From a virus: a DNA stretch of 64,000 nucleotides. Below are positions 1 to 64,000 of this stretch, piece after piece. The notes beneath the pieces are model-generated. The model was given only the letters and a program-made list of their open reading frames with translations, was not told the origin of the DNA and searched no databases. The stretch covers positions 1 to 64,000 of IMG/VR virus record IMGVR_UViG_3300032323_000670, one strand, 5' to 3'. The first letter of the stretch is position 1, and the number at the start of each line of letters is the position of its first letter. Position numbers and translations under genes: made by a program.

Positions 1-258
1 ATCCATTACAATTGGCGTTTGCCACTTGTACTCTCCACGAGCATTGTCTACATTAATAACGTTCTTTCCACCAAAGCTAGACATTTGGTACAAAGGCATT
101 TCTACCTTTTGTGCCATAGCCCAAAGATCTACTGGTCCTAAATCCATAGGTTCAGCATTCTTGAGCATGTTAACCAAGTGGTAAGAATCTACGTGTGAAC
201 TAGCTGCGTAGTTGGTATCTCGTAGAAATATACCATTGTTTAAAACTGGAGTTGCCAT
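1..258 (-). CDS. Major capsid protein, N-terminal part (truncated by window edge)
   Basis: Own translation from ATG at 258: MATPVLNNGIFLRDTNYAASSHVDSYHLVNMLKNAEPMDLGPVDLWAMAQKVEMPLYQM..., open to base 1. Follows terL-portal-scaffold in the crAss-like gene order. Confidence 0.8.
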   Translation of the reverse strand, partial: MATPVLNNGIFLRDTNYAASSHVDSYHLVNMLKNAEPMDLGPVDLWAMAQKVEMPLYQMSSFGGKNVINVDNARGEYKWQTPIVMD

Positions 259-289
259 GTTTTTTTTGTTTATTTAAGGGTTAGTTAAT

Positions 290-1537
290 TTATCGCTTAA
301 AGAAGTTACCACTGCGTGGGATCTTTCTTTGTGTTGTTTCTTCTTGTTCTACTACTGGTGAGCTTGTAGACATCTTAGCTTGTTCAGTCTTAAGTTGACG
401 TACAGTTTTCTCAACAGCAGCATTTTTACCTTGGTCTTTGATCTTAGCTTTATATCCATCTGGATCAGCTAATAACCAAAGAGCCTCCGCAATTAAGTCA
501 TGTCTTGGTTCAACATACTGGTATTTCTCCAATAGGTGACCTAACATGTTTGTTTGCTTACCTGAAATAGAAGGGTAGCTAGGTTGTACAAGTCCGGTAT
601 ATAACATACCTTGAACCTTTTTGTCCAACTTGATACCGTTAACCTCACCTGCATTTAATGTATTATATACATTTTGCATGTAGGCATTTGCTGCTTGTTG
701 TTGCTGCTTACGCATGTTCTCTTGTTGAGCCAGCTTCTTAGCAACAACTTGTTCTTGCATCTTATCTAACTTTGGTTTGAACTTAAGAGCTTTAGCCTCT
801 AAGTCACCTCTGTCTTTCCAGCTGTAGATCTCTTCATCAATTTCTTCCTCATTACCAAAGCTTGTAGCTCTTAAGTACTCACGTACAATTTGCTCTTGGT
901 CTTTGCCATCCTTAGGATTTAACTGACGGTGTTCTTCAACCTCAGATAAAATACGGAACAAACCTTTAAGATCCTCTCCACCATCTGCTACATACTTAGC
1001 AGCAACTTGTAGTTCTTCTGGAAGAGCATCAAAGAACTCAACAGGGGTAGCCTGACGGATCTGATTCTCACGATCTACAATGTTAGCTTCAAGAAGTTCT
1101 TCAAAGTCTTTAATAGTGTACTCATCTAAAGGCTTATCATCATCAAAGGGTACAATCTGTCCTTTGTCAATAAGCTTTTTGAATAGTTCACTAGTTCCGC
1201 TCTTATCAAGCTTTGGTCTTCCTGTTGTCTTTTTAGAATCAGAATCAGAATCATCTTCATCATTATCAGGTTGACCTAAAAACTCTTGATCAAGTTCTTT
1301 AAGAACTTCAGCACCTTTTACTTCTTCAGGTTTATTATCCTTTGACTCTGAGCCTTCTTCATCAGTGTCCTTTTCAAGGAAAGACAGATCAACAGATTCC
1401 TTTGTAAATACATTAGGTTTCTTTTCTGTCTCAGGGAGCATAACGTTTTCTGCACCCGGGGTTCCTAGAATTTCATCTAGGTTCATCTCTACTTGTTCAA
1501 TAGAGGTTGTTTCTTGGTTTTTTTCTTCAGTAGCCAT
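290..1537 (-). CDS. Acidic coiled-coil head protein, probable scaffold (conserved crAss-like gene between portal and MCP)
   Basis: 415 aa, very acidic N-terminus, Q-rich coiled coil; position between portal and capsid genes. Confidence 0.65.
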   Translation of the reverse strand: MATEEKNQETTSIEQVEMNLDEILGTPGAENVMLPETEKKPNVFTKESVDLSFLEKDTDEEGSESKDNKPEEVKGAEVLKELDQEFLGQPDNDEDDSDSDSKKTTGRPKLDKSGTSELFKKLIDKGQIVPFDDDKPLDEYTIKDFEELLEANIVDRENQIRQATPVEFFDALPEELQVAAKYVADGGEDLKGLFRILSEVEEHRQLNPKDGKDQEQIVREYLRATSFGNEEEIDEEIYSWKDRGDLEAKALKFKPKLDKMQEQVVAKKLAQQENMRKQQQQAANAYMQNVYNTLNAGEVNGIKLDKKVQGMLYTGLVQPSYPSISGKQTNMLGHLLEKYQYVEPRHDLIAEALWLLADPDGYKAKIKDQGKNAAVEKTVRQLKTEQAKMSTSSPVVEQEETTQRKIPRSGNFFKR

Positions 1538-1558
1538 TTGGTTGGTTTTTTAGTCTAC

Positions 1559-1570
1559 ACTATTAATATA
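1559..1570 (-). promoter_or_regulatory. Candidate late promoter TATATTAATAGT
   Basis: About 20 nt upstream of the scaffold ATG; near-identical TATATTATAGT at 18995-19005 upstream of another late gene. Confidence 0.35.
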
Positions 1571-1641
1571 CGCAAAAGTATGAGTTTAAACTTTAAAGAT
1601 TAGCATTAGGAAATTATTATTCCGCATTATATGGCTAAACC

Positions 1642-4389
1642 TTATTTCTTTTTATCTTTCTTATCCTCACCTTTGTCAAATTTGTTCTTATTCTCACGTG
1701 CAATCTGTAATTGAGTCTGTGCTATTTCACGTTGAGTATTAAGTTTTTGCTGTTCAATATTCATTTTATCTCTATGCTCCATCTGCTTGACAGTCTCTTT
1801 CTCTCTGTTTAGATTCATAGTTTGAGCATACTGATCGCTCTTCTCCATTCTATCCAGATAATCAATGTAGTCACTCTCTTGGTTTTGGTTAACGTCTTGC
1901 ATTGCACCATAACCAGCAGATCTAATTTGAGCTTCAAGAATTCTAGCTTCTCTATCTTTCTGATTCTCAGCAGCTTCAAACTCAAGTTTCTGACGTTGTT
2001 CTTCAGCCTTAGCTTGTAACTGTTGTTCTTGCATTTGTTGAGCTTGTTGCATTTCAGCTTGTTTCTCAGCTTTTTGCTTAGCTTCAGATGCTTTAAGAAT
2101 AGTAGATACTTCAGCAATAGATTCAGAACGCAATACATTACCTATATCATAGATAGATGCACCAGTTGTATTATTCTGAATAGCCATTTGCTTAAGCTGT
2201 TCTAGCGTAGCTCTATGGTCAGCTTTAGTAGTACAGAATATATTAAGGTCTCTTAGCAATAGATCAGTACCATTTATCTCAAAGTTCTTACGCTCATCCA
2301 TTGATGTAACGTATTGTAACCTTGTAGATGGTTTAGTGGACTGATAATACTGTGCTAAGTCTGTGCGCATCTGATGCACGCGAGGCATCAAATAATCACA
2401 GTGTTGTATAAAGTAAGTTTCAGTTTGTGCATAAGAAGCACTTACTGCTTGTTCAATTCCAGTAGCTGTATTGGTTTGTCCAATCTGCTGACCTAGACGC
2501 TGTGGTGTAATACCTATTACTTCAAATGCTTGTTGCTTAAAATAATTAGCTAACTGAATACGAGACATCAAACGGTTAGTCTGCTCAAGGTCAAGTTTCT
2601 GATAGTGTTGGAAAGCAAGCGCATTCTCTGTATTGGTAATAGAAGTATCCAACGGTAACATCTGGAAGTTCTTCATTGCCACATAAGCCTTGGCTAGGTT
2701 GTTCTTTCCCCAGTCTTCTCCTAATGAGTGTCTAGGTAAAGCATTCTGGTCAAGTAGGATTACGGTTCCTAATTCATCTACTAAGATATCTGCAATCTGA
2801 TTGTTTACAATGTTGTATCCAATCTGGAAAGGTTTCATTAAATCAATAAGAGCTGTAGATCTCGTATTACGGTCTGTAAATACAGCACCTTCTATAGGAA
2901 GTTTACAACCATACATTGAGTTATCACCCTTGAATTGAAACTTAAGTGGGTTAATCAAGTTCTGATTGATTCCTAAGTAGATAGGGTTAATACCACCCGG
3001 GTTATTACTTCCCCAGAATGTAGGACGGTTTGGTCCAATCTTAACACCACCCCATACCTCATTAATCCAGATCCAATCTATGTGCTCACCAAATACTAAG
3101 TTATCCTTACTCTTATTCTTAAGAATATTTGTATTATAAACCGGTTTATCTACAACTACATATGTTTCATCAATTATATCTTGAGATACATTACCATTAT
3201 CCGATATGCGGGTTAAGTGACCGATTCTACGTTGTGATTTCCAGTAAACTGTGGTAACACGTAACATGTTACTCATACCTAAATCAAAGTAGTCTTCACT
3301 GCTCATCATAATCCAGTTTACTATATCACCTCCATAGTAGGCATTATCCCACATAGAGGTAAACTGACGGTAACCTAATGATGGCATTTTAGTATTCCAC
3401 TCGTGAGACTTGGTAGCATCATAGTAAGATCCATCATTCTGATAACCTTGGATAGGATAACCAGCAGAACGTACAGGGTAGATAAGCTCAAGAGCTTTCA
3501 TTTGATCCTCTGTCATTAACCAACCATACTTATCAATAACATCAGATACAGTCATCATGTCAAACTTACCTGCCCACTGAGCTTGTGATACATAACGAGT
3601 ATCAGGTGACTTCTGATAGAATGTAAGAACCGGATTCCATAACTCTACATCATAATCATCTTCAAGCATCTTAAAGTGCCAGAACTCACGGTCAGTAATT
3701 AACATATCACGGAAACCTCTCTCCTCAAGCTCATCCATTTTAAAACGCTCAACATCAACTCTATGCTGGTGTTCAGCCCATTGCTCTACCATACTGCGGT
3801 AGTCCTTATTAAAAAACTGTTGAATTTCTGGTAAAGTCTTAAGGTTATCAGGAGACATCTTTTGCTGATACTCCTCTGACTTAGGATCCATTTCAGCTAG
3901 AGCCATTGCCATCTTTTGCTCAGCTTCAAATAAAAGAACTTCTTCTACTTGAGTTCTTTTAAGCTCAAGCATTTCATTATATGAATACTCATCAACTGCT
4001 GTATAGCTTACACGCGTATTGCGTTTTGCAAACTCTGAAACAAGAGTATTAATTACATTAGGAATGATAGGGTAGAACTTTAACTCAAGTGCAGATGCAT
4101 CCTCTTTAGTTAAAGTATCAATAAGATCAGCATACTCATTGTCATCTTCTACAATGTAGTCAGTCTTATCTATAATACCCTTTGCAAGTTTATAGTTTTT
4201 CATGAGTCTGCGTGCATTTCTGCGCACTTGCTTAAGACCTTCCCACTCTAACCAGTCAAGGTTCCAAGCAGCCCACTCTTGATCTTTTTTCTTTTTTGGC
4301 AAAAACTGAACAGGCTGATTGAGAGTACCCATACGGTTGTACTCACCCTTAGCCCCATTCTTTAATTGCATCGCATTATATACCTGCAT
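1642..4389 (-). CDS. Portal protein
   Basis: 915 aa, immediately downstream of terL; YPIIPNVIN and GITPQRLGQ motifs and long Q/E-rich C-terminal coil as in crAss-like portals. Confidence 0.88.
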   Translation of the reverse strand: MQVYNAMQLKNGAKGEYNRMGTLNQPVQFLPKKKKDQEWAAWNLDWLEWEGLKQVRRNARRLMKNYKLAKGIIDKTDYIVEDDNEYADLIDTLTKEDASALELKFYPIIPNVINTLVSEFAKRNTRVSYTAVDEYSYNEMLELKRTQVEEVLLFEAEQKMAMALAEMDPKSEEYQQKMSPDNLKTLPEIQQFFNKDYRSMVEQWAEHQHRVDVERFKMDELEERGFRDMLITDREFWHFKMLEDDYDVELWNPVLTFYQKSPDTRYVSQAQWAGKFDMMTVSDVIDKYGWLMTEDQMKALELIYPVRSAGYPIQGYQNDGSYYDATKSHEWNTKMPSLGYRQFTSMWDNAYYGGDIVNWIMMSSEDYFDLGMSNMLRVTTVYWKSQRRIGHLTRISDNGNVSQDIIDETYVVVDKPVYNTNILKNKSKDNLVFGEHIDWIWINEVWGGVKIGPNRPTFWGSNNPGGINPIYLGINQNLINPLKFQFKGDNSMYGCKLPIEGAVFTDRNTRSTALIDLMKPFQIGYNIVNNQIADILVDELGTVILLDQNALPRHSLGEDWGKNNLAKAYVAMKNFQMLPLDTSITNTENALAFQHYQKLDLEQTNRLMSRIQLANYFKQQAFEVIGITPQRLGQQIGQTNTATGIEQAVSASYAQTETYFIQHCDYLMPRVHQMRTDLAQYYQSTKPSTRLQYVTSMDERKNFEINGTDLLLRDLNIFCTTKADHRATLEQLKQMAIQNNTTGASIYDIGNVLRSESIAEVSTILKASEAKQKAEKQAEMQQAQQMQEQQLQAKAEEQRQKLEFEAAENQKDREARILEAQIRSAGYGAMQDVNQNQESDYIDYLDRMEKSDQYAQTMNLNREKETVKQMEHRDKMNIEQQKLNTQREIAQTQLQIARENKNKFDKGEDKKDKKK

Positions 4390-4390
4390 A

Positions 4391-6604
4391 TTATCTGAAG
4401 TTTTTAAATGGTGATCGTGGTGTTTTCATACCACTAAAGCCAGAACCACCTCCACCAATGTGACGGAAGGGGCTCATATTTAATTTACTGAATTTATTAG
4501 AGTTATCCAAGTTTTTTCCTGCTCCGGTCTCCTCATAACGTTTTTTATAACCTCTATTTGCCTGTTGAACTTTAGCAAAAGCTACCAAAGCAGCAAATGA
4601 TACAAGTCTATCCACGTTAACTCCATCTCTATAAGCCATCATCTCTTTAAGTAACATGATGTCCGGAATACGTTCTATACCATACGTTGTCTTAACTACT
4701 TTACCTTCTTCTGTTACTTCTTGATGTAACTCTTCTTTAAGAAAGTCAATAGCATAACTTACCATATGACTCTTGAATAGGGTACCTGTATTTCTCCAAC
4801 CATACTCTTGAAATACATTAGCATTGGCGCCTATGTCTTTAAGGAATAAGATCTGTGATCTCGGTACCAGATATTTCTGTTTCTTTCTATAGATCATATA
4901 GTTAATAAACTGGCTAATGTTATTTTCCACAATGGTCCATGCATTATACCACTCTATTATAAGCTCTAGTCTCTCATGTGTCTTATTAATATCATCAAAA
5001 CGTCCGCACCATGCAGCTACAATCTTATCATGTTCTATAAATGTCTCTACCTTTTCTCCATCATTCTTAGTAACTTCCACAGGAGTTTTGTATACATAAA
5101 TGGAGCAAAGAGATTCTGACGTAGTTGTCTTACCTTCACCCACGGGGTCAATACTTGCATAGTACATTCCAAACTCTGGGTTCTTAACTGGACGCTCATA
5201 CACTACTAAACAACCTGTCTTATCTTCTGTACTTTTTGTAATAGGAAATTCTGATATAGGTATCTTATTAGTTGTAGATACAGCTGACTGTCCATCAGTT
5301 CCTCTATAGATATCAAGATACTCATAAGGGTACATCTTATCTTCAATTCTTCTAAGCTGTGCTGTAACTAAATGTTGAGGGAACATAGATACAGTTCTAT
5401 AATCAAAAGCTTCTTTAATATTTCTAGGGTGCTGAGATATACGGAGCTGATATTCTTGAGGATCAAGATCTTTTTTCCAATCGGCAAATTGCTCATCTAG
5501 TGCTAGTAATGCTTCTTCTACTTTAGAGTTACCATACTCATCAATGTATGGAGGCATTGACCACTGCTCAGGAATAAACAATCCTGTTCTACCTATAACA
5601 CCTGTTTCATCTATTAAGTTAGATTCTACACTATAGATATCATTTGCATCAGGTCTCGTGATCATTTTCTTTAATGGCTCACACTGAGACAAGTCACCCA
5701 CAGATCCAGCAGCAATGAACATACCTGTAGTCATGAAACCGGATTTCATAGCAGGACGGATGTACTCAAATGTTGTATCCATCTTAGGAGCAATCCCTGC
5801 TTCCTCATGGAAAAAGTATTTACACGGTCCCCCTACACCATTGGTAGGATCTTTCTCAAATGACATTCCCTGCATAACACCCTTAAGTCCTATCTCAGAC
5901 TTACGTTTTTGAATACCTGTAGTTGTCTCAATTTTCTGCTGCCACATCATAACCTTATTAGGGTTCATAGGGCGGTACCAAGCTGTGTGTTGATTCAAGA
6001 AAGCTTCATATTCATTTAAGAACTTCCAAGTACCTTTCTCATTGATATAGTCTTTGAGACTAGCACCCATCTTGAGAGTAACCCCTTCCTCAAACCATAT
6101 CTGATTAATTAACTTACCCGCATGGTAGTATGATGATGCAATCTGACGTTTTTTTAAGATAGCAGCATGTCTATAAGACAACTCTGCTAAACATTCATAT
6201 AGAGCTAAGTGATACTGAGCATCTCTGACATCAGCAAAACCAAACTTTTGAATCTCCTTATTAAAGATAGGTAGAAAGTTTAACCACATGTAATAGTCAC
6301 GAGGTATATACCAAGCGTTACCATTACTTTTATAGATAGCACCTACCCTGCATTTATTCTTCTGATCATTCCAGTATTGAATAAAGTCTTTAGTTCCCTG
6401 AGGAGCTTTACAGTAAAAACTAAACTGATTGAATTGTCTAGCTTGTTCATTAAACATTTTGCTAGTCTCATCAAATTCATATTGACCTGGTTCTTTAAAG
6501 ATACTTTCAACAAATTCTTTGAAATCATCACGAGTAGGAAAAGTAGTTACTGACCACTCTCCATTCTCCCATGTAGGAATTTCTATATCAGTTTGTTGCA
6601 GCAT
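4391..6604 (-). CDS. terL: Terminase large subunit
   Basis: 737 aa; LKKRQIASSY Walker A-like, FFHEEAG Walker B, YYASIDPV RNase H nuclease motif, VENN, NVDRLVS. Confidence 0.93.
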   Translation of the reverse strand: MLQQTDIEIPTWENGEWSVTTFPTRDDFKEFVESIFKEPGQYEFDETSKMFNEQARQFNQFSFYCKAPQGTKDFIQYWNDQKNKCRVGAIYKSNGNAWYIPRDYYMWLNFLPIFNKEIQKFGFADVRDAQYHLALYECLAELSYRHAAILKKRQIASSYYHAGKLINQIWFEEGVTLKMGASLKDYINEKGTWKFLNEYEAFLNQHTAWYRPMNPNKVMMWQQKIETTTGIQKRKSEIGLKGVMQGMSFEKDPTNGVGGPCKYFFHEEAGIAPKMDTTFEYIRPAMKSGFMTTGMFIAAGSVGDLSQCEPLKKMITRPDANDIYSVESNLIDETGVIGRTGLFIPEQWSMPPYIDEYGNSKVEEALLALDEQFADWKKDLDPQEYQLRISQHPRNIKEAFDYRTVSMFPQHLVTAQLRRIEDKMYPYEYLDIYRGTDGQSAVSTTNKIPISEFPITKSTEDKTGCLVVYERPVKNPEFGMYYASIDPVGEGKTTTSESLCSIYVYKTPVEVTKNDGEKVETFIEHDKIVAAWCGRFDDINKTHERLELIIEWYNAWTIVENNISQFINYMIYRKKQKYLVPRSQILFLKDIGANANVFQEYGWRNTGTLFKSHMVSYAIDFLKEELHQEVTEEGKVVKTTYGIERIPDIMLLKEMMAYRDGVNVDRLVSFAALVAFAKVQQANRGYKKRYEETGAGKNLDNSNKFSKLNMSPFRHIGGGGSGFSGMKTPRSPFKNFR

Positions 6605-7266
6605 TAATATTCATTTAAAAGTCTCAAGACCTCATTAAGAGCCTCGTGTCTATGGTTATCTTTAAGAACTAGTTTATTAACCCACTTAGATTTTTCTAAC
6701 TTAGGAACCTCGTGAATAGCAGAATCATTCTTAAACTTAAGATCTATCTGATGATTATCTCCTGTAAATATCATTAGTGATCCTTTACCCAATCTACCTA
6801 AACACATTTGTAATTGAGGTTTGGTTAGGTTTTGACACTCGTCAATTATACATACAGCATTCTCAAAGGTTCTACCTCTAAAATGTGTAAGAGATACTAA
6901 CTCTAAAGCTTCTGAATCTTCTAACTTAGCAATAATATCAGGCTTATCATAAACCTTTTTTATATTAGACTTAATAGGTACCAACCAAGGTTCCATCTTT
7001 TCTTTCTCTGATCCAGGTAAGAATCCGTTATCCTCAGTAGATATAGTAGGTCTTGTTATAATTATCTTGTTGACCTCACGTTTAAAGTATAGGTCTAAGG
7101 CTATCTGTACTGCCAATAGTGTTTTACCACTACCTGCTTGCCCTATAATAAAGTTATAAGGCTTTGCTAAAATTAATTCTTTAGCTCTCTTCTGCTCCTC
7201 AGATAAAGTTATTGCAAACTTTATATCTCCCTTTGGGGGATTCTTCTTAATGTTTTCAGTAGCCAT
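6604..7266 (-). CDS. phoH: PhoH-family ATPase
   Basis: GQAGSGKT, ITRP, GFLPG, FRGRTF, IIDECQN, GDNHQID, HRH motifs. Confidence 0.95.
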   Translation of the reverse strand: MATENIKKNPPKGDIKFAITLSEEQKRAKELILAKPYNFIIGQAGSGKTLLAVQIALDLYFKREVNKIIITRPTISTEDNGFLPGSEKEKMEPWLVPIKSNIKKVYDKPDIIAKLEDSEALELVSLTHFRGRTFENAVCIIDECQNLTKPQLQMCLGRLGKGSLMIFTGDNHQIDLKFKNDSAIHEVPKLEKSKWVNKLVLKDNHRHEALNEVLRLLNEY

Positions 7267-7282
7267 TGTATATTAGTTAAGA

Positions 7283-7798
7283 TTACATTTGATCATATGC
7301 AAGTCCTGCACCCCCGCGCGCGCGTCCTGCCTGTTCTTCTTGAAGATCTTTATAGGCACCTTTATAAGCTTCTCTAATTTGCTGATACTTGGAAGCAGCA
7401 TTAACAAGAGCTGTAAGATTACCATCTCTACCATCAGTAATATTTGTTGTCTCCATATATCTACCAAGTCTGTCAAGCATTTGCTTAATACCATTGTAAG
7501 CTCTGGATGTTGGTGTCTCATATAACTTCTTGCAGAACTCTAATGCTCCCGGGATAAAGTCATCCTCAGAACTAAAGTCTGCATCTATTTCTGCTAATAT
7601 AACCTCTTCTTTGTCATCTTCAGCAATATGAAAGAAAGGATTTATATCTGGGTTTGGACAACTCATGTAAAATAAGTACTGGTACACCTTAAGATAATTC
7701 TCAGGGTACTCATCCATAATCCTTCTTAAAGTGGGTAATGCATAGCAACTCTCACTTGGTATAAGCACCTTATTCTCTATATCAAATAGCTTAGTCAT
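7283..7798 (-). CDS. Conserved crAss-like protein upstream of terL (possible small terminase subunit)
   Basis: 171 aa helical protein ending RARGGAGLAYDQM; position in the packaging operon. Function inferred from position only. Confidence 0.5.
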   Translation of the reverse strand: MTKLFDIENKVLIPSESCYALPTLRRIMDEYPENYLKVYQYLFYMSCPNPDINPFFHIAEDDKEEVILAEIDADFSSEDDFIPGALEFCKKLYETPTSRAYNGIKQMLDRLGRYMETTNITDGRDGNLTALVNAASKYQQIREAYKGAYKDLQEEQAGRARGGAGLAYDQM

Positions 7799-8172
7799 AT
7801 TAATTTGTCTTTATAAAGGTCAAAGTCATCATCAAATGTATTATAGCTTACTAGTATTTCTTCATTAGGTTGAATATCCCTAGCAGCTATCATCTCATCT
7901 TCACCTCTCCCTATAGAATTAGGATTACTACTATGGTTTTGAAAAACTGAATGATCACAAGAAGAATATAGATAATCTCCCTCTTTCCAAAAATACTCAT
8001 CTACAAACTTTTTTTGAAGTTCAGATAAAGACTCATATTTTTCTTTATTAACTTTTGTATCAAACCCTTCTACAAATCTCCATATAACAGTATCTTTTGG
8101 TACTAAGTTTTTAGAGAATAAGCCAAGCCCCATACCTGGAGATTCAGCTATATAAGTTTCTATTAGGAGCAT
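7795..8172 (-). CDS. SET-domain protein (putative lysine methyltransferase)
   Basis: GLGLF, NHSSNPN and AARDIQPNEEILVSY are the SET motifs. Confidence 0.9.
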   Translation of the reverse strand: MLLIETYIAESPGMGLGLFSKNLVPKDTVIWRFVEGFDTKVNKEKYESLSELQKKFVDEYFWKEGDYLYSSCDHSVFQNHSSNPNSIGRGEDEMIAARDIQPNEEILVSYNTFDDDFDLYKDKLI

Positions 8173-8804
8173 TATACTTCTGTATTTATATTATAGTAAT
8201 AAGAATTAGAATCCTCACTCACCCATCTATCAGATATGGTTTCTACAGAAAGTAATTCACTATCTACTTTTATATCTTTTGTATCAAGAGGAAACTCTTT
8301 GGTAATCCAATTGCTATCCTTCCAATAGATTCTATTATTTGGTTGACATAACAAGTATCCATCATCAGCTATAAGTATATGACCGCATTTATAATCACTA
8401 GGTCCGCTAGGTCCATCTGAGTAGTCATTACTGTACCAGTCTACCGTAGTCAGATAATTAGCCCATATCTTAGATCCATCCTTAAGAACAACCTCACATC
8501 TTTTCTCACATAGGTAGTCATAAGTAATGACACTTACGTTCTCTGAGAAACAATCCCATAGCTGCTTGAAGTGAAATGGAATATCATTCTTAGGTACCTG
8601 CATGAATATTTCCGATATAGGAACTCTTGATCTGAGCATACCATACTCAGTCATAATGTGAAAAGTTAAAATCTTACCTGCACATGACTGTATAGCAAAA
8701 GCATATGCCCGATGATAAGTATCATGGTCCGCCTCATTTTTTGTAAAATGAGAAACTCTTACATAGCATTTAAAAAGGTTGATATTACTGTTTAGTTTAG
8801 ACAT
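8172..8804 (-). CDS. Conserved phage protein of unknown function
   Basis: 210 aa; QLWDCFS and QPNNRIYWKD motifs; tightly coupled to its neighbours. Confidence 0.7.
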   Translation of the reverse strand: MSKLNSNINLFKCYVRVSHFTKNEADHDTYHRAYAFAIQSCAGKILTFHIMTEYGMLRSRVPISEIFMQVPKNDIPFHFKQLWDCFSENVSVITYDYLCEKRCEVVLKDGSKIWANYLTTVDWYSNDYSDGPSGPSDYKCGHILIADDGYLLCQPNNRIYWKDSNWITKEFPLDTKDIKVDSELLSVETISDRWVSEDSNSYYYNINTEV

Positions 8805-9612
8805 TATCTTTTAATATGTTTATTATACTTATTACTTCATTCTTAAGATAGGGTACTTCATACTCTACTATCTTATTTACTACAGGCTCACCAAATTCAT
8901 CATATAACACAACGCGGTTATCATAAGCATCTTTACCAGCTTCTTCAAACAGTATATGCTCAATGATCATCTTACCTGGTTTAAGTTTAGGGTTATGCTT
9001 AAGAAGCATATACATGTAGAAACTTAACTGTAATGCATAATGGTTAAGATTACAATCATCCAAATGACCGAGTGGAGGAAGCATTCTATCACTAAGTCCC
9101 TCCCAATTAACATAAGACTCAGTCTTAATTTCTTTATTAGTCTTGTAATCATAAATATTTACTGTACTTTTTATCACTTCTACCCTATCTGCTTGACCAC
9201 ATACCCCTGCACTCTTAAGATACATCATATGCTCCGGATATATACCCTCTTGTAATTTTTGATCTGGTGCTTTTTTAATTCCGTCAGATTCTATAGGTTT
9301 AAAAATTTGTACTGAGCATCCGTCTTTCTCTATAGTATCACAAGATGTAAAAGCTGATTCTCTCTGTGCATGATACCATGTACCTAGATTAACAGCTTTC
9401 TGGGACTCATTCTTCCAAGCTTCTTTAACATCCTCAACCTTCATCCCGTACCACTTACTCTTTTTGTTCTTAATAGACTTCTCAGCTACAAGATCTGCAT
9501 CAAAAGGCTTTTTGAATTTAGATATGATACCTGTTACACTAACCCATGAGATGTTCTCATTAGGATCAATGCTGGTATAACTATGTGTTTCTGGTTTAAA
9601 TACTATCGCCAT
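8797..9612 (-). CDS. PD-(D/E)XK (Cas4-like) nuclease
   Basis: SVTGII, GTWYH, GQADRV, IYDYKTN, YALQLSFY motifs. Confidence 0.85.
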   Translation of the reverse strand: MAIVFKPETHSYTSIDPNENISWVSVTGIISKFKKPFDADLVAEKSIKNKKSKWYGMKVEDVKEAWKNESQKAVNLGTWYHAQRESAFTSCDTIEKDGCSVQIFKPIESDGIKKAPDQKLQEGIYPEHMMYLKSAGVCGQADRVEVIKSTVNIYDYKTNKEIKTESYVNWEGLSDRMLPPLGHLDDCNLNHYALQLSFYMYMLLKHNPKLKPGKMIIEHILFEEAGKDAYDNRVVLYDEFGEPVVNKIVEYEVPYLKNEVISIINILKDNV

Positions 9613-9922
9613 GGTTTTCTAGTTTAGCGTTTAAATCATCTTCCTCTTCTTCAGTCATTACAGCAAACCATCTACCCTGCGGGCATGCTGATGACATGCT
9701 GTAAGTCTTATACTTAAGAGAGCAACCACAGTCACCACAACAAGGTTGAGTCCCGGGCATCTCACACTTATCACCCTTAAGATCAATGAGAGGACATGTG
9801 CTACATATATCATTTCTGTAACTTGCCACCTTCTCAATCTTCTTACGTGTGAAATAGTAGTTAAACATCCCCTCAAGGATTAGCCACTTATTCTCCCAGA
9901 TTTTCTTGATTTTTTTGAGCAT
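9596..9922 (-). CDS. Cys-rich putative Zn-binding protein
   Basis: CSTCP, CCGDCGC, CPQGRW. Confidence 0.65.
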   Translation of the reverse strand: MLKKIKKIWENKWLILEGMFNYYFTRKKIEKVASYRNDICSTCPLIDLKGDKCEMPGTQPCCGDCGCSLKYKTYSMSSACPQGRWFAVMTEEEEDDLNAKLENHGDSI

Positions 9923-10277
9923 TGACTCTATTTACTTTTAGTGTTATACCTTTTCTGTTTTCCTGAACAATCATGTCTTTAAGTTTAGCTAGCTTGTCAT
10001 GATTCTCTTTAACGTTATCATACTTGGCAAAAGATTTAAACTCTTTAGGGTTTAAACTTTTGAGATGGATATGACTCTTGGTTAGTAGGCTATTGAGCTT
10101 TCTCTCATTGACTCTAAAGTTACCGAGCCCTTTCAAAGCAAAGTTAAAATGCTCTTTATTACTCATAAGCTTCCTGAGAGTTTCCCAATAGAAGACTATA
10201 ATATCTTCTGTAAGTGTAGGGTCCTTATGCTTCTTGCTGTACTGTTTCAACAGCTCTGTTACTTTCTTGGGTCTCAA
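9888..10277 (-). CDS. HU/IHF-like DNA-binding protein
   Basis: Basic; helix followed by LKGLGNFRV matches the HU/IHF (L/I)xGFGxF arm motif. Confidence 0.6.
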   Translation of the reverse strand: MRPKKVTELLKQYSKKHKDPTLTEDIIVFYWETLRKLMSNKEHFNFALKGLGNFRVNERKLNSLLTKSHIHLKSLNPKEFKSFAKYDNVKENHDKLAKLKDMIVQENRKGITLKVNRVNAQKNQENLGE

Positions 10278-10632
10278 CTCTTACAAATTTATAGTCTAGC
10301 AATATATTACCTTGTATCTGAATGTTTAGATCTGGATTCAATTGTATTGTCTTACGATTTCTACCATTCTTCTTTAACAAGTTCTTCTTCTCAGCCTTAG
10401 TAACAGCATTTCTAACAGACTGAGGACTGCTAAAAATACTGTTCCTTGTAGCACTTTCACAGAACTCTGTAAGCTCTGTTTCTCCTGATAATGCTAAAAA
10501 AGTAACACAATTGAGATCTAAATCTGATACATTCAAATCTTTAAGATGACAGTGTACAGCAAGTTGAAACTTAACTATACTCCATAAGTCCATCTTAACA
10601 GTTTTGCGTACCTGATTTACTATAGCCATCAT
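10225..10632 (-). CDS. Winged-helix-like DNA-binding protein
   Basis: SPQSVRNAVTKAEKKNLLKKNG helix-wing pattern. Confidence 0.5.
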   Translation of the reverse strand: MMAIVNQVRKTVKMDLWSIVKFQLAVHCHLKDLNVSDLDLNCVTFLALSGETELTEFCESATRNSIFSSPQSVRNAVTKAEKKNLLKKNGRNRKTIQLNPDLNIQIQGNILLDYKFVRVETQESNRAVETVQQEA

Positions 10633-10856
10633 TCTTCAGTATTAGGTTCTTCTGGTGGTGTTGGTGGTGTTGCAAGCATCTGACCTACTTTCACTTGTGC
10701 AAATATGGCACGTGCTCTTTGGTCCTCTACGTCTGCAACAAGAGTTTCATATTCTAACTGTGTTTTAAGAAACTGAATTTGCTCTTTGTAGAACTCGGTG
10801 AGTTTAGCTTTTCTTGCAGCCATCTCTTCTTTAGACATTTCTTGTTGGTTTTCCAT
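10629..10856 (-). CDS. Small coiled-coil protein
   Basis: 75 aa, first gene after the promoter at 10880-10910; ATGA overlap with next gene. Confidence 0.7.
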   Translation of the reverse strand: MENQQEMSKEEMAARKAKLTEFYKEQIQFLKTQLEYETLVADVEDQRARAIFAQVKVGQMLATPPTPPEEPNTEE

Positions 10857-10879
10857 GATGTAACTTATTTAGGTTTAAA

Positions 10880-10910
10880 CAAATGTATAGTAAAAAGTTT
10901 AAACTCCAAA
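10880..10910 (-). promoter_or_regulatory. Bacteroidota sigma70-type promoter
   Basis: Minus strand TTTG (10907-10910), 19 nt spacer, TACATTTG (10880-10887). Confidence 0.65.
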
Positions 10911-10920
10911 CGTTTACATA

Positions 10921-10955
10921 AAAAAAATACCCAGGTACTTTTACCCAGGTACTTA
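10921..10955 (-). terminator. Intrinsic terminator
   Basis: GTACCTGGGTA-AAAG-TACCTGGGTAT hairpin (with GU pairs) followed by a T run on the minus strand. Confidence 0.65.
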
Positions 10956-10982
10956 ACCTAAATCATATTAACTGTATAAGAG

Positions 10983-11336
10983 TTAAGCTCGTTTACCGTC
11001 TTCTTCTCTCTTAGCTTTTATATATCCTGTTAACTCCGCAATGTTAGTACTCAATTGAGTCATATGCGTAGTAAGGTTATCCATCTTTAGATCAAGCTTC
11101 TCGTGAGCAGCTTTTTGATCTTCTTTTAGTATTTCCATTCTATTATAGATACTTGTTTCTTTAGCCATAAGATCACTTTCTAGAGACACCATATCTCCAC
11201 CAAGCTTGTCTACTTTACCTTTTAACTTACCTAGCTCTTGCTTAAGAGCGTAGTATGCTGATAGTCCTGATCCTATTGTCATTGCTATCCAGATTACATC
11301 TTTGGTGCTAAACATCCATGCTTCTGCTGATCCCAT
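10983..11336 (-). CDS. Membrane-anchored coiled-coil protein
   Basis: One N-terminal TM segment (VIWIAMTIGSGLSAYYAL) plus heptad repeats. Confidence 0.65.
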   Translation of the reverse strand: MGSAEAWMFSTKDVIWIAMTIGSGLSAYYALKQELGKLKGKVDKLGGDMVSLESDLMAKETSIYNRMEILKEDQKAAHEKLDLKMDNLTTHMTQLSTNIAELTGYIKAKREEDGKRA

Positions 11337-11348
11337 TTCTAATTTCTT

Positions 11349-11660
11349 TTATGGCTGAATTTCTATTGTTTCTTCTTTTATAGAGTAACCAGCAAACGCG
11401 TGTTTAGGATTAACTGGCTCTACTATAAAGATACTAAAATCTACGTCTTGTACACACATAATATCGTAACAATATCCTGGTAAAGGTTGTGGTACTTCTT
11501 GGTCATCATATAGCACACCTATCTCAACAATAGCTTGCACTCCTTCTCCGTAGATAAGGGTTGTTTCACCGTCAATCTCTTGTTCTACATAAATGCCTTT
11601 AGCTAATAGCTCTGCTATTGCCTCGGTCTTATCTGCAAATACTAATTTATATATGTTCAT
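11349..11660 (-). CDS. Small acidic protein, probable fibre chaperone
   Basis: MNIYKL start overlaps the stop of the 619-aa fibre gene; PVNPKHAFAG C-terminal motif. Confidence 0.55.
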   Translation of the reverse strand: MNIYKLVFADKTEAIAELLAKGIYVEQEIDGETTLIYGEGVQAIVEIGVLYDDQEVPQPLPGYCYDIMCVQDVDFSIFIVEPVNPKHAFAGYSIKEETIEIQP

Positions 11661-13516
11661 AATGTTGTAAGTTGAATACATTCTGCGTCTGATAGCGGGG
11701 TAGGGAACAACATCATTGAGTTGAATACTTTTGTAGCTTGCCCGCCATTGTTAATAAAATTTAAAGCCGTTTCAGTAAATGCAGTAGCTGATATAACTTT
11801 AACTCCGTTTGCAAATACGTCAGCAGTTGTGCCGTTCCATTTGATAGCCACCTTTAGATTTGTTGTAGTTGAATCCCAAATATTGGTAGATACTCCGCCT
11901 GTTCTTTTTATTAGTCTCAATCTTGAAGCAAAGGCAGCATCGGTTGCAAATCTAAAAAATGCGCCTGTGAAATTTCCGAACTCGCTCAACATAAAGAAAT
12001 CTCCTGCTGCTTGCGATTGAATAGGCACGTTGTTTCTAAAGTCAACAAACCAAGTCCCCCCGCTTGCGGTAATTAAGTTATTGGTGAAGACATTAGTTCT
12101 ATTAATTACATCTGCATTCCTCGTCACACTTGCGGTAGTAGTTGGAATATACGTAGTTGCATATGCACCCGCTTCGATTTGTGCGCCCCAAATAGCCACA
12201 TTTCCCACAAATGTTTGCGATCTAAATGCAACAAGTATAGCCGAAGTTACTGCGGTAAATGTGTAGGTAAATCTTTGCCAATCAGTGGTAGGTATAAAAG
12301 TAGAACTTGTATTTACCCCGTCAAGCGTTAAATTAAATCTCGTTGTTCCACTTCCACTTAATACCTTTACCCATATACTTACAGTATAAGTACCGGCAGA
12401 CAATGTATTAGGAGCAATAACTCTACTTGTACTCCCTGTTATGGACACTGTATCTGCGTCTTGAACTCCACTTGGTGAGATAGTTGTATTAGCAGTTATA
12501 GTTGCATCTACTTTAGTCCAACTTGCATTATCAAACTCTTGACTATATAAAGCTAAGTTTGTCCTCTGCGGTTCAAGTAATATATTAGGACATCCTCCAA
12601 GAGAGTAGTCAATACGCGGTACGTCTTGTCTATCTGTAGTAGTAAAGTACTCCAAGGCTGATGAGCCTTCGACTAACTGAGCGCCCCAAATGTAGATACC
12701 TGAAGTGCCATCACCTAAATATGACGGAGATGTTAAATTTCCATTTAATGCAGGAAATATAAAAGAAGTAATACTTGAAGCATTTACAGATGTAGCTGTT
12801 ATAGATAATCTGTACCAACCATTATTTAAACTAACTACACTTCCTGATACATTTGAATATGTGCCATAAGTTCCTATTAATTGACCTGTAGATAAATTAA
12901 TAACGGCACTTGCAGAATCTAATTCTCCATTTTCAGCAATTCTAATTTGTGCAAATGTTCTTTCTTTGGCTTTTAAATAGCAACTAAAAGTATATTGAAT
13001 AGGAGTACTTGACTTGCTAAGACTTTGAAAAACCCTATGCGTTGCATTACTTGTATCTTCAATTAATGTAGTAGCTGTTAAGTCTCCATAAGGAGAAATT
13101 GCCGTATTTGGCAACACACTTGTTCTGCTTTTAGTCCAAGCGGGCAAATCAAACTGCTCACTAGATCTAAGTAAATTCCAAGGTGTTCTCTGTATTAACC
13201 CTTGCGAGTTAGTACGCCACGCGTCAGTAGCTCTTGAGAATACTAGATCCCCTAATGTACTATTAGCTGGTACATCCGCATATACTGCATTCTCTGAGAA
13301 AGAAGACGGGTTAATTACAAGAGATGCTTTATTTAAAAGAGCAGTTTCATTTAATCTATTTAGAGCAAGGTACGAGCATCCTTCCGCTTCAGATAATCCG
13401 TTATTATCAAGAGACTTCTTTACTGTACCCAGTGATAAAGTTTTGGGCAAGTTAAAGCTAACCTGAGTATCACAGCCAGCATCTAGTTTTTCTACAAAAT
13501 TTATATTTGTAGCCAT
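11657..13516 (-). CDS. Fibre/spike protein with duplicated carbohydrate-binding-like domains
   Basis: Two repeats NL(LR/AL)xS(E/Q)(Q/E)FD..W ... IWGAQ(L/I)..G; T/S-rich beta composition. Confidence 0.7.
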   Translation of the reverse strand: MATNINFVEKLDAGCDTQVSFNLPKTLSLGTVKKSLDNNGLSEAEGCSYLALNRLNETALLNKASLVINPSSFSENAVYADVPANSTLGDLVFSRATDAWRTNSQGLIQRTPWNLLRSSEQFDLPAWTKSRTSVLPNTAISPYGDLTATTLIEDTSNATHRVFQSLSKSSTPIQYTFSCYLKAKERTFAQIRIAENGELDSASAVINLSTGQLIGTYGTYSNVSGSVVSLNNGWYRLSITATSVNASSITSFIFPALNGNLTSPSYLGDGTSGIYIWGAQLVEGSSALEYFTTTDRQDVPRIDYSLGGCPNILLEPQRTNLALYSQEFDNASWTKVDATITANTTISPSGVQDADTVSITGSTSRVIAPNTLSAGTYTVSIWVKVLSGSGTTRFNLTLDGVNTSSTFIPTTDWQRFTYTFTAVTSAILVAFRSQTFVGNVAIWGAQIEAGAYATTYIPTTTASVTRNADVINRTNVFTNNLITASGGTWFVDFRNNVPIQSQAAGDFFMLSEFGNFTGAFFRFATDAAFASRLRLIKRTGGVSTNIWDSTTTNLKVAIKWNGTTADVFANGVKVISATAFTETALNFINNGGQATKVFNSMMLFPTPLSDAECIQLTTL

Positions 13517-13518
13517 AA

Positions 13519-13719
13519 TTATACTTGGTTATAAATTGCAAATGCTGTACTAGAATCTTCTTCAAGTAAAGCTATGAATCTTTCTATATTTATAGGATCC
13601 TGGAAATCTGTAAGCATCTTATCATACGCTAGTTCTGTAGAATCTAGCATAAAGATAAACTTATCTGTTTTTAACTCCATAAGAGTTGTTCCTTCTACTG
13701 GTAAATATGTGTATTTCAT
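13519..13719 (-). CDS. Small hypothetical protein (MKYTYLP start)
   Basis: ATG start downstream of the previous gene; fills the gap in the operon. Confidence 0.55.
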   Translation of the reverse strand: MKYTYLPVEGTTLMELKTDKFIFMLDSTELAYDKMLTDFQDPINIERFIALLEEDSSTAFAIYNQV

Positions 13720-13729
13720 TGTTATAAAT

Positions 13730-14512
13730 TTATCTAGCAATCCAACCAAATGTAAGAATACCTGAACTTGTAGCGTTAGACTGTACAGCTCTTATACTTA
13801 TATTACTACCATTTGTAACAAGTACAAAAAATATAAAAGTATATATTCCAGCTGCACTGCCCGCTGGTATCGTATAAACAGGGGGTAAAGCATTACCGTT
13901 AACCATTAAGGATAATGCCATTGAACCTGTCATTGTACCGGCTGTTCTAACATATACATTTTGTAAAGCACCTTGTGAAAGAGTTACGGGTACAGATCTA
14001 TTTGTTTCTGTTGTATTGGAAGTACTTGAACCAATTCCTATAAAATTTGTTCCTACAGGTATAGTTGTTCCATTTAAGTTACCAGCCATGCTGTATCCGT
14101 TATAGGTAGGTACATTTTGACTTGTTTCAAAATTAAAATAACAAGTTGTACCATTTAATGTAGTAGCATCAATACCTACATAGCTCATTGCACCAAAAAG
14201 GACGTATGTTGAAAAATAGCCTGTATTAACTACACTAGTTAGCATTATTAAGTAAGTACCCGATGCTGTAAATATACTAATAGGTTGACCGTTTACAGTA
14301 TTTAAAAAATCAGACATGGCATAACCATCTGCATTGGTTCTGCTTATAACCATTCCGCTAAAGTCTGCACCTCCTTCACCATTATCATAATATAAAAAAA
14401 TAGCCTCTCCTGCTGCAGGTATAGGTGACGGATTAACACCAAACCAAACTGATACATTATACTTAAACCCCGTAGGTACGGACTTAGATACTGTTGTTAT
14501 CTGCGTCCCCAT
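13730..14512 (-). CDS. Beta-rich virion structural protein
   Basis: 260 aa, G/S/T/N-rich, within the fibre cluster. Confidence 0.6.
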   Translation of the reverse strand: MGTQITTVSKSVPTGFKYNVSVWFGVNPSPIPAAGEAIFLYYDNGEGGADFSGMVISRTNADGYAMSDFLNTVNGQPISIFTASGTYLIMLTSVVNTGYFSTYVLFGAMSYVGIDATTLNGTTCYFNFETSQNVPTYNGYSMAGNLNGTTIPVGTNFIGIGSSTSNTTETNRSVPVTLSQGALQNVYVRTAGTMTGSMALSLMVNGNALPPVYTIPAGSAAGIYTFIFFVLVTNGSNISIRAVQSNATSSGILTFGWIAR

Positions 14513-14514
14513 AA

Positions 14515-15354
14515 TTACGCAATTGAGATAATTAATAACTCTCCACCTGCTCCTGTAGCATTGTAAGATACAGAACCTAAAGTATTATTAATAGCTCCTG
14601 CGTCAAAGCTTATTGTTTCACCTGGCTTTAATATAATACCACCAACTGTTGCGTTAATAGTTCCTACATTAGCAAATGACATAGAGTATCTACCTGCTGG
14701 TATAGTACCAGATAATCCCGCAGGTCTTAGGAAAGTAGGAGTTCTTTGAACACCTGTTCCTCCATCTACTGTTAATGAACCTCCACCATCTGAGATATGA
14801 ACATGTCCATTTGAACCCACATCAATAGTTTGCTGAATCCCTCCTGCTGTAACACCCGCTATAACAAAAGATTTTGGAGGTGCAGCAGTCCCATCTGTTC
14901 CTACGCAATCATCTATAAGCTCAACGCTAGTTTGAATACTATCAAGAATAACATTACCCTCTTTAATAGCTCCATATATAAGTGCTAATGCACCAGAAGG
15001 ATCTGTATATACTAAACATCCCGGGGTACCTGCCCCTGGAGGAACCACAGGTGTTGCACTGTCTGGTAGATAATATGTAATTGGACCCCAATCAGATGTA
15101 TCAGGATTCCATACCCTTACCTCTAAGTATACTGTATCATCATTGCAGGTATCTACTACAAACTTAGCTTCATACTCTGTACTAGCTTGAAGTGTAGTAA
15201 GTATTGATGAAAGTAAAAATTCTACATCATCGGTATTAGCATCAATATTTTTAAGTTGATCACAAGTACACTGAAGTCCTTGTAATACTTTTAACTCGTA
15301 GTTAAAGTTAGAGCCTTTATCTCCTTCTTTTGGGTTTCCGTTTCCTAGTGCCAT
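14515..15354 (-). CDS. Virion structural protein (head fibre-like)
   Basis: 279 aa; N-terminal GDKGSNFNYELKVLQGL segment, short coil, G/T-rich C-terminus. Confidence 0.55.
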   Translation of the reverse strand: MALGNGNPKEGDKGSNFNYELKVLQGLQCTCDQLKNIDANTDDVEFLLSSILTTLQASTEYEAKFVVDTCNDDTVYLEVRVWNPDTSDWGPITYYLPDSATPVVPPGAGTPGCLVYTDPSGALALIYGAIKEGNVILDSIQTSVELIDDCVGTDGTAAPPKSFVIAGVTAGGIQQTIDVGSNGHVHISDGGGSLTVDGGTGVQRTPTFLRPAGLSGTIPAGRYSMSFANVGTINATVGGIILKPGETISFDAGAINNTLGSVSYNATGAGGELLIISIA

Positions 15355-15356
15355 AA

Positions 15357-15719
15357 TTAAAATCTTATTTGATAGTGATTACCTATTTCAGCTTCTGAAG
15401 AACCTATTCTATAGTTAATAATACCTGTTGTTTCCTCCTCTGTTACAATAGCATCAACTGCAATAAGCTTGTAGAATTCTCCTTCTTTAACTTCTGGTTT
15501 ATGTTGAGCATATACAGAATCTAATGATACTGTTTCCTCTGCTGTTGCAACTAAAGTAGGATTAGCAAGCATAAAAGCTTTTACTGTTTCTAATAAAGCT
15601 TCTTTTGCTGCAGCATCCTCAGGATTCTCAGATTTTAATAATTCTAACTCTGCTTCAGTGTAAGCATAAGTATTAGGGGTAGTCCATTGACCTTCTATTC
15701 TAGATGTAAATGTTTTCAT
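15357..15719 (-). CDS. Hypothetical acidic protein
   Basis: 120 aa ORF tightly packed in the operon. Confidence 0.7.
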   Translation of the reverse strand: MKTFTSRIEGQWTTPNTYAYTEAELELLKSENPEDAAAKEALLETVKAFMLANPTLVATAEETVSLDSVYAQHKPEVKEGEFYKLIAVDAIVTEEETTGIINYRIGSSEAEIGNHYQIRF

Positions 15720-15721
15720 AA

Positions 15722-17383
15722 TTATATAGTTTGAACTGTTAATCCTGAGTTAATACAAAGAACTGCTTTAGCCACGGGTCCTGGTGTTGTATAAAAACTA
15801 CCATTGGTTTTATGGCAATATAAGGCTTTACCTGTAAGATTAGATGTTGCTGACACATCCATATTACCAAAAGAATCAGCATCGGATACACAATTATAAA
15901 AAGAACCCGAGGCGTTAGGAGTACCTAAAAACACAGAACCAAAAGCATTTCTCCCTGTAGAAATACAACTTACAAAGGTACCTGTAGCATCTTGACTAGC
16001 ACCGCTAGAACTAACTCCAAATGCTACACCTCCTAAAAAACCAGGTTTACCCGATGTGCAATTTGTAAAAATACCTGATGCAAATGAACCAAAACATCTT
16101 TGTCCTGCTCTACAGTTAGTAAATATACCAGCAGTATTTGTACCAGCAAGACTGAAAGGATTAAATCCAAAACTTTCATCACCTGCTTCACAGTTAGTAA
16201 ATATACCAGTGAGACTTCCACTGCCAACTGTAGACCCAAAAGACTGATTTCCTGCTGAGCAATTAATAAATGTACCCTGTAGAGAAAATGTACCTGTTCC
16301 GGCAGCACCACTTATATAACCAAATGATTGACCGGGAGTAAAACCAAAACCTCTAGTTTTACAATTGGTAAATACACTTCGCGTGTTTATACTAACGGTA
16401 CCTGTGCCATTATTATTACTTGATGTGCAAAAAGAGCTATTTCCGTTAATAGTACTACAATCTGTAAAAATAGTATCAAATATAATACAAGTTCTAGTGA
16501 CGGCACCAAATGAGGTAGCGCCAGCTGTACAATTTCTAAATGTACTCGATTGTATATAAACATCAATATTATTAGGTGATGATACACTACCAAATGAAAA
16601 GGCGTTCGCTGTACAGTTTTCAAAATTACCCTGAATAATTAAAGGAAAAGTTCCTGATAAAATAATAGGATTTTGCGGTGGCAAAATAACATTTGGAGGT
16701 AAAAAACCTGTTTCCATAGCACACCCAAATGATAAAAAACCCGCTACGCAGTTTTTAAATGATCCAGATATAGTAATAGCTGCACCAAATGAATAATCAC
16801 CTGCTAGACAGTTTTCAAAATAAGCGGTAACATTATAGTTAGTATCACTTCCTAATAATATTTGACCATAGTTACCAAGACCTACTGATGGTGCACTTTG
16901 TGTATTCAGTCCCTTATAAGTACCGTAATTACCACCAACTGAAAATGTGCTAATAACAACATCTGGCTCTCCTGTTAGAGAAATCATGTTAATGTAATCG
17001 CCCGTAAGTTCCCATCCATAGGTAGCATTATAAGCGCGCATGTCATAAGTACCCGGGCCTATGATTACACTAAATTCATTACCCTGACCTCTAGGATTAC
17101 CATAAGGTGTTGAAGCTAATGCTACATCATATGCTGCTTTAAGTTCTGCACCGTTTACAGTAGGATCATCGCTATTTCCTGTTACAAAGATGTATGATTC
17201 ACCTTGAAGACCACCTATAGCTTTTGCAAAGTCTTCTACAGTCATACCATATGACTGGTATTTATCTCCGCGTTTAGCGAATGATACATTGCTACCTAGA
17301 ATAACAAGATCTTGTGCAGGATCTTGTACTTCTTTTTTTATTAGTCTGTTTTTGAGTAAGTATACCCAGTTTAAAATGTCCAT
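15722..17383 (-). CDS. MDILNW-family structural protein with beta-helix repeats
   Basis: Repeats of GxFxNCxAGxxSFG (pectin-lyase-like); N-terminus shared with the next two genes. Confidence 0.75.
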   Translation of the reverse strand: MDILNWVYLLKNRLIKKEVQDPAQDLVILGSNVSFAKRGDKYQSYGMTVEDFAKAIGGLQGESYIFVTGNSDDPTVNGAELKAAYDVALASTPYGNPRGQGNEFSVIIGPGTYDMRAYNATYGWELTGDYINMISLTGEPDVVISTFSVGGNYGTYKGLNTQSAPSVGLGNYGQILLGSDTNYNVTAYFENCLAGDYSFGAAITISGSFKNCVAGFLSFGCAMETGFLPPNVILPPQNPIILSGTFPLIIQGNFENCTANAFSFGSVSSPNNIDVYIQSSTFRNCTAGATSFGAVTRTCIIFDTIFTDCSTINGNSSFCTSSNNNGTGTVSINTRSVFTNCKTRGFGFTPGQSFGYISGAAGTGTFSLQGTFINCSAGNQSFGSTVGSGSLTGIFTNCEAGDESFGFNPFSLAGTNTAGIFTNCRAGQRCFGSFASGIFTNCTSGKPGFLGGVAFGVSSSGASQDATGTFVSCISTGRNAFGSVFLGTPNASGSFYNCVSDADSFGNMDVSATSNLTGKALYCHKTNGSFYTTPGPVAKAVLCINSGLTVQTI

Positions 17384-17408
17384 GTTTTATCTTTTTTAAT
17401 TATTATAA

Positions 17409-18044
17409 TTATCCTTTTTGTATAGTTACCTCATAGTAACTTACTACACTTGAATCAGCTGCACTAACATTTTGTGTATAGAATATAAAGTACTGATCTA
17501 CTGTCCAGTTTATGTTATATGTAGAAACTGCTGTAGTAGAAACAGAGTCATCATCAAAGCCACCGGTATTGTAAGGAAATACCTCAGTAGAAGTACTTGA
17601 CTTCACAACAAGGGTTCTTGATAATTGAGCAAATGCCGCATTAGCACCTAAAGCAGCAATAGCAATACCACTACCACCTACAGCATCTGATGTGTTTACA
17701 CTTACGTATTGGGCTGCTGTTCCAGCTGTACCAGTTTTTCTACAACGAGTTCTTACAAATATGCTATCTCCTGCTTTTACTGTGTTAGCAGGTATGAGTA
17801 GACTTGTAGATTTAGTTGCTGTAGTAACACCTGTTACGATAGTACCATCAGTAGTACCAATAAACTGTGGGTTAACACCTATTGCTAATGCAAAGTCTGT
17901 AGAAGGCATTGCATAAGATTGATACTTATCTCCACGCTTTTGGTAGGATACATCAGCACCCAACACTAGTAAGTCTTTTGGACTATCTAGTGTGGATCTG
18001 ATTAAGTTCTCCCTCTTTATGCGAAGCCAGTTAAGGATATCCAT
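17409..18044 (-). CDS. MDILNW-family structural protein
   Basis: Shared MDILNW...KRGDKYQSYAM N-terminus; T/S-rich C-domain. Confidence 0.75.
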   Translation of the reverse strand: MDILNWLRIKRENLIRSTLDSPKDLLVLGADVSYQKRGDKYQSYAMPSTDFALAIGVNPQFIGTTDGTIVTGVTTATKSTSLLIPANTVKAGDSIFVRTRCRKTGTAGTAAQYVSVNTSDAVGGSGIAIAALGANAAFAQLSRTLVVKSSTSTEVFPYNTGGFDDDSVSTTAVSTYNINWTVDQYFIFYTQNVSAADSSVVSYYEVTIQKG

Positions 18045-18053
18045 ATTAGTGTA

Positions 18054-18965
18054 TTAAGATGGGTAAATGCGAAGTTCTATAGATGAATTACTTAACAAAC
18101 CGTTAGTTAATACACCTGATGTGTTATAGGTTTTAAGTATAACTGTTCCACCATCCCAGTGTGCTGTTGCATAACCAGCAGTGTTACCATCTTTAGTAAA
18201 GAAAATAACAATTCTACTTGTAGCTATAGTAGTTAGCCCCAATATGTAATAAACACCATCCGTAAAATACTGCCAAGTTGGAAACGGAAAAGATGTAGTA
18301 TTTTCTTTTATTACACTTGTAGGGTTACTTACACCAGACTGAGAAACAAGAGCAACATATCTTTGATATGCACCTGCTCCACCGGCTGCACCTTGAGGAA
18401 TACCTAAGTTTAAAACTTGAACAGGCGAACTTCCCGTAAGAGTTGCAGTAGCGCTAGAACCTGCAGATAATGTAGTTACAGTACCAATAGATAATGCGTT
18501 ACTTGGACCCGCAGGACCAGTTGGACCTTGTAATCCAGTAGCACCAGTAGCTCCTGTTGCACCTTGTGCTGCAAGTAATGCCCAGTTAGTAGGGTCAGCA
18601 TTAGGAGGTGTGGCAGATGGACCTACAGGATCTATACAGAACCATGATGCTCCTGCATAACCCACAGCGTCATCTACAACATAAGATGCTGCAGCAGACC
18701 ATGCGCCTTGCCAGTTTAATCCAGCAGGACCCACAGGACCTAGGGGACCTTGTGGACCAGCTACACCAGCAACTCCCTGAGGACCGGTTGGGCCAGCAGG
18801 TAAAGTAGCAGCAAAGTCATTAATTTCCATAGCGTAGTTCTGATAAAGATCTCCGCGCTTATTGAATCCTACTTTAGCACCAAAGATCATTAAGTCACTA
18901 GGGTTACTAATAGAAGTACGTACAAATTTGTTTTTGGCAAGATAAAGCCAGTTTAGAATGTCCAT
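18054..18965 (-). CDS. MDILNW-family collagen-like protein with CBM5/12-like module
   Basis: GxY triplets flanking WQGAWSAAASYVVDDAVGYAGASWFC. Confidence 0.8.
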   Translation of the reverse strand: MDILNWLYLAKNKFVRTSISNPSDLMIFGAKVGFNKRGDLYQNYAMEINDFAATLPAGPTGPQGVAGVAGPQGPLGPVGPAGLNWQGAWSAAASYVVDDAVGYAGASWFCIDPVGPSATPPNADPTNWALLAAQGATGATGATGLQGPTGPAGPSNALSIGTVTTLSAGSSATATLTGSSPVQVLNLGIPQGAAGGAGAYQRYVALVSQSGVSNPTSVIKENTTSFPFPTWQYFTDGVYYILGLTTIATSRIVIFFTKDGNTAGYATAHWDGGTVILKTYNTSGVLTNGLLSNSSIELRIYPS

Positions 18966-19041
18966 GATTAGATTAGATTAATGGATTAGTATATACTATA
19001 ATATAAGAATAACTTCTATAACTTCAAAATTTAAATGCGAG

Positions 19042-19138
19042 ATATAGAGGGAACACCCTCTTTAAAGCGACCCCGTAGGGTGGCAGCTCTTGTAAGTCTC
19101 CCCGTAGGGAGATATTTCTTAGGTTGTTCCCTCTATAT
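19042..19138 (-). ncRNA. Candidate structured RNA (multi-stem, two cUACGg tetraloops)
   Basis: 14-bp perfect closing stem 19042-19055/19125-19138 enclosing two hairpins that read CCC-TACG-GGG on the minus strand. Confidence 0.55.
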
Positions 19139-19143
19139 ACGCA

Positions 19144-19953
19144 TTATGATATTACTCTACTTATATGATCTGGTGTAAATGCTAAATCAAAGAAGCTACG
19201 TCCTGCATCACTAAGTCCTGTATCACGAAATCTTAGTACTATACTATCGCTCATAGGTCCTATTAAATAAGGTCTCTCAACTGTAGCATTAGGATTATCA
19301 ATAACTATTGCAAACTTAAACTTTTTCTTTTGGCTAGAAAATTTAATCCGTAACGGATCTGTATATATTTCTTTTCTACCTAAAGACACATAATAATTAT
19401 CACTAGGATCCTCCCGAGATCCTAAATTAGTATCAGGTACAGGAAAATCTGCACTTGTTGTCTGTCTTTTGAATCCAGTATCTAGATCCACATACGTACA
19501 CCATTCATATGGATCTAACCCCATATCATTTAAATTAAACCAAGTATATGGTATAGTTGTAGGTAAAACAAACTCTGTATGTCTAAGGATAATAGCATTA
19601 CCGTCAGCTCCAAAATTTCCACTAAATCTATTTATTCCTCCCCACCATTTAACATTACTTCCTGCTAAATGAGTAGGATGAACCATACGTGACGGACGAG
19701 GACTTAGATAACTAGGATCTCCTGGCTCAGATCTTTGTCTTCTACGTCTCTTAGGCATAAACAAAAATACTTTTGGATTCAAAGACTTCCAAGTATCTGT
19801 TTGATAAAAATCCAAAGTTCCTATTGCTTGACCTTTGTGAGCACCTACTCTTATACCAGGTATTTCTATGGCGCCACCCGTACCATTAATTTCACCTGGA
19901 CTAGGTATGGTAAATATATTCTCCGCAAAAAAGTTATTAGGTGGTTGTGCCAT
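19144..19953 (-). CDS. Hypothetical protein
   Basis: 269 aa ORF coupled to the upstream gene. Confidence 0.7.
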   Translation of the reverse strand: MAQPPNNFFAENIFTIPSPGEINGTGGAIEIPGIRVGAHKGQAIGTLDFYQTDTWKSLNPKVFLFMPKRRRRQRSEPGDPSYLSPRPSRMVHPTHLAGSNVKWWGGINRFSGNFGADGNAIILRHTEFVLPTTIPYTWFNLNDMGLDPYEWCTYVDLDTGFKRQTTSADFPVPDTNLGSREDPSDNYYVSLGRKEIYTDPLRIKFSSQKKKFKFAIVIDNPNATVERPYLIGPMSDSIVLRFRDTGLSDAGRSFFDLAFTPDHISRVIS

Positions 19954-20243
19954 TACTTAAGTTTTTTATTATTTCCTTTTCCGTTACGTGCTCTGTTGGT
20001 AGACTTAGTTTCTTTAACTAGTTTACCACCCTTAGTATGAGAAGCATCTTTACCATCTCCATTACCGTAAGTTCCAGCAGCTCTGTTAGCCATATTCAGT
20101 TTAGCTCTGTACTTGTTTCTCTCAGGCGTGCTGTGATACTCTTTGTTATAGGCATTCTTCTTAGCACGAGCTTCTGGGTTAGTAGCAAAGTACTTAGCAG
20201 ATGTGGACTTACCTGTAGATTTTCCAGCTAAACTGTTTCTCAT
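19953..20243 (-). CDS. Small basic HNH-like protein
   Basis: GNGDGKDASH...STNRARNG resembles a minimal phage HNH-type motif; very K/R-rich. Confidence 0.5.
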   Translation of the reverse strand: MRNSLAGKSTGKSTSAKYFATNPEARAKKNAYNKEYHSTPERNKYRAKLNMANRAAGTYGNGDGKDASHTKGGKLVKETKSTNRARNGKGNNKKLK

Positions 20244-20325
20244 ATGATAAAGATATAAAATTTTTTAGGTAAAGTGCTGATTATTAAAATATTTTTCTTA
20301 ATCTTGTATAAGATATACACATCTT

Positions 20326-21327
20326 ATGAATAAGATAAGCTCTACTGGTAAACTTGCTAAAAAGTATCTTAAGAAGTACCCTAACCTTCCAATCCTCACA
20401 ATTGCTAAACTCATGTACGCTGAAAATGACCTGCACTTTAACAGTGTAGATCACGCGCGTTCACTACTTAAGCGTCATGCGGGACTAGGTGGTAAAGAGA
20501 CTAGAAAGAATGTAGATCCAGAACTACAAAGACCCATAACATATAATTATGCACCATTCAATGATATACCCAAATCATACAAGTCTGGACCTAATGACTT
20601 TACATTACCAGATGATGCTAATCATATTCTTGTTCTTTCTGATATACACTTTCCTTATCATGATGAAGAAGCTCTGGGTGCGGCTATCCAATACGGAATA
20701 CAAGAACAAGTTAATACGGTACTTCTTGACGGTGATATTCTAGACTTCTACCAGTTGTCACGGTTTGACAAGGACCCTTCTAAACCTAAGATGATGGTGG
20801 AACTTGAGCAAGGTAGATGGTTTATGAAAGCATTACGCACAGCATTCCCAAAAGCTAGAATCTATTATAAGATTGGTAACCATGAAGAGCGTCTAGAGAA
20901 GTGGTTAAGAATCAAAGCACCAGAGTGGATTGGGATGGATGAGTTTGAGTTAAAGATGTTACTACGTTTTGGAGAGAATCAGATAGAGCTCATAGATTCA
21001 GATGCTACTATTAAAGCAGGTAACTTAAACATTATACATGGTCACGAGTACTTAGGCGGTGGTACAGTAAACCCAGCTAGGAACTTATACCTAAAAGCAA
21101 AAGCTAGTACTATCTGTGGGCACTTCCATAGAAAGTCAGAGTTTGTTACACGTGACATCAACAACAAGATACAAGGTGCTTGGACAATGGGTTGCTTATG
21201 TGAGCTATACCCCGAGTATATGAAAGGTCACTCAGACTGGGTGCACGGATTTGCAGTAGTTAAAGTAGAGAAGGACGGTTCTTTCTCTGTAGATAATAAG
21301 ATGATTGTTGACGGAGTAGTATCATAA
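20326..21327 (+). CDS. Calcineurin-like metallophosphoesterase with basic N-terminal domain
   Basis: SDIH, GDILD, GNHE, HGHE, GHFH motifs. Confidence 0.9.
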   Translation: MNKISSTGKLAKKYLKKYPNLPILTIAKLMYAENDLHFNSVDHARSLLKRHAGLGGKETRKNVDPELQRPITYNYAPFNDIPKSYKSGPNDFTLPDDANHILVLSDIHFPYHDEEALGAAIQYGIQEQVNTVLLDGDILDFYQLSRFDKDPSKPKMMVELEQGRWFMKALRTAFPKARIYYKIGNHEERLEKWLRIKAPEWIGMDEFELKMLLRFGENQIELIDSDATIKAGNLNIIHGHEYLGGGTVNPARNLYLKAKASTICGHFHRKSEFVTRDINNKIQGAWTMGCLCELYPEYMKGHSDWVHGFAVVKVEKDGSFSVDNKMIVDGVVS

Positions 21328-21329
21328 CT

Positions 21330-21551
21330 ATGGCAACCTATATCAAAGCAGGTACATATCAGGTCCCTCATTCTGATGAACAGATTGAGGCTAACATCTA
21401 TATAGACCCGCGAGTAATACAAGTGCTTGATAGTGAGGAAGAGTTGGTAATAGAACTTACTTATGAGGAACTCCGTGGTATCATGGCTATCATGGCAGCA
21501 GAGCAAGAGAAGACTCACTTCCGTATTCAAGCTCTAGGCAGAAACAACTAG
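21330..21551 (+). CDS. Hypothetical protein
   Basis: 73 aa, 2 nt after the previous stop. Confidence 0.65.
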   Translation: MATYIKAGTYQVPHSDEQIEANIYIDPRVIQVLDSEEELVIELTYEELRGIMAIMAAEQEKTHFRIQALGRNN

Positions 21552-21554
21552 CTT

Positions 21555-22095
21555 GTAACAAATTTAGGGTAAAATTGTTACCACACTAAAGTATGTTTTA
21601 TTAGTCATTAACCCCAGTTTTCCTGGATAATGTATAGTATACCATACTATAATGTGGTTTATAAGAAACAAAAAACCTCATTTTTATACCCTGTAAGGGA
21701 TGTTATCCTGCATGGAGAATATACTCCGTACCCTGAAGGGTATTAGTTAGATGTGGTTTATAACATCTGTCACATATATATGCTAAATTTGTGACGCAAA
21801 TATCTACTATACTTGCGACAAGCATTGTGGAAAATACTCAACAGAATCAGGGTTTTAGTGGAAAATAATCCCCAACCCCCTATGGCTTAGTGGAAAATAT
21901 TTGCCAAACTCCGTAACAAAACATGGACAAACTCGGAAGTTTCCCGAGTTACTGCATGAATTTTTCCAGATTTTACATGCAGATACATATAGTATTACCG
22001 TATCACCCCTTATCTATATGCAGGTACATATAAGAATGTCAAGTTTATTGCGCAAAAAACTGGACATATCTACCTAGGGACAACCTATCCCCAGG
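21555..22095. repeat. Array of about 15 abutting, mostly distinct inverted repeats
   Basis: Examples: GTAACAA/TTGTTAC 21555-81, TATAGTAT/ATACTATA 21633-51, TACCCT/AGGGTA 21729-42, AGATGT/ACATCT 21749-68, GTCACA/TGTGAC 21769-95, AACTCGG/CCGAGTT 21930-50, CTGCATG/CATGCAG 21952-82, ATGTCaAGTTT/AAACTgGACAT 22036-67. Confidence 0.8.
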
Positions 22096-22461
22096 GGCAT
22101 CTAAGAGATTCGCCTACCCCCGGTACTAAGGTTATGTGGGGACACCCCCTATAGATGGCTAACAGGAGGGATGGTGTTTGGGATTTATAATGTAGGAGGG
22201 AGAGTGTGGGGTGTTATATATTACAACCCCGGCAAAACTTTCCAAAGGGGTCACCCCCCTGTTGTTCTGCAAGAGATATCTCTATGTATAGACATGATTG
22301 CAAAAAATATTACTGGTAGAAAAGTTCTTGCTGTGCTTGGATGGGTTAGCCTATGCTGTGACTGTGACTGTGCAGAGACCAAGACTCTATGTATGTGACA
22401 GGAGGGAGCGAGCGAGGCAAGACTATATGTATCAAACTCCTTACTGTTATTAAATATATAT

Positions 22462-22716
22462 ATGAACAATCCATTTACTTGTGAGCTGACACATGAACAG
22501 CAAGTTATGAACAGCGGTGGCAAATGCTTAGGCTGTTCAAGTGACACTGAACCTATTGTTGGCATGGAGCCAATAGACGGTCCAGACGGTACACCTGTTG
22601 CTGTAGCGTATAGCCTTGAGGGCTATGACCGCTATTGTCACGGTTGTGCAAGCTCATTGACGCAAGTCATATATGAGCCACAACCTGTTATCACTGATGA
22701 TGAGCTCCCTTTCTAG
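22462..22716 (+). CDS. Early Zn-ribbon protein with SSB-like acidic tail
   Basis: CLGC...CHGC; C-terminus ITDDELPF; directly after motif copy 1. Confidence 0.75.
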   Translation: MNNPFTCELTHEQQVMNSGGKCLGCSSDTEPIVGMEPIDGPDGTPVAVAYSLEGYDRYCHGCASSLTQVIYEPQPVITDDELPF

Positions 22717-22767
22717 GGGGTTCATCTCTTGTATAGTTAACTCCTTACTTTAATTAATAAATACATT

Positions 22768-22983
22768 ATGAAAACTTCAATTGAAATTATTGATGACATC
22801 ACCATTGAGTTGATGCAGTTAAACCGTGCTCAAGCTGTAGCAAGAGACGAGGACAAGTCTTACTTCCAAGGTATGATAGACGCTTTAAACAATAAGCGTG
22901 ATGACCTAATGCTTGATGTTAGGCATCATTCAAAGAAGATAGCAATCATTCTTGATGCACTAACAAAAGAAGACATTGATTGA
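22768..22983 (+). CDS. Early hypothetical protein
   Basis: Motif copy 2 upstream; terminator AGAGGGGC-TCT-GCCCCTTTT downstream. Confidence 0.8.
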   Translation: MKTSIEIIDDITIELMQLNRAQAVARDEDKSYFQGMIDALNNKRDDLMLDVRHHSKKIAIILDALTKEDID

Positions 22984-23050
22984 TGAGAGGGGCTCTGCCC
23001 CTTTTAAACTCTTTATCATAAACTCCTTACTTTATTTAATAATAAACAAA

Positions 23051-23233
23051 ATGAAAAGACTCGGATTAATTGTGGCTATTATAGCCAACCTTGACTCACT
23101 TGCTTTAGTGATTCTATCAGCATCAATGTCAAATGTATCAGAGGATGGAAGACTCCTCGGGATTATACTTGGTGTATTATGTTGGATTGCTACTGCTTAT
23201 GTAGTTTACTTGAGTGTAAATGAAGAGCGTTAA
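23051..23233 (+). CDS. Early two-TM membrane protein
   Basis: ATG at 23051 after motif copy 3; two hydrophobic segments. Confidence 0.75.
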   Translation: MKRLGLIVAIIANLDSLALVILSASMSNVSEDGRLLGIILGVLCWIATAYVVYLSVNEER

Positions 23234-23369
23234 GACTATCTTGAGGGTACTGAAGAAACGGTACCCTCAAGACTTCATTAGAGACCTTCGGGTTAATGAT
23301 GATGATACTGTGACCTTTAAGGTTGTGAGGAAGGATGATACGTGGAGAGAGATAACAGAGCAGGTCTAA
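23220..23369 (+). CDS. Early 49-aa protein (not in ORF track)
   Basis: MKSVKTILRVLKKRYPQDFIRDLRVNDDDTVTFKVVRKDDTWREITEQV; stop embedded in a terminator hairpin. Confidence 0.6.
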   Translation: MKSVKTILRVLKKRYPQDFIRDLRVNDDDTVTFKVVRKDDTWREITEQV

Positions 23370-23470
23370 AGACCTGTTTTGTTTTTGTGTAGGGGTGATA
23401 GGTTTGTATTTTTTACTATCACCTCTCTTCCTTCACGCACCATAAACTCCTTACTTTCCTTAATGCAAAT

Positions 23471-23641
23471 ATGAAGTACAAAGTCCAATTTGAAATTGTT
23501 GATGTTGGCTTACTGCCAAAGATGCAACAGAAGATAAACACTTGGTTGACAACAGGTCATCTCAAGAAGTTTGAAATGCATGTTCTTGATGAAAGAAAGG
23601 TGCTGTTCAACCTATGTGTTATGAAAAAGGAGGGTGAATAA
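23471..23641 (+). CDS. Early 56-aa protein (not in ORF track)
   Basis: MKYKVQFEIVDVGLLPKMQQKINTWLTTGHLKKFEMHVLDERKVLFNLCVMKKEGE; motif copy 4 upstream, terminator overlapping the stop. Confidence 0.75.
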   Translation: MKYKVQFEIVDVGLLPKMQQKINTWLTTGHLKKFEMHVLDERKVLFNLCVMKKEGE

Positions 23642-23691
23642 CCTCCTTTTTCTTTTATTTAAAACTCCTTACTATAACTAATAATACAACT

Positions 23692-23856
23692 ATGAAGAAA
23701 TCAACTGCTTATGTGTTGCTATACTGTGCAACCATTCTATTTGTGGCATTCTTGTCCTCTTGTCAGACACGTACAGTTGTACGTCCTAATCCTTGTCCAA
23801 GCTTTGACAAGAAGCAGAGCAGAGACATGCCATACTCACACCCAACATGGAGATAG
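23692..23856 (+). CDS. Early small lipoprotein (not in ORF track)
   Basis: MKKSTAYVLLYCATILFVAFLSSC lipobox; motif copy 5 upstream. Confidence 0.75.
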   Translation: MKKSTAYVLLYCATILFVAFLSSCQTRTVVRPNPCPSFDKKQSRDMPYSHPTWR

Positions 23857-23913
23857 GGGGAAACCCTTATTTCCAATCTGTTAAACTCCTTACTATACTT
23901 AATAATAATTCTT

Positions 23914-24237
23914 ATGAAAAACTTATCAGAAATTGCAATCAATGCATTCAAACAAGGGTCAGACAACTATGGTGAAAAACCAACAGGTGAAGTTAGACCA
24001 CTACGCAAGACAGTCTACAGGGAAGGTACAATCTTCTTTGATACAGAGTTCGTAGGTTGGGACCATTATTCTTGTACTGTTATGTTAGTTCAACCTGATG
24101 GACACCCGTGCACTTCAGGTATTGGGTTCTATGTTAAAGACGGTCAGATGCAAGTATGCTCAGGGCATATAGTATTTACACTGCCTGTAACCGATGAAAT
24201 TCAAGCAGAACTTGACAGTGCAGAATTGTCAAACTGA
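23914..24237 (+). CDS. Early hypothetical protein
   Basis: Motif copy 6 upstream; hairpin CATAGCCTCC/GGGGGCTATG downstream. Confidence 0.8.
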   Translation: MKNLSEIAINAFKQGSDNYGEKPTGEVRPLRKTVYREGTIFFDTEFVGWDHYSCTVMLVQPDGHPCTSGIGFYVKDGQMQVCSGHIVFTLPVTDEIQAELDSAELSN

Positions 24238-24310
24238 TAGCATAGCCTCCGTAACAGGGGGCTATGTTCCAATCTAATGAAACTCCTTACTTTAACTAAT
24301 TATAACTCTT

Positions 24311-24586
24311 ATGAAAAATGTATTAGACCAATTGTGTGAGACTGCTGTTGACACACTAAAGATGAAAATTGAATGGCGTAAAACCCGTATTGCTGAATCT
24401 GAACGAGCATTGCTTGCTAAAGTTTTAGGTGATAATAGCGGGGACTATACCATTGAGCAAACTTGTGCAGGACTTGCAACACTGCGTAGTACACTTGCTG
24501 AATTGGAGCGCTTGCTTGCATCATTGCAACCACCTGTTCCTGAACCTGCACCCATCAAGCGTGGCAGACCAAGCAAGAAGAAATAA
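24311..24586 (+). CDS. Early coiled-coil protein with AT-hook-like tail
   Basis: C-terminal KRGRPSKKK; motif copy 7 upstream; TTCG-loop terminator downstream. Confidence 0.8.
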   Translation: MKNVLDQLCETAVDTLKMKIEWRKTRIAESERALLAKVLGDNSGDYTIEQTCAGLATLRSTLAELERLLASLQPPVPEPAPIKRGRPSKKK

Positions 24587-24656
24587 GAGTAGGGCCTTCG
24601 GGCTCACTCTTTTCTCACTCAATGAAACTCCTTACTTTCTTTAACTTAAATCTCTT

Positions 24657-24962
24657 ATGAAACAAGAACAACCAATCTTAGCCTGCGCGGGCAGAGAAGC
24701 AGTATCAATTGATTCTGCATTATTAAAGGAACTGTTAAACAGTTTCACACCTAACACCATTGGTATCAGAGCAAAGGCAGAGCATGTAGCACAAGCCTTA
24801 CATTCGGTAGCATATGGTGAATATGGTGAGCATAGCCTTGAGAAATTCAAGGAGATTATCACCACCGAGTTCTTATCAGTTCAATTGATGGAAGCAAGCA
24901 AACTTGCGAGACAGTCATCTGCGGATGCTGTTGCTGATATGCCATCATTGGATTATATGTAA
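24657..24962 (+). CDS. Early hypothetical protein
   Basis: Motif copy 8 upstream; terminator at about 24980-25014. Confidence 0.8.
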   Translation: MKQEQPILACAGREAVSIDSALLKELLNSFTPNTIGIRAKAEHVAQALHSVAYGEYGEHSLEKFKEIITTEFLSVQLMEASKLARQSSADAVADMPSLDYM

Positions 24963-25043
24963 CTCGTTACTAACACAAAGACAGGGTGCCCCAATGTGGG
25001 TGCTCTGTTCTTTTCCTCTTCCCACCGAGTGAAACTCCTTACT

Positions 25044-25118
25044 ATTCTTAACAAGTATTCTGTGCCACCTCACACATAACCTACACATTGGGGTTGTGCT
25101 ACACGATACTTGTTTTCC
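25044..25118 (+). ncRNA. Candidate small early RNA
   Basis: Motif copy 9 has no ORF behind it; AACAAGTAT/ATACTTGTT closing stem with two inner hairpins, then TT. Confidence 0.45.
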
Positions 25119-25175
25119 TACTCTGTGAAACTCCTTACTTTTTCTAATCATTATTTACTTAAACCCTTAAACGCA

Positions 25176-25604
25176 ATGAAAACATTCAGAGCAATTTATG
25201 ACAATGTGCGTACTGTACGCAATGAAGACAACACCACTGTTGACAGACACTACTACCGTATCATCGGTATGTCTGACCAAGAGAAAGCCGTGTACAAAGC
25301 AGACAAAGGCGTGTACTATGTTGAGTCCAATAGAGACGGTTCACCGTGCTATTCTGTTGACGCCAATATTGGTGCAGAACTTCCTGTTAAGCGTGCAAGT
25401 AAAGCAAACGCTAAAACGGGTAAATTCTCGTGGTATCACGGGCAATCAGAGAAGCAGATTCTCAATAGCCTTGTTGAGCAGTTTCCTGCAATTGCCAAGG
25501 TTGATATGCAGTCCTTGAAAGATGATGCAAAGAAACAGTATGAAGCGCAGTATAAGACTGTGACTGTAAGTGCTGACGAGAACATTCCTGTGACTGACTT
25601 CTAA
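25176..25604 (+). CDS. Early protein, paralogue of 25993-26424
   Basis: ATG at 25176 after motif copy 10; shares KTFxA, KGxY and VDANIG with the next gene. Confidence 0.8.
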   Translation: MKTFRAIYDNVRTVRNEDNTTVDRHYYRIIGMSDQEKAVYKADKGVYYVESNRDGSPCYSVDANIGAELPVKRASKANAKTGKFSWYHGQSEKQILNSLVEQFPAIAKVDMQSLKDDAKKQYEAQYKTVTVSADENIPVTDF

Positions 25605-25608
25605 CCTG

Positions 25609-25650
25609 AAACCCTGCGTGCCTAACGGTGCGTGGGGTTTTTGCTTTTTA
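25609..25650 (+). terminator. Intrinsic terminator
   Basis: AAACCCTGCGTGCC-TAAC-GGTGCGTGGGGTTTTT. Confidence 0.75.
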
Positions 25651-25992
25651 AACGAGAGATATATAGCACCCTCTCCTTCCTTGATTACCCTCCTTACGCA
25701 TTTGTGTGTATAACACAAGATAAAGATATGTAGGACTAAAAGGTATAGGTGAACAGATCGGGTAACTACTCCATTCTTGTATTCCTAACTCACTACTACT
25801 CTGCGGGTGGATAAACACTAACAAGTTAAAAATGAACACATTAACAGTTTTACAAACTTGTATTCCTAACTACTCTCCTATCTGCCTCCTTCCCTCCCTG
25901 ATTACCCGTGCCTTCTCCTTACGCCATTGGGCATATTATGTGTGCCTAATACATTTAAAATCAATAAGTTAAACAAACAAAAAACAAGTAAA

Positions 25993-26424
25993 ATGGAAAG
26001 AAAAACATTCCAAGCAGTTTTAGTTAACCCAGGTTACACAAGTAAGAATGGGAATTGGACGGTAGTATACCGTGTGGATAATGCTACAGCAGATGAAGTA
26101 GCAAAGTACAAGACCTTTAAGGGTAAGTATGCAGGTCAAGTGGTTGACATTCAGGAAGTTAATGGACAAATGGTAGAGTGTCCGTTAATTTGGGTAGACG
26201 CTAACATTGGGAATAAGATAGAACTTATTCAAACTGTTAAGGGTAACTTCATTCAAGACAATAGTCAGATGCAGAATGCTATGGCTATTGCCAAGAAATA
26301 CCCACTATTAGCAGGTGCAATTGCTAATCAAGCGGTTCAACACTTGAACTTGTTTGGTAATAGCAAGGCAGGTGCAGGTGTGGTAGTTAATGAGGGTGAG
26401 AACGCTAATCTTAATGGGTTTTAA
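25993..26424 (+). CDS. Protein paralogous to 25176-25604
   Basis: MERKTFQAV start after an A-rich leader; VDANIG motif. Confidence 0.8.
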   Translation: MERKTFQAVLVNPGYTSKNGNWTVVYRVDNATADEVAKYKTFKGKYAGQVVDIQEVNGQMVECPLIWVDANIGNKIELIQTVKGNFIQDNSQMQNAMAIAKKYPLLAGAIANQAVQHLNLFGNSKAGAGVVVNEGENANLNGF

Positions 26425-26547
26425 GTAGCTAACTGATTGATTGTGAGAGTGTTAGTGTGTGTGACAGCACCACTAACATCTCTTGCATATCAACAGTACT
26501 ATATGCTTAACTCACTATTAAATAAAGAATCATTTAAACATAGCAAA

Positions 26548-26712
26548 ATGATAACTTACCTACTCTTACACCTTCCTACTAAACTAATAGTATACTCTTC
26601 TTATGATAAGAGAGACTTCTACTCTGTTTATGCTCTTATGTGTGATGATGATAACTACCGCAAGGTTGTTAGTGATGAAGATGATGAGTTACCGATACTT
26701 GATATGTTATGA
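26548..26712 (+). CDS. Small protein with acidic tail
   Basis: Likely ATG at 26548; ends DEDDELPILDML. Confidence 0.55.
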   Translation: MITYLLLHLPTKLIVYSSYDKRDFYSVYALMCDDDNYRKVVSDEDDELPILDML

Positions 26713-26897
26713 GTAAACTAATCTTGTTTTTATATCTCTTAACTGGTAAGGTTGAGAATGTAGATGGATTGTATACTATACATACCACCGAGAGTTCTGT
26801 TATTGAGTACGCTTGTGAAGGTGAAGTGTTATCTTATATAGAGACAGGTGTCTTTATGTATGATGATAACCTTTGTTACGCAGGTGAACTCAAGTAG
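26709..26897 (+). CDS. Small hypothetical protein
   Basis: ATGA overlap with the previous gene. Confidence 0.6.
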   Translation: MSKLILFLYLLTGKVENVDGLYTIHTTESSVIEYACEGEVLSYIETGVFMYDDNLCYAGELK

Positions 26898-26899
26898 TC

Positions 26900-27203
26900 T
26901 TGTAAAGTGAAGAATGTTAACCGCACTATAAATTACTATGGTTAAGTACAAAATGCATTCTGTATCTTTACAACCCCTTGTCCTTATGTTATAGAAGAAT
27001 AGTCCAGCACTATTAAAACTACAATTATAATAAGGTTAAACAACTATTCTGTTTAACATAAGGACATTACCCCGCACATTAAAGAATGATTCAGCACTGT
27101 AAACTAATAATACAATGCTAACCGATAGGGTAGAACCCTGTCAGTGAGAAAGGTAGGCCACAACAGTATACTGTTAAGGCTCTCATCATTCTGTAGTATG
27201 TGT
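26900..27203 (+). ncRNA. Three tandem Y-RNA-like structured units
   Basis: Units 26900-26973, 26979-27066 and 27074-27203, each with a closing stem and conserved AAGAAT..C(A/C)GCACT ... ATTCTGT; directly upstream of a TROVE-like gene. Confidence 0.65.
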
Positions 27204-27269
27204 AAAGCCTAGTAGTAATACTAGTGGCCTGCCAATCTCAAACTTGTTTAACTTAAAACCTTTAAAGCA

Positions 27270-28661
27270 ATGGATAACTTTACCAATGCAATGTTTTCTA
27301 ATGACAGTCTTACTAATAACGGTGCTATTACTCATAGTACTGCAGGTTTGTATTGTCTTGACCTGTTTTTCATAGCAGGTGCGAGTCGTTTTATGTCTGA
27401 AGAAGATATCTTAAAAGCATTTATCAAGGCTTATCGTGAAGATAAACTTACTGCTCTTAAGATTCTATTTTGGGCACGTGATGCACGTGGTGGTGCAGGT
27501 GAGAAGCGTTTCTTCCAAGTAATAATGAGAAGTCTTTTAGTATCAGACCCTGAAGTGTATGAGCAGGTTGCTATACATATTCCTATGTTTGGTTATTGGA
27601 AAGACATCTTCATCATTGAAAGACCGAGTGATGATACTCTTAATTGGTTGAGCATTCAACTAAAAGAGAATGCTAATGCTAATCTATTAGCCAAATGGTT
27701 CCCTCGTAAGGGTGAATGGTTTGTAGGTATGCATAAGTATATGGGTATCAGTGCAGGTTCTTTCCGCAGAATGCTAACCTCTATGTCTAATACCGTTGAG
27801 CAAAAGATGTGTGCTAATGAATGGGAAACTATTCAGTATAGTACAGTTCCATCTGTTGCAGGTAAGAGATATGTACAGGCATTTCATAAACACGATGGTA
27901 TAAGATACGCCTCTTATATTAGCGATGTTATGGAAGGTAAGGAGAAGATGAACGCTTCAGTACTATTCCCAAGTGATTTAGTTCACAAGGTTACGGTTGA
28001 TGGCTTTAACGCAAATGCATATGATGCTATGTGGAAATCATTACCTAACTTTATGGAAGGATGCAATGAGCGTATCTTACCTGTCTGTGATGTATCAGGT
28101 AGTATGATGGGACAACCTATGGAAGTTTCCATTGGGTTAGGTTTGTATATCTCTGAACGCAATGAAGGTCCTTTCAAGGATTTAGTATTGACATTCAGTG
28201 AGTCTCCAGAGTTTCACAAGATAGAAGGTAATACTCTTTCAGAGAAAGTATTCAATCTTGGTAGAGCAAATTGGGGTATGAATACAGATCTAATCAAAAC
28301 ATTCAATGTGTTACTAGACCGTGCGGTTGCAGGTAAGGTAGCACAAGAAGATATGCCAACCAAGTTACTGATTATCAGTGATATGGAGTTTGACCAAGCC
28401 TGTGGTAAGCGTACTAACTTTGATATTATCAAGGCTGCGTATGCACAATGGGGCTATGAGATGCCAGGTATAATCTTTTGGAATGTCAATGGTAGATTGG
28501 GTAATGTACCTGTGAAGGCTAACACACCAAACACTGCACTCGTTAGCGGGTATAGTCCTAGTATTATTAGGTCTGTATTAGGCGGTGATGAATTGAACCC
28601 ATTAGCAGTGATGCTAAAGACTATTAACTCTGACAGATACAGTTGTATCAAGTTAGATTAA
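27270..28661 (+). CDS. TROVE/Ro60-related vWA protein (DUF2828 type)
   Basis: FWARDARGGAGEK, LAKWFPRK, MIDAS CDVSGSM, ISDMEFD, IFWNV. Confidence 0.88.
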   Translation: MDNFTNAMFSNDSLTNNGAITHSTAGLYCLDLFFIAGASRFMSEEDILKAFIKAYREDKLTALKILFWARDARGGAGEKRFFQVIMRSLLVSDPEVYEQVAIHIPMFGYWKDIFIIERPSDDTLNWLSIQLKENANANLLAKWFPRKGEWFVGMHKYMGISAGSFRRMLTSMSNTVEQKMCANEWETIQYSTVPSVAGKRYVQAFHKHDGIRYASYISDVMEGKEKMNASVLFPSDLVHKVTVDGFNANAYDAMWKSLPNFMEGCNERILPVCDVSGSMMGQPMEVSIGLGLYISERNEGPFKDLVLTFSESPEFHKIEGNTLSEKVFNLGRANWGMNTDLIKTFNVLLDRAVAGKVAQEDMPTKLLIISDMEFDQACGKRTNFDIIKAAYAQWGYEMPGIIFWNVNGRLGNVPVKANTPNTALVSGYSPSIIRSVLGGDELNPLAVMLKTINSDRYSCIKLD

Positions 28662-28676
28662 TGGTGATATATCTTA

Positions 28677-28714
28677 AAAGGGATGCTATATTAGTGTCCC
28701 TTTTTTATTTTTTT
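28677..28714 (+). terminator. Intrinsic terminator
   Basis: AAAAGGGATGCTA-TAT-TAGTGTCCCTTTTTT. Confidence 0.8.
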
Positions 28715-28738
28715 AACCCTATAAATAGCTAAACTCAA

Positions 28739-29056
28739 ATGAGTAAGACAAAGAACACCCCAGAATTTCAGAAGATGATGGACGAGCAAGAACTTGCTCA
28801 ATCATTTCATTATCAAGAACAAGAGCAAGAAAAAGAACAACTACTCCAGGCTATGGCTATGGATCAAGAGATAGAGCAGGCAACTGATGAGTATATACAA
28901 GCTCAAAAAGTTTTTATTGAAGCACAGCGTAAGTTTGCTGCTACATTAGATGCATATGCTAACCTTGACAACGGTCTTACTGTGAAGAAGAAAGCAAAGA
29001 CCGTAGCAAGTGCTATGTTGACTAATATGTTTAAAGGTTTTGACCCTACCAGCTAG
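28739..29056 (+). CDS. Coiled-coil hypothetical protein
   Basis: 105 aa, Q/E-rich. Confidence 0.75.
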   Translation: MSKTKNTPEFQKMMDEQELAQSFHYQEQEQEKEQLLQAMAMDQEIEQATDEYIQAQKVFIEAQRKFAATLDAYANLDNGLTVKKKAKTVASAMLTNMFKGFDPTS

Positions 29057-29139
29057 GACATGCTGCTGTTTTTTTTCATAAATATACATACCCCCGAAGT
29101 CCAAGGGGGTATACTTTTTCAACTAAAAAACCAACTCAA

Positions 29140-30282
29140 ATGATTACTACTATACTTGCTAATTGTGGTCCACAAAAAGATACTTATCTTAACTTGAAAC
29201 AACAACCTATTGATAAGCAAAGGTTTAATTTCTTTAAAGGTAGTCTATACTCATGGGTAGAAGAGACTCGTGCAGAGTCTGATACTCATATATATTGGGC
29301 AGTGAATAACTGTTCACCTAAATGGAATAAGACAGGTGGATTATATCTCAAAAGAGATAGTGTAGCAGGCTGTACTTATGACAAGGCTACCAAGAAATTC
29401 AAATGGTGGTTTGGTAAACAGGCTATTATACAGATGCCTAATATAGTTACTGATATGTGTAACTATTTTAAGACTGAATGGTTTGATAGCGTGCCTCAAG
29501 GTTTAAAGATTAGTACTACTAATAGTACCTTAAGTAAGGTGCTGTTGGGTAAGATTACTAACCCGAGAGATCTTATCAGGGGTATCATCAAGGCTAACCC
29601 TACTATGCGTGGTATGAATATCTCCATAGAAACTATGTGGAAGTATTGTAATGCCCGTCCAGGTATGAGATTGCAAAGTCTATCTGATATATTAAGTGCA
29701 GCCAAGGACCCTAATCATGCTATTGAATATATGTCTGATAAAGATTATATGAGTCACGATATGTTAGACTTAATCAAGCAGGCTCAAATGCTTGACCGCA
29801 AGATAGATTTCAAGTGGTCCAAGTCCCGTATTGCTGAAGTTCATACTGATTGGACTAAAGAGATTATGGATATAGAGCAGGAGTTTGTTGAGAAGAAAGA
29901 CTATGATTATACTGGTGAGTTACCAAGTAGTGGAAGTCTTGAACTTATTACAGACAGCAAAGAGTTATATATAGAAGGCAGAACTATGTCTCACTGTGTA
30001 TTTACTAACTATGCAGATGCTGTATCTAACAAGACTTACTTTGTATTTAAGTTTACTGATAGAGATACTCGTGCTACTCTAGGTATTCAAAAGCATTGGG
30101 ATAAGAATGAGTTTGTTGTCAATCAACTGTATGGTAAGTTCAATAAGAATATTGACCGTTGTCATCATGATTATGTGGAAGAATGGTTAGCAAGACCTGA
30201 TGTACAACAGTGGTTCAAGGATAACTATAAGGTTAATTCTTTAGGTGATCCTGTTCCATTAGTACAGGTTGATTGGATATAA
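29140..30282 (+). CDS. PcfJ-domain protein
   Basis: C-terminal ELYIEGRTMSHCV...TLGI...QLYGKFN pattern. Confidence 0.75.
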   Translation: MITTILANCGPQKDTYLNLKQQPIDKQRFNFFKGSLYSWVEETRAESDTHIYWAVNNCSPKWNKTGGLYLKRDSVAGCTYDKATKKFKWWFGKQAIIQMPNIVTDMCNYFKTEWFDSVPQGLKISTTNSTLSKVLLGKITNPRDLIRGIIKANPTMRGMNISIETMWKYCNARPGMRLQSLSDILSAAKDPNHAIEYMSDKDYMSHDMLDLIKQAQMLDRKIDFKWSKSRIAEVHTDWTKEIMDIEQEFVEKKDYDYTGELPSSGSLELITDSKELYIEGRTMSHCVFTNYADAVSNKTYFVFKFTDRDTRATLGIQKHWDKNEFVVNQLYGKFNKNIDRCHHDYVEEWLARPDVQQWFKDNYKVNSLGDPVPLVQVDWI

Positions 30283-30376
30283 GTTTAAGGGTGAAGAGAC
30301 CTGATACATTGCGGGAGTTGTAATGACTCCTGCTTTGTTATTAGGGTTTAAGTTAAATCAATTTAAGTTCAACTAT

Positions 30377-30727
30377 ATGGCAAGGACAAAAGTTCCTATT
30401 TCAAAAGAGCGTGTGCTCAATGTGTGCAAGCGTATTAACGCAGGCGTGTTACCTTCTGATGCAATACATAAAGAAGGTTTGTCTCATACTTATTTTATAG
30501 CAATGCGTGATGCAGGTATTGTGTTTAAATCTGTAGACGGTAAGACTTGGCAAGCAAGGATACGTATACATGATGAGCGTTATCAAACTTTCTTACAGAA
30601 GAGAAAGGAACATGATAGCATGCTAAAAGTAAACCGTGTTCCTCGCAAAAGAAAAGTTGTATTGGAACCTATAACTACTCCTAAAGTAGGGTTCTTTAAA
30701 AGACTTTGGACAAAACTATTTAGCTAA
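30377..30727 (+). CDS. Basic hypothetical protein
   Basis: Likely start MARTKV; amphipathic C-terminus GFFKRLWTKLFS. Confidence 0.7.
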   Translation: MARTKVPISKERVLNVCKRINAGVLPSDAIHKEGLSHTYFIAMRDAGIVFKSVDGKTWQARIRIHDERYQTFLQKRKEHDSMLKVNRVPRKRKVVLEPITTPKVGFFKRLWTKLFS

Positions 30728-30912
30728 TGAGTATGAGTGAGCAAGACAAACGCCCGTTGTATATGGGTACCTATGAAAGACATAAGAAAGAATTGCAGGT
30801 TAAACATGACGATGTACTCCTGCAATTGGAAGGGTTGCATAAAAGTTTGAAGTACAGTATAGTACTCGGTGGTATCGCACTGGGTATTAGTCTTGTAGCT
30901 TTAGCTATGTAA
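30727..30912 (+). CDS. Small protein with C-terminal TM segment
   Basis: Coupled start; hydrophobic C-terminus. Confidence 0.6.
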   Translation: MSMSEQDKRPLYMGTYERHKKELQVKHDDVLLQLEGLHKSLKYSIVLGGIALGISLVALAM

Positions 30913-30967
30913 TGCAGTAAATCTTTTCTTATCTGTTTTATGTTAAACATTTTTTAGTTATACAATC

Positions 30968-30975
30968 TATATTTG
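30968..30975 (+). promoter_or_regulatory. Bacteroidota -7 element TATATTTG
   Basis: Intergenic, 16 nt before an ATG; similar boxes at 36748, 39427, 43664 and 55559. Confidence 0.55.
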
Positions 30976-30991
30976 TGTAACCTCTATGTAA

Positions 30992-31294
30992 ATGTACTAC
31001 CAGTTACCAAATGGCAAAGTAATTAACTTGGATATAGCAGACATACTTGATATGACAAATGCTGATATCCAAGCCCTTATTGCTATGAATGCTGGTGAAC
31101 ACATACCAAATCCATTTCAAGGTTCAGTAATTAAAGGTTCAGGTAAGCATGAGCGTCCTGATTATGATGCTGAAGATGAAGAGATTGATGATGTTGAGTA
31201 TCATGAGATGTACTATGATGAGTACTTTGGGTCTGACATTATTGATGATGAGGGATTTGATGTGACCGATTTGGATCTTAATGATCCGGACTAA
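30992..31294 (+). CDS. Protein with highly acidic C-terminus
   Basis: MYYQLPNGKVI start; D/E-rich tail. Confidence 0.75.
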   Translation: MYYQLPNGKVINLDIADILDMTNADIQALIAMNAGEHIPNPFQGSVIKGSGKHERPDYDAEDEEIDDVEYHEMYYDEYFGSDIIDDEGFDVTDLDLNDPD

Positions 31295-31356
31295 ATGCAG
31301 GTAAGGGTTGTTCCTGCTTTCTACTAACAACCTATTTAAATTTCAACTTTATTAAA

Positions 31357-31806
31357 ATGAACAAAGTTATTGTTACTGCTAATGCAGAAGGAACCGTTGT
31401 GTCTTTATCTAAGAACAATCCAGAGTATGGTTATGTACGTGTTGAACAAGTACGTGGTGTTGTTGATGACCGTGGTTGGGTATCAAAGAAAACATTAAGT
31501 GCTTTGATGTATGGTAAGTCTGAAGACTTGAGATCTTTGGGTTACTTCAAGGGTCAAGCGTTGTCTGGTAAGATTGTTATCAAAGAATCTTTAGAGCCAT
31601 TCAACACTGAGAATCCTGAGAAGGACTATAAAATTGCAGGTAAGAGTGGTATCATATGTTGTCAAGATGGGCAACCTATCTACCGTAAGTGTTTCTACAC
31701 TACTAACGAGGCAGAAAGTGATGAGTTAAAACCTCATAACAACACGGAGACTATCCGTGAGGCTATGCTTTCTGCAGACGAGACTGTATCAGCGTTTAAT
31801 CTTTAA
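31357..31806 (+). CDS. Conserved beta-rich protein (possible ssDNA-binding protein)
   Basis: 149 aa; NPEYGYVRVEQ and GQPIYRK motifs; acidic-hydrophobic tail. Confidence 0.55.
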   Translation: MNKVIVTANAEGTVVSLSKNNPEYGYVRVEQVRGVVDDRGWVSKKTLSALMYGKSEDLRSLGYFKGQALSGKIVIKESLEPFNTENPEKDYKIAGKSGIICCQDGQPIYRKCFYTTNEAESDELKPHNNTETIREAMLSADETVSAFNL

Positions 31807-31878
31807 TCAGTGTTACAATTAGGTATAGTTTTATATAAGAGTATACACCGCTAATTGTAACATTCACATGATGTAAAC

Positions 31879-31904
31879 AAGGGGGAGTAAGTTCCCCCTT
31901 TTTG
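31879..31904 (+). terminator. Intrinsic terminator
   Basis: AAGGGGGAG-TAAG-TTCCCCCTTTTT. Confidence 0.75.
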
Positions 31905-31949
31905 CATCTTATTAATTTTCTTGTATAAAAATAAAAACACAAAAGTCCA

Positions 31950-32426
31950 ATGAGTTCCTATCAAAAAGTGGTCTATGAAGGTAGACTGAGTAATTACCAG
32001 CGTTATGGTAAAACGGTTAGTAAAAAACAGATAGAGTATGAGAAAGACCCCTTCAATGCTTATCAGAATTTTCTGTATAAGCGTGCGCTGTTTGGTCTTT
32101 CTGTATATGGTGAGGAGGAACTGAGTAAAATGCATTGGGATAAGAAGAAGAGAATTCAAAAGGTACACACTCGTGCCCAAGATTTGCTTAACACTTGGAA
32201 ACAAGAACTGTTAAATGAATGGACTTCTACTCTATTGTCCAAGATCTTTTGGCATAGTACGCTTGTCAAAGATTATAAAGAAAAGTTTGTAGGTAATACT
32301 GATCCTGGCTATATTAGCACAGTGGAATTCAAGGAATTGGGTATAACAAAAACTCATATCATTGATAAACTGATTAAAGAAAAGATACTACCAAGTAATT
32401 TTTATCAATTAAAAGAAGCAGTATGA
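31950..32426 (+). CDS. Hypothetical protein
   Basis: 158 aa with A-rich leader. Confidence 0.75.
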   Translation: MSSYQKVVYEGRLSNYQRYGKTVSKKQIEYEKDPFNAYQNFLYKRALFGLSVYGEEELSKMHWDKKKRIQKVHTRAQDLLNTWKQELLNEWTSTLLSKIFWHSTLVKDYKEKFVGNTDPGYISTVEFKELGITKTHIIDKLIKEKILPSNFYQLKEAV

Positions 32427-32734
32427 ATTTAAGTACACTGGATAACCGTGAGATTCTCTTTATCTACTTCAGTAATCGCAGATGGATTGATACCTATGAG
32501 GATATCTTTGAGCATAAGTCCATTGAAGATGTTATGAGTATACTAGACTTCGGTCAAATAAGGGTTACTCAACCACTAACTGATGAGGAGATGAGTAAGA
32601 TGACAGAGACAGAGCATTATAAATTATGTAATCAAATACATGAGAAGCTTCATCCTGTTATTGAACTTATAGAAGAGGCGGATTTAGACTTGTACTCTGA
32701 AGTTAAAGATTGTTTCAATAAAGTTAATATCTAA
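32423..32734 (+). CDS. Hypothetical protein
   Basis: ATGA overlap. Confidence 0.7.
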   Translation: MNLSTLDNREILFIYFSNRRWIDTYEDIFEHKSIEDVMSILDFGQIRVTQPLTDEEMSKMTETEHYKLCNQIHEKLHPVIELIEEADLDLYSEVKDCFNKVNI

Positions 32735-32735
32735 A

Positions 32736-32945
32736 ATGAAAACCACATTTATAATGAACGGGTCTACAAGACTTGTTCTCACTCCGGAAACGGAAGCAGA
32801 AGAGGTTATGTTAAAGCAACTAACCAAACAAGATAATGTTATTACTAATGTAGGAGAGGGTAGTCATATTGCTCTTACCTATGGCGGTGATTCTATAATC
32901 ATTATGCAGTCTACAAATGTTACAAGCCAAGCTGAAGAAGTGTGA
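32736..32945 (+). CDS. Hypothetical protein
   Basis: Tightly packed ORF. Confidence 0.65.
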   Translation: MKTTFIMNGSTRLVLTPETEAEEVMLKQLTKQDNVITNVGEGSHIALTYGGDSIIIMQSTNVTSQAEEV

Positions 32946-33336
32946 TGAATGCGGTGAAGTAACAACAATCTGGAAGAAAGAAGGTAAGCAGAAGTTTTGT
33001 AAGCAATGCTGGACTAAACAATTTAAGGGTTTATCAAGCACTAAAAAACCAACAGCTAAGAAACCTATGCGCCTTCAATCTTCCAAGATTGTTAAACTTA
33101 ATGCTGCATATTCCGTACTACGGGAACAGTTCTTAAAGAGAAAGCCTTTCTGTGAAGCACACCTACCCGATTGCTCTGTCAATGCGTGTGATGTACACCA
33201 TAAGAAAGGTAGAACTGGTACTCTATTCCTAGATGATACCGAGTTCTTAGCTGTATGTAGAACTTGTCACACTTGGATTGAGACACATCCTAAAGAAGCA
33301 AAACTATTAGACTTTAGTAAATCAAGAGAATCATGA
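32917..33336 (+). CDS. Zn-finger HNH endonuclease
   Basis: CDEC/CKQC N-terminus; CEAHLPDC, DVHHKKGR, LAVCRTCH. Confidence 0.8.
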   Translation: MLQAKLKKCDECGEVTTIWKKEGKQKFCKQCWTKQFKGLSSTKKPTAKKPMRLQSSKIVKLNAAYSVLREQFLKRKPFCEAHLPDCSVNACDVHHKKGRTGTLFLDDTEFLAVCRTCHTWIETHPKEAKLLDFSKSRES

Positions 33337-33671
33337 TTATAAAATTTGAAACACTAGACGGGTTTGATAACCTAAGGCTAGTTGAACCTACATGGCGTGG
33401 GGACAGCGGTGATCTTATAATAGACATTGAGCTCACTAAACTAATCTACAGAATCTATGGTGATACAGATGATAAGGTACTAACCTTTGAGATATCTGCT
33501 GTACCATTAGAGGACAGTGAAAGGTTTACACTTGAGAGTATTAAGAAAGGATTACCTGGTGCTACCTATGCTCATAATACATTAGGCCTCCACTACATCT
33601 GCGAACTACTCCTCTTGTATGTGGGACCTGATTACCCTAAACATTTTTATATTAAAAAACTAACAGCATGA
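33333..33671 (+). CDS. Hypothetical protein
   Basis: ATGA overlaps on both sides. Confidence 0.65.
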   Translation: MIIKFETLDGFDNLRLVEPTWRGDSGDLIIDIELTKLIYRIYGDTDDKVLTFEISAVPLEDSERFTLESIKKGLPGATYAHNTLGLHYICELLLLYVGPDYPKHFYIKKLTA

Positions 33672-33907
33672 AGAAGTTAATTATGATTTTGATGCTAGCT
33701 ATTGGATTAGTTAGCTGTAACAAGGAGGAAGATAAGCCATGTAATTGTGGTACAATCCTCAATGATGGTATCAATGGTACATGCTATTGGTTAGAGATTG
33801 AGAATGACTGTACTGGTAACAGGAAATCATTCTGCTTTGACCAGAGTGTGTGGATGAGTGCCTATGTAGGTAGTAACTTCTGTGTTACTAACCAAGGTCA
33901 ATGGTAA
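33668..33907 (+). CDS. Cys-rich lipoprotein
   Basis: MKKLIMILMLAIGLVSC lipobox. Confidence 0.8.
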   Translation: MKKLIMILMLAIGLVSCNKEEDKPCNCGTILNDGINGTCYWLEIENDCTGNRKSFCFDQSVWMSAYVGSNFCVTNQGQW

Positions 33908-33908
33908 T

Positions 33909-35024
33909 ATGAGTAGAGAAGAAATACAGAGTGATGCTCTGAAAGCAATTGAAGGGTGTGATCGCTGTGGTATTGCTGTATCTATGGGAGTTGGTAAAAC
34001 TCTCATAGGTCTTCAGCATATCTTTCAGAACTATGATGAGACACTAAGTGTATTAGTTGTAGCACCTAAGCGTTCTATTCTTAAGTCATGGGTAGATGAG
34101 GCAGAGAAGTTTAACCTTAATCATTTACTTGCTCACATTAAGTTTACTACTTACTTGTCTTTAAACAAACAAGATTTAACTTATGACATTGTATACTTAG
34201 ATGAGTGTCACAACCTACTCTTTACTCACGAGTCTTGGTTATCAAGATTTACTGGTAAGATTGTAGGTCTGACTGGTACTCCTCCTAAGGTAGCTTCTTC
34301 TGAGAAAGGTATGATGGTCAACAAGTATTGCCCTATGGCATATGAGTATGTAACTGATGATGCTGTACAAGATGGTATTCTAAATGACTATCAGATTATT
34401 GTACATAAGCTGAAGTTGGATAACCGTAAGAACTTTATGCAGAAGACTAAGAGTGGTGGATTTCCTACATCAGAGTTAGCAAGTTACAATTACTGGACTG
34501 AGCGTTTACTTAATGCAAACTCTGGTAAAGATGTGCAGATAACTCGTGTTATGCGGATGAAAGCACTGATGGGTTTTCCTAGTAAAGAAAGATATGCCAA
34601 GAGATTGTTTGATTCAATCACTGATAAGGTAATTCTGTTTGCTAATACTCAAAATCAAGCAGATAAACTTTGTGATGACAGTTACCATAGCGGTAATAAA
34701 CTATCTGAAGTTAACCTTGGTAAGTTTAAATCTGGAGAGATAAACAAGCTTAGCTGTGTACTACAACTAAATGAGGGTGTGAATATCCCTAACCTAAAGC
34801 AGGGTATCATTATGCATGCATATGGTAATGAGTGTAAGTCAGCACAAAGATTGGGTAGATTACTCCGTCTTAATCCTGATGAGAAAGCTACTATCCATAT
34901 CCTATGCTATCAGGATACTGTGGATGAGACTTGGGTAATCCAAGCTCTAGATCAATATGATAAATCTAAAATAACCTGGATTGAAAATGGACAACTCCAA
35001 TTTGCCAGCTGGAGCAGAGCATGA
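33909..35024 (+). CDS. SF2 (DExH) helicase
   Basis: MGVGKT, DECH, LTGT, LNEGVNIP, QRLGRLLR. Confidence 0.92.
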   Translation: MSREEIQSDALKAIEGCDRCGIAVSMGVGKTLIGLQHIFQNYDETLSVLVVAPKRSILKSWVDEAEKFNLNHLLAHIKFTTYLSLNKQDLTYDIVYLDECHNLLFTHESWLSRFTGKIVGLTGTPPKVASSEKGMMVNKYCPMAYEYVTDDAVQDGILNDYQIIVHKLKLDNRKNFMQKTKSGGFPTSELASYNYWTERLLNANSGKDVQITRVMRMKALMGFPSKERYAKRLFDSITDKVILFANTQNQADKLCDDSYHSGNKLSEVNLGKFKSGEINKLSCVLQLNEGVNIPNLKQGIIMHAYGNECKSAQRLGRLLRLNPDEKATIHILCYQDTVDETWVIQALDQYDKSKITWIENGQLQFASWSRA

Positions 35025-35232
35025 TGTTAATGCTCCCTGGAATCAAGTAGATGATTTATGTAGATACTGTGACAGAGATGTCATCATGGGCATGGCTCAA
35101 GAGTCTACCCCTGATGATGCAGATGTACAAGAACATTTTGAGGCAATGCTTGAAGAAGCAGACTTATGCCGCGATTGTTTTAAAGAACAACAAGCAGATG
35201 ATGATGATGACTGGTGCAACTGGAGAGACTAA
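34987..35232 (+). CDS. Acidic Zn-binding protein
   Basis: LPAGAEHDVNAPWNQ motif; CRYC and CRDC pairs. Confidence 0.65.
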   Translation: MDNSNLPAGAEHDVNAPWNQVDDLCRYCDRDVIMGMAQESTPDDADVQEHFEAMLEEADLCRDCFKEQQADDDDDWCNWRD

Positions 35233-35503
35233 GACTGTAACTGATGAAGACGTAACGCTTGACCTGTCCTTTATGGAGGACAGCAAGCTCGTCTTGTACA
35301 ATGATGATCACAATAGCTTTGATAAAGTTATCATGGCTCTCATGGTATACTGCCAAATATCTAGTGCTAAGGCTGCAGAGATTAGTATGAAGGTACACAA
35401 TGAGGGTAAGGCTGTAGCAAAGTATGGTCCTCGTGAACAACTTGAACCTATTGCTAAGATCTTTGGAGAATTAGATTTAACCTGTGAAATAGAAGACCCA
35501 TGA
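35198..35503 (+). CDS. clpS: ClpS N-degron adaptor
   Basis: LVLYNDDHNSFDKVIMAL...VHNEGKAV. Confidence 0.9.
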   Translation: MMMMTGATGETKTVTDEDVTLDLSFMEDSKLVLYNDDHNSFDKVIMALMVYCQISSAKAAEISMKVHNEGKAVAKYGPREQLEPIAKIFGELDLTCEIEDP

Positions 35504-36181
35504 AAGTAGGAGACTATCTGAGTAGGCGCATGTATAATGTACCTAATGAAATTTATGTAATTACAGCTATGGAAAGCTATGGCGGTTTAGTTCTTAACTA
35601 TAAGCTAGGTAGAGTAAGATTGAAACCTAAAGATCATTCCAATGCTATCTTTGATACAGGTAAAACTGTAAAACCAGATGAGCTTAGATTTGAATATAGC
35701 CCTATTAACATCTTGATACTAGATGCATGAAACCGGGAGACTGTTACATAGATGAGCACTTTGAACCAGATACTGTTGTATTAAAAGTTGGTGATTTAAT
35801 TAGTGCTGATGGTCATGAATGTACCGTTGTTTATACAAGTGACCCTCACCTTATGAGGAAAGGCGCAATAGTAACACGTTGGTCAAATGACGAGGAACTT
35901 ATACCAGTAGCTATGATCACCATAGATAGTAAAGTAATAATAATCAAGTTATGAAAGTAGGAGACTATGTAAAAGTAGGAGATAGCGTGCTTTATCTTAA
36001 CGAGGATATTAGCAAAGATGAATTAAACTTTTTAGAGTTTAAGGCAATTGTTATCTACACAAAAGAGAATCATTTGGATTTTTTTGTGGGTAAAGTATGT
36101 AGTTTACTTCAACCTAAGAATGATCCTATAGAACCTGTTATACCAATATTTGTAAAAGATGAAAAGCAAAAGACTGACTGA
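35500..36181 (+). CDS. Three tandem small MKxGD-type proteins (35500-35730, 35727-35954, 35951-36181)
   Basis: MKVGDY / MKPGDC / MKVGDY starts; ATGAAAGTAGGAGACTAT occurs at both 35500 and 35951. Confidence 0.7.
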
Positions 36182-36452
36182 TGAGGACATCATCAAAGAA
36201 CTAATAGACGTTATGTTTACTATAGCTGGTCATGATGTAACATTTGAGGACATCAAGGGCCGTAAGGACCAATGGTACTATGAATGGACCATGACTCCTG
36301 AGCAAGAAGAAAAGTGGATGGAACATATGGTAAAGTATTTCCGTAAACACAGAAGCATGACTGTTAGACATGCTCAAACATCTGCATCAATGTTTAACCT
36401 GATGTATGGCCTTAAGGTCAACCGTCCTGAACTAGAACAAGAACAAGATTAA
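36159..36452 (+). CDS. Hypothetical protein
   Basis: 97 aa ORF in the operon. Confidence 0.7.
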   Translation: MKSKRLTDEDIIKELIDVMFTIAGHDVTFEDIKGRKDQWYYEWTMTPEQEEKWMEHMVKYFRKHRSMTVRHAQTSASMFNLMYGLKVNRPELEQEQD

Positions 36453-36463
36453 AACTAAAATTT

Positions 36464-36679
36464 ATGAAAACATTTTTTAAAAAAGTTATTTATTGGGTAC
36501 TTATCCTTTTAGTAGGAGTTAGTGCTATATGGGGTGCAAACACTGTAGATAGTGATACAGAAGTAGGCTGGTTAATTCTTGGATCTTTTGCAGAGTCTGT
36601 ATGTATAATAGTGCCGTTAGGTATATTCTGGGGTTATATACTAAGAAAAGTATTAAACTTAGAGCAAGAGAATGAGTAA
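36464..36679 (+). CDS. Two-TM membrane protein
   Basis: Two hydrophobic segments. Confidence 0.7.
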   Translation: MKTFFKKVIYWVLILLVGVSAIWGANTVDSDTEVGWLILGSFAESVCIIVPLGIFWGYILRKVLNLEQENE

Positions 36680-36723
36680 GCTTGGATACTGGTTGTGGGC
36701 AGATTAATACGTAGAAACACGTA

Positions 36724-36755
36724 TTGCAATAGGGTATTTCTAAATTTTACATTTG
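36724..36755 (+). promoter_or_regulatory. Bacteroidota sigma70-type promoter
   Basis: TTG, 21 nt spacer, TACATTTG; 15 nt before ATG at 36771. Confidence 0.6.
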
Positions 36756-36770
36756 TGAAAATTAAAACAC

Positions 36771-37118
36771 ATGAATAAAATTATTAGGTTAGAACTACTA
36801 CAGCAGGATATCATGCTGATTAAAAATCCAGAGTCAATGCAGGAGATTAAGGATCAAATTTACTTCTTCTTAAATGCCGAGGAGCTAGAGAAAGTAGCTT
36901 ATGAAACCACTAACTGCGGAGTTGCCTTTAGAGAATGGCACACAGAAATAGGAATTAAAAACCTTCTAGTGATATGCCATCCGCAGAATATAGGTGAGGT
37001 AAGTAGAGTAGTCTTGTTTGCTGCCAAAAGAATACTTGAAAACAAAAATATAAAGTCAGATGAAATGGAAGGACTCCTCCTCCAGTTAATAATGGATAAC
37101 ATATACCCTAAAAACTAA
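36771..37118 (+). CDS. Hypothetical protein
   Basis: 115 aa after the promoter. Confidence 0.7.
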   Translation: MNKIIRLELLQQDIMLIKNPESMQEIKDQIYFFLNAEELEKVAYETTNCGVAFREWHTEIGIKNLLVICHPQNIGEVSRVVLFAAKRILENKNIKSDEMEGLLLQLIMDNIYPKN

Positions 37119-37124
37119 ACAACT

Positions 37125-37382
37125 ATGACACCTAAAGAGAAAGCACAAGAGTTGTTAGATAAGATGAATGTAACTCATTATCTAAAGTTAGGAGGTAAGA
37201 ACAAAAATTCTAAAGGTCTTCCTGTTTCTATGCACCGTACTCAGGTTAAGCAATGCGCTTTGAAGGCAGTAGATGAGATAATGAATGAGTTATCTGAAAT
37301 GAATTATGGTCTACAATACTTAAACAGAATGGCGCATTGGGAAGAAGTAAAAGAAGAAATAGAAAACTTGCAAACTAAGTAA
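37125..37382 (+). CDS. MTPKEKA-family small protein
   Basis: MTPKEKAQEL...CALKAVDEI...WEEVKEEI; paralogue of 37861. Confidence 0.8.
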   Translation: MTPKEKAQELLDKMNVTHYLKLGGKNKNSKGLPVSMHRTQVKQCALKAVDEIMNELSEMNYGLQYLNRMAHWEEVKEEIENLQTK

Positions 37383-37384
37383 CC

Positions 37385-37528
37385 ATGTTAGACACAATAG
37401 GTTATGCTTTACTAGGTGTACTTATGTGCATACCCATATTCTTTCTAATCTACATTGGGGTATGGATGCCTAAAGACAAAATGAAAGGTCATGCAGGTAG
37501 AGGTAAATGTAAATGTTGTAATAACTAA
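37385..37528 (+). CDS. Small membrane protein with Cys-rich tail (not in ORF track)
   Basis: MLDTIGYALLGVLMCIPIFFLIYIGVWMPKDKMKGHAGRGKCKCCNN. Confidence 0.55.
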   Translation: MLDTIGYALLGVLMCIPIFFLIYIGVWMPKDKMKGHAGRGKCKCCNN

Positions 37529-37656
37529 AAACTTTAAACATGAACAATCTTAATAAAAGATTATCAATGCTCACGGTAACCGTGTTGCAAAAAATAGCTA
37601 GAGCCTGTGTTAATAGGTCAGCTAAAATATTAAACAAACTTTAAAACTAAATAACT

Positions 37657-37848
37657 ATGGAGAACAAACTAGATAGCGAAAAATTAGAGTTATCCGAGAC
37701 CATGTTTAGCCTGTTTACCCCTGATGAGATAATGACAATAATAAAACACAGGCAGTTTAGGAAAATGAAAACTTTGCAGATGTCTAAGGATAAGCAGGCT
37801 GAGTTTCGCGAGCTTATTCACAGGATAGAGGACATGTTTGATGTGTAA
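37657..37848 (+). CDS. Hypothetical protein
   Basis: Preceded by the repeated leader AAAACTAAATAACTATG. Confidence 0.65.
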   Translation: MENKLDSEKLELSETMFSLFTPDEIMTIIKHRQFRKMKTLQMSKDKQAEFRELIHRIEDMFDV

Positions 37849-37860
37849 AACTAAATAACT

Positions 37861-38370
37861 ATGACACCAAAAGAAAAAGCAGAAGAGTTGGTAAGCAAGA
37901 TGCTTAAAGAAGTAGGCTATGATACAAACATAGCAGTACCATGTGCTTTAATTGCAGTAGATGAAATTATAAATGAATACGAGTCTAACATCTGCAATAC
38001 AGGTTATGACTACGACTTTGAAAGATGGGACATGCAAAGAGATTATTGGAAAGAAGTTCAATTTGAAATATCAAATCTAAAAACTATGGAAAAGAAACAA
38101 ACTGCGGTTGATTATCTTGAGAAGGAGTTCAAGAAAAATGGCGTTTATTTAAGCGACCATTATTGGAATGCTTTTGAACAAGCCAAGCAAATGGAGAAGG
38201 AGCAGATTGAAAACGCTTATTGGGATGGTGGACAAGATGTTCCAATGCACATAAGCACTTGTGAAAACTACTACAATAAAACATTTGGAGTGGAAACGGG
38301 TATAATTGTATTTGATAACATACATTTGACTAACACAAATAAAATTAATAATGGAGGTAACAATGAATAA
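37861..38370 (+). CDS. Fusion of MTPKEKA- and KQTAV-family domains
   Basis: N-half resembles 37125; C-half (MEKKQTAV...EKEQIENAY) resembles 38640. Confidence 0.75.
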   Translation: MTPKEKAEELVSKMLKEVGYDTNIAVPCALIAVDEIINEYESNICNTGYDYDFERWDMQRDYWKEVQFEISNLKTMEKKQTAVDYLEKEFKKNGVYLSDHYWNAFEQAKQMEKEQIENAYWDGGQDVPMHISTCENYYNKTFGVETGIIVFDNIHLTNTNKINNGGNNE

Positions 38371-38647
38371 TCTAGAAATAACAAAGGTCTCTGAATTAGA
38401 AGCAAACACTACAAGAGTATGTGAAATCAAATTTAATTGTCTAGTCACAATGCATGATGTTGCTTTCAAAAAGTATAAAGGTGTATGGGGTCAAGAAAAA
38501 CAATCAAAGATACCACAATGGTTTAAAGCAAACCAAACAATAACATTAGAAGGTGTTAAAGATGCTGACCCATATGAACTTGGGATGAGGATTAAACAAA
38601 TGTTTCATCAAATGGAAGACACAATTAACAAGTATGAAAATGAGTAA
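38363..38647 (+). CDS. Hypothetical protein
   Basis: ORF in a contiguous operon. Confidence 0.65.
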   Translation: MNNLEITKVSELEANTTRVCEIKFNCLVTMHDVAFKKYKGVWGQEKQSKIPQWFKANQTITLEGVKDADPYELGMRIKQMFHQMEDTINKYENE

Positions 38648-38894
38648 ACAAACTGCGGTTAATCAAATCTTTGCACAAATGAAGGCTGGGAGAAAGGACA
38701 CTAAATTTTGGAATGATTCAATGCTTGTTGATTGGCTATTTGAACAAGAAGAAAGGTACAAGCAAATTGAGAAGGAGCAGATAGAAGAGGCTTACAAAGA
38801 AGGTAACCATTCGGAAATGAGAGGTGGTAAAGTGATTTTTGAAAAAATGGAGCAATACTACAACGAAACTTACGGAGGTCAAGATGAACATTGA
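38640..38894 (+). CDS. KQTAV-family small protein
   Basis: MSKQTAV...EKEQIEEAY...QYYNETY. Confidence 0.75.
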   Translation: MSKQTAVNQIFAQMKAGRKDTKFWNDSMLVDWLFEQEERYKQIEKEQIEEAYKEGNHSEMRGGKVIFEKMEQYYNETYGGQDEH

Positions 38895-39216
38895 TAAGCT
38901 AATAGCTGAGGCATACGATTCAATTATGAGAACTAAAGGTAGAGAACATGCTCCTACTTCAGCTGAGATACAAGCATGGATAGATAAAAAGAAATCTACT
39001 GTAGAAATAAGTAATCGTAAAGCTATATTCTCAGAGCTTGCTCATTATGACCACCTTAGTAAACCTAATGACTTCATAGAGGTAACAGAGTGGTCTAATG
39101 GAGAAGGTTATGATGTAGAGATTGCTACCTCACTTGGTTCTAGATTCCAGTTAACACATGGGCAGTATGCTGCACTAAAAGATTTAATTACTAAATTAGA
39201 AACTACAAATGACTAA
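38884..39216 (+). CDS. Hypothetical protein
   Basis: FIEVTEWSNGEGYDV motif. Confidence 0.7.
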   Translation: MNIDKLIAEAYDSIMRTKGREHAPTSAEIQAWIDKKKSTVEISNRKAIFSELAHYDHLSKPNDFIEVTEWSNGEGYDVEIATSLGSRFQLTHGQYAALKDLITKLETTND

Positions 39217-39418
39217 GTATTTATTATGGGCTATAGCATTTATCTTACTACTAGATTGTGCTGCTATAATAGGTTTATACCTATCTGTAAAAGATAAGCC
39301 TCTTGAGAGAGAGGACTACCAAATGTTTAAAGCTGTTTACATACCAAGAGATACCGTATATGTAGATCCTAGTACTATAGGTACAACTACTGATCCTACG
39401 GATGAGGAACTAAACTAA
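39209..39418 (+). CDS. Membrane-anchored small protein
   Basis: N-terminal TM segment. Confidence 0.65.
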   Translation: MTKYLLWAIAFILLLDCAAIIGLYLSVKDKPLEREDYQMFKAVYIPRDTVYVDPSTIGTTTDPTDEELN

Positions 39419-39453
39419 ATGTGTTGTATATTTGTTAAACTAAAAAACCAATT

Positions 39454-39726
39454 ATGAAATTGCACGGAAAAAGAATTCTCATTGAGAAGCCTATGAAGCC
39501 TGAGTCTCAGGTGTTATTAACTGAAGAGTCAGAAGCTGCTATGGAACAGCAGTGGATGAAGAGCTGGACTAAACTTAATGTACACGCTGTAGGTTCTGAT
39601 TGTACTCATGTACAAGCTGGAGACCTGGTGTATGTAGGTAATGCGTTAGCTAATGCAGAAATCATTGACATTGATGGTACTCTATATTTTCTAGTTAACG
39701 AAGCTGCTGTCTGTATTACTTGGTAG
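39454..39726 (+). CDS. groES: GroES-like co-chaperonin
   Basis: LHGKRILIE, VHAVG, VQAGDLV, IDGTLYFLVNE. Confidence 0.8.
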   Translation: MKLHGKRILIEKPMKPESQVLLTEESEAAMEQQWMKSWTKLNVHAVGSDCTHVQAGDLVYVGNALANAEIIDIDGTLYFLVNEAAVCITW

Positions 39727-39863
39727 TATGAAAGAAGTATTAGAAGAACTTGTTATGCAGATGGACAATTTGCGTAATAACAAAACTGTGCCCTATTTAA
39801 ACCCATACAAGGGTATAGATGATTGCATTGAATTAGTACGGAAAAAGATTAAAACCTTAAAGA

Positions 39864-40172
39864 ATGAAGACTGAGTATAGAAATCGTTATGGTGATCTAA
39901 TCATCTTTGAGAAGAAAGACAATGTAATAGAGATGACTGGGTTTGCTGATGGCTACCGTGTAGGTGGATGGCCTGGTGAAGTAGGCATGCCTAACTATAA
40001 GTTCTCTATGATTGACCCTAGTGGTGGACCATATATTACTGCGCAGGCTGAATGGCATGGTGAGGAGATGAGTGGTACAGATATGGGATCTTTCCTACCA
40101 GAGTGGGCAGGTCTTAAGATAGAGTACATTACAGTGGAAGAAGGGTTAGCTAAATTACATTTATGTCATTGA
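39864..40172 (+). CDS. Hypothetical protein
   Basis: NRYGD and IDPSGGPYI motifs. Confidence 0.7.
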   Translation: MKTEYRNRYGDLIIFEKKDNVIEMTGFADGYRVGGWPGEVGMPNYKFSMIDPSGGPYITAQAEWHGEEMSGTDMGSFLPEWAGLKIEYITVEEGLAKLHLCH

Positions 40173-40504
40173 CAAAAGAGAACGAGGACAGACTCAAGAT
40201 TGCTAATCTTGTAGTGTGGTTACAGATGGCTGTGTTTGCAGCAGATGAGACAACGCATATTAAGTGGTTTAATAGGCATAAGACAAAGAATATTTTAAAT
40301 AACTTTAATGATATCGTGGTTAAAGAACACGGTCCATTACTGAAAGCATTCTGGGATATACCTGACCAAATAGACATGGTAGAGATGTCTAATAGATTGA
40401 GCAAGTTTGCAGAGCTCATAACAGATATGGATTATCTGGAGATGCAAGAGTGTGCAGAATTAATAGAGAAACATTTAAAACAAAAAAGAAATGGAAACGT
40501 TTAA
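40163..40504 (+). CDS. Hypothetical protein
   Basis: 113 aa in the operon. Confidence 0.7.
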   Translation: MSLTKENEDRLKIANLVVWLQMAVFAADETTHIKWFNRHKTKNILNNFNDIVVKEHGPLLKAFWDIPDQIDMVEMSNRLSKFAELITDMDYLEMQECAELIEKHLKQKRNGNV

Positions 40505-40844
40505 TGTATTTGATGTATGTGTATTTGCATTTACTGGTTTAAGTGCTGGTATGGCTATAGGTGTAGCCCTTAGAAATAAGAAGATTACTAATCTTCAGGA
40601 TGAACTAGACTATCTAGAAAATAAGTACACCAATTTGGTAGATGGTTATACTGATTGTATTATTGAGAAGCACAAGTTACAGTTTGAGAAGTATTTAAAA
40701 CCTATTCCTCCAGTTAAGAAGGAAGATGTTGTTACTACCGCCCCTGCTAGAAAGCAAGCCGGAAGACCTAAAGGAAGTAAGAATAAAACTAAAGAGAATG
40801 TCAAATCAACTACCCGTAAGTATACGCGCAAAAGTAGTAAATAA
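40491..40844 (+). CDS. Membrane-anchored protein with basic AT-hook-like tail
   Basis: TM segment, coiled coil, AGRPKGSKNK. Confidence 0.7.
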   Translation: METFNVFDVCVFAFTGLSAGMAIGVALRNKKITNLQDELDYLENKYTNLVDGYTDCIIEKHKLQFEKYLKPIPPVKKEDVVTTAPARKQAGRPKGSKNKTKENVKSTTRKYTRKSSK

Positions 40845-41172
40845 GAATTTAGAGATAGATCCTTTGGGATCTGCTAAGTTAGGTTTGTTTATCAAGGGCT
40901 TGCAAGACGGAGAGATGGTTACAATCACCTATGAAGTTATCTCTAATGATGCTAGCTATGCCCAAATGAGCAAACTGCACAAACATATTCGTGAACTTGC
41001 AAACTATACTGGTGACACCTTTGAAGACATGAAGCTTCAAGTTAAACTACGTGCTGGTCTATGTACTGACAAAGACTGTAGATCTTTTAGTGATTGTTCT
41101 AAAGAAGAACTCTCTATGGCTATCCAAGCCAGTATAGAAATAGGAGAACTAGTAGGGTTTAGTCTTTATTGA
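40798..41172 (+). CDS. NinB-like protein
   Basis: SYAQMSKLHKHIRELANYTG...SFSDCSKEELS pattern. Confidence 0.5.
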   Translation: MSNQLPVSIRAKVVNKNLEIDPLGSAKLGLFIKGLQDGEMVTITYEVISNDASYAQMSKLHKHIRELANYTGDTFEDMKLQVKLRAGLCTDKDCRSFSDCSKEELSMAIQASIEIGELVGFSLY

Positions 41173-41476
41173 CTTTCTCCCCTGTCTCTATATCTACATT
41201 TATCTTTTCAGTATGACCCTGTTTTCTAGCTTCCTCTTCTACAAATAGTAAGAAAGACAGCAGGGTTCTGAAGTGATATGAGTGAGCATCTTCATTATCC
41301 TTACCTTCCTTTATGTTATTAAGAATCTGTTGAAAGTGTTCACCATCTTTAACAGGGAAGAACTCAAGCATAAATTGATTAAATCTGAAATAGAAATCTA
41401 CTGGAAGTTTGACATCTATCACAGTGTCTTTTTTCAGTATTTCTATTTCTCTGGTCTTTGGTTTTTGCTCACTCAT
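41159..41476 (-). CDS. Hypothetical protein, lone minus-strand gene
   Basis: MSEQKPKTREIEILKK start fills the gap between two plus-strand genes; divergent from ung. Confidence 0.7.
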   Translation of the reverse strand: MSEQKPKTREIEILKKDTVIDVKLPVDFYFRFNQFMLEFFPVKDGEHFQQILNNIKEGKDNEDAHSYHFRTLLSFLLFVEEEARKQGHTEKINVDIETGEKVNKD

Positions 41477-41498
41477 AAAATTAATTTTAAACAAAGCT

Positions 41499-42203
41499 AT
41501 GTTAGATACAGTAAATATACAAGAAGTACAGGATAAACTGTATGAAAAGTTAAAGGAGTCTGGGTGGTCATCTAGACTTAAAACGTTTATGATAAGTGAT
41601 GATATGACAAAGATCTTATCTACACTACTCAAAGAAGCAATGGATAACAAAAGATTTACCCCTCAAGTAAAAGATATCTTTAATGCATTTGAAGAATGTC
41701 CATTTGATACTACACGAGTTGTACTCATAGGACAGGACCCTTACCCCACATTAAATGCAGCTGATGGTTTAGCCTTTAGTTGCAGCAAGTCATCTATTCA
41801 AAAGTCTTTATCATACATGCATGATTCTATTAAGAAGACTGCTGTACCTGGATATATTGGAGACGGTGATCTCAGACCGTGGGCTAAACAAGGTGTATTA
41901 TTACTTAATACAGCTTTTACTACTACTCTTAGTAAACCTGGTACTCATCAGTTACTTTGGCGTCCGTTCTTTGTACAAGTGTTAGATAGTTTGATTTGGG
42001 AGAAACCCGGATTAATCTATGTATTCCTTGGTAAGAAAGCACAAGAGTATGCTGACCTGGTACCTGATAACAACTACAAGATCCTAGTATCTCATCCTGC
42101 AAGCGCTGCTTATAGTAACCTTGAAGAATGGGACTGTGAAGACATGTGGAACCGTATTAATAAATACCTAGAACAAGATGCCCAAAGACCCATATCCTGG
42201 TAG
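41499..42203 (+). CDS. ung: Uracil-DNA glycosylase (family 1)
   Basis: GQDPYP, GLAFS, WAKQGVLLLNT, SHPAS. Confidence 0.95.
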   Translation: MLDTVNIQEVQDKLYEKLKESGWSSRLKTFMISDDMTKILSTLLKEAMDNKRFTPQVKDIFNAFEECPFDTTRVVLIGQDPYPTLNAADGLAFSCSKSSIQKSLSYMHDSIKKTAVPGYIGDGDLRPWAKQGVLLLNTAFTTTLSKPGTHQLLWRPFFVQVLDSLIWEKPGLIYVFLGKKAQEYADLVPDNNYKILVSHPASAAYSNLEEWDCEDMWNRINKYLEQDAQRPISW

Positions 42204-42477
42204 AATTAAGGTTAAACTTGTAATGGATCCAAGGTTTGGTGAAGTACAGTTTGAAATAGAAGGAACAAATATTAAAAACAAATGTCTGTATGATGCGCTA
42301 TCTGAACATGGTATTGAGCTTAAAAGAGCTAAGTATATTGTAGAAGATGTAACCAAGTGTACAAACACTGGTAAGTTTTATCATATGGAACCAATAGATT
42401 ATGTAAAGTATGGCAGAGAAAGACGTTATGAAGCTGAGAGGGAATATCAAGCAAGATTTGGCCCAGCTCAATTATGA
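42178..42477 (+). CDS. Hypothetical protein
   Basis: 99 aa ORF. Confidence 0.6.
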   Translation: MPKDPYPGRIKVKLVMDPRFGEVQFEIEGTNIKNKCLYDALSEHGIELKRAKYIVEDVTKCTNTGKFYHMEPIDYVKYGRERRYEAEREYQARFGPAQL

Positions 42478-42931
42478 TTTGAACCTAGTAATTTCTAAGT
42501 TCTTTAATAGCCTTCAAAAGGATTTGAATAAGTATGATAAGTTCATAGGTAATTCTCATTCTATTATACCAGGTATAGATAACTTTCAGATTGTAGTTGA
42601 TTTAGCTGAGGAGTTGTACCCTGATGATAAACCGTTTACTAAGAATATGAAGTGGCGTAAGACCCAGATTATTATCATTAGGCAATGTTGTTATCTAATA
42701 GGTAATGAACTTGGTTTAAGTTATTCTCATATGGTGAGAGTTCTTAATCAGAATCACGGAGAAAAAGTTACTCATCATGCTACTATGCTGCACGGTGTAA
42801 AGAAAACTCGTAATGCATTAGAAATCAAAGACAAAGCTGTGTTACCTATATGGAGTAATCTAATAGCTAAGATGCAAGAGAGAAACTTCTCAAAAACGTT
42901 TGTATCTTTAGATCAAGTTGATGCCCTATGA
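42410..42931 (+). CDS. Protein with DnaA domain IV-like HTH
   Basis: RQCCYLI...GLSYSHM...HHATMLHGVKK resembles DnaA-C RDHTTVLHA. Confidence 0.65.
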   Translation: MAEKDVMKLRGNIKQDLAQLNYDLNLVISKFFNSLQKDLNKYDKFIGNSHSIIPGIDNFQIVVDLAEELYPDDKPFTKNMKWRKTQIIIIRQCCYLIGNELGLSYSHMVRVLNQNHGEKVTHHATMLHGVKKTRNALEIKDKAVLPIWSNLIAKMQERNFSKTFVSLDQVDAL

Positions 42932-43509
42932 AAGAACTGTTTGAATATCTAGAAGCTAAAGATATAAGACCTAATGGTCTCTATGTCTTATGGTGTTTAT
43001 CTAATCAACGTAAGTCTGTTCTTACTAATGCGGAAGTACATGCAGAACTAAGAAGATTAGTTAACTTAGGTTTTATAAATACTGACTACAGTGTAACCGC
43101 AGAAGGCTTTCAAGTTCTCTCATTTATACCAACAAGTGAAGGACAAGCTGTACCTGATGTTACTCCTGTAGGTAGTATGGATAATATAGATACTTTTGTT
43201 TCTATATTCCCCAAGGGTAAACTACCCAGTGGTAAACCTGCTAGAGTAAACAAGAAGAATCTTGAAGAATCTTTTAAGTGGTTCTTTAAGAACTATACGT
43301 ATGATTGGGACACTATCTTACGTGCAACATGGTACTACATAGAGACCTATGAAAAGGCTAACTATATGTACATGAAGAACTCACAGTACTTTATACGCAA
43401 ACAGAACACGGATAAATCTTGGGACTCTGAACTTGCTAACTACTGTGAGATAATTATTAACGGAGATGATGAGCCTGCAACTCCTCATTTTACAGACAAA
43501 GTAGTATGA
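42928..43509 (+). CDS. Putative replication initiator/loader (wHTH N-terminus)
   Basis: Upstream of dnaB; ELRRLVNLGFI wHTH; YMKNSQYFI. Confidence 0.5.
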   Translation: MKELFEYLEAKDIRPNGLYVLWCLSNQRKSVLTNAEVHAELRRLVNLGFINTDYSVTAEGFQVLSFIPTSEGQAVPDVTPVGSMDNIDTFVSIFPKGKLPSGKPARVNKKNLEESFKWFFKNYTYDWDTILRATWYYIETYEKANYMYMKNSQYFIRKQNTDKSWDSELANYCEIIINGDDEPATPHFTDKVV

Positions 43510-43703
43510 CGCAAAGAAAATTTGAGAAGATAATGCTAATGATATTAGCATCTGTAGTTATGAGTGTAGTGTGCTGGAGTTTAATAGATAATTTAATTAT
43601 TCCTGTTACTTTTTTTGAGTACATTTTAATTGAAATTCTCTTGCTTTTTGCATACAAATCTTATATATTTGTAGTCAAGCAGATTCATGCTATAGAAGAA
43701 TAA
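43506..43703 (+). CDS. Two-TM membrane protein
   Basis: Hydrophobic; contains an internal TTG-20-TATATTTG promoter for dnaB (43641-43671). Confidence 0.6.
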   Translation: MTQRKFEKIMLMILASVVMSVVCWSLIDNLIIPVTFFEYILIEILLLFAYKSYIFVVKQIHAIEE

Positions 43704-43716
43704 TCCTGTATATTTA

Positions 43717-44706
43717 ATGTCTAAGCAACACCTTTGGAAAAGTCAAAAGGAAGGGTATAATGACTCCTTACGTTACCTGAAAGGTAGAATGGAGGGTGTT
43801 ATTAAATCCATTAGGACACCATGGGATAAGTTTAATGACGCTACAACTGACGGTCTAGAATGGCACTCTATGACAGTTATAGGTGGAAGACCTGGTAGCG
43901 GGAAAACTCTTATTAAAGACCAAATAGTAAGAGAAGCATTTAAACTTAACCCAACTGAGAGTTTTCGTGTGTTAGAATTTCAATTTGAAATGCTGGCGCG
44001 TACCTCTGCAATAAGAGAATATAGTAGTGTACTTGGTAAGTCCTACAAGTATCTCTGTAGTGCAGATGGTAAGCTTACACTAGATGACCTTCAGATATGT
44101 TACAACTATGCAAAAGAGAAGGTTGTATTACCGATTGATATAGTTGAGGAACCAATCACCGTAAATGAGTTTAAGGAAGCTGTTGCTGACTACATGAAAG
44201 CACACATGATCTTAAATGACAATGGAGAATATGAGTTCACAAAAACTATTATTACTCTTGACCACTCTTTGCTCTTGAAGAAAGCACCATTTGAGAAGGA
44301 CAAGTTTGATACCTTGTATAACTTAGGAGAAGCTATTACGGAACTTAAGCGTAAGTATCCAATAGCCTTCATTATCCTGACTCAGTTAAACAGGGGTATT
44401 GATAATCCTGAAAGAAATGAAGACGGTAAGTATGGTAACTACATACTTGAGTCTGATATCTTTGGATCAGATGCCTTACTTCAACACTCTGATACTCTAA
44501 TAGGTATCAACAGACCAGGTAAACAGAAGATCAAACTGTATGGTCCTGATAGATATCTAATAGAGGATGACAAAGTTTTAGTATTACACTTTTTAAAATG
44601 TAGGAATGGTGATAACCGTATGAGCTTCTTTAAAGCACAGTTTGAAAGAATGCGTATTACAGAGATGCCTACTCCTCCACAGCAAGAAAAAAGACAAAAG
44701 ATTTAA
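43717..44706 (+). CDS. dnaB: DnaB-like replicative helicase
   Basis: GRPGSGKT, FEM, LDH, LTQLNR, SDIFGSD, KCRNG. Confidence 0.92.
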   Translation: MSKQHLWKSQKEGYNDSLRYLKGRMEGVIKSIRTPWDKFNDATTDGLEWHSMTVIGGRPGSGKTLIKDQIVREAFKLNPTESFRVLEFQFEMLARTSAIREYSSVLGKSYKYLCSADGKLTLDDLQICYNYAKEKVVLPIDIVEEPITVNEFKEAVADYMKAHMILNDNGEYEFTKTIITLDHSLLLKKAPFEKDKFDTLYNLGEAITELKRKYPIAFIILTQLNRGIDNPERNEDGKYGNYILESDIFGSDALLQHSDTLIGINRPGKQKIKLYGPDRYLIEDDKVLVLHFLKCRNGDNRMSFFKAQFERMRITEMPTPPQQEKRQKI

Positions 44707-44708
44707 TT

Positions 44709-45242
44709 ATGGCAATAAGTACAAGCAACCCCGGTCAAGTAATGACAACGGAAGACAGAAAGATTAAGATCGCAGAACTAAGAGATCATCATCAACCTAT
44801 TTTTGATGCACTTGATGTAAGCAATGCACTCTTCTTTCCTAAAATGGCATACAGACCAAAGGATAAGAATGAGAAACATCTTAGTTTCTTTCCTAGTGAA
44901 TTGAAACGTGGATATGATATCTACACAGAGTTTGTTAGTCGTGAGTATGAAGCAGAGGATCAAGAGCGTACACTATGGAAGTGGCGTTTTAATCCACACT
45001 GGGAAGAAGAATATGAGGCTACCAAAGATCTACAACCTAGATATCTTATTCCTGTATCTGAACTAATCAAGGTTACACCACCTAAGAAACCTATTACTAA
45101 ACAAACTGATTTCTTTGACGATGAGTTTAGTGTTTCAGGTGATGATGCACCATTTAGTGAAATGACCATCAGAGACTTAGCAGCTATCCTTATGAGAGAG
45201 CCTATAAGTAAGAAAGAATGGTTAAATAATTTAATAAAGTAA
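44709..45242 (+). CDS. Replication-cluster hypothetical protein
   Basis: 177 aa between dnaB and the ATPase. Confidence 0.75.
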   Translation: MAISTSNPGQVMTTEDRKIKIAELRDHHQPIFDALDVSNALFFPKMAYRPKDKNEKHLSFFPSELKRGYDIYTEFVSREYEAEDQERTLWKWRFNPHWEEEYEATKDLQPRYLIPVSELIKVTPPKKPITKQTDFFDDEFSVSGDDAPFSEMTIRDLAAILMREPISKKEWLNNLIK

Positions 45243-45243
45243 C

Positions 45244-45987
45244 ATGGAAATTAAACTCCCTACTGGTAAGGTTCCAGCTGAGGCATTGAGCCCTAGGAAC
45301 CTGATTATCTTTTCAAAGCCAAAGACTGGCAAGACTACACTATTATCACAGCTTGATAACTGTTTGATCTTAGATCTTGAGAAAGGTTCTAAATATCTTG
45401 AGGCAATGAAGGTTGAGGCCAACTCAATTGCTGATATCAAAGCTGTAGGTAAAGCTATTAAAGAAGCTGGTAATCCCTATGCTTACATTGCTGTAGATAC
45501 CATCACTGCATTAGAAGAGATGTGTATTCCTTACGCTGAAGAGTTGTACATGAAGACCCCTATGGGTAAGAACTGGCCAACTGATGGTAAGCCTAAGTAT
45601 GGAACCATCATAGGACTACCTAATGGTGCCGGTTATCAGTATCTTAGAGAAGCTTTTACTAAAGTTGTAGCTTACATTCAAACGTGGGCACCAAGAATAA
45701 TACTGGTAGGACACGTGAAAGATACCGTTCTGGAGAAGAATGGATCTGAATTCAATGCCTTAGATCTAGACTTGACAGGTAAACTTAAAAGGATTACCGC
45801 ATCTAACTCTGATTCTATAGGCTACCTTTACAGAAAAGGAAAGCAAAACATCTTGAGCTTTAAGACTAGTGATGACATCGCATGCGGTGCAAGACCTAAG
45901 CATCTAAGTAATCAAGAGATAGTTCTTTCTGAAGTTGATAAGAATGGTGAGGTAACTACTCACTGGAATAAAATTTATGTTGATTAA
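45244..45987 (+). CDS. AAA_24 / Sak4-like ATPase
   Basis: SKPKTGKTT, LDLEKG, IAVDTIT, LVGH. Confidence 0.85.
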   Translation: MEIKLPTGKVPAEALSPRNLIIFSKPKTGKTTLLSQLDNCLILDLEKGSKYLEAMKVEANSIADIKAVGKAIKEAGNPYAYIAVDTITALEEMCIPYAEELYMKTPMGKNWPTDGKPKYGTIIGLPNGAGYQYLREAFTKVVAYIQTWAPRIILVGHVKDTVLEKNGSEFNALDLDLTGKLKRITASNSDSIGYLYRKGKQNILSFKTSDDIACGARPKHLSNQEIVLSEVDKNGEVTTHWNKIYVD

Positions 45988-45998
45988 TATTAAGTAAA

Positions 45999-46685
45999 AT
46001 GATAAGTACAAACATCCCAGACGAAGGCTCAAGCAGCGTATCAAAAGTTCTACAACCAGGTAACCACACTGTTACTGTTAACTCTGTTAGATTAGATGCA
46101 CCACCATATAATAGAAGCGCTTATAGTTTAGTTCTATTACTAGAAGGTCCTGATATGGGTGAAGGTTTTGAAGGTTTCTTCTTTAACAAAGACAATGAAT
46201 CTTTAGGACGTCACAAAGGTCAGGTAGCATATGTTAAAACATCTCAGTATGCATATGCTGATACTACAACTAAAACGGGTGTAGTAATCAACCGTGACAT
46301 GGAGATTGTGAAAGCTCTAAAGAATCTATGCCGCGCTCTTAATTGTCTTGACTGGTTTCAAGCAGAAGATATGAAGCATGAGACTGTAGAAAGTCTTGTT
46401 GAAAAGTTCAATCAGGATAAGCCATTTGGTGATAACCAATTGAGTTGCTGCATCGGTGGTTCTGAGTATACTAACAAGCAAGGTTATACTAACTTTGATT
46501 TGTATTTTGTTAAACCAGGTAGAGGTCAGTATGCATATGAGCCTGCTAACACTCCTGTTAATGAAAGCAAACTAGTAACTTTTGATGCTGATACACATAT
46601 CAAAAGAAAGAAAGTTGAGACTGTTGCTTCCTTTGGTGATGGTGTAACTACCTCATCTTCAGTAGGTGACGATTTTCAGATTTAA
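45999..46685 (+). CDS. Single-stranded DNA-binding protein
   Basis: Between the Sak4-like ATPase and primase; acidic tail VGDDFQI. Confidence 0.6.
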   Translation: MISTNIPDEGSSSVSKVLQPGNHTVTVNSVRLDAPPYNRSAYSLVLLLEGPDMGEGFEGFFFNKDNESLGRHKGQVAYVKTSQYAYADTTTKTGVVINRDMEIVKALKNLCRALNCLDWFQAEDMKHETVESLVEKFNQDKPFGDNQLSCCIGGSEYTNKQGYTNFDLYFVKPGRGQYAYEPANTPVNESKLVTFDADTHIKRKKVETVASFGDGVTTSSSVGDDFQI

Positions 46686-46704
46686 TTAATTTGATAATTG
46701 ATGG

Positions 46705-46732
46705 AAAGGGGAGTATCTTCACTCCCCTTTTT
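46705..46732 (+). terminator. Intrinsic terminator
   Basis: AAAGGGGAGT-ATCTTC-ACTCCCCTTTTT. Confidence 0.75.
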
Positions 46733-46749
46733 GTCATTATAATAATACT

Positions 46750-47718
46750 ATGATTAGAACTAAATCTCTTGTTGATTCTCTTAGTGATGTACCATCTAAC
46801 TGGGTATTTGAAAACTACTGCGGTCTTAGTGAAAGACTTACAGGTCAAGATGTAAAGATTAAGTCTCTGTTCAATCAAACAGAACGTACTCCTAGCTTTG
46901 TGATATTCTTTAATGATAACAAGTATTTCTATAAGGATTTCTCTAGCGGTAGGGGTGGTAATGGTTTTAATCTTGTAATGAATCTTTTCAATCTGACATC
47001 TTCTCAAACTGTAGCCAAGATCTTGTTTGATTATAATGAGTTTATGTTAAGCGGTAAGACAGCACTAGATATAAATTCATTTAAGAAGCAAGCTAGATAC
47101 CAGGTTAAAGATTATAAAGCTAGACAGTGGGTTAAAGGTGATGCAGAATTCTGGACTTCATTTGGTGTTGACTCTGATACATTATCTAAGTTCAAGGTTA
47201 TACCTGTAGATAGTTACCGTATGGAGAAAGAGACAGGTGAGAAACTAACTATCAATGGTCCTAACATATATGCATATACCAGATTAGATGGTACAGTATA
47301 TAAGGTATATCAACCTAAAGTTGCTGAACATAAGTTCCTAAAGGTTAAGAACTATATCCAGGGTACTGACCAGTTAAAGTTTGATCAACCTAATCTTGTA
47401 ATCTGTAGTTCTTTAAAGGATGCCATGTGTCTTACTAAGTTTGGTTATAACACTGAAGTTGTAGCACCAGATAGTGAGAATACATTAATACCTCCTGGAG
47501 CTATTGCAATGTATCAGCTCAAGTATAAAACTATATGTACTCTCTTTGATAATGATGACGCTGGTATTAAAGCCGCAGAGAAGTATCAAGAGCAGTATAA
47601 TATCCCGGGTGTTATCTTACCTATGTCTAAGGATCTATCTGATTCTGTTAGAGACTATGGTATACCTGAGACTAGAAAAGTGTTACACCCTTTATTAAAA
47701 GAAGCATTAAAAAAATAA
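46750..47718 (+). CDS. dnaG: DNA primase (TOPRIM)
   Basis: ERTPSF, YKDFS, SSLKDAM, FDNDDAG, KDLSD. Confidence 0.88.
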   Translation: MIRTKSLVDSLSDVPSNWVFENYCGLSERLTGQDVKIKSLFNQTERTPSFVIFFNDNKYFYKDFSSGRGGNGFNLVMNLFNLTSSQTVAKILFDYNEFMLSGKTALDINSFKKQARYQVKDYKARQWVKGDAEFWTSFGVDSDTLSKFKVIPVDSYRMEKETGEKLTINGPNIYAYTRLDGTVYKVYQPKVAEHKFLKVKNYIQGTDQLKFDQPNLVICSSLKDAMCLTKFGYNTEVVAPDSENTLIPPGAIAMYQLKYKTICTLFDNDDAGIKAAEKYQEQYNIPGVILPMSKDLSDSVRDYGIPETRKVLHPLLKEALKK

Positions 47719-47722
47719 AATT

Positions 47723-47941
47723 ATGGGAATTTCATATGAAACGCAAGTAGAAGAATGTCGCTCTTTAACTAGACATGAGCGTCTTCGTGAGATAGTTGGA
47801 AAGTATTGTCTACCTGACCAAGCTGATAAGGTAATCCTTACAGTATTAGCTGATGTTCAGGGTTATGATGATGCAGATACTTATCGTAATGTTAACAATA
47901 TTATAAAAGAACTTGCAACAAGTAACTTAGGTATAGAATGA
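47723..47941 (+). CDS. Hypothetical protein
   Basis: 72 aa in the operon. Confidence 0.6.
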   Translation: MGISYETQVEECRSLTRHERLREIVGKYCLPDQADKVILTVLADVQGYDDADTYRNVNNIIKELATSNLGIE

Positions 47942-48357
47942 GTTGGATATATCAGCATAAAGAATTTACCGAGGAGATGATTCCTGATGGTGCTGTAGGA
48001 TTTGTATACCAGATGGATGTTATCATAGATGGTGAACGCAAGTCCTACATTGGCAAGAAGAACTTCTTTGCGGATGTTAAGACAAAGCTTTCTAAGAAGG
48101 CATTGTCTACTGATAAACGCAAGAAGACTTACAAGCGCGTAAGAAAAATTGTATATCAAAATTACTACAGTAGTAATGAGAAACTTAAGGCAGCTCATAA
48201 GGCTGGAGTACAAATCAAAAGGACTATCCTAAAGATATGTTACTCTAAGACAGAGCTCTCTTATCAAGAAGTTAAATACCAATTTATGTGTGAAGTACTA
48301 GAGAAAGACTTCTGGTTAAACGCTAATATCTTAGGTAGATTCTATAAACAAAAGTAA
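47938..48357 (+). CDS. GIY-YIG-type endonuclease
   Basis: GFVY...YIGKK, YYSSN, terminal NANI. Confidence 0.75.
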   Translation: MSWIYQHKEFTEEMIPDGAVGFVYQMDVIIDGERKSYIGKKNFFADVKTKLSKKALSTDKRKKTYKRVRKIVYQNYYSSNEKLKAAHKAGVQIKRTILKICYSKTELSYQEVKYQFMCEVLEKDFWLNANILGRFYKQK

Positions 48358-48358
48358 T

Positions 48359-48718
48359 ATGGCAAGCTTAAAGACAGCAACCTTATTTGCAGCATTGAAA
48401 GATGCTGGTGTAACACATGTAGAAATTAGATATGATGGCGGAGGAGACTCTGGCCAGGTGGAAGATGTAGAATTTTATGGAAACAATTTAGATACTGCTG
48501 CTCTTAATGATAAGTTTGAAGGAGATCTACAAGACCTAGCTTATCATATACTTGAGGAGCATTATCAGTATGACTGGTATAACAATGATGGTGGTTATGG
48601 AACTATAGACATTGACTTTGAAGAGGAACCTCCTACTATAAATATTAATGGTTATGTAAGAAATCTTACTGATGCTTATGGTTCAGTTGACCTCACAGAT
48701 ATTAAGTGGAAAGAATAA
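48359..48718 (+). CDS. DUF6878-like protein
   Basis: VEIRYDGGGDSG...WYNNDGGYG. Confidence 0.7.
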   Translation: MASLKTATLFAALKDAGVTHVEIRYDGGGDSGQVEDVEFYGNNLDTAALNDKFEGDLQDLAYHILEEHYQYDWYNNDGGYGTIDIDFEEEPPTININGYVRNLTDAYGSVDLTDIKWKE

Positions 48719-49059
48719 TGGCGCATCCATATGATCATGCTCGCAGTTCCGCTAAGAAGTGGGGAGGTGAGCCTGAGGAATACATGCACATTCATGAATG
48801 GTTTGATGCTACTAAGGCCTGGTATGGTCATAGTATGCATAGATTATTCAGGCATCACAGTGAAGGTATCTTTGAATGTGAAAGGGTCTTCGGGCCCTTC
48901 TTTGTTAACTCGGTAGGTAAAAAAGTTATGACTCGCTATGTAGGCGAGCAACATGTAAAAGAAGATTGCAATGGTTATCTACCAAGTGCAAAGGAGTGGA
49001 TTACTAATATGAATAACCCTCCGGTATGGATGTTAAAAACTTTAAAAATTGAAGACTAA
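48718..49059 (+). CDS. DUF6915-like His-rich protein
   Basis: HPYDHARSSAKKWGG, HRLFRHH, GEQHVKED. Confidence 0.75.
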   Translation: MAHPYDHARSSAKKWGGEPEEYMHIHEWFDATKAWYGHSMHRLFRHHSEGIFECERVFGPFFVNSVGKKVMTRYVGEQHVKEDCNGYLPSAKEWITNMNNPPVWMLKTLKIED

Positions 49060-49466
49060 TGGGAGAAGTATTTAAACTTGATGAGACAACATACAAGAAC
49101 TTGTTGTCAATGGCTAAGTCTGTAGATAGAGAGAACCATATTGTGGTTAAGAATCTTATTGACTCCTCAGATATTGAGGCCAACTTACCCTATGTACTTA
49201 TGTTATATAAGGAAGCTGGGTATAAGAATATAAATCTTGAACAAGATACCATAGAAAAGATAAAAAGCTTTACAGGTATTACTTATGGTAATACATTAAC
49301 CTGGAATCATATCTATGAGATTCTTCACAAAAATGTGAATGTTGATCCTATAGCTATGGCATTCTTCATTAACAGATTTGCAGAAGAGTTAGGGAAGCAA
49401 TTAGAAACTGCTGGTTTTAGTTTCATGGAGAAGTATCAACTAACATTAATAGCTAAAGGTAAATGA
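49059..49466 (+). CDS. Helical protein, paralogue of the C-domain of 51846 and 52961
   Basis: LDETTYKNLLSMAKSVDRENH motif. Confidence 0.75.
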   Translation: MGEVFKLDETTYKNLLSMAKSVDRENHIVVKNLIDSSDIEANLPYVLMLYKEAGYKNINLEQDTIEKIKSFTGITYGNTLTWNHIYEILHKNVNVDPIAMAFFINRFAEELGKQLETAGFSFMEKYQLTLIAKGK

Positions 49467-50650
49467 CAAAACAAGATAGTCTAGCAAAGGCTAGCAAAGA
49501 ACTGATGTTAAAGGAGCCCTTCTATGGGCTCTTTCTCATTGGACTAAATAAACTATGGAGCAATAGAGTTCCTACTGTCGGTGTATGTAAGCATAACATA
49601 AACTTCCAGTTGATGATCAACGAGGAGTTTTGGGAAAGCTTGAGTCCAGAGCATCACATAGGTTTGTTGAAGCATGAGCTGTTACATATAGCGTTCTTCC
49701 ATCTTACTATACACAATGATTTTCCAGATAAGAAGCTAGCTAACATAGCTATGGACTTGGAGATTAATCAGTATATAGATGCACAGTATCTTCCTGACGG
49801 AGGATGTACCATCGATAACGAGATGTTTGGTCCTATGAATCTTCCTAAGAAGGCAGGTTGTAGAGAGTATTATGACTTACTACAACAGCAATTGAATAAT
49901 GGAAATAGCGCTTTACAAGATATGCTTGATCGTGCAAAGATGGGACAAGCCTTAGATAAAAATGGCAACCCTATTCCTAATCATGATACATGGGAAGAGT
50001 TTGAAGACTTAAGTGAAGCTGAAAAGAAACTTGTTATGAAGCAAGTGGAGCATCAACTTAAGGAGATTGCAGAACAAATAGAGAAGTCTAGAGGTCATGT
50101 ACCTGGAGAACTCAAGGGTTTACTAGACAAGCTTAACAGTAGCGAGCCAGCTAAGTTTGACTGGAAGTCTTATCTTAGAAGGTTTACTGGAGGTAGTCAG
50201 AAAGTATTTACTAAGAAGCTTAGACGTAAGTTTAATAAAAGATTTGAGGATAATCCTGGTCTTAAGATTAAATACCGTAAGCACATCTTAGTTGCTGTAG
50301 ATACTAGCGGTTCCGTTAGTGATAAGGAAGTACAAGAGTTCTTCCATGAGATTGATCATATCAATAAGACCGGTGCAGAAATTACTATTGTACAATGTGA
50401 TACAAGTATCCGTCATATAGGGCCATACAAGGCTGGAGATAAGATAGAGATACATGGTCGCGGTGGTACTTACTTTGATCCTGTTTTAGAATTGTACAAT
50501 GAGCACCAAGATAAGTATACTTGTTTGATATACTTAACTGATGGTGAATGTGATTGTAGTGTAAAGCCAAGAGGCAAAATGTTGTGGGTAATCTCTACCC
50601 GTGGAAGTATAAACAAAGACCTACCTGGTCCACAAATTAAATTAAACTAA
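49463..50650 (+). CDS. Metallopeptidase-like plus vWA protein (DUF2201 type)
   Basis: HELLH, NIAMDLEINQ, VDTSGS MIDAS, GRGGT, YLTDG. Confidence 0.9.
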   Translation: MTKQDSLAKASKELMLKEPFYGLFLIGLNKLWSNRVPTVGVCKHNINFQLMINEEFWESLSPEHHIGLLKHELLHIAFFHLTIHNDFPDKKLANIAMDLEINQYIDAQYLPDGGCTIDNEMFGPMNLPKKAGCREYYDLLQQQLNNGNSALQDMLDRAKMGQALDKNGNPIPNHDTWEEFEDLSEAEKKLVMKQVEHQLKEIAEQIEKSRGHVPGELKGLLDKLNSSEPAKFDWKSYLRRFTGGSQKVFTKKLRRKFNKRFEDNPGLKIKYRKHILVAVDTSGSVSDKEVQEFFHEIDHINKTGAEITIVQCDTSIRHIGPYKAGDKIEIHGRGGTYFDPVLELYNEHQDKYTCLIYLTDGECDCSVKPRGKMLWVISTRGSINKDLPGPQIKLN

Positions 50651-50655
50651 GCATT

Positions 50656-51846
50656 ATGAGCGCAAATCAAGTTAACTTAAACACAGACGAGTTGAAGACC
50701 TTTATCGGTCACATTGTAAAGAATAATCAGCACATCCAAACTGAAGGAAAGATTCCTGTAGCAGTGAACATTGAGGGTGAGGCAGGTATTGGTAAGACCA
50801 CTACCATTTTGCAGATTGGTAAAGAACTAGGACTAGATGTAGTTAAGTTGAATCTTGCTCAGATTGAGGAGCTAGGTGACCTTACGGGTTTTCCAATTAA
50901 AGAATTTGAAGTAATGAAGACTACAGATGATGGCAAGAAGGTAGCTAAGTGGGTACCTGAGAATGTAATGCCAATGTATATTCAAAATAAATATGTTCCA
51001 ACTGGTGAGAAGCGTATGGGTTATGCTACTCCAGAATGGATTCAAGGTAAGGAGCAAGGTGGTATCTTAATCTTAGATGACTATAGTCGTGCTGACCAAA
51101 GATTTACCCAAGCTGCGATGGAATTAATTGATCGTCAAAAGTATATCTCGTGGGAGTTACCAAAGAACTGGCATATTGTATTGACTAGTAATCCTGATAA
51201 TGGTGACTATCAAGTAACATCTATGGATGCTGCTCAGAAGACTCGCTTTATTACAGCTTACTTAAAGTTTGATGCAGATTGCTGGGCTCGTTGGGCAGAG
51301 CAAAATAGTATTGATTCTCGTTGTATTAACTTTTTGTTGATGCATCCTGAGTTGGTTACACAGACAACTAATGCTCGTAGTATTACTACCTTCTTTAACT
51401 CTATCTCTAGCATAGAGAACTTTGAGCAGGACTTACCACTTATTCAAATGATTGGTGAGGGTAGTGTAGGTAGCGAGTTTGCTACTCTATTTACTACGTT
51501 CATTAACAACAAGTTGGACAAGTTAATTACCCCTAAAGATATGTTGACTAACAACAGCTGGGAGTATGTTAAAGGTCAGATGAATAACTGTGTTGGTAAG
51601 GATGATGCATATCGTGCAGACATAGCTAGTATCCTAGCATTGCGCTTCACTAACTATGCTGTTCATTATAGCACAGATAACACTGTAGATCAGAAGATCA
51701 TTGACCGTGTTACTAACTTCATCACTGATAAGGACATCTTCACTAATGACTTAAAGTATGCTATTATCAAGGGTATCCTTAACGGAAGTAAGAAGTATAC
51801 CAAGTTAATGTTAAACGCTAACATCGCTGCTATTGCAGTTAAGTAA
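50656..51846 (+). CDS. MoxR-like AAA+ ATPase
   Basis: GEAGIGKT, LILDDYSRA, TSNP, DAAQKTRF. Confidence 0.88.
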   Translation: MSANQVNLNTDELKTFIGHIVKNNQHIQTEGKIPVAVNIEGEAGIGKTTTILQIGKELGLDVVKLNLAQIEELGDLTGFPIKEFEVMKTTDDGKKVAKWVPENVMPMYIQNKYVPTGEKRMGYATPEWIQGKEQGGILILDDYSRADQRFTQAAMELIDRQKYISWELPKNWHIVLTSNPDNGDYQVTSMDAAQKTRFITAYLKFDADCWARWAEQNSIDSRCINFLLMHPELVTQTTNARSITTFFNSISSIENFEQDLPLIQMIGEGSVGSEFATLFTTFINNKLDKLITPKDMLTNNSWEYVKGQMNNCVGKDDAYRADIASILALRFTNYAVHYSTDNTVDQKIIDRVTNFITDKDIFTNDLKYAIIKGILNGSKKYTKLMLNANIAAIAVK

Positions 51847-52958
51847 TGAAAATGGATTTGAATCTCGGTAATGTAACAGACACCATGCTGAAGCAGTTAC
51901 CATTTATTAAAACAAAGGTAAGATATGCCGGTATAGATAGGAAGCATAAACCACTTCCTCATACCTGGCTGTATACTGTAGATGATGATTCAGTAGAAAA
52001 GATTAATGCACTCCTCAAGGGGGGTGCATTAGTTTCTCTACCTGCTAAATCTAAAGGGTATGTTATACCCGGTTGTAAATATAGTGTTGGTCAATTGAGA
52101 GACATTGCTCGTATAAATAACTGGATCATTACTAATGATGCTTCTAAAGCAGATTTCTTTATTGGTCACAGTAATAATGTAAGTATAGGTAATGCAGATC
52201 AGCAAGTTCCTAATGCTCTTATAGCTAGTAATTGTCCTGCACTAAGGTATGATATGCCTGATGATTTTAGTAGAGAGAAGATAAAACTAAAAGGTGGTGT
52301 CTTCAATACTATAATGGATACTGAGAACTATATGGTATTTTCTAGAGCATACTACCGGTATTATGATTCTTGGTCTCCGTTGCATAATAATGAATGGACA
52401 TATAACTTCCTGCACCCAAGAACTGTAGAGATGTTATACCGCATATTATCTATGAAGACACCTGTTATAGATGAGGACTTGATCTTTAATTCTATAGAGC
52501 GTATTACCATAGATGATTCTATATATAGGACTTTGAGCACTATGTTTAACTCTGATATGGAAAATCGTACAGTAGCTGGAGAAATGTTATTCAATTGTAA
52601 CTATGAGACCTCTATGTATTACATCTATAAGCTTCTTAAAGAAGATTATTATCAGGTAACAAATGCTATGAGCAATGCTAATGTTAAAATCATGTCTGAT
52701 AAGTGTGACTTTAACGGTCTTAGATATACTAGTTACCCTGCAGCTATAAAGCTATTCCTAAAGAGGGGTTTGTTAACAGAGGAAATCTATGACAATCTTA
52801 TTATGGATACTATTGAAGATCATGTTAAAGAGAATATGCCTGATGATGCAAGAAAGTATGTAAAGCTTACACCTTCCTGGAGCAAAACTTATCAAGAGTT
52901 TATGGAGGAAAATAAACCTAAAGAGGAGCCTAAAACTGAGGGTCCATTACCATTTTAA
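51846..52958 (+). CDS. BRCT-like plus helical domain protein
   Basis: IPGCKY...ITNDASKADFFI; IDDSIYRTLSTMFNS repeat domain; ends EGPLPF. Confidence 0.65.
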   Translation: MKMDLNLGNVTDTMLKQLPFIKTKVRYAGIDRKHKPLPHTWLYTVDDDSVEKINALLKGGALVSLPAKSKGYVIPGCKYSVGQLRDIARINNWIITNDASKADFFIGHSNNVSIGNADQQVPNALIASNCPALRYDMPDDFSREKIKLKGGVFNTIMDTENYMVFSRAYYRYYDSWSPLHNNEWTYNFLHPRTVEMLYRILSMKTPVIDEDLIFNSIERITIDDSIYRTLSTMFNSDMENRTVAGEMLFNCNYETSMYYIYKLLKEDYYQVTNAMSNANVKIMSDKCDFNGLRYTSYPAAIKLFLKRGLLTEEIYDNLIMDTIEDHVKENMPDDARKYVKLTPSWSKTYQEFMEENKPKEEPKTEGPLPF

Positions 52959-52960
52959 TT

Positions 52961-54085
52961 ATGATACAAGAACAACTAACACTTACTGTAAGTAATAATG
53001 AGCTAGTACTTATACCTAGCCGTGTACTAGTAGATGATAAGAAGAAATACTTACACTATCGCTGGCATGAGAATGAATATATAAAAGTATTCAAACAGGC
53101 AACTGCTGATAAGAAACTAGATCTTACTAATGTAAAAACAATATACTTTGCACCTAAGTGCAGTATTCCTAGAGATAAGGCTAAGCCTTTCTTGGAGGAA
53201 AAGAAGATCAAGACTGTTAGAGATAGAGATACTGCAGATATTATTATTGCAGGTACAGATTCTATAGACGCAGGTCTAGATACAAAGCACCTTTATTACA
53301 TAAAAACTTCTGATGTAAAACCGTTTGCAGATGGTTTTAAAATTGGAGGTAATGCGCATAATCTTGTAGAGCGGCTAGCCACTTATACAGGCAAGCATGT
53401 CATTCTAGATAGAAATGTTATTACACCATTTTATATAAATAATCACAATTCTCCTACTAAAAACATGTACGGTAGCATCTTACATGGTAGTTCATTTAGA
53501 AGTGGAGAGTACTATGGTGACTATATAACAACTGTTATAGATGACTTCTTACTTACTAGTTCAAATCTTAGTAATGTTTATTCACAAGAAGTATTCAACA
53601 ATCTTATTGGTGACACAGTTATTGATAGAGATGCCTTTGAATCTTTGAGAACTATGCTAAACAGTATGGATAAGGATAATCACTTAGTTGCTATGACCAT
53701 TATGGCCGGTTGTAACTATGAGAAAAGCTTTGTATACTTGGCATTGTTACTTGAAGAATTTGGTAGAAACGCTATCTATAATCATAAGTATAGAAACACT
53801 GTGGGTTTTAAGTCCCTGACTAACTGGCTTGGTTATAACAAGTACCGTTGGGATAAAGATGCTATCCTAGATGTATCTATAGAGAAAGGGTTACTGACCC
53901 AAGAACTATTGGATACTGTTAAAGCTAGTGTATTAGATGGGGCTGTTACTTATAGTAACAACTTTGAAGTTGTAGATGTTAGATTAACAGCGGATGTGCA
54001 AGCTAAGGTAGATAAACTTTTAAATAAACAAAATGATAGACTTCCAAGCGGAGGAGAACTTCTACAAGAAGAAGTTTCACTTTAG
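52961..54085 (+). CDS. BRCT-like plus helical domain protein (paralogue of the previous gene)
   Basis: FAPKCSIPRDK...VRDRDTADIII; IDRDAFESLRTMLNS repeat domain. Confidence 0.65.
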   Translation: MIQEQLTLTVSNNELVLIPSRVLVDDKKKYLHYRWHENEYIKVFKQATADKKLDLTNVKTIYFAPKCSIPRDKAKPFLEEKKIKTVRDRDTADIIIAGTDSIDAGLDTKHLYYIKTSDVKPFADGFKIGGNAHNLVERLATYTGKHVILDRNVITPFYINNHNSPTKNMYGSILHGSSFRSGEYYGDYITTVIDDFLLTSSNLSNVYSQEVFNNLIGDTVIDRDAFESLRTMLNSMDKDNHLVAMTIMAGCNYEKSFVYLALLLEEFGRNAIYNHKYRNTVGFKSLTNWLGYNKYRWDKDAILDVSIEKGLLTQELLDTVKASVLDGAVTYSNNFEVVDVRLTADVQAKVDKLLNKQNDRLPSGGELLQEEVSL

Positions 54086-55001
54086 TTATTCCGGGTTCAA
54101 CAAGTTGTTGTATGCCCCGAGTGCATTTTATAAACACTATATCCTGAATCAAAGAGAGGATAAGATGGAGCAGCACCTGATTGAAGGTAGCCTGCTTCAC
54201 TGTCTTCTCTTAGAGGAGGATAAGTTTCATGATAAGTATGTGGTGTCCCCGGTAAATTTGCCGGGTGACAGCATTAAGAATGTTGTTGACAAGGTATTCA
54301 CAAGAGCTTGGGCTAATAACAATCTTGACTTATCTTTGGAGCAGAATGAGTTTGATATCCTTGAGATACTAAAGGAGATCAATCTGTATCAGAGTCTCAA
54401 GACTGATGCACAAAGAGTTGAGAAGGTAGTTACTGACGCAAGTATAAGTTACTATAACTTCTTAACTACAAAGGGTGACAAGGCTGTTATAGACGAGGAC
54501 ACCCTAAACAAAGTAAAAGGTTATGCTGAGATCGTAAGATCTAATGAGAAGATTACAAACTTACTCAATATAGGCGGTGCCTTTAGTATGAGTGAGGTGC
54601 CATTTGTAATGGACACAAAGTATGCCTTTGGCCTTAGAGGTTTTGTAGATAACGTTAACATTGATCACGGTGCCAAAGTGATTTATATTAATGATCTCAA
54701 GACTAGTGGAAAACTGTTACAAGATTTCCCGGAGACTATAGAATATTATAAGTACTGGTTGCAAGCTGCAGTGTACTGTAAATTAGTAAGGGCTAACTAT
54801 GGCTTAAGTGATTACAAGATTAAGTTTCATTTCATAGTGGTTGACAAGCTCACCCAGTGTTATGCATTTGAAGTTAGTACTGTAACACTTAATAGCTGGA
54901 TGGATAGACTAGATGAAGTAATGAAAATTGCAGACTATCATTACACAAATAAAAAATATGACTTACCTTATGAGTATGAGGTAGGTAATGTAATCCTGTA
55001 A
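54033..55001 (+). CDS. PD-(D/E)XK exonuclease (RecE/DUF3799-like)
   Basis: SYS, GSLLH, GFVD, DLKT, YWLQAAVY. Confidence 0.85.
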   Translation: MIDFQAEENFYKKKFHFSYSGFNKLLYAPSAFYKHYILNQREDKMEQHLIEGSLLHCLLLEEDKFHDKYVVSPVNLPGDSIKNVVDKVFTRAWANNNLDLSLEQNEFDILEILKEINLYQSLKTDAQRVEKVVTDASISYYNFLTTKGDKAVIDEDTLNKVKGYAEIVRSNEKITNLLNIGGAFSMSEVPFVMDTKYAFGLRGFVDNVNIDHGAKVIYINDLKTSGKLLQDFPETIEYYKYWLQAAVYCKLVRANYGLSDYKIKFHFIVVDKLTQCYAFEVSTVTLNSWMDRLDEVMKIADYHYTNKKYDLPYEYEVGNVIL

Positions 55002-55006
55002 ATTGT

Positions 55007-55567
55007 ATGATCAAATCCTTGTATACAACGTATACCCAGAAATCTAGAATGTTTTTATATCCATTTCTAGGGATTAAGCGTGGCATAAGTGTTACGCCAT
55101 TAGAAAGCTATGTTTCTTGGACAGGCATGTCAGAGCCTGAGGATAAGAATCTAATCTGTGTTTATACGCTCAGAGATGATGAAGAGTTTAAGTTATTTGA
55201 AAGAACAAAGCTTTTAGGTAATTCTAAGTTCTCATCATTTTATGAGCTTCCTGATAACAAAGGTGCGTATATATTCACCTTTGAAGATGAGCCTAAGTTA
55301 TGGAGCTCATTTATGCGGGGTAAGTATACCGAAATGCCAAAAGACAAGAAGGATTTAATCCTTAAGTTTTTTGAAGGTAATACTCAAAACCATTCTCTTA
55401 TAGATAGCTATCTGAATCCAGATAGGTATTATCAGTTTTATGCTGATGAGCTTGGTGTTCCTGTAGAAGTATTGAAGGAAGTTGGTCAACTGTGTGAAGC
55501 TCCTAACATGGAAAAAGAAAAGTTAACCAGTGATATAAAGCAGATTCAGTTTTTAGACTATATTTGA
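55007..55567 (+). CDS. Conserved hypothetical protein
   Basis: 186 aa; FMRGKYT and PNMEKE motifs. Confidence 0.75.
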   Translation: MIKSLYTTYTQKSRMFLYPFLGIKRGISVTPLESYVSWTGMSEPEDKNLICVYTLRDDEEFKLFERTKLLGNSKFSSFYELPDNKGAYIFTFEDEPKLWSSFMRGKYTEMPKDKKDLILKFFEGNTQNHSLIDSYLNPDRYYQFYADELGVPVEVLKEVGQLCEAPNMEKEKLTSDIKQIQFLDYI

Positions 55568-55590
55568 CACTCTTAAAAAAATCAACAATT

Positions 55591-56004
55591 ATGAGCAACA
55601 TGATGCTAATCACCTCTACTTGGAAAGAGGGTAAAACTTTCAAGATGATTCCTACAGATGCGGATTGCCCGTATGTAGAATGTATTTATGATCCACAAAT
55701 CAAAGTCCTAGCAGTCATCGGTGCTATTACTAAGGATATCTTTCACATGATGCCTAAGCTTGATGCTAATGGTGATCCTGAAACACGTAAGTCTCCAGCA
55801 CGAGATGGTTCTCCATTCAAACAAGAGCGTAGAACTATTGAAACATTCCAAGAATACTATTTGGAAGAGCGTAGTGAGATTGAAGGTTTCATTAATCACT
55901 TTGCACACAACGCATCTACATATGACTACAAGACATATTTAGATATGGAGGCAACACCTGTAAGTGATATCCCTAATTTTCCTACATTAAGCGTAACAGA
56001 ATAA
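55591..56004 (+). CDS. Hypothetical protein
   Basis: ATG at 55591 after the TATATTTG box at 55559. Confidence 0.75.
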   Translation: MSNMMLITSTWKEGKTFKMIPTDADCPYVECIYDPQIKVLAVIGAITKDIFHMMPKLDANGDPETRKSPARDGSPFKQERRTIETFQEYYLEERSEIEGFINHFAHNASTYDYKTYLDMEATPVSDIPNFPTLSVTE

Positions 56005-56005
56005 T

Positions 56006-57997
56006 ATGAAGCGATGGGTCATGGACTATGAGACCCTGATAAATTGCTTTGTAGCTGTATTTACTGAGTATAAAACTAATGACACTAAGATCTTTGTAGT
56101 TCATGAACTGAAGAATCAGTATGATGAACTACTTAGTTTCTTAAATGATAATAAGTTAAACGAGGAGTATCATATCTCCTATAATGGTTTAAACTTTGAC
56201 TCACAGATCACAGAGTTTTTACTCAGAGATGGAGAAGAACTTAGTGGCTTAGATCCTGAGACTATAGCGCACAGTATTTATCTTAGGGCTCAACGTACTA
56301 TTGAATTATCTAATGCTGGTGAGTTTCCAGAGTTTCCTGAAAGAGCTCTGCAGATTCCACAGTTAGATATATTCAGGTTGAATCACTGGGATAATCCTGC
56401 TAAGCGTTCTAGTCTTAAGTGGATTGAATTCTCTATGGACTGGAGTAATGTACGTGATATGCCTATACATCATAGCACGTATGTCCAAACTGTACAAGAG
56501 ATTGATACTATTGTTAAGTATTGTGTGAATGACGTAGCTGCTACTAAACAGATCATGAATCTAAGTAAGGAGCAGATTATGTTGAGGAAAGCACTTAGCG
56601 AGGAGTATAAAATCAATTTACTCAGTGCTTCTGAACCAAGAATATCTAAGGAACTATTCCTTTATTTCTTAAGTAAGAAGACCGGTATAAGTAAGTATGA
56701 TCTCAAACAAATGAGAACGATCCGTGAACAGATTACTGTTGGAGATATCATACTACCATACGTTAAGTTTAAACGCAAAGAGTTTATAGGGATTCATGAG
56801 AAGTTTAAATCTCTAGTTATTGATACCCAAAACACAAAGGGTGGGTTTAAATATTCTATTACTCACAAAGGTGTAAAGACTGACTTCGGTCTAGGTGGTT
56901 TGCATGGTGCTGCCAAATCTGGTGTATATGAAGCTAAGGATGGTATGATAATAATGACGTCTGACGTTACTAGTTATTATCCTAATCTAGCTATTAGAAA
57001 CCAGTGGTCACCTGCGCACATACCTAAAGAAGATTTCTGTGAACAGTATGAGTGGTTCTTTGATGAGAGAAAGAAGATACCTAAGAAGGATCCAAAGAAC
57101 TATGTATACAAGATTATTCTTAACAGTACTTATGGTTTAAGTAATGATGAGAATAGTTTTCTGTATGATCCAGAGTTTACTATGCGTATTACAATCAATG
57201 GTCAGCTCAGCTTAGCAATGCTATATGAGATGCTCTCTGATGCAATACCTGGTAGCATTCCAGTCATGCAGAACACAGACGGTCTTGAGATGATGATTCC
57301 AGCATACATGAAAGATGTGTATATGGATGTGTGTAAGAAGTGGGAAGAAATGACCCAGCTACAACTTGAGCATGACGAGTATAGTAAGATCATACTTGCG
57401 GACGTTAACAACTACATTGCTGTATTCAAAGAGAAAGAATTGAGTAAAGAAGATTGGGATGCAGCACAGAAGAAGACTCCGCATTATGTTTATTATCAAG
57501 AGGGCGGTAAGTTCTTTATGAAAGCTACTAAGTGTAAAGGTAGATTTGAGTTTGCGGACTTAGCTTTACATAAGAACAAATCCGCTCTTGTTGTGCCTAA
57601 GGCTATCTATAACTATTTTGTAAAGGATGTGGTTCCTGATAAATTTATTCAGCAGAACCGTAACATCTTTGATTATTGTAAAGGTGTTAAGAAGAAAGGA
57701 GATTGGTTCTTTCTTGAGACCTGTTTTTCTAAAGGTCAGCGGATTAACAAAGAGCTCCAAGGTGTAGTGCGTTACTATATCTCTAATAAAGGATGTAAGA
57801 TCATCAAGGTGAATTCTGCAGATGGAAGAGAGATACAAGTAGAAGCAGGCAAGTGGATGCAGACTGAGTTTAATCTGTATGAAAACAAGCTATGGCCAGA
57901 CTATGATATCAATGAAGACTATTACCTGGAACAGGTGTATAAGGAGATTGAGAACATATCTAAGACCAAGCAAACAGCTCAACTAACATTATTTTAA
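56006..57997 (+). CDS. polB: Family B DNA polymerase
   Basis: Exo DYET, YNGLNFD, YCVND; polymerase DVTSYYP, KIILNSTYG, NTDG. Confidence 0.95.
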   Translation: MKRWVMDYETLINCFVAVFTEYKTNDTKIFVVHELKNQYDELLSFLNDNKLNEEYHISYNGLNFDSQITEFLLRDGEELSGLDPETIAHSIYLRAQRTIELSNAGEFPEFPERALQIPQLDIFRLNHWDNPAKRSSLKWIEFSMDWSNVRDMPIHHSTYVQTVQEIDTIVKYCVNDVAATKQIMNLSKEQIMLRKALSEEYKINLLSASEPRISKELFLYFLSKKTGISKYDLKQMRTIREQITVGDIILPYVKFKRKEFIGIHEKFKSLVIDTQNTKGGFKYSITHKGVKTDFGLGGLHGAAKSGVYEAKDGMIIMTSDVTSYYPNLAIRNQWSPAHIPKEDFCEQYEWFFDERKKIPKKDPKNYVYKIILNSTYGLSNDENSFLYDPEFTMRITINGQLSLAMLYEMLSDAIPGSIPVMQNTDGLEMMIPAYMKDVYMDVCKKWEEMTQLQLEHDEYSKIILADVNNYIAVFKEKELSKEDWDAAQKKTPHYVYYQEGGKFFMKATKCKGRFEFADLALHKNKSALVVPKAIYNYFVKDVVPDKFIQQNRNIFDYCKGVKKKGDWFFLETCFSKGQRINKELQGVVRYYISNKGCKIIKVNSADGREIQVEAGKWMQTEFNLYENKLWPDYDINEDYYLEQVYKEIENISKTKQTAQLTLF

Positions 57998-57998
57998 A

Positions 57999-59045
57999 AT
58001 GAGTAAAAGAATTCCAACTGGTATTACCAGAGAGTACTTAGAAAGTGTAGCGCTCCCCACTCACGGGGGGCGTTATACTCCTATTAGCCACAAGTCTATT
58101 ATAGATAAAGTTCATGAAGAACTTGTTACTCGTGGCTTTAATGTAGAATCAGAATTATACCGTGCAAGTCTTGGCGGTAATGTTGCAAATGGAATCTATA
58201 TCCTAGACCAGGGTACTGATCCAGACATGAAGATGATGTTTGTATGGGGTAACTCATATGACAAGTCTATGAGATTTAAGTGCGGTGTTGGTGTGTATAT
58301 ACCAAAAACTGGTAACTATATCTTTGCTGGTGATCTATCTAGTTATTCTAGAAAGCATACAGGTAAGGCAGATGAAGAAGCTATTGCTATGATTCAAACA
58401 CAATTGAACATGGCTAATGCTCACTATGCTGATTTACTTGCATCAAGAGATATGCTTATTAATCAAACCGCTAGCTTGCATACATATTCACACTTAGTAG
58501 GTGAGATGTTTATTGAGAAGCAGTGTCTTAACAAAGAACAAGCATCTTCTGTAAGAGATAGTCTTATCAATGAGGTTGTTCTATTTGATGACATGACCCA
58601 TAGCAATGCATGGAACTTCTACAACTGTGTAGCTAGTGTATTAAGGTTATCGCATCCTAAGAACTGGTTTGAGGACCAATCAGAATGTCATAAAGTTATT
58701 AACAAATACTTTGCGTTAACTACTTTAACACAAATGGATTGTCCTATGGATACCCCTATGGAGTATGGAATTGTACAAGATTCTGTACAGGAGGAAGTAC
58801 AAGAACCTACTAACCAACTTAACATCTTTGATGTAATGGAAGAATCTCCAGTAGAATCATACCATGAAGTAGGTGGAGAGCTTGTACCTACATCAATTAA
58901 TGATTTACCTGTAGAAGTTCAAGAGCAGATGTATGCTGATGACATCTTACAGGAAAAAACTTTAAGTGGTGAGGTGAATCCTGATGAAGAATTCTTTAAC
59001 TTTGGTGGTGCGGAATTGCCCGTATTTGATTTACCAGACTTATGA
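57999..59045 (+). CDS. DUF932/DUF945-like protein with acidic tail
   Basis: YTPISH, NSYDKS, RKHTG, WNFYN. Confidence 0.7.
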   Translation: MSKRIPTGITREYLESVALPTHGGRYTPISHKSIIDKVHEELVTRGFNVESELYRASLGGNVANGIYILDQGTDPDMKMMFVWGNSYDKSMRFKCGVGVYIPKTGNYIFAGDLSSYSRKHTGKADEEAIAMIQTQLNMANAHYADLLASRDMLINQTASLHTYSHLVGEMFIEKQCLNKEQASSVRDSLINEVVLFDDMTHSNAWNFYNCVASVLRLSHPKNWFEDQSECHKVINKYFALTTLTQMDCPMDTPMEYGIVQDSVQEEVQEPTNQLNIFDVMEESPVESYHEVGGELVPTSINDLPVEVQEQMYADDILQEKTLSGEVNPDEEFFNFGGAELPVFDLPDL

Positions 59046-59545
59046 CAAGAGAAGATTTTAGCAGAAGAGTAGAGAAGCGGATTGACCTAATCCGCCAGAC
59101 TCTACTAACTAAGCATAAAGAATATGCTGCAGATGATAATGTATTCAGAAACTTTGATGAAGCTGCGGGGGGATTATCCCTCCACAGCACATCAGCTGAA
59201 GTTCTCTGGAGTTACATGACCAAGCATTTAGTTTCTATAAAAGATATAGTATCTGACGATACACCTGTTACAAATGAGGTAGTGTCTGAGAAGATTGGAG
59301 ATGTAATTAACTATCTTATCTTACTAGAAGCTATGTTAAATGAGAAAGGTGAAAGACACTGTAAGCTTAAAGAAGCATACTCCAAGCATAAGCTCTATAA
59401 TAAATCTGCGGATAGATTGTCTATGTGGACTAGTGACTATACTAAGAACACGGACATGCTAGGCTTAGTCAATATGACTAAGAATGGTAGTGATAAGGAC
59501 ATAGACAAAATCAATTATAATACTAACGGAGATAAAGGATACTAA
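59042..59545 (+). CDS. All-alpha NTP pyrophosphohydrolase-like (DUF1599/Nmad1-like)
   Basis: KHKEYA, FRNF, KHL, IGDVINYLILL. Confidence 0.6.
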   Translation: MTREDFSRRVEKRIDLIRQTLLTKHKEYAADDNVFRNFDEAAGGLSLHSTSAEVLWSYMTKHLVSIKDIVSDDTPVTNEVVSEKIGDVINYLILLEAMLNEKGERHCKLKEAYSKHKLYNKSADRLSMWTSDYTKNTDMLGLVNMTKNGSDKDIDKINYNTNGDKGY

Positions 59546-59928
59546 TGAAGAAGTATATTAATATGGTAGCGGAATTCCATACCGCGTTTAACATGCCAGA
59601 CCCACAAGATTACAAACAACTAGGTAAGCAACAATATGAGTTACGTCACAGACTTGCAGAAGAAGAGAATAACGAGTACCTTCAAGCTTGTAACTCTGAT
59701 GATTTGGTGGGTATTGCAGATGCTCTTGGTGACCAGCTTTATATCATTTACGGGACTATTCTTAAGCATGGCTTACAAGACCGGATTGAAGAAGTATTTG
59801 AAGAGATCCACAGATCCAACATGAGTAAGCTAGATGAAAATGGAAAACCCATCCTACGAGAAGATGGGAAGATCCTTAAGGGTAAGAATTACTTTAAGCC
59901 TAATATCCTAAAGATACTAGACGTTTAA
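59545..59928 (+). CDS. MazG-like / PRA-PH NTP pyrophosphohydrolase
   Basis: EEENNEY, ADALGD, IHRSNMSK, REDGKILKG. Confidence 0.9.
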   Translation: MKKYINMVAEFHTAFNMPDPQDYKQLGKQQYELRHRLAEEENNEYLQACNSDDLVGIADALGDQLYIIYGTILKHGLQDRIEEVFEEIHRSNMSKLDENGKPILREDGKILKGKNYFKPNILKILDV

Positions 59929-60062
59929 CCCTGACCTTTGTAACTTTTCTTGTATAACTTACTAGTTTTCAATCTACTAGTTTTGGTTTTAGAATGTACT
60001 CCAGGGCGACTAACCTTAGTTCCCTTGGGTGCATTGCTACTTGCTGTTGCTAATTTAGCCAT
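59925..60062 (-). CDS. Small basic protein (not in ORF track)
   Basis: MAKLATASSNAPKGTKVSRPGVHSKTKTSRLKTSKLYKKSYKGQG. Confidence 0.7.
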   Translation of the reverse strand: MAKLATASSNAPKGTKVSRPGVHSKTKTSRLKTSKLYKKSYKGQG

Positions 60063-60178
60063 TACTTTTTCTTTTTGGTTTGTTTTGTGTTTCCTCCTAG
60101 TTTAAATGGTACTAGGTTTTGAGGTTTGTTCTTTAACGCTCCCCAGTTACCAGCTGCTTTGTTAGGATTCTTTTTCAT
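60062..60178 (-). CDS. Small basic protein (not in ORF track)
   Basis: MKKNPNKAAGNWGALKNKPQNLVPFKLGGNTKQTKKKK; coupled on both sides. Confidence 0.6.
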   Translation of the reverse strand: MKKNPNKAAGNWGALKNKPQNLVPFKLGGNTKQTKKKK

Positions 60179-60324
60179 GATCCACAGTATAAACAGTCAT
60201 CATCAGCATCCTCACTTTCTCCAGCCAGTATTCTTTTAATCTCCTCATCTATCTGCTCCTCATTCCAGTTAGGATGGAAGGCTTTTACCTGAGCTCTTAA
60301 AAATTGAGATTGATTGTCACTCAT
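60175..60324 (-). CDS. 49-aa acidic protein ending DDDCLYCGS
   Basis: ATG at 60324, 1 nt after the previous stop; C-terminal CxxC. Confidence 0.7.
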   Translation of the reverse strand: MSDNQSQFLRAQVKAFHPNWNEEQIDEEIKRILAGESEDADDDCLYCGS

Positions 60325-60325
60325 C

Positions 60326-60511
60326 TTAGCACATCCCTTTAGATCCACCACGCATAAGCTTCTGAAATTCATTCTTAGCTACAATATTATCTAAGGTAGA
60401 ATTCTTATTAGCTCCACCCATTGAAAGCTTCATGCTAGATTTCTTTGAGTTAACTTTCTTACCCATCATATCCACCATGCTCATTCCTTTTTTCTCAAGT
60501 TTGTTTTTCAT
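60326..60511 (-). CDS. Small basic K/M-rich protein
   Basis: MKNKLEKKGM...LSMGG...LMRGG. Confidence 0.65.
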   Translation of the reverse strand: MKNKLEKKGMSMVDMMGKKVNSKKSSMKLSMGGANKNSTLDNIVAKNEFQKLMRGGSKGMC

Positions 60512-60513
60512 AA

Positions 60514-60978
60514 TCAGTTTGTTACTATAAGTATACTTAATAAAAATACGGAGATTCCTCCAAATATCCAATTGTTTCTTCTAGAAGTCTGTAGTTTATT
60601 CTGTGTTATCTCTATTGAGTCTCTTGCTCCTACCAAGTCTGATTGTAGAATAAAGTTTCTATCAAGGCACTCTGTTGTTCTCTCGTTTGCTGCATCCAGG
60701 TATCCAGCCATCTTTTTGATTTCAAACTCCTTATCAAGAAGGCGGAGTTCTTGGGTCTTAATGATCTTGTCTTTACCTGCAATACTTTTCTGCAAGTAGT
60801 CATAGTCCACAATAGATTTAAGCAAGAGCTCCTCTTGTTTATCTGTGAAGAAGATACCTTTGGTGTCATTATACTTAATTCTTTGGGGAGTAAGCTGCCC
60901 ATATGCGGTCACGCTGCTCATCAGTTGCGTTAGGGATAATAGCAATAACAATATCCCGATTACCTTTGTCTTTGTCAT
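60514..60978 (-). CDS. Spanin-like protein (signal peptide, coiled coil, C-terminal TM)
   Basis: Overlaps the upstream gene by 104 nt within the lysis cluster. Confidence 0.55.
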   Translation of the reverse strand: MTKTKVIGILLLLLSLTQLMSSVTAYGQLTPQRIKYNDTKGIFFTDKQEELLLKSIVDYDYLQKSIAGKDKIIKTQELRLLDKEFEIKKMAGYLDAANERTTECLDRNFILQSDLVGARDSIEITQNKLQTSRRNNWIFGGISVFLLSILIVTN

Positions 60979-61246
60979 CTTGTTTGTTTATAGTGTTTAT
61001 ACTGTTAACTCTTTGAATATCAACAATTTCCAAACTATCTTGAAGAATCTTAAGCTTTAATGAATCTACTAAGATACTATCTTGTACGGCATCAGCATAA
61101 GCTTGACGCTTAAGGTCCTCTATCTTAAGATCTTTTACCTTATTCTTATATTGTAATATTGCGATAAAGGTTACAATTGCTACAAGAGCTACTATAACAG
61201 CTATATCACTGTACAGCTTCTTCAGTTGGCGGCTTGTCATTGGCAT
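60875..61246 (-). CDS. Inner-spanin-like protein
   Basis: N-terminal TM plus coiled coil, downstream of endolysin and holins. Confidence 0.55.
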   Translation of the reverse strand: MPMTSRQLKKLYSDIAVIVALVAIVTFIAILQYKNKVKDLKIEDLKRQAYADAVQDSILVDSLKLKILQDSLEIVDIQRVNSINTINKQDDKDKGNRDIVIAIIPNATDEQRDRIWAAYSPKN

Positions 61247-61487
61247 CTTCTTTAGATTTAAACGGTATATTCATTTTTTGTGTAAAGACTCCCTCTATCA
61301 TAGTACCTACAAATACCCCACCACCTATGAACATAATGGTGTTATACATGTACTCTGGAGTTTTGTACTCTGAGAATGTAGCTATCCATGCTAAGGCAGA
61401 CCCTGTAAGAATACAGTAGAGACCTACAAGTCTTTTAGAACTCTGGTCTCCGTCTTTACTTAATATGGATAGGATCCACTTTTTCAT
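61206..61487 (-). CDS. Holin-like two-TM protein
   Basis: SSKRLVG motif followed by two TM segments. Confidence 0.6.
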   Translation of the reverse strand: MKKWILSILSKDGDQSSKRLVGLYCILTGSALAWIATFSEYKTPEYMYNTIMFIGGGVFVGTMIEGVFTQKMNIPFKSKEDANDKPPTEEAVQ

Positions 61488-61654
61488 TTCTTTAATTCTT
61501 TAATAGTGTCGTTGCACTCTTCCAGTCTTTTAATAAGTCTTTCTTTTTCAGCTCTATCTCTTTTCCAGTATTGCCATAGTATAAATCCCATTGCTAAGGT
61601 CATTATTCCTAATGCTCCAAAGTCTATTAGTCTTTCTATAAACGCTTGTTCCAT
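61484..61654 (-). CDS. One-TM holin-like protein (not in ORF track)
   Basis: MEQAFIERLIDFGALGIMTLAMGFILWQYWKRDRAEKERLIKRLEECNDTIKELKK. Confidence 0.65.
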   Translation of the reverse strand: MEQAFIERLIDFGALGIMTLAMGFILWQYWKRDRAEKERLIKRLEECNDTIKELKK

Positions 61655-61655
61655 T

Positions 61656-62201
61656 TTAAAATTCTCTTAGTAATGTATACGTAAATGTCTTTTTACCAGA
61701 TGCTTTACAAGCTGCAATCAATGTACCATATTGCTTAGGATCATTAAGTACTTGACATCCTGCTGACCACTTATCTATAATACTAGAGATAGCTGATGGG
61801 TTAGCGCGGTGTATGTTAATACCAAATAGACCGGTATCCTCTTTACCTTGCTCTTCAGCAGTATCATCTTTGTCACCATCACGGTATACAGTTACAGGTT
61901 TACGTTGTACTAATGCTTCATACTTACCTTGGTGTAATCCTAATTGGTAAGCATCTACGTATTGTCCTGGCTTTAATACTGCTGTACCTTTTGGGTTCAG
62001 TAAGTTCTTCAACCAGTGTGTACCTGGGTTAGTTGTACCAGAAAATATCTGTTGCATTGGACCATTGATCAAGTAGATATGATCATCAAACTTGTTCTTC
62101 TCATTAGCTTTAGACCTGATACCTACAACATGTAGGGTTGGCCATTGATAACCGAATCTAGCAAATTCTGCTTCTAGTTCTGTGTAAGAATACTTTTTCA
62201 T
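61656..62201 (-). CDS. Endolysin (L,D-transpeptidase-like HxxxSxGC family)
   Basis: VVGIR, FDD, TTNPG, GINIHRA, WSAGCQV; next to holin-like genes. Confidence 0.75.
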   Translation of the reverse strand: MKKYSYTELEAEFARFGYQWPTLHVVGIRSKANEKNKFDDHIYLINGPMQQIFSGTTNPGTHWLKNLLNPKGTAVLKPGQYVDAYQLGLHQGKYEALVQRKPVTVYRDGDKDDTAEEQGKEDTGLFGINIHRANPSAISSIIDKWSAGCQVLNDPKQYGTLIAACKASGKKTFTYTLLREF

Positions 62202-64000
62202 TATTTAATAGTTTGTATAGTTTCCATGTTTTTCAATCTCTGAATAGGATCCACCTGTGTACCAGTAAGACCAAAGAAGCTCTTAAGAAAATAGTTTGCT
62301 AGCTTAAGTCCGCCTTCATCTTGCCAAGCATATGGTCCAACAGACTTATCATAATAAGCACCTTCATCACCTGTCACTAACATCCAAGCTCCATTAATTA
62401 TCTTAACATAGTTAGTAATAGTATTACCAAATGCTATAGAGTCCATATTTAAAATGTTCTTGTAGTCATCTAAACCGTACCCTGGCCAAGGAATGAATGC
62501 TGTGTTCTCATTCAGTGTTGCTTTAGTTAAGAAGAGTAAGTGATTAGACATATAACCTGATAAGTTAAACTCTGTTCCTTGCTCTCTTGTCCAAGGTAAT
62601 GGTAAGAATCCAGACTTAGCTTTTAGTTTTTTGAAACGGTCTTCATCATCCTCATCATAATTAAACAAAAGTTTGATTAGTACACCCGCCATGATTGATA
62701 CTACAAGCTCAGTTAGCATCTTCTTCATAGCTACTTTTTCATGCGGCAACATGAATTTAAAATCTCTACCTAATGTTTTGATACCTCTTACAAGATATGC
62801 TATAGATGCTGTGTAATAACCCAGTTGCATTTGATTTGCTCCAACATCCCATCTAGCTTCAGGTTCTAAGAAGTTACCTCTGTATCCCCATCTGTTTATA
62901 AACATACCCACAAAGAAGCGCTTAAGGAAAGACATTGTACGGAATACAAGATATCTATCTCCCATACTTCTATCATATGATGCATATGCTCCATTCAACC
63001 TTCGGTTGGTAGACTGAATCTTTTTGCGCATCATTTTGTACTTCTTACCACCTACACCCCATTCAGGATCAATACCCTCTTTAAGTTGTATCTGACCATC
63101 TTTAACTTCCCAAGCTTCTATATAAGGAATAGTTTTAGTAACTCCGTTTATAGTTTGCTCTACAGTTTGATGGTGCATCATACCTCCAAATAAACCTAGA
63201 GTAGCATTCATCTGTGTCCACTCTCTGGTATTAGTTAACCAGCTCCTGGACATGAAGTCTTTTGCAAATGTTCTAGATATACCTTCAGTCATCTTACCTT
63301 TTCTACTATCTAACATCTTCTGGTCAGGATCAAACAGTTCATACATCTGAACGTTTAATGACTTAGGACCAAACTTATATATCTGAAAGCTTACTTCAGC
63401 TGCAGTAATATTACCAAACAAAGTTCCTTTAGCTAAGCTAGTAGGTGTAATTGCGTCACCTCCTGCAGATTCAATCATTGCCTGATACCTAGCACCAAAG
63501 GAGTTCTTAAGTGCAGAGTGTATATCTAATGCAAAGAAAGACATAGAGGATAATCCAAGAAGCTTATTAGTAATCTTGTTTAGTCCAACCATATCAACAG
63601 TTGCACCAGCTTGAGTCTTACCTTCAAACTCTCTTTCTATAAGTGAATTAATAACTTGAGCCCTTACTGAGTCACCCTTTTCAGTAGAAAAGCGCATAAC
63701 ACCTTTATTTAGAAAGTCTGACTTACTTGCTTTCTTCATGTTTCTGATAGCACCCTTCTTACCATTTACTACCTGTTGTAATGATCTTACTTCAGGACTA
63801 ATCTCAATAAGTTTCTTTTGTCTTTCCGCACTCTGCATATAACGCATCATACCTTGGAGAACGTCTTCAGATGCTTCCTCTGGTGTGAAATCATACTTAC
63901 CTGTAATAGGAATATCAGCCGTCTCATTATCAAATAAGTCTAGATTAACAAGTGCTACATCAGCCTGTGGAGGATAACCATCTTCCAAGTCATCTTTTGC
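62201..64000 (-). CDS. C-terminal part of a giant virion (ejection/cargo) protein
   Basis: Frame is open to the window end; more than 595 aa, helical with hydrophobic C-terminal segments; precedes the lysis genes. Confidence 0.65.
   Translation of the reverse strand, partial: AKDDLEDGYPPQADVALVNLDLFDNETADIPITGKYDFTPEEASEDVLQGMMRYMQSAERQKKLIEISPEVRSLQQVVNGKKGAIRNMKKASKSDFLNKGVMRFSTEKGDSVRAQVINSLIEREFEGKTQAGATVDMVGLNKITNKLLGLSSMSFFALDIHSALKNSFGARYQAMIESAGGDAITPTSLAKGTLFGNITAAEVSFQIYKFGPKSLNVQMYELFDPDQKMLDSRKGKMTEGISRTFAKDFMSRSWLTNTREWTQMNATLGLFGGMMHHQTVEQTINGVTKTIPYIEAWEVKDGQIQLKEGIDPEWGVGGKKYKMMRKKIQSTNRRLNGAYASYDRSMGDRYLVFRTMSFLKRFFVGMFINRWGYRGNFLEPEARWDVGANQMQLGYYTASIAYLVRGIKTLGRDFKFMLPHEKVAMKKMLTELVVSIMAGVLIKLLFNYDEDDEDRFKKLKAKSGFLPLPWTREQGTEFNLSGYMSNHLLFLTKATLNENTAFIPWPGYGLDDYKNILNMDSIAFGNTITNYVKIINGAWMLVTGDEGAYYDKSVGPYAWQDEGGLKLANYFLKSFFGLTGTQVDPIQRLKNMETIQTIK

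Follow-up and report, generated by a model that had tools for sequence, protein, structure and literature searches.

A palindrome-rich non-coding region of a crAss-like phage with putative orphan copies of sites found upstream of Bacteroidota AbiEi-family genes

What role could be played by a stretch of phage DNA that has no conserved ORF and is crowded with inverted repeats? The question is raised by positions 21552–22434 of the window, i.e. of the 64,000-nt stretch analyzed here, which covers the initial 64 kb of a virus record of 115,976 bp assembled as a circle. We found that at least six of the repeats are recognizable as orphan, clustered and conserved copies of cis-elements located directly upstream of AbiEi-family genes in Bacteroidota.

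The region and its inverted repeats

The genome is that of a crAss-like phage; its large terminase is ∼25% identical to large terminases of Crassvirales. Structural genes run leftward from 20243. In the rightward direction come a metallophosphoesterase gene (20326–21327), an ORF of 73 aa with its stop at 21551 and then the palindrome region. From 22435 on there are eleven small early cassettes; the motif AACTCCTTACT is exact in ten of them and has one mismatch in the eleventh. By the ORF list, the motif positions and the alignment of relatives, the non-coding region extends from the stop of the 73-aa ORF to the first AACTCCTTACT motif (21552–22434). It contains just two frames, of 40 aa (minus strand) and 58 aa (TTG start), neither of them conserved, and its alignment with relatives is indel-rich. 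A sequence-only reading of this DNA had described ∼540 nt without an ORF ahead of the early cassettes; the absence of a conserved ORF holds, while the stretch is in fact longer. Scans of the window revealed no Rfam family and no tRNA, and a BLAST search with the region gave no match to GenBank phages.

All twelve inverted repeats listed in that reading are present, with positions agreeing exactly or to within 1–2 nt, and so are the three recurring cores: GTGGAAAATA three times (at 21827, 21858 and 21890), ATGTGGTTTATAA twice and TACCCTG(T)AAGGG twice. To assess density we counted perfect stems with ≥5 bp and a loop of ≤20 nt. There were 40 such stems in 541 nt compared with 18.4±5.4 in 300 dinucleotide shuffles (p ∼0.003); the excess over shuffled sequence is thus real. 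Inverted repeats cover 68% of the sequence (39% in shuffles), which makes the description ‘tiled almost gaplessly’ an overstatement of a pattern that is nevertheless dense. Sliding 540-nt segments across the 115,976-nt genome reached the count of 40 in 0.2% of cases, and a neighbouring segment with early genes (23241–23780) has inverted repeats that are as dense or denser. An approximately twofold excess of palindromes was also observed in six of the seven relatives (z 2.9–4.2), the seventh, G005, having a z of 1.6.

Sites upstream of host AbiEi-family genes

In AbiE abortive-infection/toxin-antitoxin systems, AbiEi serves as the winged-helix repressor-antitoxin; in some host loci we saw an AbiEi-like N-terminal part fused to a Fic toxin domain. 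The PADLOC model of AbiEi (PDLC02226) matched 63 of 401 Flavobacteriales genomes, and the best 30 loci were used as a sample. Each of these 30 loci carries a 27-nt palindrome, GTNNCAAAT-N9-ATTTGNNAC, situated 15–70 nt (mostly ≤40 nt) 5′ of the start codon. The palindromes fall into four classes according to their arms: GTAAC, GTCGC, GTCAC and GTCCC. Three phage units, starting at 21555, 21769 and 21793, have the same length of 27 nt and are identical in 22–25 of 27 positions to members of three arm classes; when 300 random 27-mers of the phage were compared with the same abiEi upstream regions, the maximum was 19/27. The expectation that the palindromes would recur upstream of toxin-antitoxin, defence or helix-turn-helix genes of hosts was borne out for six elements, the genes being those of the AbiEi family in Bacteroidota.

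The GTAAC-type palindrome, GTAACAAAT-N9-AATTGTTAC (21555–21581), shows 22/27 identity to the abiEi upstream sites of two loci; in Flavobacteriales, this class precedes the abiEi genes that make up one clade. The GTCAC-type palindrome (21769–21795) is identical in 25/27 positions to the site of one locus and in 24/27 to that of another, with matches of this type at four further loci. Its right half contains a Bacteroidota-type −7 box, TAAATTTG, which is a perfect TAnnTTTG. In five host genomes the sole location of the GTCAC palindrome is upstream of the abiEi gene; a control pattern gave 0 occurrences. The GTCGC-type palindrome (21793–21819), which reads here as GaCGCAAAT..ACTTGCGAC, shares 3 nt with the preceding unit and has 23/27 identity to the upstream sites of three loci; at one more locus a site of this type was located 17 nt 5′ of abiEi-abiEii. 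The GaCGC arm of this unit and the spacer of the GTAAC unit depart from the perfect host consensus.

In the sample of host loci the arm class follows the phylogeny of AbiEi: there were 6 label changes on the tree compared with 17.6 in shuffles, and the GTCGC clade is uniform (7/7) with support 100/100. As an abiEi gene and its upstream site are inherited together, this agreement should be read as consistency rather than as proven co-evolution.

Positions 21555–22095 were also compared by BLAST with the 401 Flavobacteriales genomes; the phage's own host may or may not carry matching AbiE systems. The strongest matches were to the imperfect palindrome ATGTCaAGTTT-N10-AAACTgGACAT (22036–22067); identity reaches 97% over 32 nt, and at least 15 of the 401 genomes have such a match. 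The element, of the form TGTCAAGTTT-N10-AAACTGGACA, combines the half-site variants TGTCAAGTTT and TGTCCAGTTT, both seen upstream of abiEi-abiEii operons. A site of this type adjoins abiEi/abiEii genes in 9 out of 10 host loci examined; where abiEi is downstream of the site, the gene starts 27–150 nt away. The genes beside these sites were identified by PADLOC as AbiEi (E-values down to 4e-69) and AbiEii (down to 2e-139). The GTCACA..TGTGAC and CGCAA..TTGCG hairpins gave BLAST matches upstream of further abiEi genes. The palindrome CTGCATG-N17-CATGCAG (21952–21982, a single genome copy) has counterparts at three host loci, located 36–50 nt 5′ of a gene for a 193-aa class of AbiEi with abiEii after it, as labelled by PADLOC and blastp.

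Another element consists of three direct boxes, (T)WGTGGAAAATA, on the plus strand (21824–21900). They are spaced by 31 and 32 nt (in most relatives the third box is at 42 nt) and match arrays upstream of AbiEi-Fic fusion genes. In Bacteroidota the array has spacings of 31 and then 41 nt, and its third box often overlaps the start codon. The box pair GTGGAAAATA-N21-GTGGAAAATA was found in 104 viral stretches, with the spacing being exactly N21 in 89 of 105 matches; in bacterial contigs, exactly N21 was observed in 22 of 81 matches, mostly in Bacteroidota chromosomes. At 10 bacterial loci the GTGGAAAATA array is directly 5′ of a Fic gene. Three box-linked Fic proteins were run through PADLOC and all three matched the defence families SoFic / PDC-S04; the N-termini of two such proteins of ∼490 aa also matched AbiEi, weakly (E 1e-5 to 8e-4). 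Elsewhere in five genomes with the box array, single GTGGAAAATA boxes occur at chance level.

The proposal made from the letters alone, of a library of binding sites for dimeric repressors of the host that would act as decoys, is partly supported: six elements match upstream sites of AbiEi-family genes, and for about half of the listed palindromes (those at 21582–21768, AACTCGG/CCGAGTT and GATAC/GTATC) there was no host counterpart in ∼400 genomes of one bacterial order. The first of these groups (21581–21768) is made of a stem CCACACTAAAGTATG/CATACTATAATGTGG around a variable interior, the pair AATGTGGTTT/AAACCTCATT, TACCCT..AGGGTA and the hairpin AGATGT/ACATCT with loop GGTTTATA; with the best two candidates per genome scored, the hairpins at 21582–21768 had no convincing match in the 401 genomes. 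Positions 21904–21950 hold CAAACTC(C/G)G twice, as direct repeats at a distance of 23 nt, together with AACTCGG-N7-CCGAGTT, a perfect palindrome. These elements are strongly conserved in the phage relatives and show no link to AbiE in hosts, where the matches lie within a conserved 1005-aa ORF or at a locus of 23-nt tandem repeats beside higBA. Similarly, a host search with 21896–21956 and 22068–22275 (best two candidates per genome) returned only low-complexity or within-ORF matches; with this scoring, weak sites may have escaped detection. A GC-rich block at 22072–22270, beyond the positions covered by the earlier description, contains tracts of G and of C (GGGGACACCCCC, GGGGTCACCCCCC) that are conserved; its conservation in relatives is not accompanied by covariation, and the block had no host matches outside ORFs.

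Orphan status and variation among relatives

No operator pattern has a second copy in the 116-kb phage genome, and all the copies lie within 21555–22066. We detected no coding similarity to AbiEi, AbiEii or Fic either in the phage or in ∼200 related viral loci. A decayed Fic or AbiE gene beneath the region was considered and rejected, as tblastn found nothing. Since the phage has no abiEi, abiEii or Fic gene, the sites are to be regarded as orphan copies and not as operators of a resident gene. In sequence and geometry they agree with AbiEi operators, but they are not located directly upstream of an abiEi gene; gene-less phage copies of a defence locus's own repeated element are what one would expect of a decoy.

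The region is carried by about a dozen related contigs. On the left it is sharply bounded by (T)CTCGTAACAAAT, at which different gene cassettes abut. In G001–G003 the cassette of metallophosphoesterase and 73-aa ORF is ∼9 kb away and inverted, and between the region and the divergent late/early junction there is just a variable stretch of 0.4–0.6 kb that contains a GroES-like gene. The divergent 96-aa gene of the relatives is, as we take it from its sequence pattern, GroES-like; an insert inside the region in two relatives (G003/L002) is, by motif reading, presumably a GIY-YIG homing endonuclease with a helix-turn-helix. An adjacent regulator gene was accordingly rejected, the 96-aa gene being GroES-like rather than helix-turn-helix and the helix-turn-helix insert being endonuclease-like.

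Conservation within the region is uneven. The GTAAC unit together with the next 14 nt forms a 41-nt block (21555–21595) that is 92–100% identical in nine relatives (BLAST); identity is ∼72% for the remaining region and 77–87% for the adjoining coding DNA. The segment AACTCGG..TGCATGAATTTTTCCA is near-invariant as well, and so is the array of boxes. In at least four hairpins the arms are kept and the loop is reverse-complemented in some relatives, as is the case for the GGTTTATA loop of AGATGT/ACATCT and for the loop of the GTCGC-type unit (in G002, G003 and G005); the palindrome at 22036–22067 is flipped in one relative. Single units are gained, lost and flipped, and the gain and loss by units foreseen in the sequence-only reading was indeed observed as presence or absence of whole units. 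On a wider scale, the box pair was found in 74 distinct viral loci; in 30 of these it is accompanied by different sets of other operator types, among them GTCCC, which is absent from this phage. Such differences in unit content are compatible with a library that keeps pace with the defences carried by local hosts.

Possible function and its alternatives

Autoregulation by AbiEi, which binds inverted repeats in the promoter of its operon and thereby represses it, has been established experimentally; such AbiEi-bound autoregulatory repeats are present also in Streptococcus agalactiae and Mycobacterium tuberculosis (PMC7319586). AbiEi is also known to neutralise AbiEii. According to a recent preprint, it binds AbiEii and induces an inactivating auto-phosphorylation of the toxin (bioRxiv 10.64898/2026.01.19.700257). 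With a probability of about 0.5, we suggest that the phage region is an orphan operator array that binds host AbiEi proteins and probably acts as an anti-defence decoy. Upon infection, and more so with replication of phage DNA, the array would bind AbiEi-type proteins of whichever specificity the host has, with the benefit to the phage being most likely anti-defence by titration of AbiEi. Two routes can be imagined. The abiE operon may be de-repressed, so that the supply of antitoxin would continue via host RNA polymerase; alternatively, AbiEi-AbiEii complexes and AbiEi-Fic fusions may be sequestered on phage DNA. Titration of an antitoxin could equally release the toxin and harm the phage, which makes the sign of the effect uncertain. 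The remaining hairpins may be sites for other proteins outside our sample or may have another function. We also put forward, tentatively, a broader version of this proposal, in which phages of Bacteroidota would carry orphan operator DNA as a library that can evolve, has multiple specificities and is able to disarm or pre-empt several AbiE and AbiEi-Fic systems at once via titration of AbiEi.

Promoter activity itself could be the selected property, as the palindromes contain −7 promoter boxes. With a Bacteroidota −7 box overlapping each AbiEi operator, the units might be co-opted promoters from which host RNA polymerase drives an early non-coding transcript as in phage phi14:2, with host AbiEi merely modulating it; we consider this unlikely. 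The perfect TAnnTTTG box of the GTCAC unit (TAAATTTG) would suit such a role, as would the orientation of all three 27-mers toward the early genes in G000 and a terminator-like hairpin at 22246–22260. In the crAss-like Cellulophaga phage phi14:2, the middle and late genes are transcribed by host RNA polymerase, and very abundant early RNAs that persist late are made from long intergenic regions with which the rightward block begins (bioRxiv 10.1101/2020.03.07.982082). The loci of these lncRNAs (g004-g005 and g005-g006 junctions) resemble our region in being a long gene-free, inverted-repeat-rich start of the rightward early/replication block, and the phi14:2 intergenic regions are likewise enriched in inverted repeats (z 3.4); however, there is no sequence similarity between them and our region. 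Moreover, the orientation of units is not conserved among relatives, where loops are flipped, the −33 element is not conserved either, and a promoter role leaves six AbiEi specificities side by side unexplained. A scan for sigma-70 promoters and terminators gave results at chance level. A structured RNA received no support: RNAalifold found compensatory changes in 0 of 43 pairs, and its covariation term was positive, hence penalising, for both blocks; folding is equally good on the two strands (z −3.6 for plus and −4.0 for minus) and so lacks strand specificity; stem mismatches on the plus strand were A.C in 20 cases and G.T in 9, with no excess of G.U. We therefore rejected a structured RNA, and with it the multi-hairpin sponge RNA that had been offered as another possibility.

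A replication origin, packaging site or terminus, with the boxes as iterons, the palindromes as sites for phage proteins and the likeness to AbiE secondary, is an alternative we also hold to be improbable. What fits it are the three phased direct repeats (31/32 nt), which are conserved and qualify as iterons, along with an inverted similar box, as well as the place of the region in G001–G003, where it abuts the divergent late/early junction and the minimum of cumulative GC skew; the skew, however, is confounded with the direction of transcription. An origin and terminal repeats were proposed at the equivalent place of crAssphage (PMC10983915), and T5 has a comparable untranslated region of repeats and palindromes (bioRxiv 10.1101/866236). 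The T5 element (Repeat Region 3 / injection stop signal) is part of the long terminal repeat, with eight paired DnaA boxes (bioRxiv 10.1101/866236), whereas our region has one consensus DnaA box, no paired arrangement, and matches to AbiEi operators instead. This one match to TTWTNCACA (there are 16 in the genome) has first bases that vary among relatives. DnaA boxes with up to two mismatches are enriched (11 versus 4.2 on average); what is conserved, however, is the core GTGGAAAATAATC and not a DnaA box, and a DnaA-box origin was rejected. An AT-rich unwinding element is lacking, with the maximum AT over 40 nt being 0.80 and the AT content of the region equal to the genome mean; no initiator or DNA-binding gene was detected next to the region, the neighbours being interchangeable cassettes (metallophosphoesterase, GroES-like, small membrane protein); and the units are individually dispensable in relatives. 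As the contig junction, with its end overlap of 123 nt, is within an ORF of 539 aa, the contig ends are arbitrary, and the crAss001 record carries no annotation of genome ends. A classical origin, a kind of site mentioned in the sequence-only reading as a more ordinary possibility, is poorly supported. If, on the other hand, host AbiE detects phages through titration of AbiEi that frees the toxin, the sites would be a trigger that the phage retains for some other essential reason. This reading accounts for the same sequence matches as the decoy does, and how phages activate AbiE is unknown (PMC7319586; bioRxiv 10.64898/2026.01.19.700257). We regard it as less probable still: AbiEi promoter repeats exist also in unrelated bacteria, so that the host sites are explained without phage; six specificities in one dispensable modular region fit acquisition by the phage better; and harmful units should vanish, yet the GTAAC unit is nearly invariant. 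Finally, fragments of host abiE promoters brought in by illegitimate recombination might have no function at all, in a place that is evidently a hotspot of rearrangement (the metallophosphoesterase cassette translocated, a homing endonuclease inserted in two relatives, loops flipped). Such neutral debris is highly improbable given that arms are conserved while flanks diverge, that the 41-nt block so exceeds both the rest of the region and the adjacent coding DNA in identity, that the same elements occur in at least 74 distinct viral loci and that no trace of coding sequence accompanies them.

The decoy reading can be set beside several known systems. Like the AbiEi operators of S. agalactiae (PabiEi IR1–IR2) and M. 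tuberculosis (Prv2827c IR1–IR4), the phage units are palindromic sites of 23–27 bp (PMC7319586). To the sites upstream of abiEi in Flavobacteriales, which overlap the promoter −7 box, they are near-identical in sequence and length. Unlike operators, the phage sites are orphan, with several specificities concatenated, and the Flavobacteriales sites themselves are putative operators, assigned from sequence.

Phage PhiTE reportedly uses pseudo-ToxI repeats against ToxIN, and RNA anti-CRISPRs are said to derive from solitary CRISPR repeat units, both being RNA that acts on the effector. The likeness is that gene-less phage copies of a defence system's repeated element would sequester its protein; here the agent would be double-stranded DNA acting on the DNA-binding domain of AbiEi, with several specificities at once. 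The incA iterons of P1 titrate RepA, an own protein, in copy-number control. They too are clustered, gene-less binding sites that soak up a DNA-binding protein, whereas the putative targets in our case are defence proteins of the host.

In a full-text search of the literature we came across no account of phages using operator decoys against toxin-antitoxin systems. If our proposal is true, the proteins, RNAs and small-molecule sponges known as anti-defence agents would be joined by decoys made of double-stranded DNA sites. Apart from the phage, the host survey points to four operator classes (GTAAC, GTCGC, GTCAC and GTCCC) that track AbiEi clades in Flavobacteriales. It also suggests a rule for reading phage genomes: palindrome-rich ‘empty’ regions should be compared with upstream regions of host defence genes. 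Matched operator specificities may offer a sequence-based link from uncultured phages to their hosts, and a conserved phage element made of the AbiE systems' own putative operators provides a hypothesis, testable at the bench, on how AbiE is triggered and how phages escape it.

Variation within the palindrome array

The loops of four hairpins of the region (window 21749-21768, 21769-21795, 21795-21817 and 22036-22067) are reverse-complemented between related viral genomes while the arms remain unchanged, and partial arm-to-arm exchanges were also found between relatives at the same hairpins. Such flips and exchanges suggest that these short palindromes undergo frequent inversion or template switching.

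We observed that in two relatives, G003 (locus L094) and L002, the non-coding region is interrupted by a 188-aa ORF (L094:14023-14589 in G003), situated within the homologue of window 21595-21640 and preceded by an extra, second copy of the TCTCGTAACAAA palindrome. Motifs of a GIY-YIG nuclease could be read in the N-terminal part of its sequence and an XRE-type HTH-like segment in the C-terminal part; judging from these motifs, we regard the ORF as a putative free-standing homing endonuclease.

Further to the right lies a GC-rich island (window 22072-22270; 46% GC versus 36%), in which the G4/C4-5 tracts are conserved and which also contains the palindrome GGGG(G)TACCCCC. The island is kept in relatives, with neither covariation nor host matches observed for it.

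Neighbouring genes and early cassettes

To the left of the region, the metallophosphoesterase gene and the 73-aa ORF (window 20256-21551) behave as a mobile cassette: in the related genomes G001-G003 the pair is inverted and located ∼9 kb away, with the homologue of window ∼29.5 kb on one side and that of window ∼31 kb on the other. The metallophosphoesterase has a weak PHROG match, to phrog_1745 (‘DNA transfer protein’). In the related loci L092, L093, L094, L095 and L002, a 96-aa gene lies 46-250 nt left of the region and is divergent from it; by sequence resemblance, its product is a putative GroES-like protein.

The early cassettes to the right (window 22435-25140) contain ten exact copies of AAACTCCTTACT and one more copy with a single mismatch. 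Ten copies of a distinct, though related, motif, AAAGTCCTTAAT, are present in G003, and no exact repeat of this kind was found in the other close relatives; these differences suggest fast co-evolution of the early promoter and the polymerase reading it. Inverted repeats in an early-gene window (23241-23780) reach 40-43 per 540 nt (z 5.1), a density at least as high as that of the palindrome array itself.

Host loci with similar repeats

In a single case, a Flavobacteriales genome (L306:1453-1540), at least four tandem 23-nt repeats GCCAAACTCGGAAGT(A/G)AAA adjoin a higB-higA pair; they are similar to the two phage CAAACTC(C/G)G repeats at window 21904-21941, which are 23 nt apart.

A single-chain protein of ∼490 aa, combining an AbiEi-like N-terminal part with a SoFic-like Fic domain, is encoded in Bacteroidota chromosomes (L204, L259, L210, L219, L234, L266 and L274). 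Three phased boxes are located upstream of its gene, the last one overlapping the start codon. The protein looks like a candidate self-regulated one-protein toxin or defence module.
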